Origin: a virus
Lineage: Duplodnaviria; Caudoviricetes
Virus record (IMG/VR): IMGVR_UViG_3300037087_000771
Coordinates: 1-54,439 of that record
Strand: one strand, 5' to 3'
Length of the DNA stretch: 54,439 nt
Shown: piece by piece, positions 1-54,439 of the stretch
Layout of the letters: every line of letters starts with the position of its first letter
How positions within the stretch are numbered: position 1 is the first letter of the stretch
Notes under the pieces: model-generated
The model's input: the letters and a program-made list of their open reading frames with translations, nothing else
The model's database searches: none
Told to the model about the DNA's origin: nothing
Translations under genes and position numbers: made by a program

Positions 1-381
1 TCAAGGCAAGGGAGGATACCCCATAGTAGAAAAGCGAGCGCGAATCTCAGAATTCGACTGAGGCCTGGCGACGTTTGCGTATTCATCTTTCAACTCCTGT
101 AATTTCTTTATGATGACCTTATATTTCTGGTCTGATACGGCCAGCCGGTTCGTCAGTTCCTTGATCTTGGAATCTCGGGCCTTGATCTCCTGATCGTATT
201 GCGCCATCAACTGCGCCCGCATGTCCGCTATGATCTGCTGGGAATTGTCCGGCTTGCTCTGGGTGTAACTTAGGATCAGGATCGCTGCGAGGCTGACCAC
301 CAGGAGCACAATCACTGTATTCCGCCAGCCCCAGCTACCAATAATAGTACCCATCTTTTCCTTTACGGTATTGATTCCCAT
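1..381 (-). CDS. Putative inner-membrane spanin (Rz-like) or lysis accessory protein
   Basis: Single N-terminal TM segment (TVIVLLVVSLAAILILSY) followed by a coiled coil, directly downstream of a lytic transglycosylase. Start moved to ATG 381 (SD GAAGGTGG); stop at 1-3. Confidence 0.55.
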   Translation of the reverse strand: MGINTVKEKMGTIIGSWGWRNTVIVLLVVSLAAILILSYTQSKPDNSQQIIADMRAQLMAQYDQEIKARDSKIKELTNRLAVSDQKYKVIIKKLQELKDEYANVARPQSNSEIRARFSTMGYPPLP

Positions 382-915
382 ATTTTTCCACCTTCTTGGA
401 ATAATCATAATTGACGGTGCAGAGATCCAGAACGCCCCATTTCATCTTGATCTTCTTCCGCTGGCAGGACAGCTTCATCAACCCCCAGTCCGTCAGCCCG
501 GCCCGCTGGTGCTCTTTGTACAGGGCTCCCCTTCCCCCGTTGTAAATCTGGTACGAAATCCAGAGCCGGTCCGTCCAGTTCTCCAGACGGTGAATCCGGT
601 TCATGTAAAACGCCTGCATTCTGATGGCGTGCCGAGGGTTATATGGGTCCAGGGCCTCTCCCATAAGGGACTGGATATACTGAGAGGTCTTCGGCATGAA
701 CTGAGCGATCCCCTGCCCCGCATCAACCGCGGTGACGTTTGTGCGACAGGCCGACTCCGCTTGAGCTGCCCGATGCCATACCAGTACGGGAACTGAATCC
801 CGAAATACTTCGTGTGCTCGACCCGGACATCCTTGACGTGCGCCTCGCACCGATCAAGGGCGTGCGCAGGTACGGCGACAAGGAGAAGGATCAGCCACCA
901 ACAGCGAAAGCCCAT
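335..915 (-). pseudogene. SLT-family lytic transglycosylase (endolysin) split by a 1-nt frameshift near 760
   Basis: ORF 601..915 gives signal peptide ...YWYGIGQLK. ORF 335..850 continues in another frame with ESACR...GQGIAQFMPKT...YNGG (catalytic Glu and SLT motifs). The junction CTC AAG CG GAG TCG is one base short. Confidence 0.8.
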
Positions 916-1184
916 ATCACCACCCCGTAATAGGCAGTCAAGAACGCCACGCCTCCCCAGTGATGCTCTGTGATGAGGCCCTCCATGTCGAGATAGGGGA
1001 ACAGGAACTTCCGGGAGGCATGGGCATAAAGAACGCCCATCGTCACAAACATCCCCTTCGTGATGAAGAGCCCCAGGAGCCCAAGCCGGGCCTCCGGGGG
1101 GATGAACGCAATCGCGATTGCCAGCACCAAAAGCAGGGTCAGCTCTGTCCTGATCCGCTTGACCTTTCCCAAAAAGGTTATCAT
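891..1184 (-). CDS. Putative holin (about 3 TM segments)
   Basis: 97-aa hydrophobic protein with SD AGGAGG, immediately upstream of the transglycosylase. Confidence 0.6.
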   Translation of the reverse strand: MITFLGKVKRIRTELTLLLVLAIAIAFIPPEARLGLLGLFITKGMFVTMGVLYAHASRKFLFPYLDMEGLITEHHWGGVAFLTAYYGVVIWAFAVGG

Positions 1185-1194
1185 AGCCCCTCCT

Positions 1195-1551
1195 TTAATC
1201 AGTTTCCCGCCTGTTTTCCCCCGCGGGCAACTTGCGAAAGGCCCGGTAACTCATGTGAATCACGATAAAGGCAAGCGCCAGTATCGTTACCAGTTTCCTC
1301 GTAGGCCAGAGGGCGCACGACGTAAATGCTTCGTGGGCGGACTGTCCGCACCCGATCCGGAGCACTCGGGCGTACAGGGACATACCCGACTCCATGATTT
1401 CCCCCAGGAAGATGAAGGTGACATAGGCGAAAAACGATGAGGCTGCCCCCTTCTTTATCCACCACCAGGAAAACAGACCGGCCCCGTAGGTGGCAATCAA
1501 CAACGTGACGAGATACACCCATATCGTGGGGTCGCTGAGATAATCAGCCAT
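1195..1551 (-). CDS. Hypothetical membrane protein (lysis region)
   Basis: 118 aa, three hydrophobic segments, SD GGAGG. Confidence 0.6.
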   Translation of the reverse strand: MADYLSDPTIWVYLVTLLIATYGAGLFSWWWIKKGAASSFFAYVTFIFLGEIMESGMSLYARVLRIGCGQSAHEAFTSCALWPTRKLVTILALAFIVIHMSYRAFRKLPAGENRRETD

Positions 1552-1753
1552 GGTTGCAGTCCTCCTTCGACTTCTGCAAGGTTAAAAACCAACGCTCTTC
1601 GCCGTTCATGGATGCCGCTTCCAACGACGCCTCCATCCGCTCTATCCGCTGCCTTGCCCGGCGATGCTCTTCCTTTAAGGCTTCCATCTTCTCCTTGCAG
1701 GGCGAGCAAGGGGTCTCCCCGCGAAAGGGAAACAGTTTTTTAAGGATTCCCAT
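1544..1753 (-). CDS. Hypothetical small coiled-coil protein
   Basis: ATG 1753 with SD GGGAGG; overlaps both neighbours as expected for translational coupling. Confidence 0.55.
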   Translation of the reverse strand: MGILKKLFPFRGETPCSPCKEKMEALKEEHRRARQRIERMEASLEAASMNGEERWFLTLQKSKEDCNHG

Positions 1754-1970
1754 TTCGATCCCTCCCGTAAACAAGCACTTCTACCAAGGTTACAAGTTTC
1801 GTGATGGTCTTGTTGACCTCCGACATATTGGTGTCGATACAGTCATGGAGTTCCTTGATGTTTTTCTCCTTTTTGATCAGGAGGTAGAACAACCCCGCCA
1901 GCACGACGAAGGCCATGATCAAGAACGGATCTTTCAAGTCTTTGACGATGGCAGTCAGGAGCTCGATCAT
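1740..1970 (-). CDS. Small single-TM protein, BhlA/UviB holin-like layout
   Basis: ATG 1970 overlaps the giant ORF stop (ATGA); one TM helix followed by a charged coiled coil. Confidence 0.5.
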   Translation of the reverse strand: MIELLTAIVKDLKDPFLIMAFVVLAGLFYLLIKKEKNIKELHDCIDTNMSEVNKTITKLVTLVEVLVYGRDRNGNP

Positions 1971-4900
1971 TGCGACATCCTCATCCTTTGTTCTCTGTAA
2001 GTATCGACATAATGCTTCTTGTACCATGCGGTCGCCACGGATAGCGTCTCCTGCTGCTCCGGCGACAGGGACGCTTTGAACTTGTACCGGTCGGCCAACC
2101 TCAAAGACGCCAGTGGGTGAACCCGCCTGATGCTCCCCTGGACATCGTGCAGCTTCCCGCCCATGTCCTGGTACTTTTTGAGATACTTCTCCGCTGCGTC
2201 AAAATCACCGAATTTCAACGCCTGCTTGTAATAGTAGAGGGAATTGCTCCGGTTTGTCGGCATGGCCGCGGGTTTTTCCTTCCCCTGCTTATCCAGCCAG
2301 TCGAAGATATATTTCCGGCTGGTATAGTACGCCTGCTCGCCCGGATCTGCTTCGTTGAGGGCCAGACTTTGGATGTCCCGGTACATCTGAGTCGCCCAGG
2401 TGCCGCCCTGTTTTGGTTTCCCCGACACCTGGTTGTAGATCCGGTCCAGAGAGAAAGTCCGAAGGATATGCTCCGCCGTGTCGCGGATCGGTCGCGGGTG
2501 CAGGGGATCCGGGAAGAAACTCTGTCCGGACAGAGTCTCATATAGGAGCTTCGGCTCCGGCCTGAATCCCTGGAAGAGCCTCAGTGGTGCGGCCTTGACT
2601 GCGTCCTTCGCCAGGTCGCCGACACCCTTTGTTCCACTTGCGACCTTCTTGACCTGTTCGACGGGGTTGCTCATCCCGAACCACGAGAGGGCATCCGACA
2701 GAGCGCCCTGGAATCTGAGGGTGATGATGGAGCCGTCAGTCCGCCGCCCCAGGATCATGTGAAGCTGCTCTCGCCCGGCCTCTTGCAGCTCATCCTCTTC
2801 ATCGGGGAAGAACGCCGCGTTCCACAACATGACCAGCCCCATGAGGGCGGAGGCTTTGACGGCAAGTTTTGTCGTCTTCCAGGCCAGGACACCACCCATG
2901 GCACCAATACCGCCACCTTCATCCTTCAGATTTCTGAACAGCCGGACATAACGGGGCGCGTTGATCTCAAGCCAGGAGTAGAAGGGGATCATCCGCTCCC
3001 GGATGTACTGGCCGGCATGGCTGATATTACCGTAGTCGCCGATCAGTTCCCGCGCCAGCTTTGCGGCCTTGTCTTCTCGGTTCGCAATGGCGTCAACCTC
3101 TTCCTTGCGCGAGGCTCCATAGATGATCTCTCCCCTTCCCAGTCGGTCCAGGAAATACCGATTCGCCGCCAGCCGCAGGATGTTTTCCCGCAAGGTCGAA
3201 AGCTTCTTGCTCATCGTCCACCACCGGGACAGGGCGTTCTTGCTCTTGCCGTCGAAGAAGTCCACGAGGCCCTTGACAGATTTGACATCTCCCAGTTCGG
3301 GGATGTCCATCGCCGTCATGCCGGACCCGACAACGCCGCGCTTAGTCAGCCCGGACAATTCGTCCATCAGGGTCTCGGATGCGTTCCCCCTGGATGCCGC
3401 CCATAGGTCCTTGAAGGCTTGTGTGAAATAATCCGTGATGATCTTCGGGTCGTAGGCGAGGGCGATGTCGAGGTCGCCCGACATATTGTTGATGTTGTAT
3501 TTGATGACCCGGAAGGGGTTCATAAGAATCCACTGTTTCCAAGCCGTCAGCATATTTTTCGACATCTTCGCCGGCAGGGAGTCCGTCAGGGCGGGCCGAA
3601 ACTCGTTGAGGGTCTTGGAGATCCCTTCCTTCACAACCCACTCTTCATCGCGGCCCCGCGCCAGGACTTGCCGCACGGCGTCCGGAAGGTTCTTGTGTCC
3701 GGCCAACACCTGGGCGAGCGCCTGGTCTGCAATGCTGTTTGTGAAATAGAACGTGCTCCCGGTTTCCGGTTTATGGGCAACGTACCCTTCGGGGATCATA
3801 TCGCGGTATGTGACCCAATCCTTGCCGACGACCTGCTTGATGAAGGCGTTCCTCGCCGCGATCGCCTTGAAAATCATGGCAGCGGGCATAGAGCCCGGCC
3901 CCTCGTGGTTGATCAGGTAGTTCAGCAGGGCGAACATCCGGGGATGAGGAACGGGGTCGAACTCGATCTCATCTTCTTTTGCCGCCCGGCGCTGCTCCTC
4001 CTGGTCAACGATGTGCTCGATGACATCGTCGAACTCCATCGGCAAGGAGCCCATGTCGTTCTCGGAAGTGAACAGTTTCGCGAGTTTCTGGAATCCCATC
4101 GCAATCTTCACCCGGAAGGGCAGAAGCGGGTCCGGATGGTCCGCCAGTGGGTCTCCGCCCTCCTCGTTGGTCTTCCGGTAGAAGGTCGCCATGTTCTGGT
4201 CTTTGGCCTCGGCCTCCAGTTGCGGCTTGATGTCAGCCAGGCGCTCGATCTCTTTCAGAGACTTGACCGTCTCGATCTGAGTCAATGCCTGGGAAATGAT
4301 CTCGAACTCGGATTCGACGTACTCGGTGTTGTAATCAAGCTGGGAGCCCTTCCGCCCGACCTGCCAGCCCTTTCGGTGGGTACGAACGTCCTGTGAAGAC
4401 ATCCCCCAATTCGGATTCTCCTTGTAATTCATGTAGGCGAGGACCTGGTGATGGAAGTAGGCCGCCGGGTCGTTGGCGACCTCCTTCTTCAGGAGTTTGT
4501 GTTGAATGAGCTGGTCGGTCAACGAGACCATGAAGGCGTTCCGCCTATCAAGGGCTTCCATTATTGCTGTGCTCCCCTCGGCGATGGCCCTGAAATGGTC
4601 GTAATCCTGCTGCACCTGATCCCCGTTCTTGTACCCGAACGGGAGCTCGGCCTCATCTTCGACGCCCAGGGTGCCGTTTTCGATGTCCCGGATCATGTCC
4701 GGCAAAAGAATGTTCATCGTGAACACGTCCCGGCCCTGGGGAGAGAGTCGTCCGATGAAGCCGGACAACTGCCGAACGGTTTCATCCTTCGCCCACGCGG
4801 GAACGTCCTGGAACTTGCGGAAGACATCGATGACCGCGCCGTCTGTTTCCGGTTCAAGGTGCTGGAAGTGCCGGGTGAAATGCTCCCAGCCGGTGACGAG

Positions 4901-7900
4901 GGCATCCTTAGCCCGGTCCTTGAGGGAGGCGTACTTGACCCCCTTGGCAGCCTTCAGGCGTTCGTTGACTTCGGGGAAAATGGAAGCGTTGTCGATGGCG
5001 TCCTTCTGGACGGAATAGAAAACCTTTCTCTCCTTACTATTTCTTACAGCCCCCCAAAGTTCCTTAATCTTTTCGTAGTGGTCTCCAGCCCTGTCTCGGA
5101 CAGTCGTGAACTCAAGCTGTGTGTTTTTCGCGAAGGAAAGCAGATTGTCAATATCAGCCTTCGTTAATGTCTTTTCGGCGTTATAGATCATGAAGTCTAC
5201 GGCGTTTCTCTTTTCCGCTTCACGAAGGATTTCCGTATGAATGGGTCGGAGTTTTGAGTAGTCGTCGATGGCGATTATTGCTACGGGTTGACGCTGTGCA
5301 GAAATCAGAACCATCCCCCCTTCTTTCATATACAAACGGCCAAACTCCTCAAATTCATTCTGGCTTCCGATGCTTTCGAGACCTTCCGGTGACTGGTCAA
5401 ATTTTCTCCCCAGTAGAGGTATTTCGTGAATTGCGGGTTCTCTCGGCGGAAGAGGTTCGCTTGACCACGTGTTATCGGAATATCTGGACGGCGTGATCGC
5501 AATAATCGGCATACTTTCGATCCCGGCGTCCGCGATAAGATCGCCGATGTTGGAGCTTACGCTCAGGTCGGCCTCGGACAATTTTGCTTGTCCGGAAGGG
5601 TGATTATGGACAGTCCATACCTTAGAAGCGCCCTCGATATTTAATATCTGTCCGGCGGCAAAATAAGCGTAGACTTGACTCTGGTTAGGGGCTCCGGTGG
5701 CGTGTAGGTTGACGGCAAGGATCTTTCCGGATTTGTCGGTAACGATTGTAACAAAGACTTCCTGTGCATCACGGAACAGGTTGTCGCGGGCAATAACGGC
5801 GGCGTCTTCCAGACTGGTTATTTTTCTGCGGGAGGATTTCCAGGTTCCGATGGGTTCACTTTTGACGGTGGGGAGAGTACCCCGTTCGGGAACATAGGGA
5901 AGCACCCTTCCTCCAGGGGCGGATATTTCCCGTTTATCATCGGTCCCCTGTCCGGCGGCATGGGCATTGTCAGCCCGCACCACCGCGGTTCCGGATACTT
6001 CTTGTCCATTGGATACCTCTTGATTATTGTTAAGCACTCTGCGGGGCTTTCTTGTCAACCCCTTTTCCGTAATCGCGAAAACCGGGAGATGTTCGTAGAC
6101 GGCAAGTCCTTGCTTCGCGCGGGGCTCCCCGTATACTTCATCAGGGGCCAGCTCCTTCTCTAAGGCGGATGCCAACTTCTTCTCGGTTGGAGCATCCTGC
6201 GGAATGTCTTCGCTCGGGACCTCCCCCTCGGTAATCCGATACGGCCTGTCGAGGCTTTCGTTCTTTGCGAAACGTTTCGCCCAGGCTTCACGCGAAGCCG
6301 CGTATCCGTCCCCGTCGATCATGCCCCCGTCCAGTTCAAAGCCGTAGTGCTCTGCCTGCCAGGTCCCGTCTTCGAGCTGCCCTTCGATGGTGATGATCTT
6401 GCCAGTCGGCTCGATCCGTTTCAAGGCCCTGGCAAGCACCCTGCAGCCGCCGTCGAGTGGCCCAGACTGGATAGGTCCGGCATCGGTGAGAATCGAGGCG
6501 ACCGCATCCTTCCTGAAAGCCTGCTTGATCTTGTCGCCGAGCCGCTTTGGTAATTCCAGGTCCGCGGTTCCAATGGCATACTTTTCACCTTTCGGATTAG
6601 ATTTTGCGTAGACCAGCCCTTTGCCGCCGCCGACCGCATCACGCGCTGCCCGGATCGTTGCTCCCGAAGAAATCACATTATCAACGAAAAAGACGTTATC
6701 CCCGTCGAGTGTTTCCGTACTGACCATACCGAACTCGACGGGTTTCATGGTGCGCCGCCCAGCTACGCGAGCATCCCGCTGACTTTGTCCAGCCTGCCGC
6801 TTGAGTACGTCTGCCACCCTGCTGCCCGTGATCGCTGCAATCCGTTCCGCGAGGGCGACGTTCGCTGCCGTATCCCCGGTATGTCCGGGTATCGGGACCA
6901 GTATCGCCGACTTTCTCGCCTCCTTGGGGATGAGTGCCGCCATTTCTTTGGCGACGCTATCCAACACGATCGGGTCCATTCCTTTGACTCCATAGGCATT
7001 GTCCCGGATAGTCTTTTCTTTGGCGCTGAGAGACGGCTTCACCCGCGGAGAGATATATGCATGGGCGGAAAGTGCCTCGTCATACGCCGTTACAGAAGGC
7101 TTTTCCTCACCTGCGCGTATCCAGTCAACGGGCACTGCTCCCCTCACCTTCGCGCCGTGTCCGATTGCAATGCTTTCGGCAAGGGTATCGCCCAAGTCCG
7201 TCCGGCCTCCAAAGTGCCGCTTGTTCCTGAGCTGGTCATTGTCAGGGACAAGGTTTTTCACCAGGACATCGACCGGGTAAATCGCGATCTCTTTCCCAGC
7301 GTAGGCCAGTCTACCGAACTGATGGGCCATGCCGGGGAAGAGGGAGAGAGAGACGGTCCCGTGAGACGATTGCAGAGACTTGGCAGTCCTGGCGCTGGTC
7401 GGCTTCAGCCCTTCCTTCATGACCGGGATGCTGGCGTCGGTCCCGTGATACATCCTGATCGTGGCGTATTTATTTTCCTTCAGCCAGGCATTGAGCCGGG
7501 CAATAGCCTTCTTTGTGGGCTCCCGGTAGGCGATGTCATGCCATGCCTCGTCTTCGCTGAAGTCAGTGATGGCGGTGTCCCCGAAATTGTCATATTTCCC
7601 GGTGCCGTACGCCTCGCCTCCCAGGCTTGAGTCCTGGATCTCCCTCTCGAATATCTTCCCGGACTGGAGTTCCCGCCCGATCATGCCCGCCGTCCTGATC
7701 CTCACGACCCGGTTGATGAAGTCCTGGATCTTCTGCCAAATCTGCGCGAGGACCGTCTGATTCGGCTGCGGCCCCTTTGCGAAATCCGCAAGCCAGTTTG
7801 CCCGGTTCTCTTCGTGGCTCAGGTCTCTATTCCATTTCCCTTCTTTCTGGATGCGGGCATTCAAGGTCGCCTTGTCCATTTCGGAAATGACACCCAGCTT

Positions 7901-10900
7901 TTCAAGCCAGTGAACAGATTCGTGGGAAACGGTCCATGGGGCGTTCGCGTTGTCCCGGACGATCCGGATGACTCCCCTACCCTGCGCGTCAAGGCCGTCG
8001 AACGCTCCGGCGATAAACTGGCCGGCGGCCAACCCCTTTTTGTATCCCGCATTCAGGGAGACGGTGTTCGGGGTGATCTCGGCAACACCGTAGATGTTTG
8101 CCTGCGCACCGCTCTTCAGGGTGACAGTGAAATTGTCGCCGTCCGGCGCGACCTGCTGCCCAGGGAAGATGGACTGGATCATCTCCATGTCCATCGTGCG
8201 TCTTCCGGTTCCGCCTTCCTTGCCAACGGAGTATTTTTCCTGTCCCGTCGGCGGGGATGCGCCCTTCATGGCCTTTTCATCGATGTCCTTGACGCCCTGG
8301 GGCACATAGGATTCCTGTTTCGCGTTGATAAATGCGTCCCTCTCCCCCGTCTCGGTAACGTGGATCAGGAACCTCTCGCCCATACCCCGAGCCTCATAAT
8401 GCCACGCCCCCCCCTTCCCGATTATCCTTTGCAGGAGGTTCCACTCAACCGGATCAACGGTCACAAAGGTTGCTCCGGCGGGCACCCAAAACTTCGTTAC
8501 GTTGTCGATCACGGTATAGGCTATCGGCTTCGTTTCGGGCGACTGGGGCTTCCCTCCGTCCAGAGCATTCAGGGCGTCGGGAGCGTTGTAGCTGGATGCT
8601 ATGCTGGGTTTGAGCTTACCGCTTTTTAGAAAACGGCTGAGGTCGGTCTTGGCACGGACGCCGATCGTCGTATCCTGGTGTGGGTAAACGATCCCGTCAT
8701 GAAACGACCACCCGTCTTTATCCGCCACATCTTCAAGGACGGGGACAACACCCTTATACTTATCGATTGGAATCCCGGTGGTGGGATCTCCGACAGATAC
8801 CCCTCGTGCGGCCATTTGCGCCTCGACTTCGCGCAGCTCTTTGTCGTTGGTCGCGAGCTCGTCCACTTTCGCCCAAGGGGTGTCTATGACACTCTGTAAT
8901 TTCGGCGCGTTGCTCTTGAGTTCCGCTATGGCGCCCTTTGCTGACTCCTCGCTGTGGTTCAGGTAGGAAAGGTATTCTGTCACAGTCCGGGAGACATTGG
9001 CCTTGATATCGACCGTGGTAACGATTCCATCTTTCCCTTGTTTTGCCTGGATGTCGGCCAAATTCCGGTCGCTGCTGAGGATGCTTCCGGATATCAAGAG
9101 CCGTCGCCCATAGGGGTCTCTTTCTTTTCCCGTGATATCGGCCTTGGCTGGGAGCGGGACAAAGGTGTATTTCTTAACCTTCTTTTCCTTTTTCTCCCCG
9201 TCCTTCCCTTCTACCTCTTCGGTAACTTCCGTCTCCGTGTGGCTGCCGAATACCAACAAGGCAGCCTTTTTGTTCTCTGTCCACGAATGGGTGTCCACCA
9301 TGACTGCCTTTTCAAGCGCCTCGGAGATCTCCTTCCCGTGCTTCTCCAGCACCAGGGTCCGGTCGTCGCCAATGAACCGTACCGCCGTCACCTTGCCCAT
9401 AACGCTGCGACTGCGCTGGTAATCGGCGATACATTTCTCCAGGGCTTCAATCCGCCCGGGGATAGCGGCCAGATCCATTCTCGATCGACGGACAACGTCG
9501 AGATGGGCGGCCTGCTCGAACCGAAGCCCCTGCACCTTCTGAAGAAGTGTCGCCTGGGTGGACATAAGCGGATCGCCGGATGCTTCAGCCGCCATCATCT
9601 TCGCGCTCATGGTCTCGTCGCTGATGTCCTCGATCACGTCGAGGTTGACGTCTCCACCCAGCACGGCATTCAGGACCTTTCCCTTGGCAAATACCTTGTC
9701 CCATCGGGTAGCGTCCACCGTTGTCTCGGTGACGTAATTCCAGATGTAGGTCCCCGGCATCCCGTCTCTGGCATAGAGATTCCCGGCCCGGATGCCACGC
9801 CCGTTGCGCTGCTCCCACGCCGAGTAGTTCCACCATACGTCAAGGTGATGGATGTCCGACACGCGGCCCTGGATGTTGACCCCCGTGCCCGCCTTGCTCG
9901 TGGACCCGATCAGAACGCGAATGTCGCCGGCATTGACCTTCTTGAAGAGGGATCGCAGGTTGGCCGCCTTCTTTTCCTTGTTGCTATGGTCGGCGTCGTG
10001 AATGAAGGCGATCTGATTTTCAGGAATCCCCAGTTTGACCAATTCCTTCTTCAACCCTTCGTATGTATTGAACCCGGCAGACGCGCTTTCGTGCTCAAAC
10101 ATCTCTTCATTGTAAATCGCCAGATCTTCCGGGGCCAACTGAGAGGTTTCATCTTCAGTCTTATACTTGAATTTATCCGAATATTTGCCGGGGATACCCA
10201 GGTCCGCAAAGACAAGCTGAACGCCCTTGTGCTTTGCCTCTTCTTGCCACCGCCGATACATGATCTTCGACGCGGTGGCGATCTTTGAATCCTGCTGCAT
10301 CTCCGTGTTGGCATAGCGGCGATCGAGGCGCTGGTCGATAGCCACCTTGCTCATGTTCGAGATGATCCTGAGCATGTTGTCGGGAACACCCTCAAATTCT
10401 GCGTTTTTCGGGTCGGCTTCTATTGCGGCGCATCGCTCCAAGATGATTTTTTTGTAGTCCTCGACATACTGGTTGGGCTGCACCTTTACCCGTTGCGGTT
10501 CACCCCCACGGATGATCGGCCTTTTAACAGGCGTGTCCTTCGCCCGGACGCTATCGACATTCTGATATGCCGTCGCCAGGAGCCGCCCGGCATTGACGAT
10601 CCGGCGGTTCGTTGTGATGACCTTGTACTGCCCGCGGGCGCCGTCCCATTCCAACTGAGACCCCATGTCGCCATAGTTGGCAATCCAACGGTCGAATGAC
10701 CACACCCCTTGCCTCTTTACCTCCTGGGGCTGAAGCATCCGCTGAATGTTGTACATCTCCGCGATGGAGTTCGACAAAGCCGTACCGGACGCCAGGACGA
10801 TCCCGTCTTTCTTGGGGAACTGGGCATTCAGGTACTGCGTCTTGCGGAAGAAGTCCTTCGCCGTCGGGCTTCCCGTCGGGTTCAAGCCGGTAATGCGGGT

Positions 10901-13900
10901 CAACCGGGTGGCATACGGGATGTTCTTGTATTTGTGCGCTTCGTCCACGATCATGAGGTCGATCCCCAGGTCGTCGAAGAAAAGGTTCTTTCTCTTCGCT
11001 TCGTCATGTACACCCGGCGCACTGAGCTTTGCCTCCAAGGCGTGAATTTGGACCTGGATGTCCTGCTCCAGAATTCGCGCCCCCTCCTTCTTGGCCTCTT
11101 CGAGAATTTCCCGCAGCTCCAGGAGCTCCTCTTCGATGAACACCCGCTCCGACTCCGGCGACAGGCCGATCCGGTCAAGGTCCTGCTGCCTCATGATCGC
11201 TATGTCGAAATCATTCAGGGCGATCTTCTGAAGCGACCGCTGCTTGCGCTGCTCATTGGTAGAAACGCGCACAGGCAAGATGTTTGCCATCGGGTAGAGG
11301 TTCTTGATCTCCTGAACCGCCTGTCCCATAGTGGAATCGTTCAAGGTAACATAGAGGACCTTCTTCTTTCCGCGAAGCCTTTTAGCCTCCATGGCGATCA
11401 AGCCCATAGTCACGGTCTTGCCCGTCCCGACTTCATGCCCAAGGTACAGGTTCCCGTTTTTCAGGTATTTCCATGTTGCGTTCATCTGGTGCGGGTAAAA
11501 TGTCAGCGCGTCAGTGACCCCAAGGGCTTCCTTTTCTTTTGGCGTCAACATCCACATTCCCTTGCCCGGAAAGGTAAGGTGGGAGCCGTCTGCATTCATC
11601 GGGACGGACGTATTGATGAGATCGTTGAAGCGCTTGACGGCCTCATCCGACCGTCCTGCTTCAGCAAACAGCCATCGCCCAAATTCCGACTGGATGTCCT
11701 GGAGCTTTACTTCGGCGGCCTGGGTCGCAACCTCGTCAAGGTACTGTTTTCTATCAACGGTAAAGGTGACCTGCGGACGCTTCCCCATCAAGGCGCACTT
11801 CATGAGCTCAAAGAAGTCCATGCGCTGGGTGCCCCACACCGTCGTCGCCTCAATACTCCGCTTCGCCGCGGCTATCATCCGTTGCGTTTCGGCCTTGTTT
11901 TCTGAAAAGCCCCGGTGTCCCTTCGTTTTTCTGTACTCCTCTTCCCCTTTGAACGTCATGGACCATTCGTTACTTACCGGATTGAAATTGAACACTGTGT
12001 GGAGGTCGTTCCTCATATTCATCTTGGCCCGCACAAAATCCGCCAGGTGCGCGGGATCGATCCACGACGCGCCAATGCGAGCAGTGATTCTGTGCTGGGG
12101 GATCTCCGCCGGCTGCGCCGCCTCAAGCAGAGCCACGTTGCGGGCATATTCAGGGTTGGACGTTGCCATCTCCCGTGCGACGGCCAGCTTCCGCTTCACG
12201 TTGCCGGACAGGTATTCGTCTATCGTTTCAAGGAAGCCGGTTTCTGGGTTTTCGACGATCTTGTCGGCAACCCCGAGCCTGACAGACTCGACATCCGAGC
12301 TCCGCAGCCTCGCCATGTATTCGAGGTTGGGATATCCGAATTCGTCGAGGGCCATCGCCAGGGCGTCATGATCGGTGTCCGCCCTGTCAGGCCGGGCGGC
12401 AAAGGCTGTTATGTTTTTGGTGAATATGTCCGAGAGTTTGGTGACTTTGTTTGTGTCTGGATCGTGCTCTTCCAGTGCCAATACCCACGCGGAGTCGGTG
12501 TACTCATTGTACATTGCGGAGTTCTTTATGGCGTTTACAGGGCCGTATGTCTTGACAAACAGGTCATACCATTTTTTGAGTTTGACCTGCTCTTCCTTGA
12601 TGACCTTGGCGTCCGTCTCGGTCTTCTGCGCCCTAAGCAGTGTCCGGATTTGATCCAGAATACGAACATAGAGGCGTACGATCTCGGCCTTTTTCTGTTC
12701 GCCGGCCGTCGCGACAGGCAGTTTCTCCTCCTCGCCATCTAACTTCTCGCAAACCTCGCCCTTATCATTGATGTATGCCCCCCCCTCTTTGATGGTTCCG
12801 GGTGCGGAGATGATGTCATCGATCGACTTGGCTTCCTTGACGGCCTCGCGCTCGACGATCTTGTCCGGAAAGGAGGCGGCAAGCCTTTCCAGGTTGGACT
12901 GCAAATCGCCTTCGCCGACCACCCGCAGGCTCTCGTTTCCGTACCTGCCGGTGATCTTTTCCAACTTTCCAGCAACCATCTCTGGGTGCTTGAGGAAATA
13001 ATTGTTGATGGTCAACCCGGTCGATTCATGCGTTCCCGTGGTCGTCCATTCCTCGGCGGGGACTCCCACGAACTTCCCCCCCTCGATATTCTTGCGGAAC
13101 ACCAGGATATCGGTCGCTACCTGCGTGGAACTGTAAATCCCAGAGGGAAGCCGGATCGCACCCACGAGTTGAGCCTTCCCAGCAAATTCTGCCAGGTGGG
13201 GGCCGACGGCATCCAGGGTATTTGACGTGGTGATCATCATGCTCAACGCGCCAGGTGCTGTAAGGTTGAGCATCTTGTTGATGAAATAGTTATGGAGACG
13301 ATACCCGCCCTTGTTGTGCTTCAGGTCCGTAGGGGAGAAGTTCTCGAACGGGACATTGGTGATGGTCAGATCGAACCGGTTATTCGGTTTCTTCACGTCC
13401 TGGAATGGCTTGGTCTCGATGGAGGCCAGCCCGTAGAGTAGCGTTGCAATGCGGGCGCTCACCCCGTCCATTTCGATCCCCTGCAACGCTGTCCCCTGGG
13501 CGAGGTCGCTCGGCATGGTTCCCAGAAAGAGACCATTCGCTCCAGTTGCGGGGTCAAGCACGACCCCATTCGTGAAACCAAGGCGCTGCGCCAGCTTCCA
13601 CATGAATGTGCCAATGGGTACGGGGGTATAATAGGCTGATGTTGAAGACGACGCTGCGTCACGGACCTCATCATCGTTGAGTTCCGCCTTGAGCAGTTCG
13701 GCCTTGCCCGCCCATGCCGCGGTGGGTTCGTAGGCAAACAGTTCCGACATGCCTCCCCAGCCGCTATACTGAGCCAGGATGTCTTTTTCGTTTATCGATG
13801 GTTGTATCGTCCGCTGGTTATCAGGAACCTTATCGGCCTCTGTCCAGCCGCCAGGAGGGGCTTCCCCGAACGAGACTGTTCCGGACGAAGCCAGCCTGTT

Positions 13901-16900
13901 TTCTGATTCTATGAGATTGAGTAATTTGACAGCAGCTAAATTGAGACTGAACCGAACGGGAACAGATTTCGGGTCGTTCAGGGTGGGATCTGTTATTTGG
14001 TAGTTTCCGGCGGGAGAAGGATATACTCCTTCAGCACTTCCTCCCTCGACGCCGCCCACTGGCCCCCTCTGCTTACCAGGACCGCGAGCTCCTCCGACGC
14101 CATCTGCGCTGCCTGCTCCGTCTCCTTCTCGAACGTCCCCTCCTTCATCAGGGCTGCCGTCAGGGCGGGCAGGTACTTCTTCCAGTGGTTCTGCGCCATC
14201 CTCTTGAAGACTCCCATTGATACCACCTCTTTCTTTGGAGATATAAGTCGGGTTTTCACCCTCATACTGAATGTTTGACAGCTTATAATCTAATATATCA
14301 TCGGGATGGAGCTGTGTCAAATAGGCAACTGCGCCCGTTCCGTTCTGCCCTTCCGATGTATATCCCTTATCATGACCGGCATACCCGTCCGGCTGCATCA
14401 TCGGCCCAAAGGATGTCGCGTCGTAGCGATACCAGTAATAGCCGTCATTGGATGGGTCGGACGCCCAGATCGCATTATATCGATCCTCTACCTCCGCCAG
14501 CAGTTCCTTTAGCTTGGTTTGTAACAGCAATTCGTTGGCTGTTTTAATGGAAACGTACTCGTCCTTGAGGGACGGGTGCCCGTTCTCATCCCACTCCAAT
14601 CCATCCAGGAAGTATTTGATGGTCTCGTTGAACGTCTCGCGTTCCTTTCCCGCGGGATATACCAGTTTTGCCCCGACACCTGCCTTCCCGCCTACCCTTC
14701 CGGCGGACACGAAGTCGTTGACCAGGTAGTTGTTTTTCCCCGGCAGCGTATCGTAGATGTACGCCTCGAACGCCCTCGCCCACATCTCGTGAGACCGTGC
14801 GGTATAGTCCGCGTCCATCTGCTGCGCGGTGCTGTAATAGTCTGTCTCTTTTCTGACCGCCTGCTCAAATAGTTCCGAAACGTATTCCTTTACCGCTGCA
14901 ATTCGATTCTGTTTTTTGTTCGATACTATCCGCTTGAGAAACGTGGAGTCCTTCCCGAGGATGTCATTTACCAGCCGGGAGCCAGCTCCGAAGTCGTAGA
15001 TATGAAAGAAAGTAAAGATGACCTGTTCAATTTCGTCTTTCGCCCTCTGGGAGGCCAGGTCCTGCAACCCATGGCCCCACTCATGGGCCATAGTCCCGTC
15101 GCCGTTGTCCCTGGTGAAGTTGATCGTTTTGACAGTGGGGAAGTATGCCGCTGCGGCCCCCTTCGCCTTGTGCCCCAGATTGGCAAATTGTACGGCCAGT
15201 TGTCTCCCCAGGCTCATGCCGATGTTGGGAGCGCCGATGGTTGCAGCCAGGTCCATGAAGGCATCGAACGCAGCCGGGATAACGCGGTTCCGCTCCTCCT
15301 GGTTGATCCAGCCCTCCTCGCCAAACCCGACGCCATTGAAACCGAACGGAGCCTGAAAGTCCTCTGTCTTTTTAAGTTCAACGCCCTTACGGTAATCGGC
15401 AAGGCCGGAACGTACCACTTCCTTGTTCCGCCCGCGCTTGTTGACGTTGATCTCCGACAGCAGGATATCGTTCTCGTCGGCAAGGAGATTCTGCCAGGAA
15501 TCGGTCAGGAAGTTGTAAAGGCCATTCGGTTTATCGACAATATCATGGTTGGCTATAATTCCGACGAGGCTGCGCCTCACTTCCATGTACGGCTCATATC
15601 TCCCGGTTTCATCTCGTAATCCATGGAGCACGGTGTCCTGTAACCGACCGATGATGTTCGTGATGGAGATCTGGCCATCGAAGGCGTCAACGATGGGCTG
15701 CATGGTTCTGCCGTACTCACTCGCCCATTCCTTGAGTTTATCGATAGAACCATCTCGGAAATTCAGCCAATGTTCGATCTTGTCCTCGATGGACTTCCCC
15801 GACATGTAACGCAACCGGTCCCGATTGCTGAGAAGGTGCTCCTTGAACGTCAAGAAATACTTCTGCACCATCTCTTTCGTCCGGGGGACACCCGGGGTCG
15901 CCCCTTCAGGATAATCGACCCCCCATATTTTCCCAGGGACCATCTCGTCGAGGATGATCTTCGCCGCGGACTTTGGTGACTTATCCTTGATCTTCTGGTT
16001 CAACTTCTCCGGGTCATAGACATAGCCGACGTTCTGGAATTCTCCCATCCCGGCTTTCTTCTCTTTGCGCTCCGCCGCCGCAGCCGCCTTTTGCTCTTTC
16101 TCCGCCTTCTCCTGATCGGTCAGCTTTCGGCGGGTCCGCGCTCCCCCCTCCCCTTTCCCCGTGTTCTCGTCGAGGTTGATCACTTCACCCTCTTCCGCCA
16201 TGTTTTCCGGAAGGATATTTCCTTCGTGTCTTACAGACCCCACACCATCCCATGAGTATTTCCAGCCTTCTTCCGGGATAGACACCGTCCCGCCTTCTTC
16301 CCATTCCGGGTGCTCTCTTGCAGCCTTGTTCCATGCGGCGTTTCGAGATTGCTGGTCTGCTTTAACGGGTTCGTCCATAGACGCCCGGTCATATCTGAGA
16401 GAAGATTCCGGCACACGCACTCTGAGGACAACAGGCGCCCCCCCGTGCTCGTCAACAGCCTCTTTTGCATAGTATTGGGCAAGCTCTCTCGTTTTTGCGA
16501 GGTAGGGGTTATTCAGCCCGTTCTTCCTTATGTCATCTAATAGGTTAGAACTCGTCCCGTGATAGGCTTCACGGATTGGGTGATCGATCTCTTTTTTATC
16601 CCTCTTTTCCTGAATGAACTGCTTGAGGTAAGGCCGGATTGCATCGCCGAATTGCGCGATCATCGTCGAGGCGAATTCCCAGAGCCCCTTCCCGACTTCG
16701 ATGAAGTGCGTGAACGCCGCCTCGAAATGGGGCTTCGCTTTCGCGTAGGTATCCTCGTCGATGCCGCCGGGGAGGGACTTCAGCGACGACCCTCCAAACA
16801 GTTCATAAAGACCCTTCAGGGCTTCGCCTGCCCCCAACACCCCCTCCTTGGCCACAGCGGACAGGATGTCATCGAGAGCCTTTGCCGGTTTTGCCGAGGG

Positions 16901-19900
16901 GATCTTTCCCGCAGCGCGATCCCTGGCAGCAGCAAATATGTTCTTGACAGCTTCATTTGTCGTCTTCGGCGCAGTTTCTTTCTTTTCCGGCATGTCGAGC
17001 AGTGCGTCGAGGTCTTCATTGGAAATCTCGGAGATCTCTTTCATGATGTCGGCCTTAGCGGCTTCTGGTTTCGTCAATTCTGTCAGTTCGGGATATTTGT
17101 CAAGTATGGCCTGTCGTGCTTTTGGATCATCGCCGGGGGCAGCATCGAGGTCGGATAGAAATCTCTTCGCATCCTCCTGCGAAAATTTCTCAGCCTGCGA
17201 AACCTTGTCCGCATCCTCCAAAAGGGCCGTGCGTTTTTTCTGGTATTCAAACTCAGCTTCTCGCGCATTCTCCGCCCTGAGCCGGTCACTTATTTCGGCC
17301 TGTTCGTTGCTCCTCTTGTCCACGGAGGTTTCCTTTTCCTCCACGGGTGGTTCTTTCCCCTCTGATTTTGAGCCTCTTACTCCGCCAGTTCCCGCCGCCT
17401 TGATATCCCCCGCGGGGGCTTCTCCGTCCTTCACGGGGGTTTCTTTCGTGGCCTTCCCCTCGAACATCTCTTTCGCAAGGCCGGGGTAATACTCTCTGAT
17501 GGTTTTTTCTAACGCCGGCCCTTGCTCTTCCAGCCCTCGGATTTCCTTCTTGATCTCCATTATCCGGGCCGCCAGATCATTGTACGTCGGGGTTCTCCCG
17601 AACCATGAATCCCGCCATGCTTCAGGACCGGCGTCTTCTGCATTCGACGTGGCCTTCGCGTCTTCTCCGAGCTGCTTGAGGGTGATCTCCTTGGCATCGA
17701 CCTTGCGCTGGATCTCCTGATATTTGGCGAGCCGCGCCTTGGTAGCCTCGATCTCTGCCGGGATTCCTTCGTATCTGGCCTTCCACTCATTCCTTTTCGC
17801 CCAGTAATCAGCGACCTCCGCCTCTGCCTCCTTGGTGATCAGATCCGTGGGCTTGCCCGTGCGTTTGTCGGAGTGCTGGGGGAGACGATTCAGCGCCGCC
17901 GTCACCTTCAGCTTCGAGACGTTCTTCTTGAATTTCTCCAAGTGTTCCACATCGTTCACGATCACAAACTTCCCGTCCATGGGAACGTCGATGATAACGT
18001 GGTTGGGTCCAGCGTCTTCAGTCTTGTTGTTCTCGTAGGCTGTCCGGGCGGCAAGGGCCTCATCGATATGTTCGAGCAGATACTTCTTGACGACCTTGGA
18101 CTTGGCCTCTTCTTCTTTGGTCTTTACCTCCGCCGAGGAAGGGGCTGGTTTCTCTTCCTTCTTCGCTTCCGATGCCTTGGTGGCTTCTTTCGTGGCCTTC
18201 GGGGCTCTCGCGCCGCCGGTTCCGGCTGCCTTGATGTCGGTTTTCTCCTCAGCTTTTGCAGGTGCGTCAGGATAGCTACCCTGGCCCCCGTGTTCTTTTT
18301 CCAGGAGGACTTCCCAGTATGCCTCTGCCGCGTCTATATCCGCGATAAGCGATTGCAACTTCTTGCCAAGTACGGGATTCTTTGCCGTCACGTTCGTGAC
18401 AATCGCCTTCTTTTCTTTCAGGGTGAGCGTGCTATACCCGCGTCCCCCCATACCGCTTCCACCCTTCCCAATCGAATGTTCGAGCCCGGCTTCCCGCTCG
18501 ATTGATGCGAATTCTTCTTCGTATTGGCTGATTAAATTCCTTCCTTCATCGGCGGTTCCCGCGTTCTTCATTTTTTCCGCGTAGGCTTCCGATGTTGGCT
18601 CAGGAGCGATGATCTCGGTGGGGGACAATACGTTGGTCGTCTCGAACGCCGCCAGGTCCTTCAGGGCGGCTATCCCTTTCAGGTCGTCGCCTTTGGTGCG
18701 GCTCCTTATTGCTTCAATCCCTGCCTTGATCGCCTCTTCTCGGGTATTGAATTCCGGACCATCGATAGCCGGGGCATGTCCACTGCCATCGTAGTCGCCA
18801 TACTTTTTCGAGATATGGACACCTATCCGGAATTTCCCATCGGGACCTTCCGCGATGTCGATACTCCCTGTCCGCCCAGATGCCTTCCCAAAAGGAATGG
18901 TTATCTTTTCCGGTTCAGTATAGACGCCATGGTCGTTGATATTGTGCCCTGCATCCCGGTATTTCTTGACATCGTCATCCAGTTCCTGCCTGGCCCTATT
19001 TCGTTTATCCGTAGGTTCATCGACCGCCGCCGGCCCCCTCTTCCCGCCAGTGCCCGCGGCTTTGATGTCAGTGGTGCCTTCGTCGGGCTGAATCATCTCG
19101 AAGATCGGCTTAGTGTCCCCAAAGAGATACTGGTGCATCGCCTCCTTGTCGCCCTGTGAAAGTTTCTTCGCGTTGGTCCCCTCGAACTGGAGAAGGTTAA
19201 ACTCGTCATTTTTTGCCGTCGCCTCGTTGATCGCCTCATCACGCAGCCAGGAGTCGGCGGCGGTGGCATCTTTTATCGCCAGGCGATTCGTCTCCGTGCG
19301 GATTCCGGGGGGCGTAAGGACGCGTCCGGTCAGGGTGGTAAGACCTTCGGACGCGGGGGTTGTCGGAGTTTCCCCTGCAGCGGACTTTTTGGCAGCCTTG
19401 AATTCATCTACAACCTGCTGAAGAATCGGATGATCCCATCCGCGCTCGTTTTGCTGCACATCTGAAAGCACAGACGCCAACTCGTAGATGTCGTCTTGGT
19501 CTTTCTCCGATACCTCAATCCCTTCTTTCTTCAGAAGTTCGACCGCTTTTAATCCAAGTTTCTCCTGTGCAGAAGCAAATGCGGTTTCGGCGTGGTGCAT
19601 GGCAAACCCTGATTCGGATCCCAGGATGTCCATTTCTTCGTCGATCTGTTTCTTTCGCGCCCGCGAAACGGCGTCCTTGGCGCTTTTCAGTTTATTTCTT
19701 TCCTCGATCAGCGCATCCATTTTTGGTTTATTTTTCGTGTCTATATCGTCTTTGACTGAATAGAGGTCATCCCACAAATTGCTGATATTCATAGGGGTAT
19801 AACTTTCGGGGAATTCAAAGTCTTCGGATATTTCTCCCCGCGAAATCTTCCCAATAAGATTGGCTATTTCACCTTCGTCAGCAGCGCCCTGCCCCACCGT

Positions 19901-22000
19901 TTCACCATGTTGAACCTCCACGGGGGTTTCTTTTGATCCCACGGAGGTTTTGTCCAATATCCCGAGCCGATACCGGGCGTAGGCACTCACGGTATCTTCC
20001 CCAGTGTATTCCCCAAGGACCGCAGCCTCCCCTCCTTCGGCAAATAACTTTTCAACCTTCGCCCGCACGAACTGCGGGGTTCCGGTCACCTGGGTGTCCC
20101 AGAGGTCGAACCTCTTTTTGTCCTCCGCCTTGACCTCTGCCGTGATGTCCAGGACCTTTCCCGAAGTTTCCCCGGTCACATTCAGCGGTCCTCTCGCGCC
20201 GCCCGTTCCCGCTATCTCCAATTTCTTGTCGATGCCCGCTAGGGCCTCGGGGGTGAGATCATCTTCGGTCTGGATGTTGACATCTCCCTCCGTCAAGATG
20301 TCCGTCGCCGTCAGGTTCTTCCGCTTTGCTGCCGGCTCGTCTCCCAGGAGAATGTCCCTCGCCGCACTCTTGGCTGGCTGCGGGGGCTTTCTGACCACGT
20401 CTCCCTTTGCAACGCCGCCGGTAGATTCGATATTTTCCGGGTCGAACCCGAAGGTAGTGGCCCTGGAGGCAACCGCGTTGGCCAGCCGGTTGAACTCTTT
20501 CCGCTGGGGCTCCGTCGCCTTGCCCGTCTCGATGAGTTTTTGTATCCCGACGGCTTTGTTGATGTCCTCCTGGTAGGTCAAATACTGCTGGTAGAGATCC
20601 GGGCTGATGTTCTTTTCATTGAATTCGTCCCTCAGAGAGACCCATCTTGCCACGTCTTCGCCTGTGGCGTCCTCCGTCTTTACCGCCGCGTCCAGCTTCA
20701 GGTATTCCTTGAACTTGCTCGTCATGTCGAAGTCTATGCCGCGCTTGTCCATCTCAGTCGCGAAGGCGTCCCTTGCCGTGGCCAGGTCCTTATCCTTCGG
20801 CCTCTGGTCCGACAGTTCCTGGGCGTGCTCGTGCATGGCCGGGAGGAATTCATTGGGGATCGAGCCGAACTTGTTTTCAGCGACAACGTCCTTCACGAGC
20901 TGGGCCGATGCCTTTGTGGCCATCTTGTCTTGGATGTGTCCCCCCACGAGTCCGGCACCGCCCATGCCCATAGTAAGAAGAAGGATGTCGGCAAAGATTT
21001 CCTTATGGGACTGCCGGAGGTCGTCGAAACTGGTCCATGAACGTTTTGTATCACCCGGAGAAAGCCCCATTTCCAGATCAAGATTGTGTTGCCACTGCTG
21101 CGAAACCATTTCCGTGGACTGTTCCGTCGCTTGTTCTGCCAGAAGTTTCCCAGCCGCTGACGCACCGTATTTGTCGAGTGTCTTCCCGATAACCGTCTTC
21201 GCGAGCTGTTTGCCGAATACGTTCTTGGCCGCTCCAAAAAACAACTCGAATCCGACCAGGTTTCCGATTGCCTCGGGGAGCGCCTCGGAAATACCCTGCT
21301 CGACCAGGAGTCCCTCGTTTTTGTCGTAGGCGGTTTTCCATTCTTCCGGGGACAGCACTCGCCCCACCGTCTTCATGCTGGTTTCATTGAGTTTTTGGTA
21401 TAACTGTTGGGCGGACATATCCTTTTGCATCCGGTATCCTGCCGCACCGCCTGCGGCCATCACTGCCGCGCCTCCGACAACTGGTGCCGCTGGACCCACT
21501 GCGAGACCCGCGGCGAGACTGGCCACCATCGACGCCCCCGAAAATCCTGCCTGTTGGGGGGCTCGTGTGATCGTTTGCGTGTCGATATCGGAAGGAAGGC
21601 CGAGCTTCGTAAGTGGTGCAATGACCACCTTATTGTCGGCGTATTTCTTCTGGAAATCCTCTGAATCCTGATTGGCCCTGTCGATGATCCTGGTCAGGAA
21701 AGAGTCCTTGTCGGCCACGGCCTCCCGTGAACCGCCACGGATCATACTCGCGGTTGCACCGGCAATCTGCAAGGGGGTTCTGATCACAGCCTCGCCGACC
21801 GCGCCGACAGTTTCGGCGATCTCCCCCGGCGACGCCAGCTCGTAACGAGCCGGAGCCGTGGATGCTTGTTTTATCTCGACCGGTTTCGAGATAGTGTCGA
21901 AGAAATCCTTCGAGACAGGAGAGGGAATGTCCTTCGTAATGTCATCGTAAAAGGACTTTGACAGCGACAGAGGACTTCTTACGGACGGATTCAGCTCCAT
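1967..22000 (-). CDS. Giant (6677 aa) polyvalent protein with DarB-like N6-MTase/SNF2 helicase core; probably virion-injected
   Basis: Uninterrupted 20-kb ORF with SD AAGGAG. Motifs: YHGT x2, HEWGH and HEMWARAFEAY, DPATG/TNVPF, GHEVGTGKT/DEAH/QRNGRGIR, HESVH, VDNVISSGAT, HNHPSG. Lies after tail and ejection-type genes. Confidence 0.92.
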   Translation of the reverse strand: MELNPSVRSPLSLSKSFYDDITKDIPSPVSKDFFDTISKPVEIKQASTAPARYELASPGEIAETVGAVGEAVIRTPLQIAGATASMIRGGSREAVADKDSFLTRIIDRANQDSEDFQKKYADNKVVIAPLTKLGLPSDIDTQTITRAPQQAGFSGASMVASLAAGLAVGPAAPVVGGAAVMAAGGAAGYRMQKDMSAQQLYQKLNETSMKTVGRVLSPEEWKTAYDKNEGLLVEQGISEALPEAIGNLVGFELFFGAAKNVFGKQLAKTVIGKTLDKYGASAAGKLLAEQATEQSTEMVSQQWQHNLDLEMGLSPGDTKRSWTSFDDLRQSHKEIFADILLLTMGMGGAGLVGGHIQDKMATKASAQLVKDVVAENKFGSIPNEFLPAMHEHAQELSDQRPKDKDLATARDAFATEMDKRGIDFDMTSKFKEYLKLDAAVKTEDATGEDVARWVSLRDEFNEKNISPDLYQQYLTYQEDINKAVGIQKLIETGKATEPQRKEFNRLANAVASRATTFGFDPENIESTGGVAKGDVVRKPPQPAKSAARDILLGDEPAAKRKNLTATDILTEGDVNIQTEDDLTPEALAGIDKKLEIAGTGGARGPLNVTGETSGKVLDITAEVKAEDKKRFDLWDTQVTGTPQFVRAKVEKLFAEGGEAAVLGEYTGEDTVSAYARYRLGILDKTSVGSKETPVEVQHGETVGQGAADEGEIANLIGKISRGEISEDFEFPESYTPMNISNLWDDLYSVKDDIDTKNKPKMDALIEERNKLKSAKDAVSRARKKQIDEEMDILGSESGFAMHHAETAFASAQEKLGLKAVELLKKEGIEVSEKDQDDIYELASVLSDVQQNERGWDHPILQQVVDEFKAAKKSAAGETPTTPASEGLTTLTGRVLTPPGIRTETNRLAIKDATAADSWLRDEAINEATAKNDEFNLLQFEGTNAKKLSQGDKEAMHQYLFGDTKPIFEMIQPDEGTTDIKAAGTGGKRGPAAVDEPTDKRNRARQELDDDVKKYRDAGHNINDHGVYTEPEKITIPFGKASGRTGSIDIAEGPDGKFRIGVHISKKYGDYDGSGHAPAIDGPEFNTREEAIKAGIEAIRSRTKGDDLKGIAALKDLAAFETTNVLSPTEIIAPEPTSEAYAEKMKNAGTADEGRNLISQYEEEFASIEREAGLEHSIGKGGSGMGGRGYSTLTLKEKKAIVTNVTAKNPVLGKKLQSLIADIDAAEAYWEVLLEKEHGGQGSYPDAPAKAEEKTDIKAAGTGGARAPKATKEATKASEAKKEEKPAPSSAEVKTKEEEAKSKVVKKYLLEHIDEALAARTAYENNKTEDAGPNHVIIDVPMDGKFVIVNDVEHLEKFKKNVSKLKVTAALNRLPQHSDKRTGKPTDLITKEAEAEVADYWAKRNEWKARYEGIPAEIEATKARLAKYQEIQRKVDAKEITLKQLGEDAKATSNAEDAGPEAWRDSWFGRTPTYNDLAARIMEIKKEIRGLEEQGPALEKTIREYYPGLAKEMFEGKATKETPVKDGEAPAGDIKAAGTGGVRGSKSEGKEPPVEEKETSVDKRSNEQAEISDRLRAENAREAEFEYQKKRTALLEDADKVSQAEKFSQEDAKRFLSDLDAAPGDDPKARQAILDKYPELTELTKPEAAKADIMKEISEISNEDLDALLDMPEKKETAPKTTNEAVKNIFAAARDRAAGKIPSAKPAKALDDILSAVAKEGVLGAGEALKGLYELFGGSSLKSLPGGIDEDTYAKAKPHFEAAFTHFIEVGKGLWEFASTMIAQFGDAIRPYLKQFIQEKRDKKEIDHPIREAYHGTSSNLLDDIRKNGLNNPYLAKTRELAQYYAKEAVDEHGGAPVVLRVRVPESSLRYDRASMDEPVKADQQSRNAAWNKAAREHPEWEEGGTVSIPEEGWKYSWDGVGSVRHEGNILPENMAEEGEVINLDENTGKGEGGARTRRKLTDQEKAEKEQKAAAAAERKEKKAGMGEFQNVGYVYDPEKLNQKIKDKSPKSAAKIILDEMVPGKIWGVDYPEGATPGVPRTKEMVQKYFLTFKEHLLSNRDRLRYMSGKSIEDKIEHWLNFRDGSIDKLKEWASEYGRTMQPIVDAFDGQISITNIIGRLQDTVLHGLRDETGRYEPYMEVRRSLVGIIANHDIVDKPNGLYNFLTDSWQNLLADENDILLSEINVNKRGRNKEVVRSGLADYRKGVELKKTEDFQAPFGFNGVGFGEEGWINQEERNRVIPAAFDAFMDLAATIGAPNIGMSLGRQLAVQFANLGHKAKGAAAAYFPTVKTINFTRDNGDGTMAHEWGHGLQDLASQRAKDEIEQVIFTFFHIYDFGAGSRLVNDILGKDSTFLKRIVSNKKQNRIAAVKEYVSELFEQAVRKETDYYSTAQQMDADYTARSHEMWARAFEAYIYDTLPGKNNYLVNDFVSAGRVGGKAGVGAKLVYPAGKERETFNETIKYFLDGLEWDENGHPSLKDEYVSIKTANELLLQTKLKELLAEVEDRYNAIWASDPSNDGYYWYRYDATSFGPMMQPDGYAGHDKGYTSEGQNGTGAVAYLTQLHPDDILDYKLSNIQYEGENPTYISKERGGINGSLQEDGAEPLEEVPARPDGSPDEGGDVREGDGAGSADGVGGARGPGKQRGPVGGVEGGSAEGVYPSPAGNYQITDPTLNDPKSVPVRFSLNLAAVKLLNLIESENRLASSGTVSFGEAPPGGWTEADKVPDNQRTIQPSINEKDILAQYSGWGGMSELFAYEPTAAWAGKAELLKAELNDDEVRDAASSSTSAYYTPVPIGTFMWKLAQRLGFTNGVVLDPATGANGLFLGTMPSDLAQGTALQGIEMDGVSARIATLLYGLASIETKPFQDVKKPNNRFDLTITNVPFENFSPTDLKHNKGGYRLHNYFINKMLNLTAPGALSMMITTSNTLDAVGPHLAEFAGKAQLVGAIRLPSGIYSSTQVATDILVFRKNIEGGKFVGVPAEEWTTTGTHESTGLTINNYFLKHPEMVAGKLEKITGRYGNESLRVVGEGDLQSNLERLAASFPDKIVEREAVKEAKSIDDIISAPGTIKEGGAYINDKGEVCEKLDGEEEKLPVATAGEQKKAEIVRLYVRILDQIRTLLRAQKTETDAKVIKEEQVKLKKWYDLFVKTYGPVNAIKNSAMYNEYTDSAWVLALEEHDPDTNKVTKLSDIFTKNITAFAARPDRADTDHDALAMALDEFGYPNLEYMARLRSSDVESVRLGVADKIVENPETGFLETIDEYLSGNVKRKLAVAREMATSNPEYARNVALLEAAQPAEIPQHRITARIGASWIDPAHLADFVRAKMNMRNDLHTVFNFNPVSNEWSMTFKGEEEYRKTKGHRGFSENKAETQRMIAAAKRSIEATTVWGTQRMDFFELMKCALMGKRPQVTFTVDRKQYLDEVATQAAEVKLQDIQSEFGRWLFAEAGRSDEAVKRFNDLINTSVPMNADGSHLTFPGKGMWMLTPKEKEALGVTDALTFYPHQMNATWKYLKNGNLYLGHEVGTGKTVTMGLIAMEAKRLRGKKKVLYVTLNDSTMGQAVQEIKNLYPMANILPVRVSTNEQRKQRSLQKIALNDFDIAIMRQQDLDRIGLSPESERVFIEEELLELREILEEAKKEGARILEQDIQVQIHALEAKLSAPGVHDEAKRKNLFFDDLGIDLMIVDEAHKYKNIPYATRLTRITGLNPTGSPTAKDFFRKTQYLNAQFPKKDGIVLASGTALSNSIAEMYNIQRMLQPQEVKRQGVWSFDRWIANYGDMGSQLEWDGARGQYKVITTNRRIVNAGRLLATAYQNVDSVRAKDTPVKRPIIRGGEPQRVKVQPNQYVEDYKKIILERCAAIEADPKNAEFEGVPDNMLRIISNMSKVAIDQRLDRRYANTEMQQDSKIATASKIMYRRWQEEAKHKGVQLVFADLGIPGKYSDKFKYKTEDETSQLAPEDLAIYNEEMFEHESASAGFNTYEGLKKELVKLGIPENQIAFIHDADHSNKEKKAANLRSLFKKVNAGDIRVLIGSTSKAGTGVNIQGRVSDIHHLDVWWNYSAWEQRNGRGIRAGNLYARDGMPGTYIWNYVTETTVDATRWDKVFAKGKVLNAVLGGDVNLDVIEDISDETMSAKMMAAEASGDPLMSTQATLLQKVQGLRFEQAAHLDVVRRSRMDLAAIPGRIEALEKCIADYQRSRSVMGKVTAVRFIGDDRTLVLEKHGKEISEALEKAVMVDTHSWTENKKAALLVFGSHTETEVTEEVEGKDGEKKEKKVKKYTFVPLPAKADITGKERDPYGRRLLISGSILSSDRNLADIQAKQGKDGIVTTVDIKANVSRTVTEYLSYLNHSEESAKGAIAELKSNAPKLQSVIDTPWAKVDELATNDKELREVEAQMAARGVSVGDPTTGIPIDKYKGVVPVLEDVADKDGWSFHDGIVYPHQDTTIGVRAKTDLSRFLKSGKLKPSIASSYNAPDALNALDGGKPQSPETKPIAYTVIDNVTKFWVPAGATFVTVDPVEWNLLQRIIGKGGAWHYEARGMGERFLIHVTETGERDAFINAKQESYVPQGVKDIDEKAMKGASPPTGQEKYSVGKEGGTGRRTMDMEMIQSIFPGQQVAPDGDNFTVTLKSGAQANIYGVAEITPNTVSLNAGYKKGLAAGQFIAGAFDGLDAQGRGVIRIVRDNANAPWTVSHESVHWLEKLGVISEMDKATLNARIQKEGKWNRDLSHEENRANWLADFAKGPQPNQTVLAQIWQKIQDFINRVVRIRTAGMIGRELQSGKIFEREIQDSSLGGEAYGTGKYDNFGDTAITDFSEDEAWHDIAYREPTKKAIARLNAWLKENKYATIRMYHGTDASIPVMKEGLKPTSARTAKSLQSSHGTVSLSLFPGMAHQFGRLAYAGKEIAIYPVDVLVKNLVPDNDQLRNKRHFGGRTDLGDTLAESIAIGHGAKVRGAVPVDWIRAGEEKPSVTAYDEALSAHAYISPRVKPSLSAKEKTIRDNAYGVKGMDPIVLDSVAKEMAALIPKEARKSAILVPIPGHTGDTAANVALAERIAAITGSRVADVLKRQAGQSQRDARVAGRRTMKPVEFGMVSTETLDGDNVFFVDNVISSGATIRAARDAVGGGKGLVYAKSNPKGEKYAIGTADLELPKRLGDKIKQAFRKDAVASILTDAGPIQSGPLDGGCRVLARALKRIEPTGKIITIEGQLEDGTWQAEHYGFELDGGMIDGDGYAASREAWAKRFAKNESLDRPYRITEGEVPSEDIPQDAPTEKKLASALEKELAPDEVYGEPRAKQGLAVYEHLPVFAITEKGLTRKPRRVLNNNQEVSNGQEVSGTAVVRADNAHAAGQGTDDKREISAPGGRVLPYVPERGTLPTVKSEPIGTWKSSRRKITSLEDAAVIARDNLFRDAQEVFVTIVTDKSGKILAVNLHATGAPNQSQVYAYFAAGQILNIEGASKVWTVHNHPSGQAKLSEADLSVSSNIGDLIADAGIESMPIIAITPSRYSDNTWSSEPLPPREPAIHEIPLLGRKFDQSPEGLESIGSQNEFEEFGRLYMKEGGMVLISAQRQPVAIIAIDDYSKLRPIHTEILREAEKRNAVDFMIYNAEKTLTKADIDNLLSFAKNTQLEFTTVRDRAGDHYEKIKELWGAVRNSKERKVFYSVQKDAIDNASIFPEVNERLKAAKGVKYASLKDRAKDALVTGWEHFTRHFQHLEPETDGAVIDVFRKFQDVPAWAKDETVRQLSGFIGRLSPQGRDVFTMNILLPDMIRDIENGTLGVEDEAELPFGYKNGDQVQQDYDHFRAIAEGSTAIMEALDRRNAFMVSLTDQLIQHKLLKKEVANDPAAYFHHQVLAYMNYKENPNWGMSSQDVRTHRKGWQVGRKGSQLDYNTEYVESEFEIISQALTQIETVKSLKEIERLADIKPQLEAEAKDQNMATFYRKTNEEGGDPLADHPDPLLPFRVKIAMGFQKLAKLFTSENDMGSLPMEFDDVIEHIVDQEEQRRAAKEDEIEFDPVPHPRMFALLNYLINHEGPGSMPAAMIFKAIAARNAFIKQVVGKDWVTYRDMIPEGYVAHKPETGSTFYFTNSIADQALAQVLAGHKNLPDAVRQVLARGRDEEWVVKEGISKTLNEFRPALTDSLPAKMSKNMLTAWKQWILMNPFRVIKYNINNMSGDLDIALAYDPKIITDYFTQAFKDLWAASRGNASETLMDELSGLTKRGVVGSGMTAMDIPELGDVKSVKGLVDFFDGKSKNALSRWWTMSKKLSTLRENILRLAANRYFLDRLGRGEIIYGASRKEEVDAIANREDKAAKLARELIGDYGNISHAGQYIRERMIPFYSWLEINAPRYVRLFRNLKDEGGGIGAMGGVLAWKTTKLAVKASALMGLVMLWNAAFFPDEEDELQEAGREQLHMILGRRTDGSIITLRFQGALSDALSWFGMSNPVEQVKKVASGTKGVGDLAKDAVKAAPLRLFQGFRPEPKLLYETLSGQSFFPDPLHPRPIRDTAEHILRTFSLDRIYNQVSGKPKQGGTWATQMYRDIQSLALNEADPGEQAYYTSRKYIFDWLDKQGKEKPAAMPTNRSNSLYYYKQALKFGDFDAAEKYLKKYQDMGGKLHDVQGSIRRVHPLASLRLADRYKFKASLSPEQQETLSVATAWYKKHYVDTYREQRMRMSQ
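5450..5830 (-). other. JAB/RadC-like metalloprotein domain of the giant protein
   Basis: QEVFV...VHNHPSGQAKLSEAD matches the JAB E...HxHPSG...S..D motif (HNHPSG near 5594-5610). Confidence 0.85.
5818..6009 (-). CDS. Candidate nested +1-frame ORF (63 aa) inside the giant gene
   Basis: SD AAGAGGT 6 nt before the ATG, TTGACA at 6053-6058, located in a low-complexity linker. No clear -10 box. Confidence 0.35.
   Translation of the reverse strand: MDKKYPEPRWCGLTMPMPPDRGPMINGKYPPLEEGCFPMFPNGVLSPPSKVNPSEPGNPPAEK
6200..6480 (-). other. Possible Cys-His (papain/transglutaminase-like) domain of the giant protein
   Basis: GGCRVLARAL helix followed by EHYGFE and IDGDG, a C...H...D spacing typical of papain-like folds. 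Confidence 0.45.
6610..7030 (-). other. Phosphoribosyltransferase (ComF-like) domain of the giant protein
   Basis: LVPIPGH plus PRPP-binding loop FFVDNVISSGATI (about 6655-6690). Confidence 0.85.
7110..7470 (-). other. ADP-ribosyltransferase-like domain 2 of the giant protein
   Basis: MYHGT...MKEGLKP...VSLS...A..FG matches the ART-fold first strand and downstream elements. Confidence 0.65.
7690..8190 (-). other. Zincin-like metallopeptidase (MPTase) domain of the giant protein
   Basis: IAGAF...TVSHESVHW...HEENRANW (HExxH plus distal Glu). Confidence 0.75.
9570..11510 (-). other. SNF2/SF2 helicase (DarB-like) of the giant protein
   Basis: Walker A GHEVGTGKT (about 11415-11440), DEAH (about 10935-10945), SGT, GTGVNIQ, motif VI QRNGRGIR (about 9787-9812). 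Confidence 0.92.
12900..13990 (-). other. N6-adenine DNA methyltransferase (DarB-like) of the giant protein
   Basis: YSGWGG, AYYTP, SAM motif VLDPATG, catalytic TNVPF, AIRLP...TDIL. Confidence 0.9.
13993..14217 (-). CDS. Nested overprinted gene (74 aa, +1 frame), helical, TnpV-like
   Basis: MGVFKRMAQNHWKKYLPAL...EEVLKEYILLPPETTK reads as a folded helical protein while the host frame here is a G/D/E/P linker. SD GAGGTG and its own upstream promoter. Confidence 0.75.
   Translation of the reverse strand: MGVFKRMAQNHWKKYLPALTAALMKEGTFEKETEQAAQMASEELAVLVSRGGQWAASREEVLKEYILLPPETTK
14280..14445 (-). other. DarA C-terminal-like domain of the giant protein
   Basis: YWYRY...FGPMMQPDG...GAVAY..QL....I.DYKL resembles the DarA_C pattern (Y...PG.QP.G...G.V.Y...L...YEL), recognised from memory. 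Confidence 0.55.
14292..14320 (-). promoter_or_regulatory. Internal sigma70-type promoter inside the giant gene
   Basis: Minus strand TTGACA (14320-14315), 17-nt spacer ending TGa, TATATT (14297-14292); about 75 nt upstream of the nested ATG at 14217. Confidence 0.75.
14560..15400 (-). other. LPD1-like (HExxH) domain of the giant protein
   Basis: AFMDLA...MAHEWGHGLQD...HEMWARAFEAY...NNYLV...YPAGKERE, characteristic of large-polyvalent-protein domain 1. Confidence 0.75.
16200..16570 (-). other. ADP-ribosyltransferase-like domain 1 of the giant protein
   Basis: AYHGTSS...IRKNGL..PYLAKTRELAQYYA...VVLRV...HEGNILPE. Confidence 0.7.
17371..20218 (-). repeat. Four dispersed copies of a (D/E)I(KA)AGTGG(A/K/V)R(G/A) peptide motif
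   Basis: Copies at about 20186-20218, 19031-19069, 18200-18238 and 17371-17407. Confidence 0.85.
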
Positions 22001-22022
22001 TTATGCTACTCCTTGCAGATGC

Positions 22023-23054
22023 TTAGAAACTTCCACCAACGGTAAGGCCCCTGGCTCGCCGTAATGCCCGGTTCTTTTCTTCCTCTTCCTTGCGCTGCTC
22101 AACGATTTTCGCGGCTTGCATCCCCCCTCTTTTCCATGCTTCCCCCAAGATACCGCCCGGTGTTCCGCCGAAAGCCGTCTTCCCGCCACTGTCAAGAGGG
22201 CCTGCAGCGGCAGTAAGGCTCTTTTCCGGAAGAACTGCTGGAGATGGTACGGCAGGTTGCACGATGGACCGTGAAGCGTCCATGACCGGTGGGACTGCGG
22301 GCGGCTGAACAACAGGAATAGGCGTTCTCGCTTCAGGGGCCGGAGTGCCGGCGGGCGACAATCCCGCCGCCGGAGTAGCTGCGTTCCCTGGGTTCAGGAG
22401 CGCCAGGGCGGCCTGCCTGGTGTCGGCGGGAAGGGCATTCAAATAGTTACGGGCGCTGTCAGGTGTCCCGGCTTTTTCGTGTTCTCTGAGAACCCCGACA
22501 GCGAATTCCGCTTCGCTGGCCACGTTCCTGGCTTGGGGCGTTGCGGCTGGCCTTGCGAGTCCGGTTTGCTCCATGAGTGACCTTGCCGCGTTCCCGACCT
22601 CTGATGTCGGCTTTTTCGTCAGGGTTTTCCCTTCAGCATCCGTCTGACTGACTTCCTGTGCGTGCCCCAGGATGGTGCCGAGGGTTGTCAGGTAAGACTT
22701 CTGCTTCTCGGTGCGGTCAGTTTGATCTGCCCTGCGATTCAGCCCTTCCTCGACGATCTTCTGTTTATCCCTCTCATTGAGCCCTTCAAGGCGCTTGACA
22801 TCGAGAGTCCCGTTGTTCCTGAGCGTCTGAAGATCGTAATCGCCCTTGATCGCAGTGGTCAGTTTTTCCTTCTCCCACGTGAGTTTGTCCTTGTCTCCCG
22901 TGATCTGGGCTTCGAGTTTCCGATACTCCAGATCCACTTTGCGCTCCTCTGTCTTTTCCCGGAGCGACATCTCCCGTCCGGCCAGCTCCATCGAGAAGGC
23001 CATCTTTTGCTCAAACAGCGGGATCAACCTCCCCAAAAGATCATCGAAATTCAT
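22023..23054 (-). CDS. Putative internal virion (ejection) protein
   Basis: 343 aa, coiled coil plus Pro/Ala-rich tail, directly upstream of the giant ORF; SD AAGGAGG. Confidence 0.6.
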   Translation of the reverse strand: MNFDDLLGRLIPLFEQKMAFSMELAGREMSLREKTEERKVDLEYRKLEAQITGDKDKLTWEKEKLTTAIKGDYDLQTLRNNGTLDVKRLEGLNERDKQKIVEEGLNRRADQTDRTEKQKSYLTTLGTILGHAQEVSQTDAEGKTLTKKPTSEVGNAARSLMEQTGLARPAATPQARNVASEAEFAVGVLREHEKAGTPDSARNYLNALPADTRQAALALLNPGNAATPAAGLSPAGTPAPEARTPIPVVQPPAVPPVMDASRSIVQPAVPSPAVLPEKSLTAAAGPLDSGGKTAFGGTPGGILGEAWKRGGMQAAKIVEQRKEEEEKNRALRRARGLTVGGSF

Positions 23055-24475
23055 GGCAACGCCTCCTTAGCTTTGTAAAATGACATCGGCAATATCATCA
23101 TGTTTGAATTGACGATATATGCCTCGTTGGAAGGCAGTTCCTTCGCCGCTTTCTCGCTGGCTATCAGGTCTACCATCTCTTTCCATTTGAAGTTTCCCCG
23201 CGTTTTATCCAGGAACCTGTCAAGATCTCCGATCCGCAAGATCGCTACGCGGTCCCCTACAACATAGCCGTAAAAATCAGAGGCTGCGATGCAGACCTCA
23301 ACTCCTCGGACGACGCACTTGTAAACCAAGCCGACTTTCCCTTCCAGGGGTGCCAGAATCTCGCTGATGATCCCGCTCGTATAATAGTTGGTCTCGAACC
23401 AGTTCCCCGCGTAAAGGAAGGGAGAGGTCTCCTGGAACCACCACACATGGGTCGGCCATGGCTTCGCGAGCAATCCGATGAACTCGCCCGGCAGCGGCCA
23501 TTTTGCATCCCGGCGCAGGTAGTATCGAAAAGAGGAGAATGGCTGGATCTTGTCGTACCCCGTAAACTCCGCTGCAGGATATTCAGCATCTCGGTTCATG
23601 ATTACATACCCGTGCTCTACCAGGTGGACCCCCGGACACATATCTTCCATGTCCGTCATAGGGGACATCAGCCCCTGGAGGACATCTATCCGGACACACT
23701 TCCAGCCCACGGGATTTGAGATCACCACGGCTTCATCTGCCGAGATAGGGACCTTTTCTTTCTCCCCAGGGTAAGCATCGATCATGTCTCCCATGCTCTC
23801 GGAGAACACGGATAGGGTCTCCATGACCCCCAGTGGCCCTATGGGAATCGACAGGAGCCCGCAATATAACTGCCCCAGACTTGTCTCCGGCTTCTTCGTG
23901 ACGCCTTCCTCTGACGAAGCCTTCGGCCCCGTGGATGGGAACTCCGTGTTGCGGTTGAGCATCCACATCTCGAAGCGCATCTCGCGGATGACATGGGGCA
24001 CACTGTCTGTTTCCCAAACCTTTGTAAACGTGGTCCAATCCATGTAGGTACTGAGGTCTGAGTATTTCTGGATGCTCTTCAACGGTTTGATGTTGTCAAG
24101 CCGCTCCAGGTATTTTGCAAGGAACCCGAGGATCTTCGCCGCGTTCTCCTGATAGTTATCCCCAGTGAAGGGGAGGATCGACGCGCAGATTGCCAGATAC
24201 CAGATGTCAGACGCAGCCGGCAGGGATGTCCCCACATCGTACCCATGTTCAAGCCCTTTTCTGGTGTTATCCCCGACATCTATTTTCAGCCACCGATTGA
24301 AGTCAAAATTCGGGATGATGAACTCCAGGTATCCCCGGAGACGTTTCTGCATCCCTTCAGTGACAGATCCGACCGAGGAACCGAGCTGGTTCAAACGAAT
24401 TGTCCGACTGACGGGGAACATCGCCTCGTATTTCGTCAGTAGGTCACTAAGGTCTGATAGATCCTTCTTGCTCAT
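23051..24475 (-). CDS. Hypothetical virion protein
   Basis: 474 aa with ATGA overlaps at both ends; C-terminal OB-like segment (GIISEI...YVVGDRVAIL). Confidence 0.7.
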   Translation of the reverse strand: MSKKDLSDLSDLLTKYEAMFPVSRTIRLNQLGSSVGSVTEGMQKRLRGYLEFIIPNFDFNRWLKIDVGDNTRKGLEHGYDVGTSLPAASDIWYLAICASILPFTGDNYQENAAKILGFLAKYLERLDNIKPLKSIQKYSDLSTYMDWTTFTKVWETDSVPHVIREMRFEMWMLNRNTEFPSTGPKASSEEGVTKKPETSLGQLYCGLLSIPIGPLGVMETLSVFSESMGDMIDAYPGEKEKVPISADEAVVISNPVGWKCVRIDVLQGLMSPMTDMEDMCPGVHLVEHGYVIMNRDAEYPAAEFTGYDKIQPFSSFRYYLRRDAKWPLPGEFIGLLAKPWPTHVWWFQETSPFLYAGNWFETNYYTSGIISEILAPLEGKVGLVYKCVVRGVEVCIAASDFYGYVVGDRVAILRIGDLDRFLDKTRGNFKWKEMVDLIASEKAAKELPSNEAYIVNSNMMILPMSFYKAKEALP

Positions 24476-26085
24476 TTTGCCACCGGAGCCGCTCCAATCG
24501 CATGCGTCAATGTATTCACGACATCCGCTTCTGACATAGCCTTTGCCATATCTTCCGCTGCCTTGTACTCGCTCTTTCTTGCAGCCACACGGGCGTCATG
24601 AAGCGCCGCTCTGTTATCCTGATTCTCCTTGATCATTTCCCCTTCTGCGGTTTGAGCAGAGATCTCCAGGGCCTTGAGGGAGTCGGATACCGTTCCCTTT
24701 GACGTGAAAGCAGTTGCACGGTTGTTGTATTCAGAAACCTGGTGCTCGCTTCTCGCAGCCTGGGACTCAAGATCGGCTTCGCCCTCTTTTGTAATAGCCT
24801 CCCCAAGTTTTGGGATCGTCACCGTAATTTCGGTTTCCGCGTTCGTTACTCGTTGATCAAGGAGGGGTTCCTTTTCCTTCAGAAGATCCGTCTCTTCCTG
24901 GTACGCGAGGTTCTCGGCCTTGGCAACAGCCAGCTCCGACTCGATAAGGCCCTCCATTGCTTTCTGTGTCTTCAGGCGGACGGTATCGGCTTCGGTCTGC
25001 GAGACCCGAACATCGACCTCCTGTGTCTCAAGCTGAATGCGCCCGATCGCGGCCTCCACCTCTTGCTTTTTGATGGGAACTTCCGCAATATCGAAATCCA
25101 GGCGTTCTGCGTCGGCTTCGAGTATGGTCTTCTTCACAGAGATCTCTTTGATATCGAAGTCAATACGAGCGATGTCGGATTCGATTGTCCTCCTTTTCAC
25201 CACAACCTCGGAAGTATCCAGGTTGATCTGGGCTTTGTCTGCATTCAGACCAGCCTTCTTTACATCCACTTCCGCAGTCTCCAACTCAAGACGACCAATG
25301 TCTGCATCCAACCCCACCACGCGGACAGCAACTTCCGCGGTATCGAATTCAATGCGCTTGATGTCTGCCCCGAGCAGAGACTTCTTCGCCTCTACCTCTG
25401 CGGCGTCGAGATTTATCCTGCCGATATCGGCATTCAGATCGGCAACCCTTACCGAAACAGAGGCTAATCGGAAGGCGGCATCGGCAACCTGGGCCTGGAT
25501 CTCCAGCGCCCGGATACCGGTCTCAATGACATCGAGTTCGGCCTTCTGCGCGATCAACTGCTGCCGGGTGATTTCCGCCTCAACCTGGGCGCTTTCAAGC
25601 ACCTGCTCTTCTATTTTGGCTCCCAGTTCTACGATAACGGTGTTAGCCTTGGCTTGGGCTACGGTGAGTTCTGTGATCTTCGTCGCGAGCGCCTGCCGGT
25701 CGGATTCAAGTGCCTCAACCTTTGCATCAACCTCAGACGCCTTCTGGACAACCTTCCTCGTCTTGTTCAGCAGAGCCGCATCCTTCGCGGCAAGGGCCTG
25801 ATCTTCGATATACCGCTTCGCCGTGACATCGATGACCGAACGCTGCTCGTCAGCGGTCAACTCGGCCATAGCCTGGTCGTAGGAAAGAACCATCTGCGCG
25901 AGGGTTTCGTAGGTGATCTCTTTCAGGTAGTTGTACCCGTGGAGGTACGCCCCGGAATAGATACCGAACACGACAGCCCTGTCAGCAACGTGCACGGCCA
26001 GCATCCCAGGGATTTGATACTGGAAGACAGGCCATATCGACCGCCCCCGAACTAATCCCCTGTCCAAAACAGCCTGTCCCGTCAT
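24472..26085 (-). CDS. Coiled-coil virion protein with 21-aa repeats
   Basis: 537 aa; repeats such as VRVADLNADIGRINLDAAEVE; SD AAGGAG. Confidence 0.75.
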   Translation of the reverse strand: MTGQAVLDRGLVRGRSIWPVFQYQIPGMLAVHVADRAVVFGIYSGAYLHGYNYLKEITYETLAQMVLSYDQAMAELTADEQRSVIDVTAKRYIEDQALAAKDAALLNKTRKVVQKASEVDAKVEALESDRQALATKITELTVAQAKANTVIVELGAKIEEQVLESAQVEAEITRQQLIAQKAELDVIETGIRALEIQAQVADAAFRLASVSVRVADLNADIGRINLDAAEVEAKKSLLGADIKRIEFDTAEVAVRVVGLDADIGRLELETAEVDVKKAGLNADKAQINLDTSEVVVKRRTIESDIARIDFDIKEISVKKTILEADAERLDFDIAEVPIKKQEVEAAIGRIQLETQEVDVRVSQTEADTVRLKTQKAMEGLIESELAVAKAENLAYQEETDLLKEKEPLLDQRVTNAETEITVTIPKLGEAITKEGEADLESQAARSEHQVSEYNNRATAFTSKGTVSDSLKALEISAQTAEGEMIKENQDNRAALHDARVAARKSEYKAAEDMAKAMSEADVVNTLTHAIGAAPVAK

Positions 26086-26097
26086 CGTTCTTCTCCT

Positions 26098-27747
26098 TTA
26101 CGCAAGCAAATGGATCAACTTCTCGGTCAACTTCACAGTCTTCGTGTTGTAGATCATGATATTGTTGTGCTCAGTGAGAGCAGTGGCAAGTCGATTTACT
26201 TCGCTGACTTGTCCCGCGAGATCCGCTCTCTCTGCAGCATACCTGGCAGCTTCGACCTTGGCGAGATGAGACTCCTTAATGGCCACTTCATTTCCACCTA
26301 TTTTGTTGATGTACTCAATCTCTTTTGTTGACTCAGTCTCCATCGCCGTCCTGATTAGCCCGAGTTGGAGCTGAAGGGCTGTGGCAACCGTCAGTCGTGC
26401 CGTTGCCCTTTGAAGTTCCAGCTCCGCTCGGTCTCTTTCGATGGTGATCTTTTTCCCTTCCAGGGTGATCTCCTTTCCCATCAGCACCAGATCCTCGGTA
26501 AGTCGTAAAATCTTCTTCTCGGACATCGTTACCTTTTCCTGGGCAAGCGCTATGTGGTTTGCGAGTTGCGCCATCATCTCGTCGGCGAGTTCTTGGCTGG
26601 CCAGGGCCTTCCGGGTCATCGGTTCGAGGAGCTTCAGTAATTCTTTGGTGAGCAGTTCACTCTCGGCAGCCTTGCGAGACATAGGGTCCAGCAGTTTGTT
26701 CAGCTCCGTCGTCAGCTCCTTGGTCTTATTGGCCTTATCGGTCATCGGCTGCAACAGCGTGGCCTGTTCCGTCGTGAACTCGTCGGTCTTGTCGGCCTTG
26801 TTGGTCATGGGCTCGATCAGTGTGCCCAACTCCGTAGTCAGAGCTTCCGTGGCGGCTACTTTATTCAGCATGGGTTGCAGCAGTTCGTGTTGCCTGCCGG
26901 TCAGTGTGGTTATCGCCGCCGCCTTACCGGTCATCGGCTGCAGCAAGTCAACCATCCTATCGGCCAGGGCCAGTGTCTTATTGGCCTTCTCGATCGTGGG
27001 GGCCAGAAGTTCTGCTTGCGCTGCAGTGTTGGCTCCCGTCGTCGCCGCCTTCACTTCCATCGCAGGAAGGACCTCGGCAGTCGTTCTGTCAGCAACCTCC
27101 TTTTCATAGTTTGCCTTCTCTTCCCGTGCGGGCATGATAACCGTTGCTTCCGCATCGAGAACAGCGCTTTGTGCCGCCAGGGCGGCCATGATATAGGGGA
27201 TCACATCCAACTTCCGCCGAGCCGCCGCCAGCTTTGCCGCAGCCAACTGCTCTTCCAGGGGAAGAGGGAGAAGCTCAACCTCTTCCTTCTGCCGTTTGAT
27301 ATCTTCGATCTGGACCTCGATAGCGACCTTGGACAGGAGTACCGCTATTTCCCGGAACTCCTGATCGATCATCAGACCGTCAATTGCTTCGCCCCTCAGC
27401 GACCGGATCAGCTCCTTGTCGGCGAATTCAGTCTGCAGATCCGAGAAGAGCTGCATCTTTTCGAGTTCCCAGGCCATGACGGCCTGCTTCAGGGAAATGT
27501 CGTTCTCCAATCCCAGAGCCTTCAGTTCGCGGTCGATCGCCTCGCCCATGATCTTCTGGTTGTACTCGGTCAACTTAATCTTGCTGTCGATCTCGACATC
27601 GGTGAGCGCCTCAACCGCAAAACCCGGCATCGCTGAGAAGTTCCTGGATGCCACGGCAGAGAGAATCGCTGCAGTGCTCTTTTTGAATTCCCGGAAGACC
27701 TCGCTCTTTCCCTTGTACCAAAGGCTATTCTCGGATGTGGTCCCCAT
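26098..27747 (-). CDS. Coiled-coil virion protein with 21-aa repeats
   Basis: 549 aa; repeats such as LLQPMTDKANKTKELTTELNK; SD GAGGT. Confidence 0.75.
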   Translation of the reverse strand: MGTTSENSLWYKGKSEVFREFKKSTAAILSAVASRNFSAMPGFAVEALTDVEIDSKIKLTEYNQKIMGEAIDRELKALGLENDISLKQAVMAWELEKMQLFSDLQTEFADKELIRSLRGEAIDGLMIDQEFREIAVLLSKVAIEVQIEDIKRQKEEVELLPLPLEEQLAAAKLAAARRKLDVIPYIMAALAAQSAVLDAEATVIMPAREEKANYEKEVADRTTAEVLPAMEVKAATTGANTAAQAELLAPTIEKANKTLALADRMVDLLQPMTGKAAAITTLTGRQHELLQPMLNKVAATEALTTELGTLIEPMTNKADKTDEFTTEQATLLQPMTDKANKTKELTTELNKLLDPMSRKAAESELLTKELLKLLEPMTRKALASQELADEMMAQLANHIALAQEKVTMSEKKILRLTEDLVLMGKEITLEGKKITIERDRAELELQRATARLTVATALQLQLGLIRTAMETESTKEIEYINKIGGNEVAIKESHLAKVEAARYAAERADLAGQVSEVNRLATALTEHNNIMIYNTKTVKLTEKLIHLLA

Positions 27748-27750
27748 CGT

Positions 27751-28293
27751 TTACCTCGTCAATACTATCGGGAACAGCTCTGTCTGCCCCAGCTCGTCAA
27801 ACTCTGCCACCAGGAATGTCCATTTCGTCCCCATTAGACTCCTGGGGAAAAACGCCTTGGAACGCAGGATCGGGATGCTACTTCCGACGCTGCCAACTTC
27901 CGCCCGGACTATGGGCGCGGCTCCCGTGACATCAAATACACCTGCCCGAAAACGCTTCCGGTTGTTCGTCCCGAATATGGATGGCGATAGAACGACGCCG
28001 TCATGGATGTCCGCCCCGGCATCCGTTGTCCCTTCTAAAATGTAGATCCCTTCTTCCCGTGCTGCATAAGCTATTCCTTCATCAACAGCGTAAGAGTTGA
28101 ACGAAAACCCACTGTAGACGGACGGCTCGAATGTCTTCCCGTTGAACGCCCATGCCTCCCATACGTCGCCGCTTACCGCGCCCAGGTCCTCCAGGAGAAG
28201 AGCTTCGAGGATCAGGGACCCAACAAGTCCCTGCTGGATCTCCTCGTCAGTGAGGATTATGGAAGAGACCAGGGTTTCATTGATTTCTAACAT
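27751..28293 (-). CDS. Hypothetical tail-associated protein
   Basis: 180 aa, tightly packed in the structural operon; SD AGGTG. Confidence 0.65.
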   Translation of the reverse strand: MLEINETLVSSIILTDEEIQQGLVGSLILEALLLEDLGAVSGDVWEAWAFNGKTFEPSVYSGFSFNSYAVDEGIAYAAREEGIYILEGTTDAGADIHDGVVLSPSIFGTNNRKRFRAGVFDVTGAAPIVRAEVGSVGSSIPILRSKAFFPRSLMGTKWTFLVAEFDELGQTELFPIVLTR

Positions 28294-28300
28294 GCTTCAC

Positions 28301-29539
28301 CTATCCTATGATGTCTCCAATGTCGCAGCCGCTTTCAACCAGAACCTCAAATACCCACCGCAGTAGCTCCACGTCTTCCAGGGCAAGTCCCTCCTCGATA
28401 ATAAGCCCTTGGATGTACGAATCGATATCCGCGAAGACCAGGGATTCGCTGGCCAATGCCACGAGGGACCCCACCGGGACCGCCACGTCGCTGGAATGGA
28501 CTCTCTCCGCAACCAACTCGTCGAAGGATAAGAATGATACCTCCCCGTCCGTCATATCCACGATCTCGTCCGCGAGACAGACATAATACCGCTCAGGGAT
28601 CGCATCGCTCTCTGCGTGGATCTCGTCAGCTACTGAGTGAGCAAGAATGACTCCGCTTTCAGAAACCTCCTGGACAGTCAGCTCCTCGTAGACCTCGCAG
28701 CCAAGAATTTCATAGAGGGCATCCGCAAAGGCGACCCCCTCCTCGATCGTATGCACAAAGTATTTCTCATGGGTCCCCTCGTCCCATACAAAGAACACTT
28801 CCTCAGTACAGGGATGGATCACGACTCCGGGGATCAGTTCAGTGTTGAAGAAGACATACTCATCCGCTAACTTTCCGATGATCTCCTGGAGGGTATCGGT
28901 ATCGACTAGGGATTCGACCACCAGGTGATCCCAGCCCCATACGATTCTTTCCCAGAAGAAGAACTCCTCCAGGCATTGAGAGATGAATAGGTACTCCTGC
29001 GTGACTTCGTGTCGCATGTTCACGAGGTCCGAGACAGTGAGATAGAGTCGTAGGTAAATCGGCAGGTATGGCTGCGGTTCCTCCATGCTGATATTAAAGG
29101 ACTCAAAGATACTATCCCAGTAATATGGGACAGCATTCGCATAGGAGGAGAGGATCTGAAGCTCGTCCGAGACCTCTTCCAGGTACACATCAGACCCGCT
29201 CATAACAACGTCAAGGTGCATGTGCGCGACCTTGATGGGCATGAGGGGCGCTGTGTAAACGACATTCAGGACCGATTGCTTTACCCGGATGGGAGCACCG
29301 CCGAAGATTTCAGCGAAGGCAATGGTGTCGCCAACACTCGGAAAGTGATAGGGCGTAAAGGCTTCCTGGATGCCGAGGGTTTCCTCGATCTGGTCTGTCC
29401 AGACAACATAAGCCTCGTGTCCAAGGTCGAAAGATTCTTCAACCAGGTCATCGAACACCAGCCCAGAGACATTCACGTTGCCCTGCTGATACTCGGTAAG
29501 CCACAGATATTCATCTACTGCGAGTTCGATGTCAGCCAT
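28301..29539 (-). CDS. Highly acidic repetitive virion protein
   Basis: 412 aa, very D/E-rich with few K/R; recurring (I/V)xE(S/T/E)(F/L) motifs; TAATG coupling. Confidence 0.75.
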   Translation of the reverse strand: MADIELAVDEYLWLTEYQQGNVNVSGLVFDDLVEESFDLGHEAYVVWTDQIEETLGIQEAFTPYHFPSVGDTIAFAEIFGGAPIRVKQSVLNVVYTAPLMPIKVAHMHLDVVMSGSDVYLEEVSDELQILSSYANAVPYYWDSIFESFNISMEEPQPYLPIYLRLYLTVSDLVNMRHEVTQEYLFISQCLEEFFFWERIVWGWDHLVVESLVDTDTLQEIIGKLADEYVFFNTELIPGVVIHPCTEEVFFVWDEGTHEKYFVHTIEEGVAFADALYEILGCEVYEELTVQEVSESGVILAHSVADEIHAESDAIPERYYVCLADEIVDMTDGEVSFLSFDELVAERVHSSDVAVPVGSLVALASESLVFADIDSYIQGLIIEEGLALEDVELLRWVFEVLVESGCDIGDIIG

Positions 29540-30720
29540 TATTCGTCCATGACCTCATCTGCAATCCCAATATCGTCTAACAGCACGCCGGTCCATATCG
29601 ATTCTCTGAATATGAATCCGAACAGAGACTCGTCCAGAATCTGTTTTGTCCAGTCCACGGTCAGATCGGGGACCAGATTGTAATAAACATCCAAGAACTG
29701 ATAGGCCCATCCGGAAAACTTCTTTGCCAGGGAGTTCGTGACAACGGTGTCGTTCCCGGACGACTTGTAGAGCGGGATCAGCGCATTGGGAGGCGGCGTC
29801 CCCGGCGTGGCGACGCTACGCGCTGCGGTTCGATGGTTGACGGCAATGAGCGTCGATTCCACGGGGATGGCGGTATTGCCAAAAGACATCGTTTCCTGTG
29901 CAAGATCCTGCTCTGCTTGGATGTAGTCCGGCTCAACCGCGGGATCGAACACTGGGTCGTCAATCAGCGAAACCCGTGGAGTGTTATCAGGGGCGGCGAG
30001 CCCGTTGATGTATGGGGACCAATCGATCCTGTCGCCGTCGCCCACGGGGTAAATCGTCTTAACAAAGATGTCGCCCAGAAAATCATTATGATAACCTCCA
30101 TCGTCATCACAAATGTAAAGGGAGTCCAGCTTCAGGGTGGCATTGAATTGGACTCTGTTTATTTTTGCCCGTGGGTCGAAGGGGTTGTTCCCAAAGCCGG
30201 TCCCTGCCGCGGTCATGATCCCCGTGGCGGTGTGGACAACTTTCCCGTTCACGCCGCACTTCACCTGCCCGTTCGTGTAATCCGTGACATCAACCAATAT
30301 CTCGATAAAGGTAAAGGCTGACTGTATGAATGGGGCTGAGATGTAAGCCGAAGACGCAATCAACGGGTATCCGGTTCCTTCCCCCGTCCAGAACTGGAAT
30401 GTCAGCCCGCTGGTTGTCGGGACTACCCGAACGCGGAAATTCTCATAAGTCCCATACAAAAACTGGACATAAAAGGTTTTATCCCCGTAATAGTTTGCCT
30501 TCGGCAGAAGCGCGAAACCGACAACAATTCGGTCGCATGACCTCGCAAGCGTGAACGATGCTACGTTGGGACTATACGTGCCGTTGACATTGAGTTCCAG
30601 AAGACTCGTACCCCACCGGCCGGCCCCGGCAACGATCTGCCGGTTGGTGTCGGTATTCCAACCAAGGGCCATCAAAGCCGCTGCCGTCACATGGTCGAAT
30701 GATTCGCAGTATTTCAACAT
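29539..30720 (-). CDS. Tail-associated beta-rich protein, paralogue of 30723..32861
   Basis: 393 aa; MLKYCESFD...LDSLYICDD...NDFLGDIFV. Confidence 0.7.
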   Translation of the reverse strand: MLKYCESFDHVTAAALMALGWNTDTNRQIVAGAGRWGTSLLELNVNGTYSPNVASFTLARSCDRIVVGFALLPKANYYGDKTFYVQFLYGTYENFRVRVVPTTSGLTFQFWTGEGTGYPLIASSAYISAPFIQSAFTFIEILVDVTDYTNGQVKCGVNGKVVHTATGIMTAAGTGFGNNPFDPRAKINRVQFNATLKLDSLYICDDDGGYHNDFLGDIFVKTIYPVGDGDRIDWSPYINGLAAPDNTPRVSLIDDPVFDPAVEPDYIQAEQDLAQETMSFGNTAIPVESTLIAVNHRTAARSVATPGTPPPNALIPLYKSSGNDTVVTNSLAKKFSGWAYQFLDVYYNLVPDLTVDWTKQILDESLFGFIFRESIWTGVLLDDIGIADEVMDE

Positions 30721-30722
30721 AA

Positions 30723-32861
30723 TTAAGATCCCCAGGGGTTATCTCCGGTATGATCCCCATCATTGCCCGTCTGTTCAACCGGAGCTACCTGCCAACTATT
30801 CACGACCATCCCGAACATGGTTTCGTATCGCCAATGCTGCGTGTAGACATAATCCGCGAACAGGGTATAGTCACCAAACAGCTCAACCCAGAAGCCGTCA
30901 TGGGGGTCTTCGGCTATGCTGAACTCGTCTTCTGCAATCAAGCCGACCCCCTGAACCACTTCGTCATCAGGGTAGAGATACTCTTCAAGGAGCTCGTGGT
31001 TGTCCCACGGTTCGTCAGCGTCGATGGCGAATTCGTCTTCAATCAGTTCATGGTTGTCCCACAGGTAGGGCTCTTCAAGGCCGAATGTCTCTTCCAGGGC
31101 CATAAGGAAAGCAATGGCGGTCTCGTCTGTTGCCTCAAGGGTGTCCGTAAACAGCTCTTCCCAGAAGCCGTCCGCCCAGTCTGCGGCATCCAGTAATTCG
31201 TCGATCAGGTCAATATATTGCACAAAGATTTCATCGGCAAACCCGACGAACTCGCCTGCGAACAGGACTGTGTATGGCAGATATTCGGAGAACTCAAGGG
31301 TCTCATTCAGGAATCGATTTACGCCACGATTCCCCTCGGTAAGGGATTCAAACACGAGTGACTCATAGAACGCCCATACATACTCAAGCGTTGGATCGGC
31401 TGCGGCATCAAACCTGTCATCGACGAATTCTTCAAAATACCTGTGTGTAAAGTCCAGGAACGCAAGTTCTTCGCTCACCGTGTCATAAATCGTTAGGCTT
31501 ATGCGAACAATCGCCGGGTCGTATGTTTCCGGTTCGATTATCACGGGAGTCAGCTCAAGGCCCCACTCGGAGGCGTCAACTGCGGAGGCAGACCACCGAA
31601 GATACTGTTCGCCTGGTTCTATCGTCTCTTCGTTTTCCCAAACGAAATGCCGGGCCTCAAACTGTGCTCTCTTAATAAGAGGCGCATCCATCGGCTTGCT
31701 TTCGATCAGCTCAAACCCGAGCTTTCTGACGGCTGTAAGGGGGGCTTGCGGAGTATCCAAAAATAGCGGCTGCAGCAGTGTATGAAGGATGGCCCCGTAG
31801 ATTTTCGAGTACGTGCCCAGTGCGTTCAGGGAGTTGTAACGCATCAACTGGCGGTCGCCATGCTCTTCCAATGTGAAATAATTCCCGGCGAATGGTTCCC
31901 ACGGGATGAACAACGGGGTCGTTTCAGGGTCGGGAATCGGACTCGGAAGAGCATTGACGGTATCTATGAAGTCCTCATCGACGGTGCGAAACCTATACGT
32001 ATCTGCGAATGGGACGCTGTTGTTCTCTGACCCATCACCAGAAACCGCCACACACCTGATCTTGATATTTCCAAGAAAGGTGTTGTTGAACTCACCTTCG
32101 TCATTGCAGATGTAGACATCATCCATCCCTACGTTGGCGCTCTGGTACATAGAGTACCAGCTCAAACCCGAATGAATTCTTACGGCATCTATGAGATACG
32201 ATACATTCACCCCTGATTCGGGACCCGTCATGATGCTGCTTTTCAGCAAATTATTGGCCCCTCCCCGACTTCCCAGGCGGACCTCCGCCCAGGCTTGGGG
32301 CTGTGCGACGACGTTCCCCATGAGCGTCATCCCGGCCTGAATGTATCGCCAATCACCATTTAACAGGTTCGCCGTTGAGTTGATCCGACCCGTTTGCGTA
32401 AGGGGGCTGGTTCCTACAAAAGTCCAAGTGACATCGATATATGACGCTGAAATGCTCAGGGTGCAGGTGGCGACTAAAGCCCCGCCTGCATAACCCAGGT
32501 CCGAGATATATCCCACGCCAATAGTGGGAGGCGTCGCTTTATTGTAAGACACCCCTTTTACAAACTCTACGGTAATCAAGACAGTCCCCCCAACGGAGGC
32601 TTTACGAAACGCGAACCCCGTGAAGACCGTCCTGGACGGTTTGATGGGGGTCATGAGGGTGTACGACATCCCCTGTATTGCTCTGCCTTCCGGTCTCGTG
32701 GCGTATGCCTTGGCTGGGGTAAATGTTGTGTCAGGACCGTGCACAATCGAAGCCGGGATTGTACCTGAGCCATTATTTATTCCGTCAAAGGAAAAATAAC
32801 CCCATTTTCGCCAGAGGTCGTAAGGACTGAATGTTTCAAAGCCGTCTGCAAACAGTAGCAT
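30723..32861 (-). CDS. Tail-associated protein with beta-rich N-half and acidic repetitive C-half
   Basis: 712 aa; MLLFADGFE...MDDVYICND...NTFLGNIKI; SD GAGGT. Confidence 0.75.
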   Translation of the reverse strand: MLLFADGFETFSPYDLWRKWGYFSFDGINNGSGTIPASIVHGPDTTFTPAKAYATRPEGRAIQGMSYTLMTPIKPSRTVFTGFAFRKASVGGTVLITVEFVKGVSYNKATPPTIGVGYISDLGYAGGALVATCTLSISASYIDVTWTFVGTSPLTQTGRINSTANLLNGDWRYIQAGMTLMGNVVAQPQAWAEVRLGSRGGANNLLKSSIMTGPESGVNVSYLIDAVRIHSGLSWYSMYQSANVGMDDVYICNDEGEFNNTFLGNIKIRCVAVSGDGSENNSVPFADTYRFRTVDEDFIDTVNALPSPIPDPETTPLFIPWEPFAGNYFTLEEHGDRQLMRYNSLNALGTYSKIYGAILHTLLQPLFLDTPQAPLTAVRKLGFELIESKPMDAPLIKRAQFEARHFVWENEETIEPGEQYLRWSASAVDASEWGLELTPVIIEPETYDPAIVRISLTIYDTVSEELAFLDFTHRYFEEFVDDRFDAAADPTLEYVWAFYESLVFESLTEGNRGVNRFLNETLEFSEYLPYTVLFAGEFVGFADEIFVQYIDLIDELLDAADWADGFWEELFTDTLEATDETAIAFLMALEETFGLEEPYLWDNHELIEDEFAIDADEPWDNHELLEEYLYPDDEVVQGVGLIAEDEFSIAEDPHDGFWVELFGDYTLFADYVYTQHWRYETMFGMVVNSWQVAPVEQTGNDGDHTGDNPWGS

Positions 32862-32869
32862 GGCCTACC

Positions 32870-35836
32870 TCAGATTATCCTTGCCTCAAACTGGACCGCG
32901 GAGAAGTCCTTCACCCCCAGACCAGATCCGGAATAGTAAAGGGCAAACAGCTTTTGGATCTCGTATTCAAGGAGGCCCCGTCGAACCTGTTTTGTAGGAT
33001 TGCATGTTCCTCCGGATATCTCCTCCCCCGCAACAGGTTGTGTGCCGTCTGCTTTTTGCGTCTTCAGCGCCGAATACAGGTCACAGGACGCCATGATCTC
33101 CACTTCATTCCGGTTCGCCCGGAGAGCAGCAGGAGGAACATAATCTACCTCCCCTGGATATTTAGTGCGAACATACACGCGATCGGAAATCAGGGACTTC
33201 TTCTGCTCGGCGGTCAACGTGTAATAGTCATCGTTTTTAATCCCGTCGTCTGGTTGACCTTCGATATGAGCGGCCACGTACTTGATGATTTCCAGGGGGT
33301 GGAGGATGGCGTCTATCGATGCCTGGGTGGTGTTCTTGAGATCTTTGAAGGACCGATATGAGATGATCGCCGGGTCCTTTTCCAGTTCCTCCAACTCTGC
33401 CAGCAAGGTGGGATTCGTCACCGGGAGTTTCAGGTTGAGCACGTCCCATCGGGCGATCTTCTCAGCATCGATTTTCTTGATCTGGGCCGTCATATCCGTG
33501 ACGATCGCCTGGAGCGCATCCAATTCGATCTGGACTTCCGGAGGGATTACCGGCGTGAAGTGGTCGTAGATCCCCTTGTTCAATTCTTGCTTCATGAAGG
33601 TCCGTGCCGGATCCTCGAACATAGACAAGCCCTGCCTCTGCACGATGTAGATCTGAGCGATCACGCGCCGGGAATGCTTCGTCTGCCTGATAAACTGAGT
33701 GTTGATCGGAACGTCTTTTCTTGCCGTGATCGCGCCTGTCGAAAAGCTGAGCCCGCTCAAATACCACAGGGCCGCTTCCCAGGCGGGGGCTGCGTGCCAC
33801 ATGCTGCCGATCGGCGTGTCGATGAAGTCGGCCTTTATCTTCCACTGCATAGCCTCGCTCTTGAACCACGAGGTCCTGTCTACGCCCCAGGTGGCGTAAG
33901 AGTACGGAATGGAGTTCATCCAGTTATCGTAGCGATGCCATACGTCAATCGCTTCCGAGCGGGTATTCAAGGCGGTGATGACTGTCGGCTCCTTCTCTTC
34001 CCTCGGGATTTTGGCTTGCGTCATTCGCCATGATCCGATGCCCTGTGTCTTCAGCGCCGGGTGCGTTGTCCGATGAAACCCGCCGTCGTTTATCCGCTTC
34101 AGGGTGCCGTAGCTGAAGATGTTTGCGTCGTCAGCTTGCGTGATGTCGGCGGCAAGGAAAAGGGCGATGTCGCTCAGAGAGATTATGCTTTGCCTTGTGA
34201 GCCCCGCTGAGGCAAGATCCGCTTGCCCCATCAGACGCTCGGCGGCTGGATTCCCGATCTCGATGACCGGGGGGAGGGTACTGACTCGACCGAACTTCCA
34301 CATGGCATCGCAGGCATTTACCACCATCCCGGCATAGACGTTTTTCGCACACAGCCAGATCTCGTCTTCTCCGTAGGCAAACTGCATGTGATAAGAACTG
34401 CCCTTGAGGGTTTTCATGTCCTTGTCGTGGGCAATCTCCCAGGCGACGAACTCATTCTTGGCGAGGATGATGTCAACTTCCAGTTGTGCGGCAACTCTTA
34501 TGGCCTTGTATTTCAGGTATAGGACGATCGCTGCATCAAACGTAATGGCCACAAACTCAGCCTGCTCAACCTGATCTGTCAGCGGAAGTCTTGCGTATAA
34601 AGCCTCCCACCTGGAAATCATCGACGACGCGGACGAACCAGCAGAACCATAAGCGTTATATTTCAGGATTAACTGGCTCGTGTTGAGTCCAACATACTCA
34701 CTCTGCTCTGCTGGGGTACGTTCGGGGATCGCTCCGAGTATTTTCCACCTTTCTATTTTTGCGGTGTCGGCGATGCTATACACGATGGTTATTTTCCCAA
34801 TCAAGTCAGTCTGCTCCCCTATAAGTTTCTGGAGCTCTTGCAGGCGTTCCTGGACGCTGAGCGGCATCTCCCTTGTTGCGTCCGAGCCCTTTACGTCAAA
34901 ACTCCGGATATCTTCATTGAAGGCCAGGGGGCTCGCTTCCTTCCATTTTGAGATGAGGCCGTTCTCGACTCTTGCCGCATCGAACTTCGCCATCGACAGT
35001 TTGAAGGTCCCATCCGCGGCCCCTGCGCCATCCGTAGCAAGTGCCAGTTCTGTGTCGATCAGCAGGGATAATACCGGGTTCCCGGAGATGCTGTAGGTTG
35101 TCCACCAGGTATTCGGATTTGCCCCCGCCCTGATCAATTCCCCCTGAAAGTCAGACTTCCAGTCGGGGATGAATCCCGCCTCCTGGCTCTGTTCGTCGCC
35201 TTGAGAATCCAACGTGAATAGCTCTTCATCGCAGAACCGGAAAATGTCGAGCGCGGGCTTGAAGTCCTCGACGGTTACGGGGAAGACGTAGGGCAGTTTT
35301 GTCACTGGGTTGTAGACATTGGCCGGTGCACCCTTCTTCGCATCCCATACCGTGCAATACTCGGCAGCGTGTGACTCAGGGGTTCTTGCTACATAGGTGA
35401 GATTGTTCTCGACACGTATCCAGTCCCCATAAGGCGGGGCGTGCGGTAGCAAAGCAGTGGCGCTGATCCGGATGAACAGGAAATTATAGGTGCACGGCAC
35501 CGGGCCGTCCCTGTGCGCCACGACGTACACCTTTTCATACTCTTCACCCTTCCCTGGCGCGGACCCTATTTTCGCCATGAGGATGACCTTGTCACCGACA
35601 TCAAACCCTCGGCCACCATCGGCGACGGCTCCGTTCGTCCGCTCAATCCCTGTCGCCTGGCAGTGATATCGAACGGGCGCGTTATAGAACATCTTCTTGT
35701 TCTCGTACTCCACATCTGCCGTATCCCACAGCGCCTCGGCAATATCATCGTCCTCAAGGTAGATTTTTTTGATCGTCCCCTCAAGGTAGACGTACTTTTG
35801 AACGTCGCCGATAGTTTTGTGGTCAAAGAGACTCAT
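32870..35836 (-). CDS. Large hypothetical virion/tail protein (about 988 aa)
   Basis: Start reassigned to ATG 35836 (MSLFDHK); N-terminal OB-like segment and internal coiled-coil inserts. Confidence 0.7.
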   Translation of the reverse strand: MSLFDHKTIGDVQKYVYLEGTIKKIYLEDDDIAEALWDTADVEYENKKMFYNAPVRYHCQATGIERTNGAVADGGRGFDVGDKVILMAKIGSAPGKGEEYEKVYVVAHRDGPVPCTYNFLFIRISATALLPHAPPYGDWIRVENNLTYVARTPESHAAEYCTVWDAKKGAPANVYNPVTKLPYVFPVTVEDFKPALDIFRFCDEELFTLDSQGDEQSQEAGFIPDWKSDFQGELIRAGANPNTWWTTYSISGNPVLSLLIDTELALATDGAGAADGTFKLSMAKFDAARVENGLISKWKEASPLAFNEDIRSFDVKGSDATREMPLSVQERLQELQKLIGEQTDLIGKITIVYSIADTAKIERWKILGAIPERTPAEQSEYVGLNTSQLILKYNAYGSAGSSASSMISRWEALYARLPLTDQVEQAEFVAITFDAAIVLYLKYKAIRVAAQLEVDIILAKNEFVAWEIAHDKDMKTLKGSSYHMQFAYGEDEIWLCAKNVYAGMVVNACDAMWKFGRVSTLPPVIEIGNPAAERLMGQADLASAGLTRQSIISLSDIALFLAADITQADDANIFSYGTLKRINDGGFHRTTHPALKTQGIGSWRMTQAKIPREEKEPTVITALNTRSEAIDVWHRYDNWMNSIPYSYATWGVDRTSWFKSEAMQWKIKADFIDTPIGSMWHAAPAWEAALWYLSGLSFSTGAITARKDVPINTQFIRQTKHSRRVIAQIYIVQRQGLSMFEDPARTFMKQELNKGIYDHFTPVIPPEVQIELDALQAIVTDMTAQIKKIDAEKIARWDVLNLKLPVTNPTLLAELEELEKDPAIISYRSFKDLKNTTQASIDAILHPLEIIKYVAAHIEGQPDDGIKNDDYYTLTAEQKKSLISDRVYVRTKYPGEVDYVPPAALRANRNEVEIMASCDLYSALKTQKADGTQPVAGEEISGGTCNPTKQVRRGLLEYEIQKLFALYYSGSGLGVKDFSAVQFEARII

Positions 35837-35852
35837 TCTTTTGCCTTTTCTT

Positions 35853-36059
35853 TCAAGACACCCATGCCGAAGACCCTCCAGACGCGACGGGAGCCGCACC
35901 GCCTTTGTCGAAAATATCCAACTGCTGTACGTGGTAATAGTTGATGAGATCCCAGGGCCAGTCACGAATGACCATCATAGGCCATGTGTGTTGAAGCGAA
36001 AAAAAAGATTCCACGCTTGCGGCAGGAAGGGGCGTAACCTGTTGTACCGTGAATGCCAT
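35853..36059 (-). CDS. Small hypothetical protein
   Basis: 68 aa, SD AGGAGG, fills the gap between tail genes. Confidence 0.6.
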   Translation of the reverse strand: MAFTVQQVTPLPAASVESFFSLQHTWPMMVIRDWPWDLINYYHVQQLDIFDKGGAAPVASGGSSAWVS

Positions 36060-36069
36060 TTCTCCCTCC

Positions 36070-37680
36070 TTACGATGGGACGTTCGTGTGAGTGATCAAC
36101 ATTCCACAAGTGGAAAATGGGAAGATGGATAGGTATCTCCATACGTTGTCATAAACCCGGAACGTCGTTGTCGCATCCGGGTTTGTGTACCAAGGATAGT
36201 CAATGGTGATCGTGGTCCCATCATTGCTCGTGATCTTTCTGACCTGCCCGATCCCTGTTCCACCGACCAGAACGACAAACTTACCCACGAACTGGTTCGT
36301 GGTCCAACTCTTCGTGCTGTCCACGATAGTCAGGCTTGTCGCGGATGTCGCCAGAATGTTCGTGATGATGATCGACCCATCATTGTTTGAGACGAGACAA
36401 TCAAAATGGGTGGGAGCGCTGATAAAGAAAATCCCCTTGTCAATCCATCCAATAGAAGGCAACCCATTGCTGCCAAAGAAGAAAGGTGTCATTACCTGTT
36501 TGTTGTAGAAACCGTTCAAACTCCTCCAGTCGATAGTGGCTATCGCGTGACGGCCAGTCCCGACCGTCAGCCCTGCATCTGAGAAATAGGAAACAGGGAA
36601 CGGCGTCTGCAAATTATTGTTCGTGTAGACAGATGCCGAGAAGAAGGTGGAAGCCGGAAGTCCTATGGTGGCGCCCGAAGCGTAGTTTCTTGGGAGGGTT
36701 TCAACGATAATATGCGTAGCGTCTGGGATCGACGCAACCTTCAGTTTATCGCATCCTTCTCCCGCAACGCCAAGGATCTGAAAGAATCCTCCTGTGGATG
36801 GAACTTTCGAGGAGTCTGTCACCGGGATACTCACGTTGCTCCCCGCAACGATAGCATCGGTTGTCGTGATAAGATCCGGGAAGAATCTCTTCGGAACATG
36901 TCCAAAGCAAAACGCATACTGTTCAACCGTAGAGGTATAATTCGCATGGGGATTCACGTACACCATGTCCTTGTCACCAGCGATATAAGCCTCATAAGCA
37001 GTGCTAAATTGGTTTACGTACCAGAAGGAGCTGGGGTCATATTGCTTTCGCGTCCCGGTATGTGCTGTGGCATCCCAATACTGGTATGCGTCATAACGGA
37101 TGACGGTCGGCTCAATTCTGAGGTGGATATAGCCGTAAGGCTCCAGCCCCGACTCTCCTCTGGACTTCCAGACTGTGAAAGCCTCTGTCCCCCATACTTG
37201 GATTCCACTCCATGAAGACCAAGAGTTTGTGTCGTTATTGCTCGCAACATTTCCCGCACAACTCCCGGCTCCGGCTCTCCATTCGACTACAACAGTAGTG
37301 CTGGTGTAGGATGTGCACTCAAAAGTTGGATGAGCAGCCGCACATTTGTACTTGACCCCATTGTTGGTGCCGGGATCCGTACGGTTAATGGCCAACGCAA
37401 AATTTGCTAAAGAGGCGGCAAGATTTGCGCCAATCAGTACCTCCATGTCGGCTCCCGTAAGGGTTGCTTTCATTGTGTACACAATGCCGTCTAATGTTAT
37501 TGTCTCATTTGTCGAGAAATAATTCCCACCTGTAAACGTGTACTTGCACCTCTGTATCCCATACGAATCATGGAGTTCCCAGCCCTGTGCCGATAGAAAC
37601 GTCTTGAGATATTCGTAAAACTGGTGCGCGACACTTCCGTTTAGCGACGGGCACTTAAAGTGATATGATTTCCACGCCAT
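36070..37680 (-). CDS. Putative tail fibre / receptor-binding protein
   Basis: Start ATG 37680 (SD GGAGGT); T/G/S-rich beta-type sequence with a C-terminal DSTKSWTTNQFVG...GTGIGQVRKITSN module often seen in fibres. Confidence 0.65.
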   Translation of the reverse strand: MAWKSYHFKCPSLNGSVAHQFYEYLKTFLSAQGWELHDSYGIQRCKYTFTGGNYFSTNETITLDGIVYTMKATLTGADMEVLIGANLAASLANFALAINRTDPGTNNGVKYKCAAAHPTFECTSYTSTTVVVEWRAGAGSCAGNVASNNDTNSWSSWSGIQVWGTEAFTVWKSRGESGLEPYGYIHLRIEPTVIRYDAYQYWDATAHTGTRKQYDPSSFWYVNQFSTAYEAYIAGDKDMVYVNPHANYTSTVEQYAFCFGHVPKRFFPDLITTTDAIVAGSNVSIPVTDSSKVPSTGGFFQILGVAGEGCDKLKVASIPDATHIIVETLPRNYASGATIGLPASTFFSASVYTNNNLQTPFPVSYFSDAGLTVGTGRHAIATIDWRSLNGFYNKQVMTPFFFGSNGLPSIGWIDKGIFFISAPTHFDCLVSNNDGSIIITNILATSATSLTIVDSTKSWTTNQFVGKFVVLVGGTGIGQVRKITSNDGTTITIDYPWYTNPDATTTFRVYDNVWRYLSIFPFSTCGMLITHTNVPS

Positions 37681-37691
37681 GATCAGACCTC

Positions 37692-38714
37692 CTACTTCAA
37701 TACTGATATTGCCAGCGTGAGTTTCTGGCACAGCAAGCAAGAATCGACATTAAACACAATCACGTCGCCAGCCGTGACATTCTTGATCCACGATGCCACG
37801 GTTCCACTGTTCACCGTTGCGCCGGCAAGGGACGGCTTTTCCGTCCCGGTGATGCTATCGGTAACGGTGGGAATTGCACCCGCCGCTTTCCAAACGTCCA
37901 TGACAACATCTCCGGCTGGACTGCCGACAATGCTCCATCCCGTGATTGTGCAGGCGAAGGGGATGACCACTGCTTGCTTTGCCCCTGGGGTTATTACTGT
38001 TCCGGCCCCATCAATCGAGCACCCAAAACTTCCAGCGACGCTCCCCATCGGGCCGGTCTCGCCCTGATCTCCCTTGTCCCCTTTGAGCCCTTGAATTCCT
38101 TGAATCCCCTGGTCTCCCTGGGGGCCGGGGACGATAGACGCATCTCCCTGGTCTCCTTTGAGCCCCTGGATTCCCTGGATTCCCTGAATCCCCTGGTCTC
38201 CCTGGTCTCCTTTGTCGCCTTTGATCCCCTGAATACCTTGAATACCCTGGTCGCCTTTGTCGCCTTTGAGCCCCGCTTCCAACTCAAAGTTGAAGACGGC
38301 TTCCTGGGGAGATCCAGCGTTTACGACGGTCGGCGGGGTTCCTGACGGAACGGCGGCGACGGTGCCTAAAGCGACCGTGGCTGCTTCCCCCTGGATGCCC
38401 TGAATGCCTTGATCGCCTTTGATGCTGTTCCCTTGGGGACCCTGGATACCTTGGTCGCCCTGGTCCCCTTTCTCGCCCTTGGGGCCGGGAATTATTGAGG
38501 CGGCACCTGTATCGCCCTTATCCCCCTTGTCGCCTTTGTCGCCCTTGTCGCCCTTCCTGTTGGAATAGATCAGATCATTCCAGGCGGTCGCGCCGTCGCC
38601 GATCTTGAACTGATTGGTATCGAGTTCTACACCGATTTCGCCTTCTGCAAGGACCGGGTTCCTGCTTGTCCACTCGGCTGCATCATCGTGCCTAAATTGG
38701 ATTACGACCGCCAT
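37692..38714 (-). CDS. Collagen-like tail fibre with Mtd/hyaluronidase-type N-terminal anchor
   Basis: Start ATG 38714 (SD GGAGGAG); IQFRHDDAAEWTSRNPVLAEGEIGVELDT...KIGDG followed by long Gly-X-Y tracts. Confidence 0.85.
   Translation of the reverse strand: MAVVIQFRHDDAAEWTSRNPVLAEGEIGVELDTNQFKIGDGATAWNDLIYSNRKGDKGDKGDKGDKGDTGAASIIPGPKGEKGDQGDQGIQGPQGNSIKGDQGIQGIQGEAATVALGTVAAVPSGTPPTVVNAGSPQEAVFNFELEAGLKGDKGDQGIQGIQGIKGDKGDQGDQGIQGIQGIQGLKGDQGDASIVPGPQGDQGIQGIQGLKGDKGDQGETGPMGSVAGSFGCSIDGAGTVITPGAKQAVVIPFACTITGWSIVGSPAGDVVMDVWKAAGAIPTVTDSITGTEKPSLAGATVNSGTVASWIKNVTAGDVIVFNVDSCLLCQKLTLAISVLK
38050..38555 (-). repeat. Collagen Gly-X-Y repeats (GDK/GDQ/GIQ)
   Basis: 9-nt periodic repeats in two blocks separated by a non-collagen spacer. 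Confidence 0.9.
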
Positions 38715-38943
38715 CGGCTGCTCCTCCACCATCAAGAACGGGTAAGTCGCCATAGTGCGTGCCTGCGCGACCACCGTCGTAATTGATGATCCCCCGGAAA
38801 TTGTTCCAGTTACCTCCGCTCCCGGATGCCGCGATGATACGCGAAACTGGGTTCTCGGCCTGGATGACAACAGCAGGAGATTCAGCTACCGCGATGACGC
38901 GGCTCGCAGGCTCCTGTGCGATAATGACAGTCGCTTCGCTCAT
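38692..38943 (-). CDS. Small tail-fibre-associated protein
   Basis: 83 aa, ATGA overlap with the upstream gene; repeated VI-AE-P units and C-terminal DGG motifs. Confidence 0.55.
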   Translation of the reverse strand: MSEATVIIAQEPASRVIAVAESPAVVIQAENPVSRIIAASGSGGNWNNFRGIINYDGGRAGTHYGDLPVLDGGGAADGGRNPI

Positions 38944-39335
38944 GTCTCTACCGGCCTCGTGACTGCGGGATTGATTACGATCTTTCCCTTTTGCTGCAGC
39001 CCTGCATCGTCCAGTCCGGAAGGCGCATAGAAGAAGAGGTCATAGACCAGAGTCCGCTTTGCGTGGTCCGGGCATTTACCCTCCGTAATGGACGGGGGGA
39101 TGGAAACCGCGTATCCCCCTGCGCTTTCAGGAGAGAGGAGAATGATCCCCCCGTTCTCTGTAGTGAGGTCGATCACGACCGTTTCCTCTTCGAGGCTGTC
39201 CCTGGCCTGCAGCGCCGCCGTAAAACCGGTGAGATCGACGGGCGCTTCCGGAGTACCCACCACCCAGGTGAATTCTCGGTAGAAAGTCGCCCCCTCCCAG
39301 ATCTCAAGATCTATTATTTCATGTGAGCTGATCAT
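38940..39335 (-). CDS. Virion structural protein (fibre adaptor-like beta-sandwich)
   Basis: 131 aa; IWEGATF...PVDLTGFTAALQAR...YDL motif common upstream of phage fibres; SD AGGAG. Confidence 0.65.
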   Translation of the reverse strand: MISSHEIIDLEIWEGATFYREFTWVVGTPEAPVDLTGFTAALQARDSLEEETVVIDLTTENGGIILLSPESAGGYAVSIPPSITEGKCPDHAKRTLVYDLFFYAPSGLDDAGLQQKGKIVINPAVTRPVET

Positions 39336-39353
39336 CGTTCTCTCCTACGGCTT

Positions 39354-40040
39354 TCAGTCTGGGGTATAACGCCCGTAAACTTTGTATCGATCCCCCCGCT
39401 CCTTCGACCAGGTATTTAATTGAGTGGGCGTGGGACTCCTGAGATCATATTCAGGGTCGATCAGATTCAGGTACTTCCCGCGCTCACTACAGAAGTCGAA
39501 AGACCGCAGGTTGATTGCTTCGATCCCCAGCAGTTCCCCGAACATCCCTGGAACATCATAGAGGGTGCGATACCAAGGTTTCTTCAGATCGATCAGGACA
39601 GCACTGATCAAGATATCCCTCTCCTTGTCCGTCCAATTCGGGTTGTGGACAAACTTCAGCGTGTCACCAGTGAAGTGATCCACCGTAAACAGGCGGAAGT
39701 AGAACCACTGAGAGGCAAAAGTGTCCGGAGCGATCATCCACATGAAGTGACCATAGCTCCCCTTCGTCTTGATCTTCACTCCCAGGCTGAATAGCCCCCG
39801 GATATTGTCGCAAAAGACCATGAAGGGGTACGCGCCGGGAGGTATGGTCCTTATATCGTCAATGGTCAGATAGCGTTCATACTCCCGCGCAGGAACGGGC
39901 GGAATGTTCCCATCAGGCTGCGCCGGAGATATGAGGCCGGACTTATCTGTCTTTATCCCCGGAACAGGTTTCACCGCTGGCTCTGAGGCGGGAATAATCG
40001 CTTCCATTATTGCTTTCACGGTCTTTTTCTTCGTAACCAT
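39354..40040 (-). CDS. Permuted papain-like NlpC/P60 (YiiX/YebB-like) protein
   Basis: His (SYGHF) precedes LYD and FCSE (Cys), the circularly permuted order. Start ATG 40040, SD GGAGG. Confidence 0.65.
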   Translation of the reverse strand: MVTKKKTVKAIMEAIIPASEPAVKPVPGIKTDKSGLISPAQPDGNIPPVPAREYERYLTIDDIRTIPPGAYPFMVFCDNIRGLFSLGVKIKTKGSYGHFMWMIAPDTFASQWFYFRLFTVDHFTGDTLKFVHNPNWTDKERDILISAVLIDLKKPWYRTLYDVPGMFGELLGIEAINLRSFDFCSERGKYLNLIDPEYDLRSPTPTQLNTWSKERGDRYKVYGRYTPD

Positions 40041-40069
40041 AATAATTATGCCTCCAAAGTCCCCCCGGA

Positions 40070-40086
40070 TTGCTCCGGGGGGGGCT
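40070..40086 (-). other. GC-rich intergenic hairpin with GCAA loop (core about 40061-40086)
   Basis: CCCCCCGGA-GCAA-TCCGGGGGG on the minus strand, followed by only TTT. Confidence 0.5.
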
Positions 40087-40102
40087 TTGATCATTTTTCT
40101 GA

Positions 40103-40555
40103 CTACGCAGCGGGCGTGTTGGCCACAACTGCTTCGGCCAGATTGTCTGCCGACGCTTTCAGGGTGTCCGAAAGCGCCTGAAGGGCGACGGGGTCCGTCT
40201 TTGCCGCGGCGATCTGATCCGCGAGACCTTTCAACAGGACAATGGCGGACTGCTCCGCATCGGTGTTTGCCTGGACCTGAAGGGTCAAGGCATCCAATTC
40301 CTTACTCATGGCTTCCTCCTTTCTCTGGATATCCTTCACTATTCCGAGGATTTGATCCAGTTTTCGTATGATCTCCACAGGGAGCGGAAAATGATTTCCT
40401 TCTCTTTTCTCGTTGCCTGGAACTTTCGCTGCCTCAGTTATCGCCGCCTGGTATTCCTTCTTCTGCTCCGGCGTCATACTTGACCAGCGAACTATCAGGG
40501 CCTTGAGCGCGCTTGTGGCTATGGACAGGAGAATCTTGATCACCGTTGGGCTCAT
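40103..40555 (-). CDS. Hypothetical helical protein with a probable internal in-frame start at 40309
   Basis: 150 aa; AAGGAGG 5 nt before the internal MSKELDAL. Confidence 0.65.
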   Translation of the reverse strand: MSPTVIKILLSIATSALKALIVRWSSMTPEQKKEYQAAITEAAKVPGNEKREGNHFPLPVEIIRKLDQILGIVKDIQRKEEAMSKELDALTLQVQANTDAEQSAIVLLKGLADQIAAAKTDPVALQALSDTLKASADNLAEAVVANTPAA

Positions 40556-40565
40556 GGTTTCCCCC

Positions 40566-40952
40566 TTACATCTTGGCCAGCACTATCAACCGGTCAACCT
40601 TTGCAATAATGCCCGCCTTGTAAGACCCCAGCATCGGCAGGACAGTTTCGGAAAGCGGCTTGTCTGTGTTGATGTATCCGACTAATATTACATAGATATA
40701 AGCGTATTTTCCTTCAAACTGTTTTGCCAGCATGATGATCAGGTCGTCATAGGTGACGCTGCCATCAAGGAATGTCTTGACGGTGTTCAGTCCAGCAAGC
40801 ACCACCGGCTTGTAGCAGGGGTTATTCTGCATCGCCATGACAAAGGCCGTGTCGGTGGCTACGTTCATCGCCACGTTAGCGTTCAACCCCGTGCATCCGG
40901 TACATCCGGTAAGCACGATCAACATAAGAATTCCTGCCAGTAACTTTTTCAT
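40566..40952 (-). CDS. Lipoprotein
   Basis: MKKLLAGILMLIVLTGC lipobox; SD AAGGAGG; directly downstream of the M15 peptidase. Confidence 0.75.
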   Translation of the reverse strand: MKKLLAGILMLIVLTGCTGCTGLNANVAMNVATDTAFVMAMQNNPCYKPVVLAGLNTVKTFLDGSVTYDDLIIMLAKQFEGKYAYIYVILVGYINTDKPLSETVLPMLGSYKAGIIAKVDRLIVLAKM

Positions 40953-40962
40953 TGTATCCTCC

Positions 40963-41355
40963 TTAATCAATCAATTCGTAGTGAGGGCCGTCTTGGAAGG
41001 TCTGATCGTTGAGATCAGTATCTCCGTCCCAATCTTTTCCCCAACGAAGTTTGATCCCCATCGCTAGGGCCGTAGACATCACGAACCCGGCGAAGTAGCA
41101 GATCCGGTTGATGTCGTTCCAGTCAATCGGCCAGGGCATTGCGTCAACCGCCATGGACGGGAGTTTGTTGTGCTCTCCATTCGGCCAGTCCAGTTTGCTC
41201 TTGCCCTGTCTGAAATACAGGTGCTGCAGAGTCTCTCCCCGGTGCCCCTCGATTATCTTGCAGTCGAAGACCTTGATAACCCCGCTGAATACACGCTGTA
41301 TCCGAGTCTCACAGGTCGCAAGCTGCTCGTTTGATAACAGTGAGAATTTTGACAT
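40963..41355 (-). CDS. M15-family peptidoglycan peptidase (endolysin-like)
   Basis: EGHR...Q...HNKLPSMAVD...RWGKDW...DGPHYEL zinc-binding pattern. Confidence 0.88.
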   Translation of the reverse strand: MSKFSLLSNEQLATCETRIQRVFSGVIKVFDCKIIEGHRGETLQHLYFRQGKSKLDWPNGEHNKLPSMAVDAMPWPIDWNDINRICYFAGFVMSTALAMGIKLRWGKDWDGDTDLNDQTFQDGPHYELID

Positions 41356-41525
41356 CAGCCTCCACCCCTAAACGCTCCCACCAGCCACAAGACAAGCAGG
41401 ATTATCAGTACCAGCCCGAGGTCACTACTATGATAGTATCCCCACGCCTGGCTATGCGGCCAGACGGGAAGCACTCCGACGAGCGCAAGAACCAAAATGA
41501 TGAGTGATACCGCTCCTAAACTCAT
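41355..41525 (-). CDS. DUF3309-like small membrane protein (56 aa; not in ORF track)
   Basis: My translation: MSLGAVSLIILVLALVGVLPVWPHSQAWGYYHSSDLGLVLIILLVLWLVGAFRGGG. SD AGGAGG; TGATG coupling to the peptidase. Confidence 0.75.
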   Translation of the reverse strand: MSLGAVSLIILVLALVGVLPVWPHSQAWGYYHSSDLGLVLIILLVLWLVGAFRGGG

Positions 41526-41534
41526 GACAGCCTC

Positions 41535-42068
41535 CTATTTCGTCATAGCCATTTGAATCAAAAAAACGATGATCCCACCAGCCAGAGCCGCGATCAGCAT
41601 CAGGAGTGGAGAAGTCACACCGCTTTTCCCCTTGGTTTCGTACTGAGCCTTCTCAAGCAAACCCAGCCGATCCGTCAACTGCGTTTGAAGTTGTGACAAA
41701 CTCGTCGCCACTGCGGTAGCGGTTGATGCCACGAGCGTCCGGAGTGTTTCCGCCGAAGCCACAACCTGATTGGCGAGCACTGCCGCCTGCGCTGTCGCCC
41801 TTTCGCTCGCTACGGCTACCGCTGCCACGTCCACCGCCCGAATGGCGTCGATCCGCTTCGCCTCAGCCATCGAAAGTTTGTCCACATATTCGGCCCGAAG
41901 TGCCATGAGGTCGTCGGATCGTTTTGTTGCCGCCGCTACCAGATCGTCCTGGCGTCTATTTTCCACCAGGCGAAGATCGTCAAGGCGTTTGACAGCGGCC
42001 TCTACCAGTGACAGCACGTTCGCCGTAGGGTCGATAGTTTTTGAGTTATCCGGTTTGGCACCCGTCAT
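41535..42068 (-). CDS. Coiled-coil protein with C-terminal TM anchor
   Basis: 177 aa; SD AAGGAGG. Confidence 0.7.
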   Translation of the reverse strand: MTGAKPDNSKTIDPTANVLSLVEAAVKRLDDLRLVENRRQDDLVAAATKRSDDLMALRAEYVDKLSMAEAKRIDAIRAVDVAAVAVASERATAQAAVLANQVVASAETLRTLVASTATAVATSLSQLQTQLTDRLGLLEKAQYETKGKSGVTSPLLMLIAALAGGIIVFLIQMAMTK

Positions 42069-42085
42069 CTCGCCCTCCTTGAAGT

Positions 42086-42118
42086 GTCCCCCGCGGGGCC
42101 TGTCAAGAACCCCACGGG
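42086..42118 (-). other. Intergenic hairpin
   Basis: CCCGTGGGGTT-CTTGACA-GGCCCCGCGGG on the minus strand. Confidence 0.5.
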
Positions 42119-42134
42119 TAACTTAGTGAGCCGC

Positions 42135-42731
42135 TTAGCTCGTGGTGCAGGTGATCTGGTACGTCACGTAGATCTCGTCGTCTGCAATGACAGCGCGCGG
42201 GGTCCCGAACCGTTTGGCGCACATCAGGGTGCCCGCTGCGCTGGTCTTCGCCGCCGTGTCGGCCAGGAAGGCCCCGTAAACGGTGATCGACGCATTCATA
42301 ACGAAATGCGCCTTGGCATTGACGTTCGTGATGACCGCCGTGGACGTGTCTTCCGTGGTGTACGCGGGCCGGTTGGTCAGCGGGTTATCGTAGTCCGCGT
42401 CCTGGCATTCGCCGTAGGCGTTGCCCGAGCCCAATTTCGCTGCCGTGTCAGCCAGCGCCGGGGTGATGTTGTTCTTGAAGATGCCGACGTACCAGATGTG
42501 CGCCGCGGCCTTGGAGATGTCATGAAACATGATGTTCAGGAGCTTGGCCATACCCTCAGTCGTGAAGGTATTCGTCCCGGTTTCCGTAAAGAGCAGGACG
42601 CCGTTGCGCCAATGCTCAAACGTTACCTTGCCCTCGAAGATGATGTCATCCCATGCCCCCTTTTTCAGCCTCAGATAGAGAGCCGTTACCATGAGCCGTA
42701 CCATTGCCAAAATCTCTTTGAATCGTTTCAT
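42135..42731 (-). CDS. Virion structural protein
   Basis: Start ATG 42731 (SD AAGGAGG); N.FTTEG...WYVGIF...TVYGAFL...DEIYVTYQI pattern seen in phage tail structural proteins. Confidence 0.7.
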   Translation of the reverse strand: MKRFKEILAMVRLMVTALYLRLKKGAWDDIIFEGKVTFEHWRNGVLLFTETGTNTFTTEGMAKLLNIMFHDISKAAAHIWYVGIFKNNITPALADTAAKLGSGNAYGECQDADYDNPLTNRPAYTTEDTSTAVITNVNAKAHFVMNASITVYGAFLADTAAKTSAAGTLMCAKRFGTPRAVIADDEIYVTYQITCTTS

Positions 42732-42767
42732 TGCGTGTTCCTCCTTGTTGTGTGGTTGTTGTTCGTG

Positions 42768-42863
42768 GGGCAATAAAAAAGGGGCACGTCGATGTGTCGG
42801 CACCGACATGCCCCTTGATTATTCTTGCCTTCCCGTCCGGGTGGCCACCCTTCAGGGAAACCC
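42768..42863 (-). promoter_or_regulatory. Structured cis-RNA plus intrinsic terminator, copy A
   Basis: TTCCC..GGGT-GGCC-ACCC..GGGAA hairpin, GCAAGAATAATCAAGG linker, branched stem AAGGGGCA/TGCCCCTT, U-tract. Confidence 0.7.
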
Positions 42864-42876
42864 CAACTACTAATGA

Positions 42877-44118
42877 TTAAAGAACTTTCCCGTTTCTTAC
42901 TACCTCGCAAGTTGCGGAGTCACCAAAGCCGACCCCACTCCCGCGGGGGCGCTCCTGCTTGAAACTGGTCAAAAACTGATCCTGGCCATTGACGATCCGG
43001 GACACCGCGGCCCCTTCCCGCCCTGCCGGGAATTGTACTCTTCCTGCTGTGATATTGACGAGCGCACCACTATGGCTGCCCGCCACAAGACCGTCTTTCG
43101 ACACCCAGACCGGGACATTGTTGCCCAGATCCGGCACGTTGTTGCAATAGGCGAGGATATCTCGCGCCACCCCTGCCCCGACATGTGCCTCCCGCATCCC
43201 GCTCGGTTCTGTTCCGGGAAGGAAGATGGTCCTGTCATCGAACCCGACGAAAATTCCACCGTCCACAAACGCAACGAGAAGGATATCATTGGAGAATGAG
43301 AAAATGTTCGTGGATTTATAGAGGTCGTACCGATAGGGTTCGCTGTAACGTAGGGTGCTGTCCACCGCGCCCCACAGGCGACCGAACGCTCGACGAATGA
43401 ACCTCATGGGGTTGGGAGGACTACACAGAAAGGTTGGTAGAGGCTCCATCGTGTCGATGTCGGTGATCTCTGCCTTCTCATACGCGGCCCGGTAGAAGGT
43501 GCTCCCGTTCGGGTCGGTCGCCCATGCTATGGCGTCGGATGGTTTGTTGAGAATTGAAATCATAGAGTTGTCGGCCAGAACGTCGATCTCGGCGATCATC
43601 CCGTTGCCGCCGACCTGCCCGTTGACCACGTTCGTGTAGCAGACCTGATACCGCCCAGCAGTCAGCGCTCCGGTCCCGCTGTATTGAAGAAGGACCGGCT
43701 GCTCCGGGATCGGGATCCCCCATGAACTCACCGTGTTTTGTACTGGATCGAAGATTCCCATCCAGTGGCGGCTTGAAATGTAAATCTTGTCGTCCACCGC
43801 GGCATAGAAGAGTTTCTCCTCGAAGGGGCCGGACAGGGCGCAAAGGTTGACCTTTGACCCATCAGGATAGAACCGGTAGAGTCGGCCTTCCGCCGCAGCA
43901 AGCAAGACATGCCTGGCGCCCCAGGCGCTATGTGCGTTGGGAAGACTGGCCAGGAGCCGAAAACCGCCCCGCTTCTTCAGCCTTTCCTCTGCCGTGACAT
44001 CGGCGTTCAGAATGACCTTCGGGATCGCTGTCATCGTCCCATCCTCATGGCCCGAAAATCCGCCCTCTTCGAGTACGTTATTCATGCCTTTGAATCCCCT
44101 GATCGTTAAAGGTTTCAT
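42877..44118 (-). CDS. Putative podovirus tail nozzle / head-closure protein
   Basis: 413 aa, beta-rich (GFKGMNN...LNADV...KKRGG...LRYSEPY), located after the adaptor gene. Confidence 0.6.
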   Translation of the reverse strand: MKPLTIRGFKGMNNVLEEGGFSGHEDGTMTAIPKVILNADVTAEERLKKRGGFRLLASLPNAHSAWGARHVLLAAAEGRLYRFYPDGSKVNLCALSGPFEEKLFYAAVDDKIYISSRHWMGIFDPVQNTVSSWGIPIPEQPVLLQYSGTGALTAGRYQVCYTNVVNGQVGGNGMIAEIDVLADNSMISILNKPSDAIAWATDPNGSTFYRAAYEKAEITDIDTMEPLPTFLCSPPNPMRFIRRAFGRLWGAVDSTLRYSEPYRYDLYKSTNIFSFSNDILLVAFVDGGIFVGFDDRTIFLPGTEPSGMREAHVGAGVARDILAYCNNVPDLGNNVPVWVSKDGLVAGSHSGALVNITAGRVQFPAGREGAAVSRIVNGQDQFLTSFKQERPRGSGVGFGDSATCEVVRNGKVL

Positions 44119-44756
44119 TAGAAATCCAGCCTTGTCCGTTGGACATCCGCTCTCGCCTTGGGCGCGTTCGGGTAGAAAGCGACCAGAGAGGCAATTCCGT
44201 TTGCGGCCAGACCGCCATACTTCTGCGTGTTCGGCATCACTCCGTCGAGCCCGTCCTCGATCTGAAGGTAGGCTTCCTTGAGGGCGTAATTCTGGAAGAT
44301 CTCCTTGTGAAGAATCTCCGGGATGTAGTCGGGAAACACGTCCCCGGCTGCCAGCTCCTTCGGTTTTCCGTAGAAATGAAGCGTCATATTCTCGGCATCT
44401 TCCGGGATGGGCCTGAAGTTCAGGATCTTCCCGTCAAGGCAGATGATCTGCACGGGGCCGGTCCGTGTGTCATTGGAATTCGCCTTCAATTCTTTGATGT
44501 TCGGGGCAATCAGAATGCCCTGTGGGTACGTCGGTGTCGTCACGAGGTAGAGGTCATGCAGGTAGGTCTTCGGAAGGGCCGCTGTTATTGCCGCTGCTGT
44601 CGCCTCTACAACTGCGGTCGTCTGAAGGCCAGGGATTCGGCACATCGTAGCCAGTAGGAGCAGGGCCTCGTTGAACTTTCCGATGATCCAGGTCTCGTCG
44701 TAAGTCGTGTCCTGGACTACTTTCTCAACCTCTGTCACGATTGCATCTACTTCCAT
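44118..44756 (-). CDS. Putative head-tail adaptor
   Basis: 212 aa; helix-beta-helix layout (FNEA...FRPIP...IPEILH...YALKEAY); coupled at both ends. Confidence 0.65.
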   Translation of the reverse strand: MEVDAIVTEVEKVVQDTTYDETWIIGKFNEALLLLATMCRIPGLQTTAVVEATAAAITAALPKTYLHDLYLVTTPTYPQGILIAPNIKELKANSNDTRTGPVQIICLDGKILNFRPIPEDAENMTLHFYGKPKELAAGDVFPDYIPEILHKEIFQNYALKEAYLQIEDGLDGVMPNTQKYGGLAANGIASLVAFYPNAPKARADVQRTRLDF

Positions 44757-45178
44757 CAACTTTTCCTCTTCTGCGGTCTCTTTGATCCTTTTTGGGGATA
44801 GGCCGGGCGATCCGGTTCATCACTCTTGTCTATCTGCCCAACATGGGGCGCGTAAGCGTCTTTACCGACCTGTTCATGCACGGGCATCTCGTTCCCGAAA
44901 TGGGCCGACATGCGGCTCTCGGCAGTCTCCGGGACAGCTTCGGGTGAGTCCGAAACAGGCGCCACTTCAGCGACCACTTCTTCGGTGATCTTCTTCAGGA
45001 CGCTGTATTCCTTGAACGCGGTGCTGTGGAACGGGTCCAAGATCCTTTTGATGTGCTCCTGGTCCGTGATATCACTGACAAGGTGCCCATGATCGTTTCG
45101 CTTGAACTTGTAGGCCGTCCCCGCCAGGTTGACGATGCACTCGTTCTGGTCTCTCTCGACCAGCAATTGAATCTGCAT
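44756..45178 (-). CDS. Hypothetical head-associated protein
   Basis: Start ATG 45178 (SD GGAGGAG); N-terminal YKFKRN..G.LV.DI.D..H domain and disordered tail. Confidence 0.7.
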   Translation of the reverse strand: MQIQLLVERDQNECIVNLAGTAYKFKRNDHGHLVSDITDQEHIKRILDPFHSTAFKEYSVLKKITEEVVAEVAPVSDSPEAVPETAESRMSAHFGNEMPVHEQVGKDAYAPHVGQIDKSDEPDRPAYPQKGSKRPQKRKS

Positions 45179-45194
45179 AACTCCTCCGATGTTT

Positions 45195-45247
45195 GTAGGC
45201 CGTGACGGTGGAGCGAGAAGAGGGGGCGCCCCCACCGCCACGCCTAC
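45195..45247 (-). other. Long intergenic hairpin
   Basis: GTAGGC-GTGGCGGTGG...CCACCGTCAC-GGCCTAC. Confidence 0.55.
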
Positions 45248-45266
45248 GGGGTTGTGTGGACCCTTT

Positions 45267-45710
45267 TTAGCCGCCGTACTCCGCGGCGCGGTACGTCAGA
45301 ATCCCACGAATGGTCCCTGCTGCGGCTGTTCCCGCTGCCGTGGTGATGTGCATACCAAACAGGGTCTCCGTCTCGACGGGGGCCACCATCGGAAACAGCG
45401 TCGAACGGGCAACCCCGCCCGCCTGTGCCACGGTAGACGCGGAGATCATGATCTGATCAACCGCGTCCTCCGCCGCATTGATTCCGCCGCCATCCACGAC
45501 GATTGCAGGGCTACCGGAATCGAGGTCGTCCACAATCAGGGTGAAATCCAGGGGGATGCACCCAGCCGGGAGCGAGCACAGTGCGATGGTCTGCTCGTCC
45601 ACGTTCAGAGCGGCGGTGATTTCATACGAGCCGTCGCTCACCAGAACCTTGCCAGCCTCGTCCGGGTAAACCGCAGGACGGGCGCCTGCTACATTTGCCG
45701 ATTTCAACAT
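45267..45710 (-). CDS. Putative capsid decoration / minor capsid protein
   Basis: 147 aa, Ala/Gly/Thr-rich, directly after the MCP; SD AAGGAG. Confidence 0.65.
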   Translation of the reverse strand: MLKSANVAGARPAVYPDEAGKVLVSDGSYEITAALNVDEQTIALCSLPAGCIPLDFTLIVDDLDSGSPAIVVDGGGINAAEDAVDQIMISASTVAQAGGVARSTLFPMVAPVETETLFGMHITTAAGTAAAGTIRGILTYRAAEYGG

Positions 45711-45737
45711 AGTCGTGTCTCCTTTTCCTTCACTGAA

Positions 45738-45757
45738 GGGGGAGATCCGTCTCCCCC
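45738..45757 (-). other. Hairpin downstream of the MCP
   Basis: GGGGGAGA-CGGA-TCTCCCCC with a weak U-tract. Confidence 0.55.
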
Positions 45758-45780
45758 GTTGTCATTCCTGTGATCCCCTG

Positions 45781-46884
45781 TTACCCGACCGGCTGCTTGG
45801 CTGCCGTGTCGATTGCCATGATCCCGAAGTCCTTGGCGTTGAACTGCACCTTGGAGATTCCGAAGATCGAGTGCGTGCTGATTACGACCTGGTTTCCGCT
45901 GTCCCTCTCCTCTTCGTACCAGCCGAAGCGGAGACCGTTGCCCTTGGAGCCGAAGGCGATCACTGCCGCCTGGACGCCCATGAACAGAGCCCGCGCCGCC
46001 TCAACGGTCGCGGGGTTGCCGTAGTCGGCCATACGGATTACGGCCTGGTGCTCATGCAGGACCACGTTGTTATACATGCCGAGCCCGCCCTGGAAGATCG
46101 GGTTCTTGCGGCCCTCTGCCGCTGCCGCCGCCTTCTGTATGTCCAGCCAGCCAGAGCCGCCCGTGGTCTGCCGAAGGTCGTACACCTGCCACGGGTTCAT
46201 CAAGAGGACGAAGTGCTTCTCGCCGTTGATGAGGATCGGCTGGATCTTGGGGGTCCCCCCTGTTCCGCCTCCCATCATCGAGGCCATAGCCACAGCCTTG
46301 TCGATGAGCCCCAGGGTGATCGTGTCGCCCGCGGCAATGGTCGTCTTGATCTTCGTGCCCGGCATGAGCAAGTGCTCGGTGTCGGGGGCGTTGAAGGCGT
46401 TCCCTGCAAATCCCGCGTAACTGGTCGGGAAGATGTAGTCCGCATTGGACCCGCGGAGCCCGGACAGGTACATGAAGAAGAGCTCGTCGAATACCCGGCT
46501 CCACCATTCCGACTGCCGTACCCGTGCGATCTCGCGGAGCTGGTGTATCGTCCGCTTCTGGGTCATCCTGCCGCCCGTGTTCACCCCGCCGCGCATCTGA
46601 TTGATCAGGATGTCGTCGGAGTAGAACTTCAGGTCCTCTTCTTTCCCGGTCAAAGGGGTGTCCCCTTCCACAGGTTGCATTTTCAACTGCATGACAAGGT
46701 CGAAGGAAACCTTGTCTCCCGCCGTGCTTTCGAGGTCTTTCACGACCTGGATGGGCATGGAGCTGCCCTCAGCGCCCATGAACTTGCGTGAGAAATAGGA
46801 ATCCCGCGCCACGTCTACCGCAAGGAATGCCGAATACTTCTTGACGGCCTTGGGGTCGTTTACACCGATGATTGTCTGTCCCAT
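45781..46884 (-). CDS. Major capsid protein, N4-gp56 (DUF4043-like) family
   Basis: GVNDPKAVKKYS...GDKVSFDL...LTGKEEDL...QKRTIHQLR...NPIFQGGLGMYNNVVLHEH...DFGIMAIDT; SD AGGAGG. Confidence 0.92.
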   Translation of the reverse strand: MGQTIIGVNDPKAVKKYSAFLAVDVARDSYFSRKFMGAEGSSMPIQVVKDLESTAGDKVSFDLVMQLKMQPVEGDTPLTGKEEDLKFYSDDILINQMRGGVNTGGRMTQKRTIHQLREIARVRQSEWWSRVFDELFFMYLSGLRGSNADYIFPTSYAGFAGNAFNAPDTEHLLMPGTKIKTTIAAGDTITLGLIDKAVAMASMMGGGTGGTPKIQPILINGEKHFVLLMNPWQVYDLRQTTGGSGWLDIQKAAAAAEGRKNPIFQGGLGMYNNVVLHEHQAVIRMADYGNPATVEAARALFMGVQAAVIAFGSKGNGLRFGWYEEERDSGNQVVISTHSIFGISKVQFNAKDFGIMAIDTAAKQPVG

Positions 46885-47032
46885 TGCGTATCCTCCTAAA
46901 AGTGATAGAAAATGTTTTTGTGCTTCACCGTCTCTCCATTTCCCCCATCACTTCCCGGTCATCGGGCTGGCTATGTTTGAACCAGAACGTGGGACACTAC
47001 TCTTCTGTCTTCATGCCCCGTGGGGCGGGTAA

Positions 47033-47067
47033 CAAAAAAGCCAGCCAGGATTTCTCCCTGACTGGCC
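47033..47067 (-). terminator. Intrinsic terminator upstream of the MCP
   Basis: GGCCAGTCAGGGA-GAAA-TCCTGGCTGGC followed by TTTTTTG. Confidence 0.8.
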
Positions 47068-47106
47068 TTCGTAAGGCTCTATTGCTTATTGGCAGTCGAA
47101 CCGCTC
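47064..47106 (-). promoter_or_regulatory. Twin GA-GC(N3)-NCG-(N3)GC-C hairpins, candidate Com-like binding sites
   Basis: GAGCGGTTCGACTGCC (47106-47091) and GAGCCTTACGAAGGCC (47079-47064); the second overlaps the terminator 5' arm. Confidence 0.6.
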
Positions 47107-47279
47107 TAAGCTGCTTTAATCGCTATGGTTCCGAACTTCTCCCCGTCATACCGTAAAACGCCCAACATGTGCGTGAGAATCAGGTTCAAATAACCGCATT
47201 TCGGACACTTGATTTCAGCGTGAACGCTTTCAGCTTTCATCAGTAACCGGTTGCATTTCTTGCAGCGGATTTCGGTCAT
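47106..47279 (-). CDS. com: Mu Com-like zinc-ribbon regulator (57 aa; not in ORF track)
   Basis: My translation: MTEIRCKKCNRLLMKAESVHAEIKCPKCGYLNLILTHMLGVLRYDGEKFGTIAIKAA, with the EIRCxxCxRLL...EIKCPKC..LN signature. Confidence 0.85.
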   Translation of the reverse strand: MTEIRCKKCNRLLMKAESVHAEIKCPKCGYLNLILTHMLGVLRYDGEKFGTIAIKAA

Positions 47280-47291
47280 ATCCTCCCCCTT

Positions 47292-48350
47292 TTACGAGCG
47301 GGCTGCGTAGATAGCCCGCTCTGCATCACTCATCTTGGCGACTGCGTTCTCGTAGGCTTCCCCCGTGAGCTTATCAATCGCGTCATACTTGTCGTCTCCC
47401 TGATTCCCTTCCGATACCGGGACCTTGGCAAGCGTCTTGACCCCCGCGGCCCTCTCGGCCTCCGCCTTCTTCGCTGCTTCGATAGCCTTGCGCTTCTCCT
47501 CGGCGGCCTCAATAGCCTTGCGCTTCTCTTCGATGGACACGACATTGTCATCGTCCGCCTTGGGTGGTACTTCCGGGTGGAAAACCGCGTCGCATTCTTT
47601 CTTTGCGGCTGCGAAAATCTGTGCGTCGGTCATCTTCTTCGACTCGTCAGTGGCCAGGAGCCGGTTGACGGCGTCCACAAAGGCCACATTCTTGATCCGC
47701 TCTGCGGAATACTCAGGGTTGCTGCTGAAAAAATCGCCTTGGGCGTCCTTCCATCCCTTTTCGGCTGCCGCCTTCTGGACCTGGGCGTTGATCTTGTCGA
47801 ACATCTTCATCTCGGTAAGCGATTCGACGTATTCGGCGCGTTCCTTGTTGTATGCGGCCAGGGTGATGTCTCCATCCTCGAACTTCGTGTCGAGCGCCGA
47901 CATCTTGGCTTCGATTTCCTCCCTGGTTCCGTGCTTTTTCTCGGCCTCCAGGATGAAAACAGGTTCGTTTTTGGGTGCAATGACGGTCACTGCCGCGGCG
48001 GCCTCTTCCGCCTTCTGCGCTGCCTCCAGGTCTGCCGCCTCTTTGGCCGCCTGGACTGCCGCTGCCGCCTCTGCGTCTGCTGCCGCCTTGGCTTTGGCCT
48101 CTTCTTCGAGCTTCTCCGCTTCGAGCTTCTCTGCTTCCGCTTCCGCTGCCTCTGCCGTCTTCTCCTCCACCGTCTTCTTCTCGACCTTCCGCTTCGCTTC
48201 CCCTGCCCCCTCTTCCTTCGCCTTGGCGGCTTCGGCGGCCTCTTCTTCAGCCTTGATTTCCTCCGTGCTTTTGTTCTCCGTTTCCCCATCAAGGGCCTCT
48301 CGCTCTTCGGGGCTCAGCATCGCCAACTCGTCTTCCGTGATCTTTCCCAT
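47292..48350 (-). CDS. Putative capsid scaffolding protein
   Basis: Acidic Ala/Glu/Lys-rich helical protein between portal and MCP; start ATG 48350, SD GGAGG. Confidence 0.75.
   Translation of the reverse strand: MGKITEDELAMLSPEEREALDGETENKSTEEIKAEEEAAEAAKAKEEGAGEAKRKVEKKTVEEKTAEAAEAEAEKLEAEKLEEEAKAKAAADAEAAAAVQAAKEAADLEAAQKAEEAAAAVTVIAPKNEPVFILEAEKKHGTREEIEAKMSALDTKFEDGDITLAAYNKERAEYVESLTEMKMFDKINAQVQKAAAEKGWKDAQGDFFSSNPEYSAERIKNVAFVDAVNRLLATDESKKMTDAQIFAAAKKECDAVFHPEVPPKADDDNVVSIEEKRKAIEAAEEKRKAIEAAKKAEAERAAGVKTLAKVPVSEGNQGDDKYDAIDKLTGEAYENAVAKMSDAERAIYAARS
47473..47532 (-). repeat. 30-nt in-frame tandem duplication (EEKRKAIEAA x2)
   Basis: atagccttgcgcttctc at 47482 and 47512. Confidence 0.8.
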
Positions 48351-48378
48351 AATGTCCTCCCTCTCTCGGTTGAGTATC

Positions 48379-48478
48379 GGGCAACAAAAAAGGACGGAAG
48401 CGTGAGAGTGTGGTCCCACACGACCGTCCTTGTTTGTTCTTGCGTCCCCTTTCGGTATGCCTACCGTCCGGGGAACCC
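48379..48478 (-). promoter_or_regulatory. Structured cis-RNA plus intrinsic terminator, copy B
   Basis: TCCCC..CGGTA-GGCA-TACCG..GGGGA hairpin, GCAAGAACAAACAAGG linker, branched stem AAGGACGG/CCGTCCTT, U-tract. Confidence 0.7.
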
Positions 48479-48498
48479 TGATTTTTTAATTACTGCCC

Positions 48499-50826
48499 TT
48501 ACTTCTTATGGTTGTTGCTCTTCAGTCCCCTTTCGACTGACCCGTTCGGTTTGTCCTTCGCCTTAACCAACGTCTCGTCAATGTTCATCTTCCGATCCAT
48601 CATCGTTCGACCATGCTCACCCTGTTCGATGGTGTGCAATGTGCTGGCCTTTTCCATCCGGAGCTTTTCCTTGTCATAATCGACACCCGCGGCGCTCACC
48701 TGCTGGTTGACGGACTCGGTCTTGATCTTCGCGGCGATAAGCTGGGCTTCTTGTTCGAGCTTCTTGACCTTCGCCTGTTCGGCTGCGAGCTGCGTCTGAA
48801 GGATCTGGTTTTGTGTCTCTGCCACCTGCGTCGCTGCGTCTACCTTGGCCTGATCTGCCGCCTTATCTTCGGGAGTGGCCGCACCTTCAGTCCCCCGTTG
48901 GCCAGTGATTGCCCTGAACCGATCGACAAACTTCTCTTTGCCGGGTAAATCGGACAACTCGAACCATAGATCAATAACTTGTATTGCTGCTTCGGGCTGC
49001 AAGGTCTTGAGGATCTCGGTCATTGACTCGAACATGGCCTCGCGGATCGTCGCGGAGTAATCCTGCTCGGAAATGACGAAATCTGCCTGGCTTGCCGTGA
49101 TGTCACCGATGATCTCGTCCGTCTCCGGGTTGTATTTGTTGATCTCAAGGAACTCGGGCGTCTTGCCGTTCTCGCCCCCGGTGATCCGGATCTTTTTTTC
49201 CTCGGTGTAGAGCTGTTCGATCATCGATAGAATGATCTCGCCGGACAGCTTGAAGGCCAGCCGATTGTTATCGAAGAATGCCGTCGTTACAACACCGCCC
49301 TGCTCCTGCCGTGCCCTGATCGCCTTCCCCGACACTGCATTCGTGTCCCGGCCCATCAGCTCGTCCGTCACGCCTGACGCGCTCTGGATGTACTTCTCGT
49401 CCTGGGTCATCAGCATGACGTGCTCTTCAGCCATCTTGGTCTCGTTCTGGATCTCGACCCCGCGTTGACTCTTTGGGTTGACCTTGATCAAACCATCGGG
49501 CCTGTTTGCTTCCTGGACGATATCGTCCCAACTCTGGTCCGTATCTTTTATCGCGTCGTCATCAGCCACTACCCGGTTGGCTGACAACAGGTAGAGAGCC
49601 TTTGACCGGCGCTTGTTCAGGTCTTTCTGCGGGTCTCTGAGATTCCGGACGATGCCGTAGGGCGTCCCGTCCTTCTTCCGTTTGAAGCCCCAGATCGGCA
49701 CCAGACTGAAGCGTTTGTGCCGGTACGGGCTCTCCCCGTCCTGCAATACCGAGTCGCCGGTGAAAATTATCTGACGCATCTCCATCACGGTTGACTCGAC
49801 CGGCTGCCCGATTCCCAGCTCCACCAGTTTCTGATGCTTCCCCTCATCGAACGTGATCCCCTGAAGCGTTCCCAGTTCCTTGCCGCGCAACAGCTTCTTT
49901 CTTGCCGGGGTCCGATACTGACACTCGACCAGAAAGACACGATCCCGCGGCTCAACAGAGGTCTGGGTGCCGATGTACCCGAAAAACCCGGTGTACTGCG
50001 GCGTAAAGCCAGTACTGCTGTGCGGCATCCCGCCCGCCATCTTTGGATCGAAGGCAGGATCAAGCATTTCCGCAAAGGTCTCGTACCCGAACCCCTGATC
50101 CCCGCTGATAACAGAAGCATGGATAACGTCCGCCCTGTCCGGGAACATGGCACAGGCAACGTCTTCATCCACCCACTTGCCCCTGAAAACGTAACGGGCG
50201 TCGGAGAGGTCGTCCTCGACGGCCAGCGTGTCCCACCAGATGTATCGCCAATCCTCGTATGAGACGACAAGGGGCTCGTTGTCCGGGTCCGCGTTGATCC
50301 CGTGATCGATCCACCCTACCCCGGCCAGCACGGCATCGGCGAATGACTTCGACCGCTTGAATCCCGCGTTGTTCGCGTCGGAGACGTATTTGAAGAGCTT
50401 CGTCTTCATCTCCGCGCTCTTCGCGTCCTCTTCACCCCTGGGTAGAACGCGATAGTCAACCCGGATCTTCTTTTCAGTCCCGAGCACCCAATCGACCGTT
50501 GGCTTGACCTGGTTGAAGGTGATCGGCACCTGGGTCCGTTTGGCCAGGATCGCCTTCTCTTCCTGCGTCCACTGTCCCGGCCCGTCATAGAACTCATGGT
50601 CTACCATCGACTCACAGCGGAAATCAGCCTGCCGGACCCTTTCCTGGGCGAACCAGGACGACACCTTCGTGAAGCGCTTGCGGACATCCTCCCTGTCGAG
50701 CGGATGAACTCCTTTGGGAGGCTTTTCGAGCCCCAGATCATCCAGGTGTTCGTCAACGTCGAACTCGCGAGGGGTGTATTCCTCGATGCTCCTTACGTTC
50801 TCGGTTCTTTGAGTTCGCTCGCTCAT
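48499..50826 (-). CDS. Portal protein (P22/N4-like)
   Basis: 775 aa; FYDG..QW...ITFNQVKP.V..VLG.E...PYGIVRNLRDPQKDLNKRRSK...SGKAI.ARQEQG. Confidence 0.92.
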   Translation of the reverse strand: MSERTQRTENVRSIEEYTPREFDVDEHLDDLGLEKPPKGVHPLDREDVRKRFTKVSSWFAQERVRQADFRCESMVDHEFYDGPGQWTQEEKAILAKRTQVPITFNQVKPTVDWVLGTEKKIRVDYRVLPRGEEDAKSAEMKTKLFKYVSDANNAGFKRSKSFADAVLAGVGWIDHGINADPDNEPLVVSYEDWRYIWWDTLAVEDDLSDARYVFRGKWVDEDVACAMFPDRADVIHASVISGDQGFGYETFAEMLDPAFDPKMAGGMPHSSTGFTPQYTGFFGYIGTQTSVEPRDRVFLVECQYRTPARKKLLRGKELGTLQGITFDEGKHQKLVELGIGQPVESTVMEMRQIIFTGDSVLQDGESPYRHKRFSLVPIWGFKRKKDGTPYGIVRNLRDPQKDLNKRRSKALYLLSANRVVADDDAIKDTDQSWDDIVQEANRPDGLIKVNPKSQRGVEIQNETKMAEEHVMLMTQDEKYIQSASGVTDELMGRDTNAVSGKAIRARQEQGGVVTTAFFDNNRLAFKLSGEIILSMIEQLYTEEKKIRITGGENGKTPEFLEINKYNPETDEIIGDITASQADFVISEQDYSATIREAMFESMTEILKTLQPEAAIQVIDLWFELSDLPGKEKFVDRFRAITGQRGTEGAATPEDKAADQAKVDAATQVAETQNQILQTQLAAEQAKVKKLEQEAQLIAAKIKTESVNQQVSAAGVDYDKEKLRMEKASTLHTIEQGEHGRTMMDRKMNIDETLVKAKDKPNGSVERGLKSNNHKK

Positions 50827-51206
50827 CAGTGCATCATCCCCACTTTAATATCGGGCCTGTCACTCGCCGGCTGCATGTCGATCACCGTGTTCGGGTCGTC
50901 GTACCCTGCCCTGAACGGCGGCATCTTCACGAGGTCGTCTATCCCATCCATGATCGTGTCTGTTATTGAAGACATCACCTGCACGAACTGACGCTTGCGC
51001 GTCGGTACCTCAATGTCAAACAACTTGCAGATTTGCAGCACCTTACCTGTTATGAACCCCCCGAACTCATCATTGTGCGTGTCGCTGTACTTCCAGAGGT
51101 CATCCAGTGTGATGATGAAGCGCTTCTTATTGTCCCGCTGCGCCCCGTTCAGGATCATAACTGGGTTACCCTTGAAGTATCCGTAGTCCCTCTCGATTAC
51201 TCTCAT
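50826..51206 (-). CDS. Hypothetical protein
   Basis: 126 aa with ATGA and TGATG coupling on both sides. Confidence 0.7.
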
Positions 51207-52396
51207 GCTGTCACCGCGAATAAGAGAGGCTGCACGTTGTTGATCCGCTTCTCTGCCATTTTTGCATACTCAGGATTTAACTCGATACCGACGAAATTAC
51301 GGCCTAACTTCTCGGCCACCAGCCCCGTTGTTCCGGCGCCGGAGAAGGGATCAAGGACGACGCAGGGAGCAGGTTCGTGGTTGTGGGTGCAGGTCGGTCG
51401 CCAATCATTTGTTGCTATCCGTTGTGGCGTATATGTTGCGCCACTGAGCGACCTAATCCCTGAAGGATTTCCACCTTTATCTGGGAAATAATCTCCAACA
51501 TCTTTTCGCGCCCTATCGTTCGTAGCACCCGTTTTCTCCACCATCCTCACCCACGGACTCCCGCACTCGGGGCAGCACCCCTTCTCACTCGTTCCGGCCT
51601 TAATACATGGCGTCACAAGGGCTTCGGGGAATGTGGCAAAATGGGCTCCAGGGAATGGCTGGGTGGGAATAGTCCAGACGGAACGACAGTTGCGGCCAGC
51701 AGGATGACCAACGCTACGTTTCTGGCCGATTTTAGTTGCAGAACTGGCTTTACTAAATGGGTCTATTAAATCCTTATGTTTTCCGCCGATACGGTCTCGG
51801 CTCTCCTGCATTTTCTTAATATCAGATGGCCCGCTTTGACAAGATTCCTTGATTGCCTCCGCGTCGTAGTAATACCGCTGGCTCTTAACCAGTAAGAACA
51901 AATACTCATGACTCTTTGTCGGTCTGTCCGTTACACTCTCTGGCATGGGGTTCGGCTTGTGCCAGATAATGTCGGAACGTAACCACCATCCGTCAGCTTG
52001 AAGGGCAAATGCCACGCGCCAGGGGATACCAATCAGGTCTTTGGGTTTCAATGATTTAATATTGACAGGCATACCGAATCGTGATTTTTCTTTTGATGGC
52101 TTACCAAACTCAGTATGTTTTTCTTGATATTCTGGGTTGCTTCCTGCTTTCCCACTGCCATTATACGAATCTCCCAAATTCAACCACACCGTCCCGTCAT
52201 CCCGCAGCACCCTTTTGATCTCCCGAAACACGGACACCAGCTTTTCAACGTAAATTTCCGGTGTGGCCTCCAAACCAATCTGGCCATCTACCCCGTAATC
52301 CCGGAGCCCGAAATAGGGTGGGGAAGTGCAAACCATCTGAGCTGATTCGACTTCAAGCGTTGACATAATGTCCAGGCAATCACCTTGATAAATCAT
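51203..52396 (-). CDS. Orphan beta-class DNA methyltransferase (N4-C/N6-A)
   Basis: Catalytic TSPPY precedes SAM motif DPFSGAGTT; [16 protein letters not shown]; Cys-rich insert CCPECG...CTH...C. Start ATG 52396 overlaps the terL stop. Confidence 0.92.
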
Positions 52397-53730
52397 GCCG
52401 CCCACCCTGAAACGACCTGCCTGTTGGAAGATTTATTGATCCGCTTCGCCTTGTACCCGACCGCAAAGGTCCTGAACGAATCTGCCCCGTGTGAGCAGTG
52501 GTCATGCAACGGCGTCCTCTTGAGTATTTTCTTTTCTTCGTCGTATTCGGCCCTGTAGCCTTCCAATGCCGATATACCCAGGGAGCACTTGCGTTCGTCA
52601 AACCAACACGAGCCAAGGGCGTTTCGGACGGCCTCGATGCCGTTCATGACGGCGTCCGTGTTCCGGGGGCGCTCAACGACGATGATGGGCTTGATCCCCA
52701 GCTCCTCGGCGACCTCGACCCTGGACTTTGCATGCTCGCCGGCAGACATCTCTCGTACCGCTGCGTCATGGGGCATGTAGTGATCACCATAGACGTAGGG
52801 CTTATCCTTCAGGATCTTGGCGTAGTGAGCCAGACCCATGCCGCTGTTCTCGTAATAATCGATGCACCTGGTCTCCTTGCCGATGAACTGCGCGAACCAG
52901 ATCGTCATGGAGTCGTCCACACCCAGATCCCAAAAGGTGTAGACCTCGGCGCCTGTCTCATGGGGTACGCTCGTGATCCGGCCTTCCTTGCGAGCCAGCG
53001 CCATTTGTTTTGCGTAGTACGCGCCCATCACTGCGCCCTGGAACGAGCAGAAATACTCCTGCTGGAACATGGCCTCGCCCATCTCTTCGCCGAACGTGCC
53101 TATCAACTCGGCCCGGATCTCCTCCAGCTTCATCTTCGTGAAGACCGGCGTATCGTCTGCGGTCAGGACTTGCGCGAACCAGCCGGGCGTAATCCGGGCG
53201 AAATCCAGCATCTTCTTCAGGTGATTGTCGCCGCGGGATGTGCTGATGAACGCGGCCCAACCAGCGTTCTCTTCAAGGATGGGAGAAAGGTAAGCCCATG
53301 ACCGGGGATCACTGAGGGCGTACTCGGAAAAGACGATGCCGATCGGCGGGCTGCCGACCAGGGCATTGTAATTGTCGGAGCCCACAAGCTGCCAGGAAGA
53401 ACCGCCCACGAGGCCAATATACATATCGGTGCTTCTCGTACTGGTCCTCATCTCCATCGGGAAAGCCTCGTCGATCCTTTTCATGCCGGTGCGGGGGTTT
53501 ACGGCTTCCCAGATCGCCTTCCGGCACTGATTGAACTGCGGGAGCATGTGCCAGTAGTTCCCGACACGCTCCTGCGATGCCGTCGCGGTGAAGTGAAGGG
53601 CGATATCATCCTTCCCCCAACGACGATGGGCTACCTCGACGGCGCGCTTGCCGCCGTTCTCCAGGTAATCCCATAGGGACATCTGATCGTCGCGGGGTTC
53701 CCACCCGTTATGAGGTAGCTCCACTCCCAT
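52393..53730 (-). CDS. terL: Terminase large subunit
   Basis: Walker A-like HRRWGKD, Walker B-like IVFSEYA, ISTSRG, nuclease WDLGVDD and SHGADSFR. Start ATG 53730. Confidence 0.93.
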
Positions 53731-54439
53731 CGGTATCCTTCGCCGCCTTCCGGCTGCAGAACTTCTTGATCGTAATCTGGACCGGCTGCTTGAGATCAAC
53801 CTCAGTCTTGTCGTGCAGGAGACCCAAGTGCCGGGCCAACAGCTCCAAGGACTTCACCTTGTCGCAGAGCTCGAACTCGAACGTCGCGTCGAGGATCTGA
53901 TCACCATCCGGGTTTGACTCGGTGCCCTTGGTACTGCGGATGACGCGCTTTTCTTTGACCTTCTTGATGATCCGGCTCTTCCCTTCGGCCAGGGTTTCCA
54001 GGGGTAATGCCCTGATCGTGCCGCCCTCATCGATCTCGACGAAATCCTTCATGTCTGCGAAGCCGACACGGGCGAGCTCTTCCAGAACCTGATCGGCAGT
54101 AAAGGTGATCCGCGCCTTCTGCTTTTCAATCTCGGTGTCGATTGCGGCTTTTATGACTGGTTTTGACAGGTTCTCGGTTGCTATCTTGCGAGCAGTGCGA
54201 ACGCTGTAACCGGCCCGAATCGCGGCCTGTGTAGCGTTTTTGTCCACCAAAAATTCAAGGATAAAAAGTTGCTGCTTTGCAGATAACGTCGGGTTTGATA
54301 CAGGTTTCGACAGATTTGAGGCAGATTTTGACAGGTTTGGTACAGGTTTGGAACTGGTCTTGGTAGTATTAGCGCATATCTTGGCCCTCCCCTTCGGTTT
54401 GGTCTTTTGGCGGGTGGGTTTTGATTTCAATGGTTTCAT
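53708..54439 (-). CDS. terS: Terminase small subunit
   Basis: LSAKQQLFILEFLVDKNATQAAIRAGYS HTH and DKVKSLELLARHLG. The start lies at the window edge. Confidence 0.92.
   Translation of the reverse strand: MKPLKSKPTRQKTKPKGRAKICANTTKTSSKPVPNLSKSASNLSKPVSNPTLSAKQQLFILEFLVDKNATQAAIRAGYSVRTARKIATENLSKPVIKAAIDTEIEKQKARITFTADQVLEELARVGFADMKDFVEIDEGGTIRALPLETLAEGKSRIIKKVKEKRVIRSTKGTESNPDGDQILDATFEFELCDKVKSLELLARHLGLLHDKTEVDLKQPVQITIKKFCSRKAAKDTDGSGATS

Follow-up and report, generated by a model that had tools for sequence, protein, structure and literature searches.

A Com-family zinc-ribbon gene with twin RNA hairpins overlapping a terminator: a candidate antitermination switch ahead of a phage major capsid protein gene

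Organization of the locus

The analysed window is the whole stretch of phage DNA, 54,439 nt in length. All features of the com–hairpin–terminator site lie on the minus strand and are listed here with the neighbouring genes.

47292..48350, minus strand: scaffold-like gene, upstream of com, between the portal (PF16510) and capsid genes
46995..47290, minus strand: accessory cassette of about 290 nt comprising Shine–Dalgarno sequence (SD), com, hairpin 1, linker, hairpin 2, terminator and small 3' hairpin
47106..47279, minus strand: com-like gene (coordinates including the stop codon), encoding a 57-residue Cys4 zinc ribbon with a match to PF10122
47091..47106, minus strand: hairpin 1, GA-GCGGU-UCG-ACUGC-C, with helix 47104–47100 paired to 47096–47092, from fold and covariation
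47080..47090, minus strand: linker AAUAAGCAAUA, A-rich, 11 nt, consensus AAUAA..A with conserved columns in two alignments
47064..47079, minus strand: hairpin 2, GA-GCCUU-ACG-AAGGC-C, with helix 47077–47073 paired to 47069–47065; candidate antiterminator
47034..47070, minus strand: intrinsic terminator GCCAGUCAGGG-AGAAA-UCCUGGCUGGC followed by U6; core stem 47066–47040, loop GAGAAAU
47039–47034, minus strand: U6 tract of the terminator, adjoining the core stem
47015..47026, minus strand: small hairpin GCCCCACGGGGC at the 3' end of the cassette, present in the minimum free-energy fold and within the stretch missing from cassette-less relatives
46885–46994, minus strand: capsid-gene leader, common to the cassette-less relatives and 99% identical in L178 and L193
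45781..46884, minus strand: major capsid protein gene (PF13252, E = 5e-66), the first gene past the terminator

The scaffold-like gene probably starts with the ATG at 48350, and its reading frame as listed extends to a GTG at 48419; the gene is weakly similar to the Itty13 gene at the equivalent position. The SD of com, GGGGGAGGA (47289–47281), begins 3 nt past the scaffold stop codon, and only 12 nt separate this stop from the com ATG. Because the cassette is too tight for a promoter of its own, com would be co-transcribed with the scaffold gene. The terminator lies 146 nt before the start of the capsid gene and does not sequester its SD or start codon, the capsid SD (AGGAGGA) being outside the stem, so the translational arrangement of phage Mu is not found here. 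As originally noted, com has no mom-like neighbour; the next gene encodes the major capsid protein.

A sigma-70 scan of 45500–48600 gave zero sites, and thus none between the terminator and the capsid gene; the promoter types of the host may differ. The conserved leader (46885–46994) could hold a promoter invisible to such a scan. Two further terminators were identified in the operon: a strong, conserved one at the portal/scaffold junction (U-tract at 48391), which is without Com-type hairpins, and another at 42780. Late transcription therefore passes terminators by other means, either leakiness or a processive factor, and might do without a dedicated Com antidote.

Contigs from RNA libraries (four runs) were also placed on the window. 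The bin 47024–47137 is uncovered in all four, and such contigs cannot show 3' ends or transcript levels. A com-bearing contig stops at 47153 and a capsid-leader contig starts at 46991, which is not evidence for termination.

The com-like protein

The 57-residue product of the reading frame 47279–47106 carries a CKKC...CPKC pattern and matches Pfam PF10122 (Zn_ribbon_Com) over residues 3–34 with E = 1.1e-10 and 41.2 bits (cut-off 22.9). The other families matched, nearly all of them zinc ribbons, fell below their own curated cut-offs; Zn_ribbon_Com is thus the only family above cut-off, and the product does not resemble RNA-binding proteins of the CAT–PRD type. Mu Com and the window protein are 62% identical over residues 1–28 (BLASTP: 18 of 29 residues identical, E = 2e-11). 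Across 15 homologues Cys6, Cys9, Cys25 and Cys28 are invariant and the C-terminal tails are unalignable; the family length is about 60 residues. A variable C-terminal tail is likewise stated for Com-like proteins in the accessible text of PMC6240691. A search of the PDB by Com sequence returned eS27-type ribbons only, without a Com entry. These matches place the protein among the Com-family zinc ribbons, and the original assignment holds.

The twin hairpins

Both hairpins share the general form GAG-stem-UNCGA-stem-CC, and the first G of hairpin 1 is the final base of the com UAG stop codon. They had been noted as two equivalent hairpins at the com stop, and they are found there at 47106–47091 and 47079–47064. 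A strict hairpin pattern occurs twice in the 54-kb window, both times at the com site, and a covariance model of the twin hairpins has a single match in the window. A relaxed single-hairpin pattern gave six matches against 4.4 ± 2.2 in shuffled sequences; this is chance level, and no further Com sites are therefore claimed in the phage. The stability of the twin hairpins alone is not unusual (z = −0.7), so stability is not the source of their non-randomness. A cmscan of 46500–47600 against Rfam 15 (E ≤ 10) gave three weak, irrelevant matches, none of them on the hairpin–terminator element.

Recurrence and covariation

The arrangement was found in 35 distinct instances on viral, metagenome and metagenome-assembled genome contigs. 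A com-like frame ends upstream of the motif in 33 of these, at −1 to +18 nt in 29 and at 38–221 nt in four; in one instance (L081) com lies downstream of the motif, which has no terminator after it. Of 26 instances scored for the position of hairpin 1, 11 have it overlapping the com stop codon or directly next to it. Motif and com are read from the same strand in every case, and the motif follows com also where com sits in cellular operons.

The linkage was approached from both sides. Starting from the protein, 25 of 48 distinct com proteins (loci L028–L090) have a match to the twin-hairpin model on the com strand (E ≤ 1). Starting from the RNA, ten of 11 pattern matches in viral sequences were true motifs, the remaining one (L016) being a chance match. 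Among metagenome sequences 14 of 80 pattern loci passed the model, each of them with a com-like reading frame ending upstream; the other 66 were without a model match, and as the pattern has only 19 fixed bases most metagenome pattern matches are chance. Among 80 relatives of the capsid gene the model matches exactly three loci, which are the com carriers.

When 25 sequences are aligned with MAFFT, 96.8% of stem cells are paired, compared with 75.3 ± 1.8% after shuffling (reached in none of 500 shuffles), and slid pairing registers are 32–62% paired. Cells with both bases changed number 54 against 18.2 ± 2.8 in the shuffles. Compensatory changes occur in seven of the ten stem pairs of the twin hairpins, four of them among the five pairs of hairpin 1. 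Twelve G-U cells are compatible with the com-sense RNA only, being A-C mismatches on the opposite strand. A separate set of 13 sequences agrees with this result. On the basis of conservation with covariation beside com homologues, we take the hairpins to be real and their arrangement not to be due to chance. Conservation of the hairpins next to com homologues had been set beforehand as a test that could refute the prediction; the 33 of 35 instances, with compensatory stem changes, are in the prediction's favour.

The terminator and its competition with hairpin 2

The terminator alone folds at −20.3 kcal/mol (z = −3.8), or −18.0 kcal/mol by our own terminator scan. In an 81-nt fold its stem grows to GAAGGCC.../...GGCUUUU and occupies all of the 3' arm of hairpin 2; the extended stem begins at G47070 and pairs into the U-tract. 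The originally noted sharing of this arm with a strong terminator before the capsid gene is thus reproduced. When hairpin 2 is retained, the window terminator changes from −18.0 to −12.6 kcal/mol (a cost of 5.4) and two nucleotides before the U-tract are left unpaired; the corresponding number in other instances is 1–7. A 241-nt fold accommodates both hairpins together with a 9-bp version of the terminator, so that in the window the loss of 2–3 bp might only weaken termination.

The overlap recurs. In all 30 scored instances hairpin 2 shares 2–4 helix bases and the flanking C with the 5' arm of the terminator, as RAT hairpins share bases with theirs, and its 3' end forms pairs with the 3–5 nt ahead of the U-tract. 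This pairing averages 3.83, against 2.09 ± 0.23 when partners are shuffled (maximum 2.93 in 2000 shuffles), and extension into the U-tract is possible in 29 of the 30. The 3' end of the terminator and the 3' arm of hairpin 2 thus covary, the terminator stems being otherwise unrelated among instances. Terminator energies range from −10 to −30 kcal/mol. The terminators of L077 and L036, seen by eye, have UUUUC tails, and in L067 a U-run lies within the loop. In other lineages Com-type hairpins stand ahead of SD-sequestering stems, as in Mu. With a strong terminator set against weak hairpins, termination is the default state in the predicted folds.

An accessory cassette

The cassette is missing from L178 and L179, whose capsid gene is 100% identical to that of the window, and from L193 (99%) and L180 (98%), where 3–9 other bases replace it. 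RNA-library contigs of relatives (runs X17 and X18) join 46994 directly to 47299 and skip the cassette. In other phages the cassette occupies different slots: between portal and scaffold, TerL and portal, or portal and protease genes, and before a lysis gene. Com, hairpins and terminator thus form one discrete accessory cassette. Like a moron, it is present or absent between conserved flanks and ends in a 3' terminator; a promoter of its own was not found. The twin hairpins are internal to the cassette rather than at its ends. A reading as integron attC-like sites was dropped, since an R-box-like core is absent and the motif is internal.

Deposited phage genomes were searched with the Com sequence by tblastn, giving 11 records; the one inspected, Burkholderia phage AP3 (P2-like), is of the classical type, with com overlapping a DNA methyltransferase gene. 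Two records of Stx-converting phages among the tblastn matches are annotated as inserted Mu-like phage regions. With the 87-nt element, blastn of deposited phage genomes gave no match covering the hairpins. In these searches the cassette was accordingly not found in any cultured phage.

Comparison with known systems

Among the closest known systems is Mu Com, a homologous zinc ribbon whose gene also stands just upstream of the regulated gene in the same operon. In Mu the Com site GA-AUGC-CUGCGA-GCAU-CC directly adjoins the inhibitory stem CCCAC..GUGGG, and in the window the hairpin abuts and overlaps the terminator; the loops of the two inhibitory hairpins are alike (GGAGAAAC in Mu and GAGAAAU in the window). 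Hairpin 2 of L033-type instances reads CCUACGAG, compared with CCUGCGAG in Mu. The core selected by SELEX with Com is GAG(N)2CC, frequently in bipartite form; the bound part is the loop motif CC(N)2-3GAG and the GA is protected (PMC6483171, as far as its accessible text goes), and the two GAG..CC elements of the window recall this bipartite motif. The differences are that Mu has one hairpin with a CUGCGA hexaloop and the window two with UNCGA loops; that the Mu stem blocks an SD or start codon, whereas that of the window is an intrinsic terminator with U6, well before the next start; and that the target in Mu is mom, a DNA-modification gene, whereas here it would be the major capsid protein gene. 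The twin-hairpin model R1 gave no match in Mu (com–mom region, L027 included), Bcep22 or Itty13, so the likeness of the hairpins to the Mu site was judged by eye.

In antitermination by BglG, SacY and LicT, an RAT hairpin overlaps a terminator and the bound protein decides between the two folds. The window resembles these systems in that a weak hairpin and the 5' arm of the terminator have bases in common and a protein would choose the fold. It differs in that the protein is a 57-residue zinc ribbon rather than a CAT–PRD protein, with no sugar or PTS signal, and in that the regulator is encoded in cis directly 5' of its site, the two travelling as a single cassette.

The scaffold/capsid slot itself is occupied by a CsrA-like gene in Bcep22-like podophages (Bcep22 gp54 and Itty13 gp22) and in 44 of 79 relatives of the capsid gene. 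The products are, like Com, small RNA-binding post-transcriptional regulators of about 60 residues in the identical slot, but they share no homology with Com and differ in fold and RNA target (GGA motifs), and the Bcep22 intergenic region is without a terminator.

Genes resembling com have been described directly ahead of llpA bacteriocin, tailocin lysis, levansucrase and DNA methyltransferase genes (PMC6240691; PMC3299994). In the accessible parts of these two papers translational control is described or assumed and a terminator-coupled RNA element is not reported; PMC6240691 states there that the general role of com-like genes 'remains to be explored'. Our literature searches, with most subscription journals outside the searched set, found neither a description of the motif nor a link between Com and a terminator.

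Proposed mechanism

We consider it probable (roughly 0.6) that the cassette is a self-contained, Com-dependent antitermination switch in the late (head) operon, placed between the scaffold and capsid genes. By default the terminator would form, its stem base using the 3' arm of hairpin 2 next to the U-tract, and transcripts would end after com. Once accumulated, Com would bind both weak hairpins on the nascent RNA; the locked hairpin 2 would withhold GCC (and GAA) from the terminator base, and with at least two unpaired bases before the U-tract RNA polymerase would read into the capsid gene and beyond. The logic would be that of Mu Com, in which a bound hairpin beside an inhibitory stem causes the stem to open, the inhibitory stem here being a terminator. 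The best-supported reading is the one originally proposed, hairpin binding by Com with a weakening of the terminator. The accompanying proposal of positive feedback on expression is not supported by the gene order: com lies upstream of the terminator, so Com synthesis is independent of read-through, and the control logic would be a feed-forward delay or threshold. The gene, the RNA structures with their conservation and covariation, their association with com and the existence of the cassette are computational findings; the binding of Com, its effect on termination and its role in timing we infer.

The same elements could be read in other ways. The hairpins might be Com sites serving the transcript of com itself, protecting the terminated mRNA or feeding back on com translation, with the terminator overlap a matter of compaction; the position of hairpin 1 at the com stop in part of the scored instances and the tolerance of the operon for terminators without Com sites fit this. 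It does not account for the consistent match, in 30 of 30 instances, between the 3' arm of hairpin 2 and the bases preceding the U-tract, nor for the SD-sequestering stems that follow Com-type hairpins in Mu and other lineages, and the sites are distant from the com start codon; we regard this reading as unlikely. More improbable still is an ordinary moron-like insertion tolerated through phage-wide read-through, in which Com would have its target elsewhere, in a host RNA or a distant phage RNA, the hairpins being an unrelated 3'-UTR element such as an sRNA or a module bound by Hfq. Its presence or absence between conserved flanks and the other terminators in the operon are consistent with such an insertion. 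An AAUAA linker followed by a terminator also resembles the 3'-UTR ends of sRNAs. Against it, the short scaffold–com spacing leaves a promoter no room, the motif follows com even in cellular operons, the model has a single match in the window, and the conserved GAG...CC flanks and CGA loops fit the known recognition by Com (PMC6483171, accessible text).

Two further readings concern the direction of the effect and the nature of the repeats. Com binding might strengthen termination, as negative control or attenuation, for instance through stacking of hairpin 2 on the terminator, and the 241-nt fold does place hairpin 2 beside the 9-bp terminator. Termination is already the thermodynamic default across the range of terminator energies, however, shared bases force the two helices to compete, and the characterised member of the Com family is an activator according to the accessible text of PMC6483171; this reading is very unlikely. 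That the inverted repeats function as DNA, as recombination or insertion sites or as an operator, is suggested by the mobility of the unit between genomes and slots, but the stems covary whereas loops and flanks are conserved, the G-U cells would be mismatched on the opposite strand, and the motif keeps to the com-sense strand inside the cassette. We give this reading hardly any weight.

Significance

Com has so far been a one-system model, known from Mu mom and a few DNA methyltransferases as a translational activator. A conserved cis-acting RNA partner gives the role of the scattered com-like genes a concrete and testable form: a protein of 57 residues and an RNA of about 75 nt would jointly decide between termination and read-through. 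Protein-operated read-through looks like a mode of action not described for the Com family in the literature found.

More tentatively, and with doubt outweighing confidence, Com, its hairpin or hairpins and an overlapping inhibitory stem may constitute a widespread, portable 'lock-and-key' cassette, of which the terminator-coupled form would be a new class of hairpin-binding transcription antiterminator. Such cassettes would have entered phage late operons repeatedly, at differing positions and replacing CsrA-like regulators, and would have been taken up in cellular operons beside FeoB, PepSY_TM and OprB-porin genes, where the Cys4 site could make read-through metal-responsive. Carrying both block and antidote, the cassette might in addition maintain itself selfishly, as a 'regulatory addiction' element.

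Com and its RNA are already in use as a recruitment tag, and the switch, if confirmed, would be an orthogonal building block of very small size for synthetic gene control. Pairs of phages with and without the cassette but with identical capsid genes provide a ready natural comparison. Confirmation would also explain a recurrent small open reading frame in phage head modules and add a new RNA motif absent from Rfam. The Com family would then join the short list of hairpin-binding antiterminators, with one RNA-binding fold coupled to stems that inhibit translation in some cases and transcription in others.

Locus and gene order

The IMG/VR record is that of a provirus (54,439 bases, estimated completeness 72%) with every long ORF on the minus strand. 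One of these, a giant ORF of 6,677 aa [1967–22000 (−)], takes up more than one third of the window; giant virion proteins are a known trait of Bcep22-like phages. The genes surrounding com are as follows.

48499–50826 (−): portal gene (PF16510)
47292 to about 48350 (−): scaffold-like gene
47106–47279 (−): com ORF, 57 aa (Zn_ribbon_Com), separated from the major capsid gene by a gap of 221 nt
45781–46884 (−): major capsid gene (PF13252)

The SD sequence of com is strong and begins 3 nt past the scaffold stop. The com product scores above the curated cut-off for Zn_ribbon_Com, and its zinc-finger stretch shares 62% identity with Mu Com. Judged from sequence, it belongs to the Com family by profile, similarity to Mu and size.

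Twin hairpins and terminator

The RNA elements that follow com are arranged as listed, in 5′ to 3′ order.

Hairpin 1: GA-GCGGU-UCG-ACUGC-C; its first base is the G of the com UAG stop
Linker: 11 A-rich bases
Hairpin 2: GA-GCCUU-ACG-AAGGC-C; its GCC starts the terminator stem
Terminator: stem from the hairpin 2 GCC, loop GAGAAAU, then U6

The original prediction had described the ORF, the twin hairpins and the bases shared with the terminator, and sequence and folds agreed with this description in every detail. The terminator folds better than shuffled sequences (z = −3.8). The two hairpins by themselves show no such advantage (z = −0.7), and the case for non-randomness is therefore comparative, not thermodynamic. 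The full terminator was calculated at −18 to −20 kcal/mol; retaining hairpin 2 reduces it to −12.6 kcal/mol and leaves 2 nt unpaired ahead of the U-tract. In the minimum-energy fold of the 81-nt RNA the terminator is extended and takes up the entire 3′ arm of hairpin 2, which points to termination as the predicted default state. A small GCCCCACGGGGC hairpin with AUGAAGAC (47015–47026), 3′ of the terminator, is also part of the cassette; an extra hairpin occupies this position in six comparison loci (L005, L006, L007, L013, L026 and L041), and (C/A)UGCAAAUAAG comes next in several.

Covariation

For covariation analysis, 25 distinct sequences were aligned structure-blind using MAFFT. Standard pairs fill 96.8% of cells, compared with 75.3 ± 1.8% in shuffles (reached by none of 500), and 54 cells are changed on both sides, compared with 18.2 ± 2.8. 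Compensatory change is seen in seven of the ten pairs, and pairing falls to 32–62% when the 3′ partners are slid. In a 13-sequence seed alignment 99.2% is paired. Conservation without pairing is seen in GA on the 5′ side, C on the 3′ side, the (U)NCG(A) loop and an AAUAA linker. The 12 G–U cells of the 25-sequence alignment, together with the constancy of strand, indicate an RNA in the com sense.

The terminator stems differ wholly among instances, and the terminator base abuts the U-tract in every scored instance. In 30/30 instances (four rows were left out of this count), the 3–5 nt leading into the U-tract pair with the 3′ end of hairpin 2, with a mean of 3.83 against 2.09 ± 0.23 for shuffled partners (maximum 2.93 in 2000 shuffles). 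Purines of the hairpin 2 arm could pair onward into the U-tract in 29/30. The same bases are thus under selection for pairing in two mutually exclusive helices, the signature of a switch. From these alignments, the terminator is judged to belong to the design of the element.

Recurrence beside com homologues

The 57-aa ORF, used as query in a protein search, yielded 13 viral loci, 12 of which were folded. Twin hairpins and a terminator lie 3′ of the com homologue in ten of the 12; in one of the ten, L004, the hairpins are set apart by a 125-nt insertion. This insertion (about 2715–2840 in L004/L030) is structured, and hairpin 2 and the terminator are intact beyond it. A DNA pattern derived from the RNA alone returned 11 viral stretches: six known contigs, one chance match and four new true motifs, three with com-like ORFs of other N-termini and one cut by the contig end. 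The covariance model of the twin hairpins, R1, gave 35 matches at E ≤ 1 over 71 sources, all on the com strand. The DNA pattern also found 80 metagenome loci, of which 14 pass the covariance model, each with a com-like ORF ending upstream.

Conservation of the hairpins beside com homologues, the check proposed with the original prediction, was thus found in 33 of 35 distinct instances, in which an upstream com-like frame stops at a distance of −1 to +18 nt (29 instances), 38–64 nt (three) or 221 nt (one). Of the other two, one lies at a contig end and is not evaluable, and L081 has com downstream of the motif. The motif is absent from Rfam 15. No cultured phage carrying the cassette was found among deposited phage genomes (Com tblastn, 11 records, AP3 alone inspected; blastn of the 87-nt element). 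The L069 variant (2588–2640) has, next to a more divergent Com, twin elements of a different sequence (AGCGCCCCCAGCGGGCC) in two almost identical copies; it may represent a changed specificity pair.

Cassette and slots

The stretch from 47290 to about 46995 is missing from close relatives with capsid genes 100% (L178 and L179), 99% (L193) and 98% (L180) identical, in which 3–9 other bases link the scaffold stop to the capsid leader. The joint 46994 to 47299 also occurs in RNA-library contigs of 90–95% relatives from two runs, contigs that cannot show 3′ ends. Computation establishes the structures and their covariation as well as the tie to com and the arrangement as a cassette. The cassette is not an autonomous moron, because a promoter of its own would not fit.

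Of 80 capsid-gene relatives fetched, 79 were analysed (L192 is without upstream DNA). Their scaffold/capsid slot is filled by com in three and by a CsrA-like gene in 44; in 32 nothing recognisable lies there. The RNA model matches at the three com loci only. Two unrelated small RNA-binding proteins therefore exchange in one place. In Bcep22 and Itty13 the slot is annotated as a CsrA-like regulator. The CsrA-like protein is of about 60 aa and is encoded at L001 6088–6182 (−), in L002 and in the 44/79 loci (among L178–L257). Past this gene in Bcep22, GGA was seen by eye in small hairpin loops, with no terminator. A capsid-gene leader hairpin [CUGGUU…CCAG; 46960–46994 (−)] is conserved from Bcep22 to the window phage, and in L181, L182 and L186, regardless of the upstream occupant.

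In other phage lineages the slots of the com cassette are portal/scaffold, TerL/portal, portal/prohead protease and before a lysozyme-like gene. Six MAG loci in cellular contexts (L077, L078, L079, L081, L083 and L084) carry a com-like gene and twin hairpins with a terminator (none in L081). Upstream neighbours are FeoB (L079 and L081) and PepSY_TM (L084); downstream neighbours are an OprB-family porin (L077) and a DUF2325 protein (L079). Iron-transport genes next to a Cys4 RNA-binding protein are a hint that control depends on metal.

Comparison with Mu Com

According to PMC6483171, SELEX with Com yielded the core GAG(N)2CC, for the most part in bipartite form, and the Com-bound part has the loop form CC(N)2–3GAG with GA protected. 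The Mu site reads GA-AUGC-CUGCGA-GCAU-CC and directly abuts CCCAC-GGAGAAACAUU-GUGGG. Judged by eye, both sites have GA, a 4–5 bp stem, a loop ending in CGA, the returning stem, C(C) and an inhibitory stem immediately after; many instances of hairpin 2 read CCUACGAG where Mu has CCUGCGAG. R1 gives no score on Mu. The terminator loop is GAGAAAU in 10/31 instances and AGAAAU in 14/31, on differing stems, and is similar to the Mu TIS loop GGAGAAAC. Together with the initial bases of the stem, this loop (47050–47056 in the window) gives GAG(N)4CC, and Com may make a third contact here. Two features of the Mu mechanism are lacking, sequestration of an SD or start codon and a target gene for DNA modification.

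Among com homologues without a twin match, fold outputs inspected by eye place a single Com-type hairpin over a terminator in six (L037, L048, L059, L064, L071 and L089) and, Mu-like, over an SD-containing stem in three, all Firmicutes prophages (L035, L050 and L087). Com is described with mom and DNA methyltransferases (PMC3299994), and before bacteriocin, lysis and levansucrase genes with a role 'to be explored' (PMC6240691). No description of Com with a terminator was found in the literature searched, which included few subscription papers.

Points against a switch

In the window the overlap of hairpin 2 and terminator is at the small end, with two helix bases plus C shared and more if pairing runs into the U-tract. 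In the fold of this region a terminator of 9 bp can form alongside both hairpins, which counts against a switch. A second strong terminator, between portal and scaffold (U-tract at 48391), has no Com-type hairpin and is kept in close relatives with covarying stems; a third lies at 42780. Evidently, terminators in this operon are dealt with by other means too. The conserved capsid leader may contain a promoter, the promoter scan having covered sigma-70 only.

The portal/scaffold gap [48386–48500 (−)] contains a covarying hairpin, an A-rich linker (GCAAGAACAAAC) and the strong terminator with U6. Elements with different stems lie at a like position in L178, L179, L193 and L180 (around 1150–1330), and the stem of the L180 copy resembles the terminator at 42780. 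The gap may thus hold a second terminator that is regulated, one lacking hairpins of the Com type.

Proposed mechanism

We infer Com binding, antitermination and their timing as follows. Late transcription from upstream would yield a scaffold–com mRNA ending at the terminator. Accumulated Com would bind hairpins 1 and 2 on the nascent RNA and keep hairpin 2 closed; the terminator would be robbed of its base and RNA polymerase would continue into the capsid gene. The proposed working is like that of RAT-type antiterminators, with an unrelated protein. A terminating ribosome would melt hairpin 1 at the stop codon; speculatively, hairpin 1 may provide a second site and hence cooperativity, in the manner of the bipartite SELEX motif, or may couple the switch to com translation. 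The positive feedback first proposed does not fit: because com precedes the terminator, Com would set a feed-forward threshold for capsid-gene expression.
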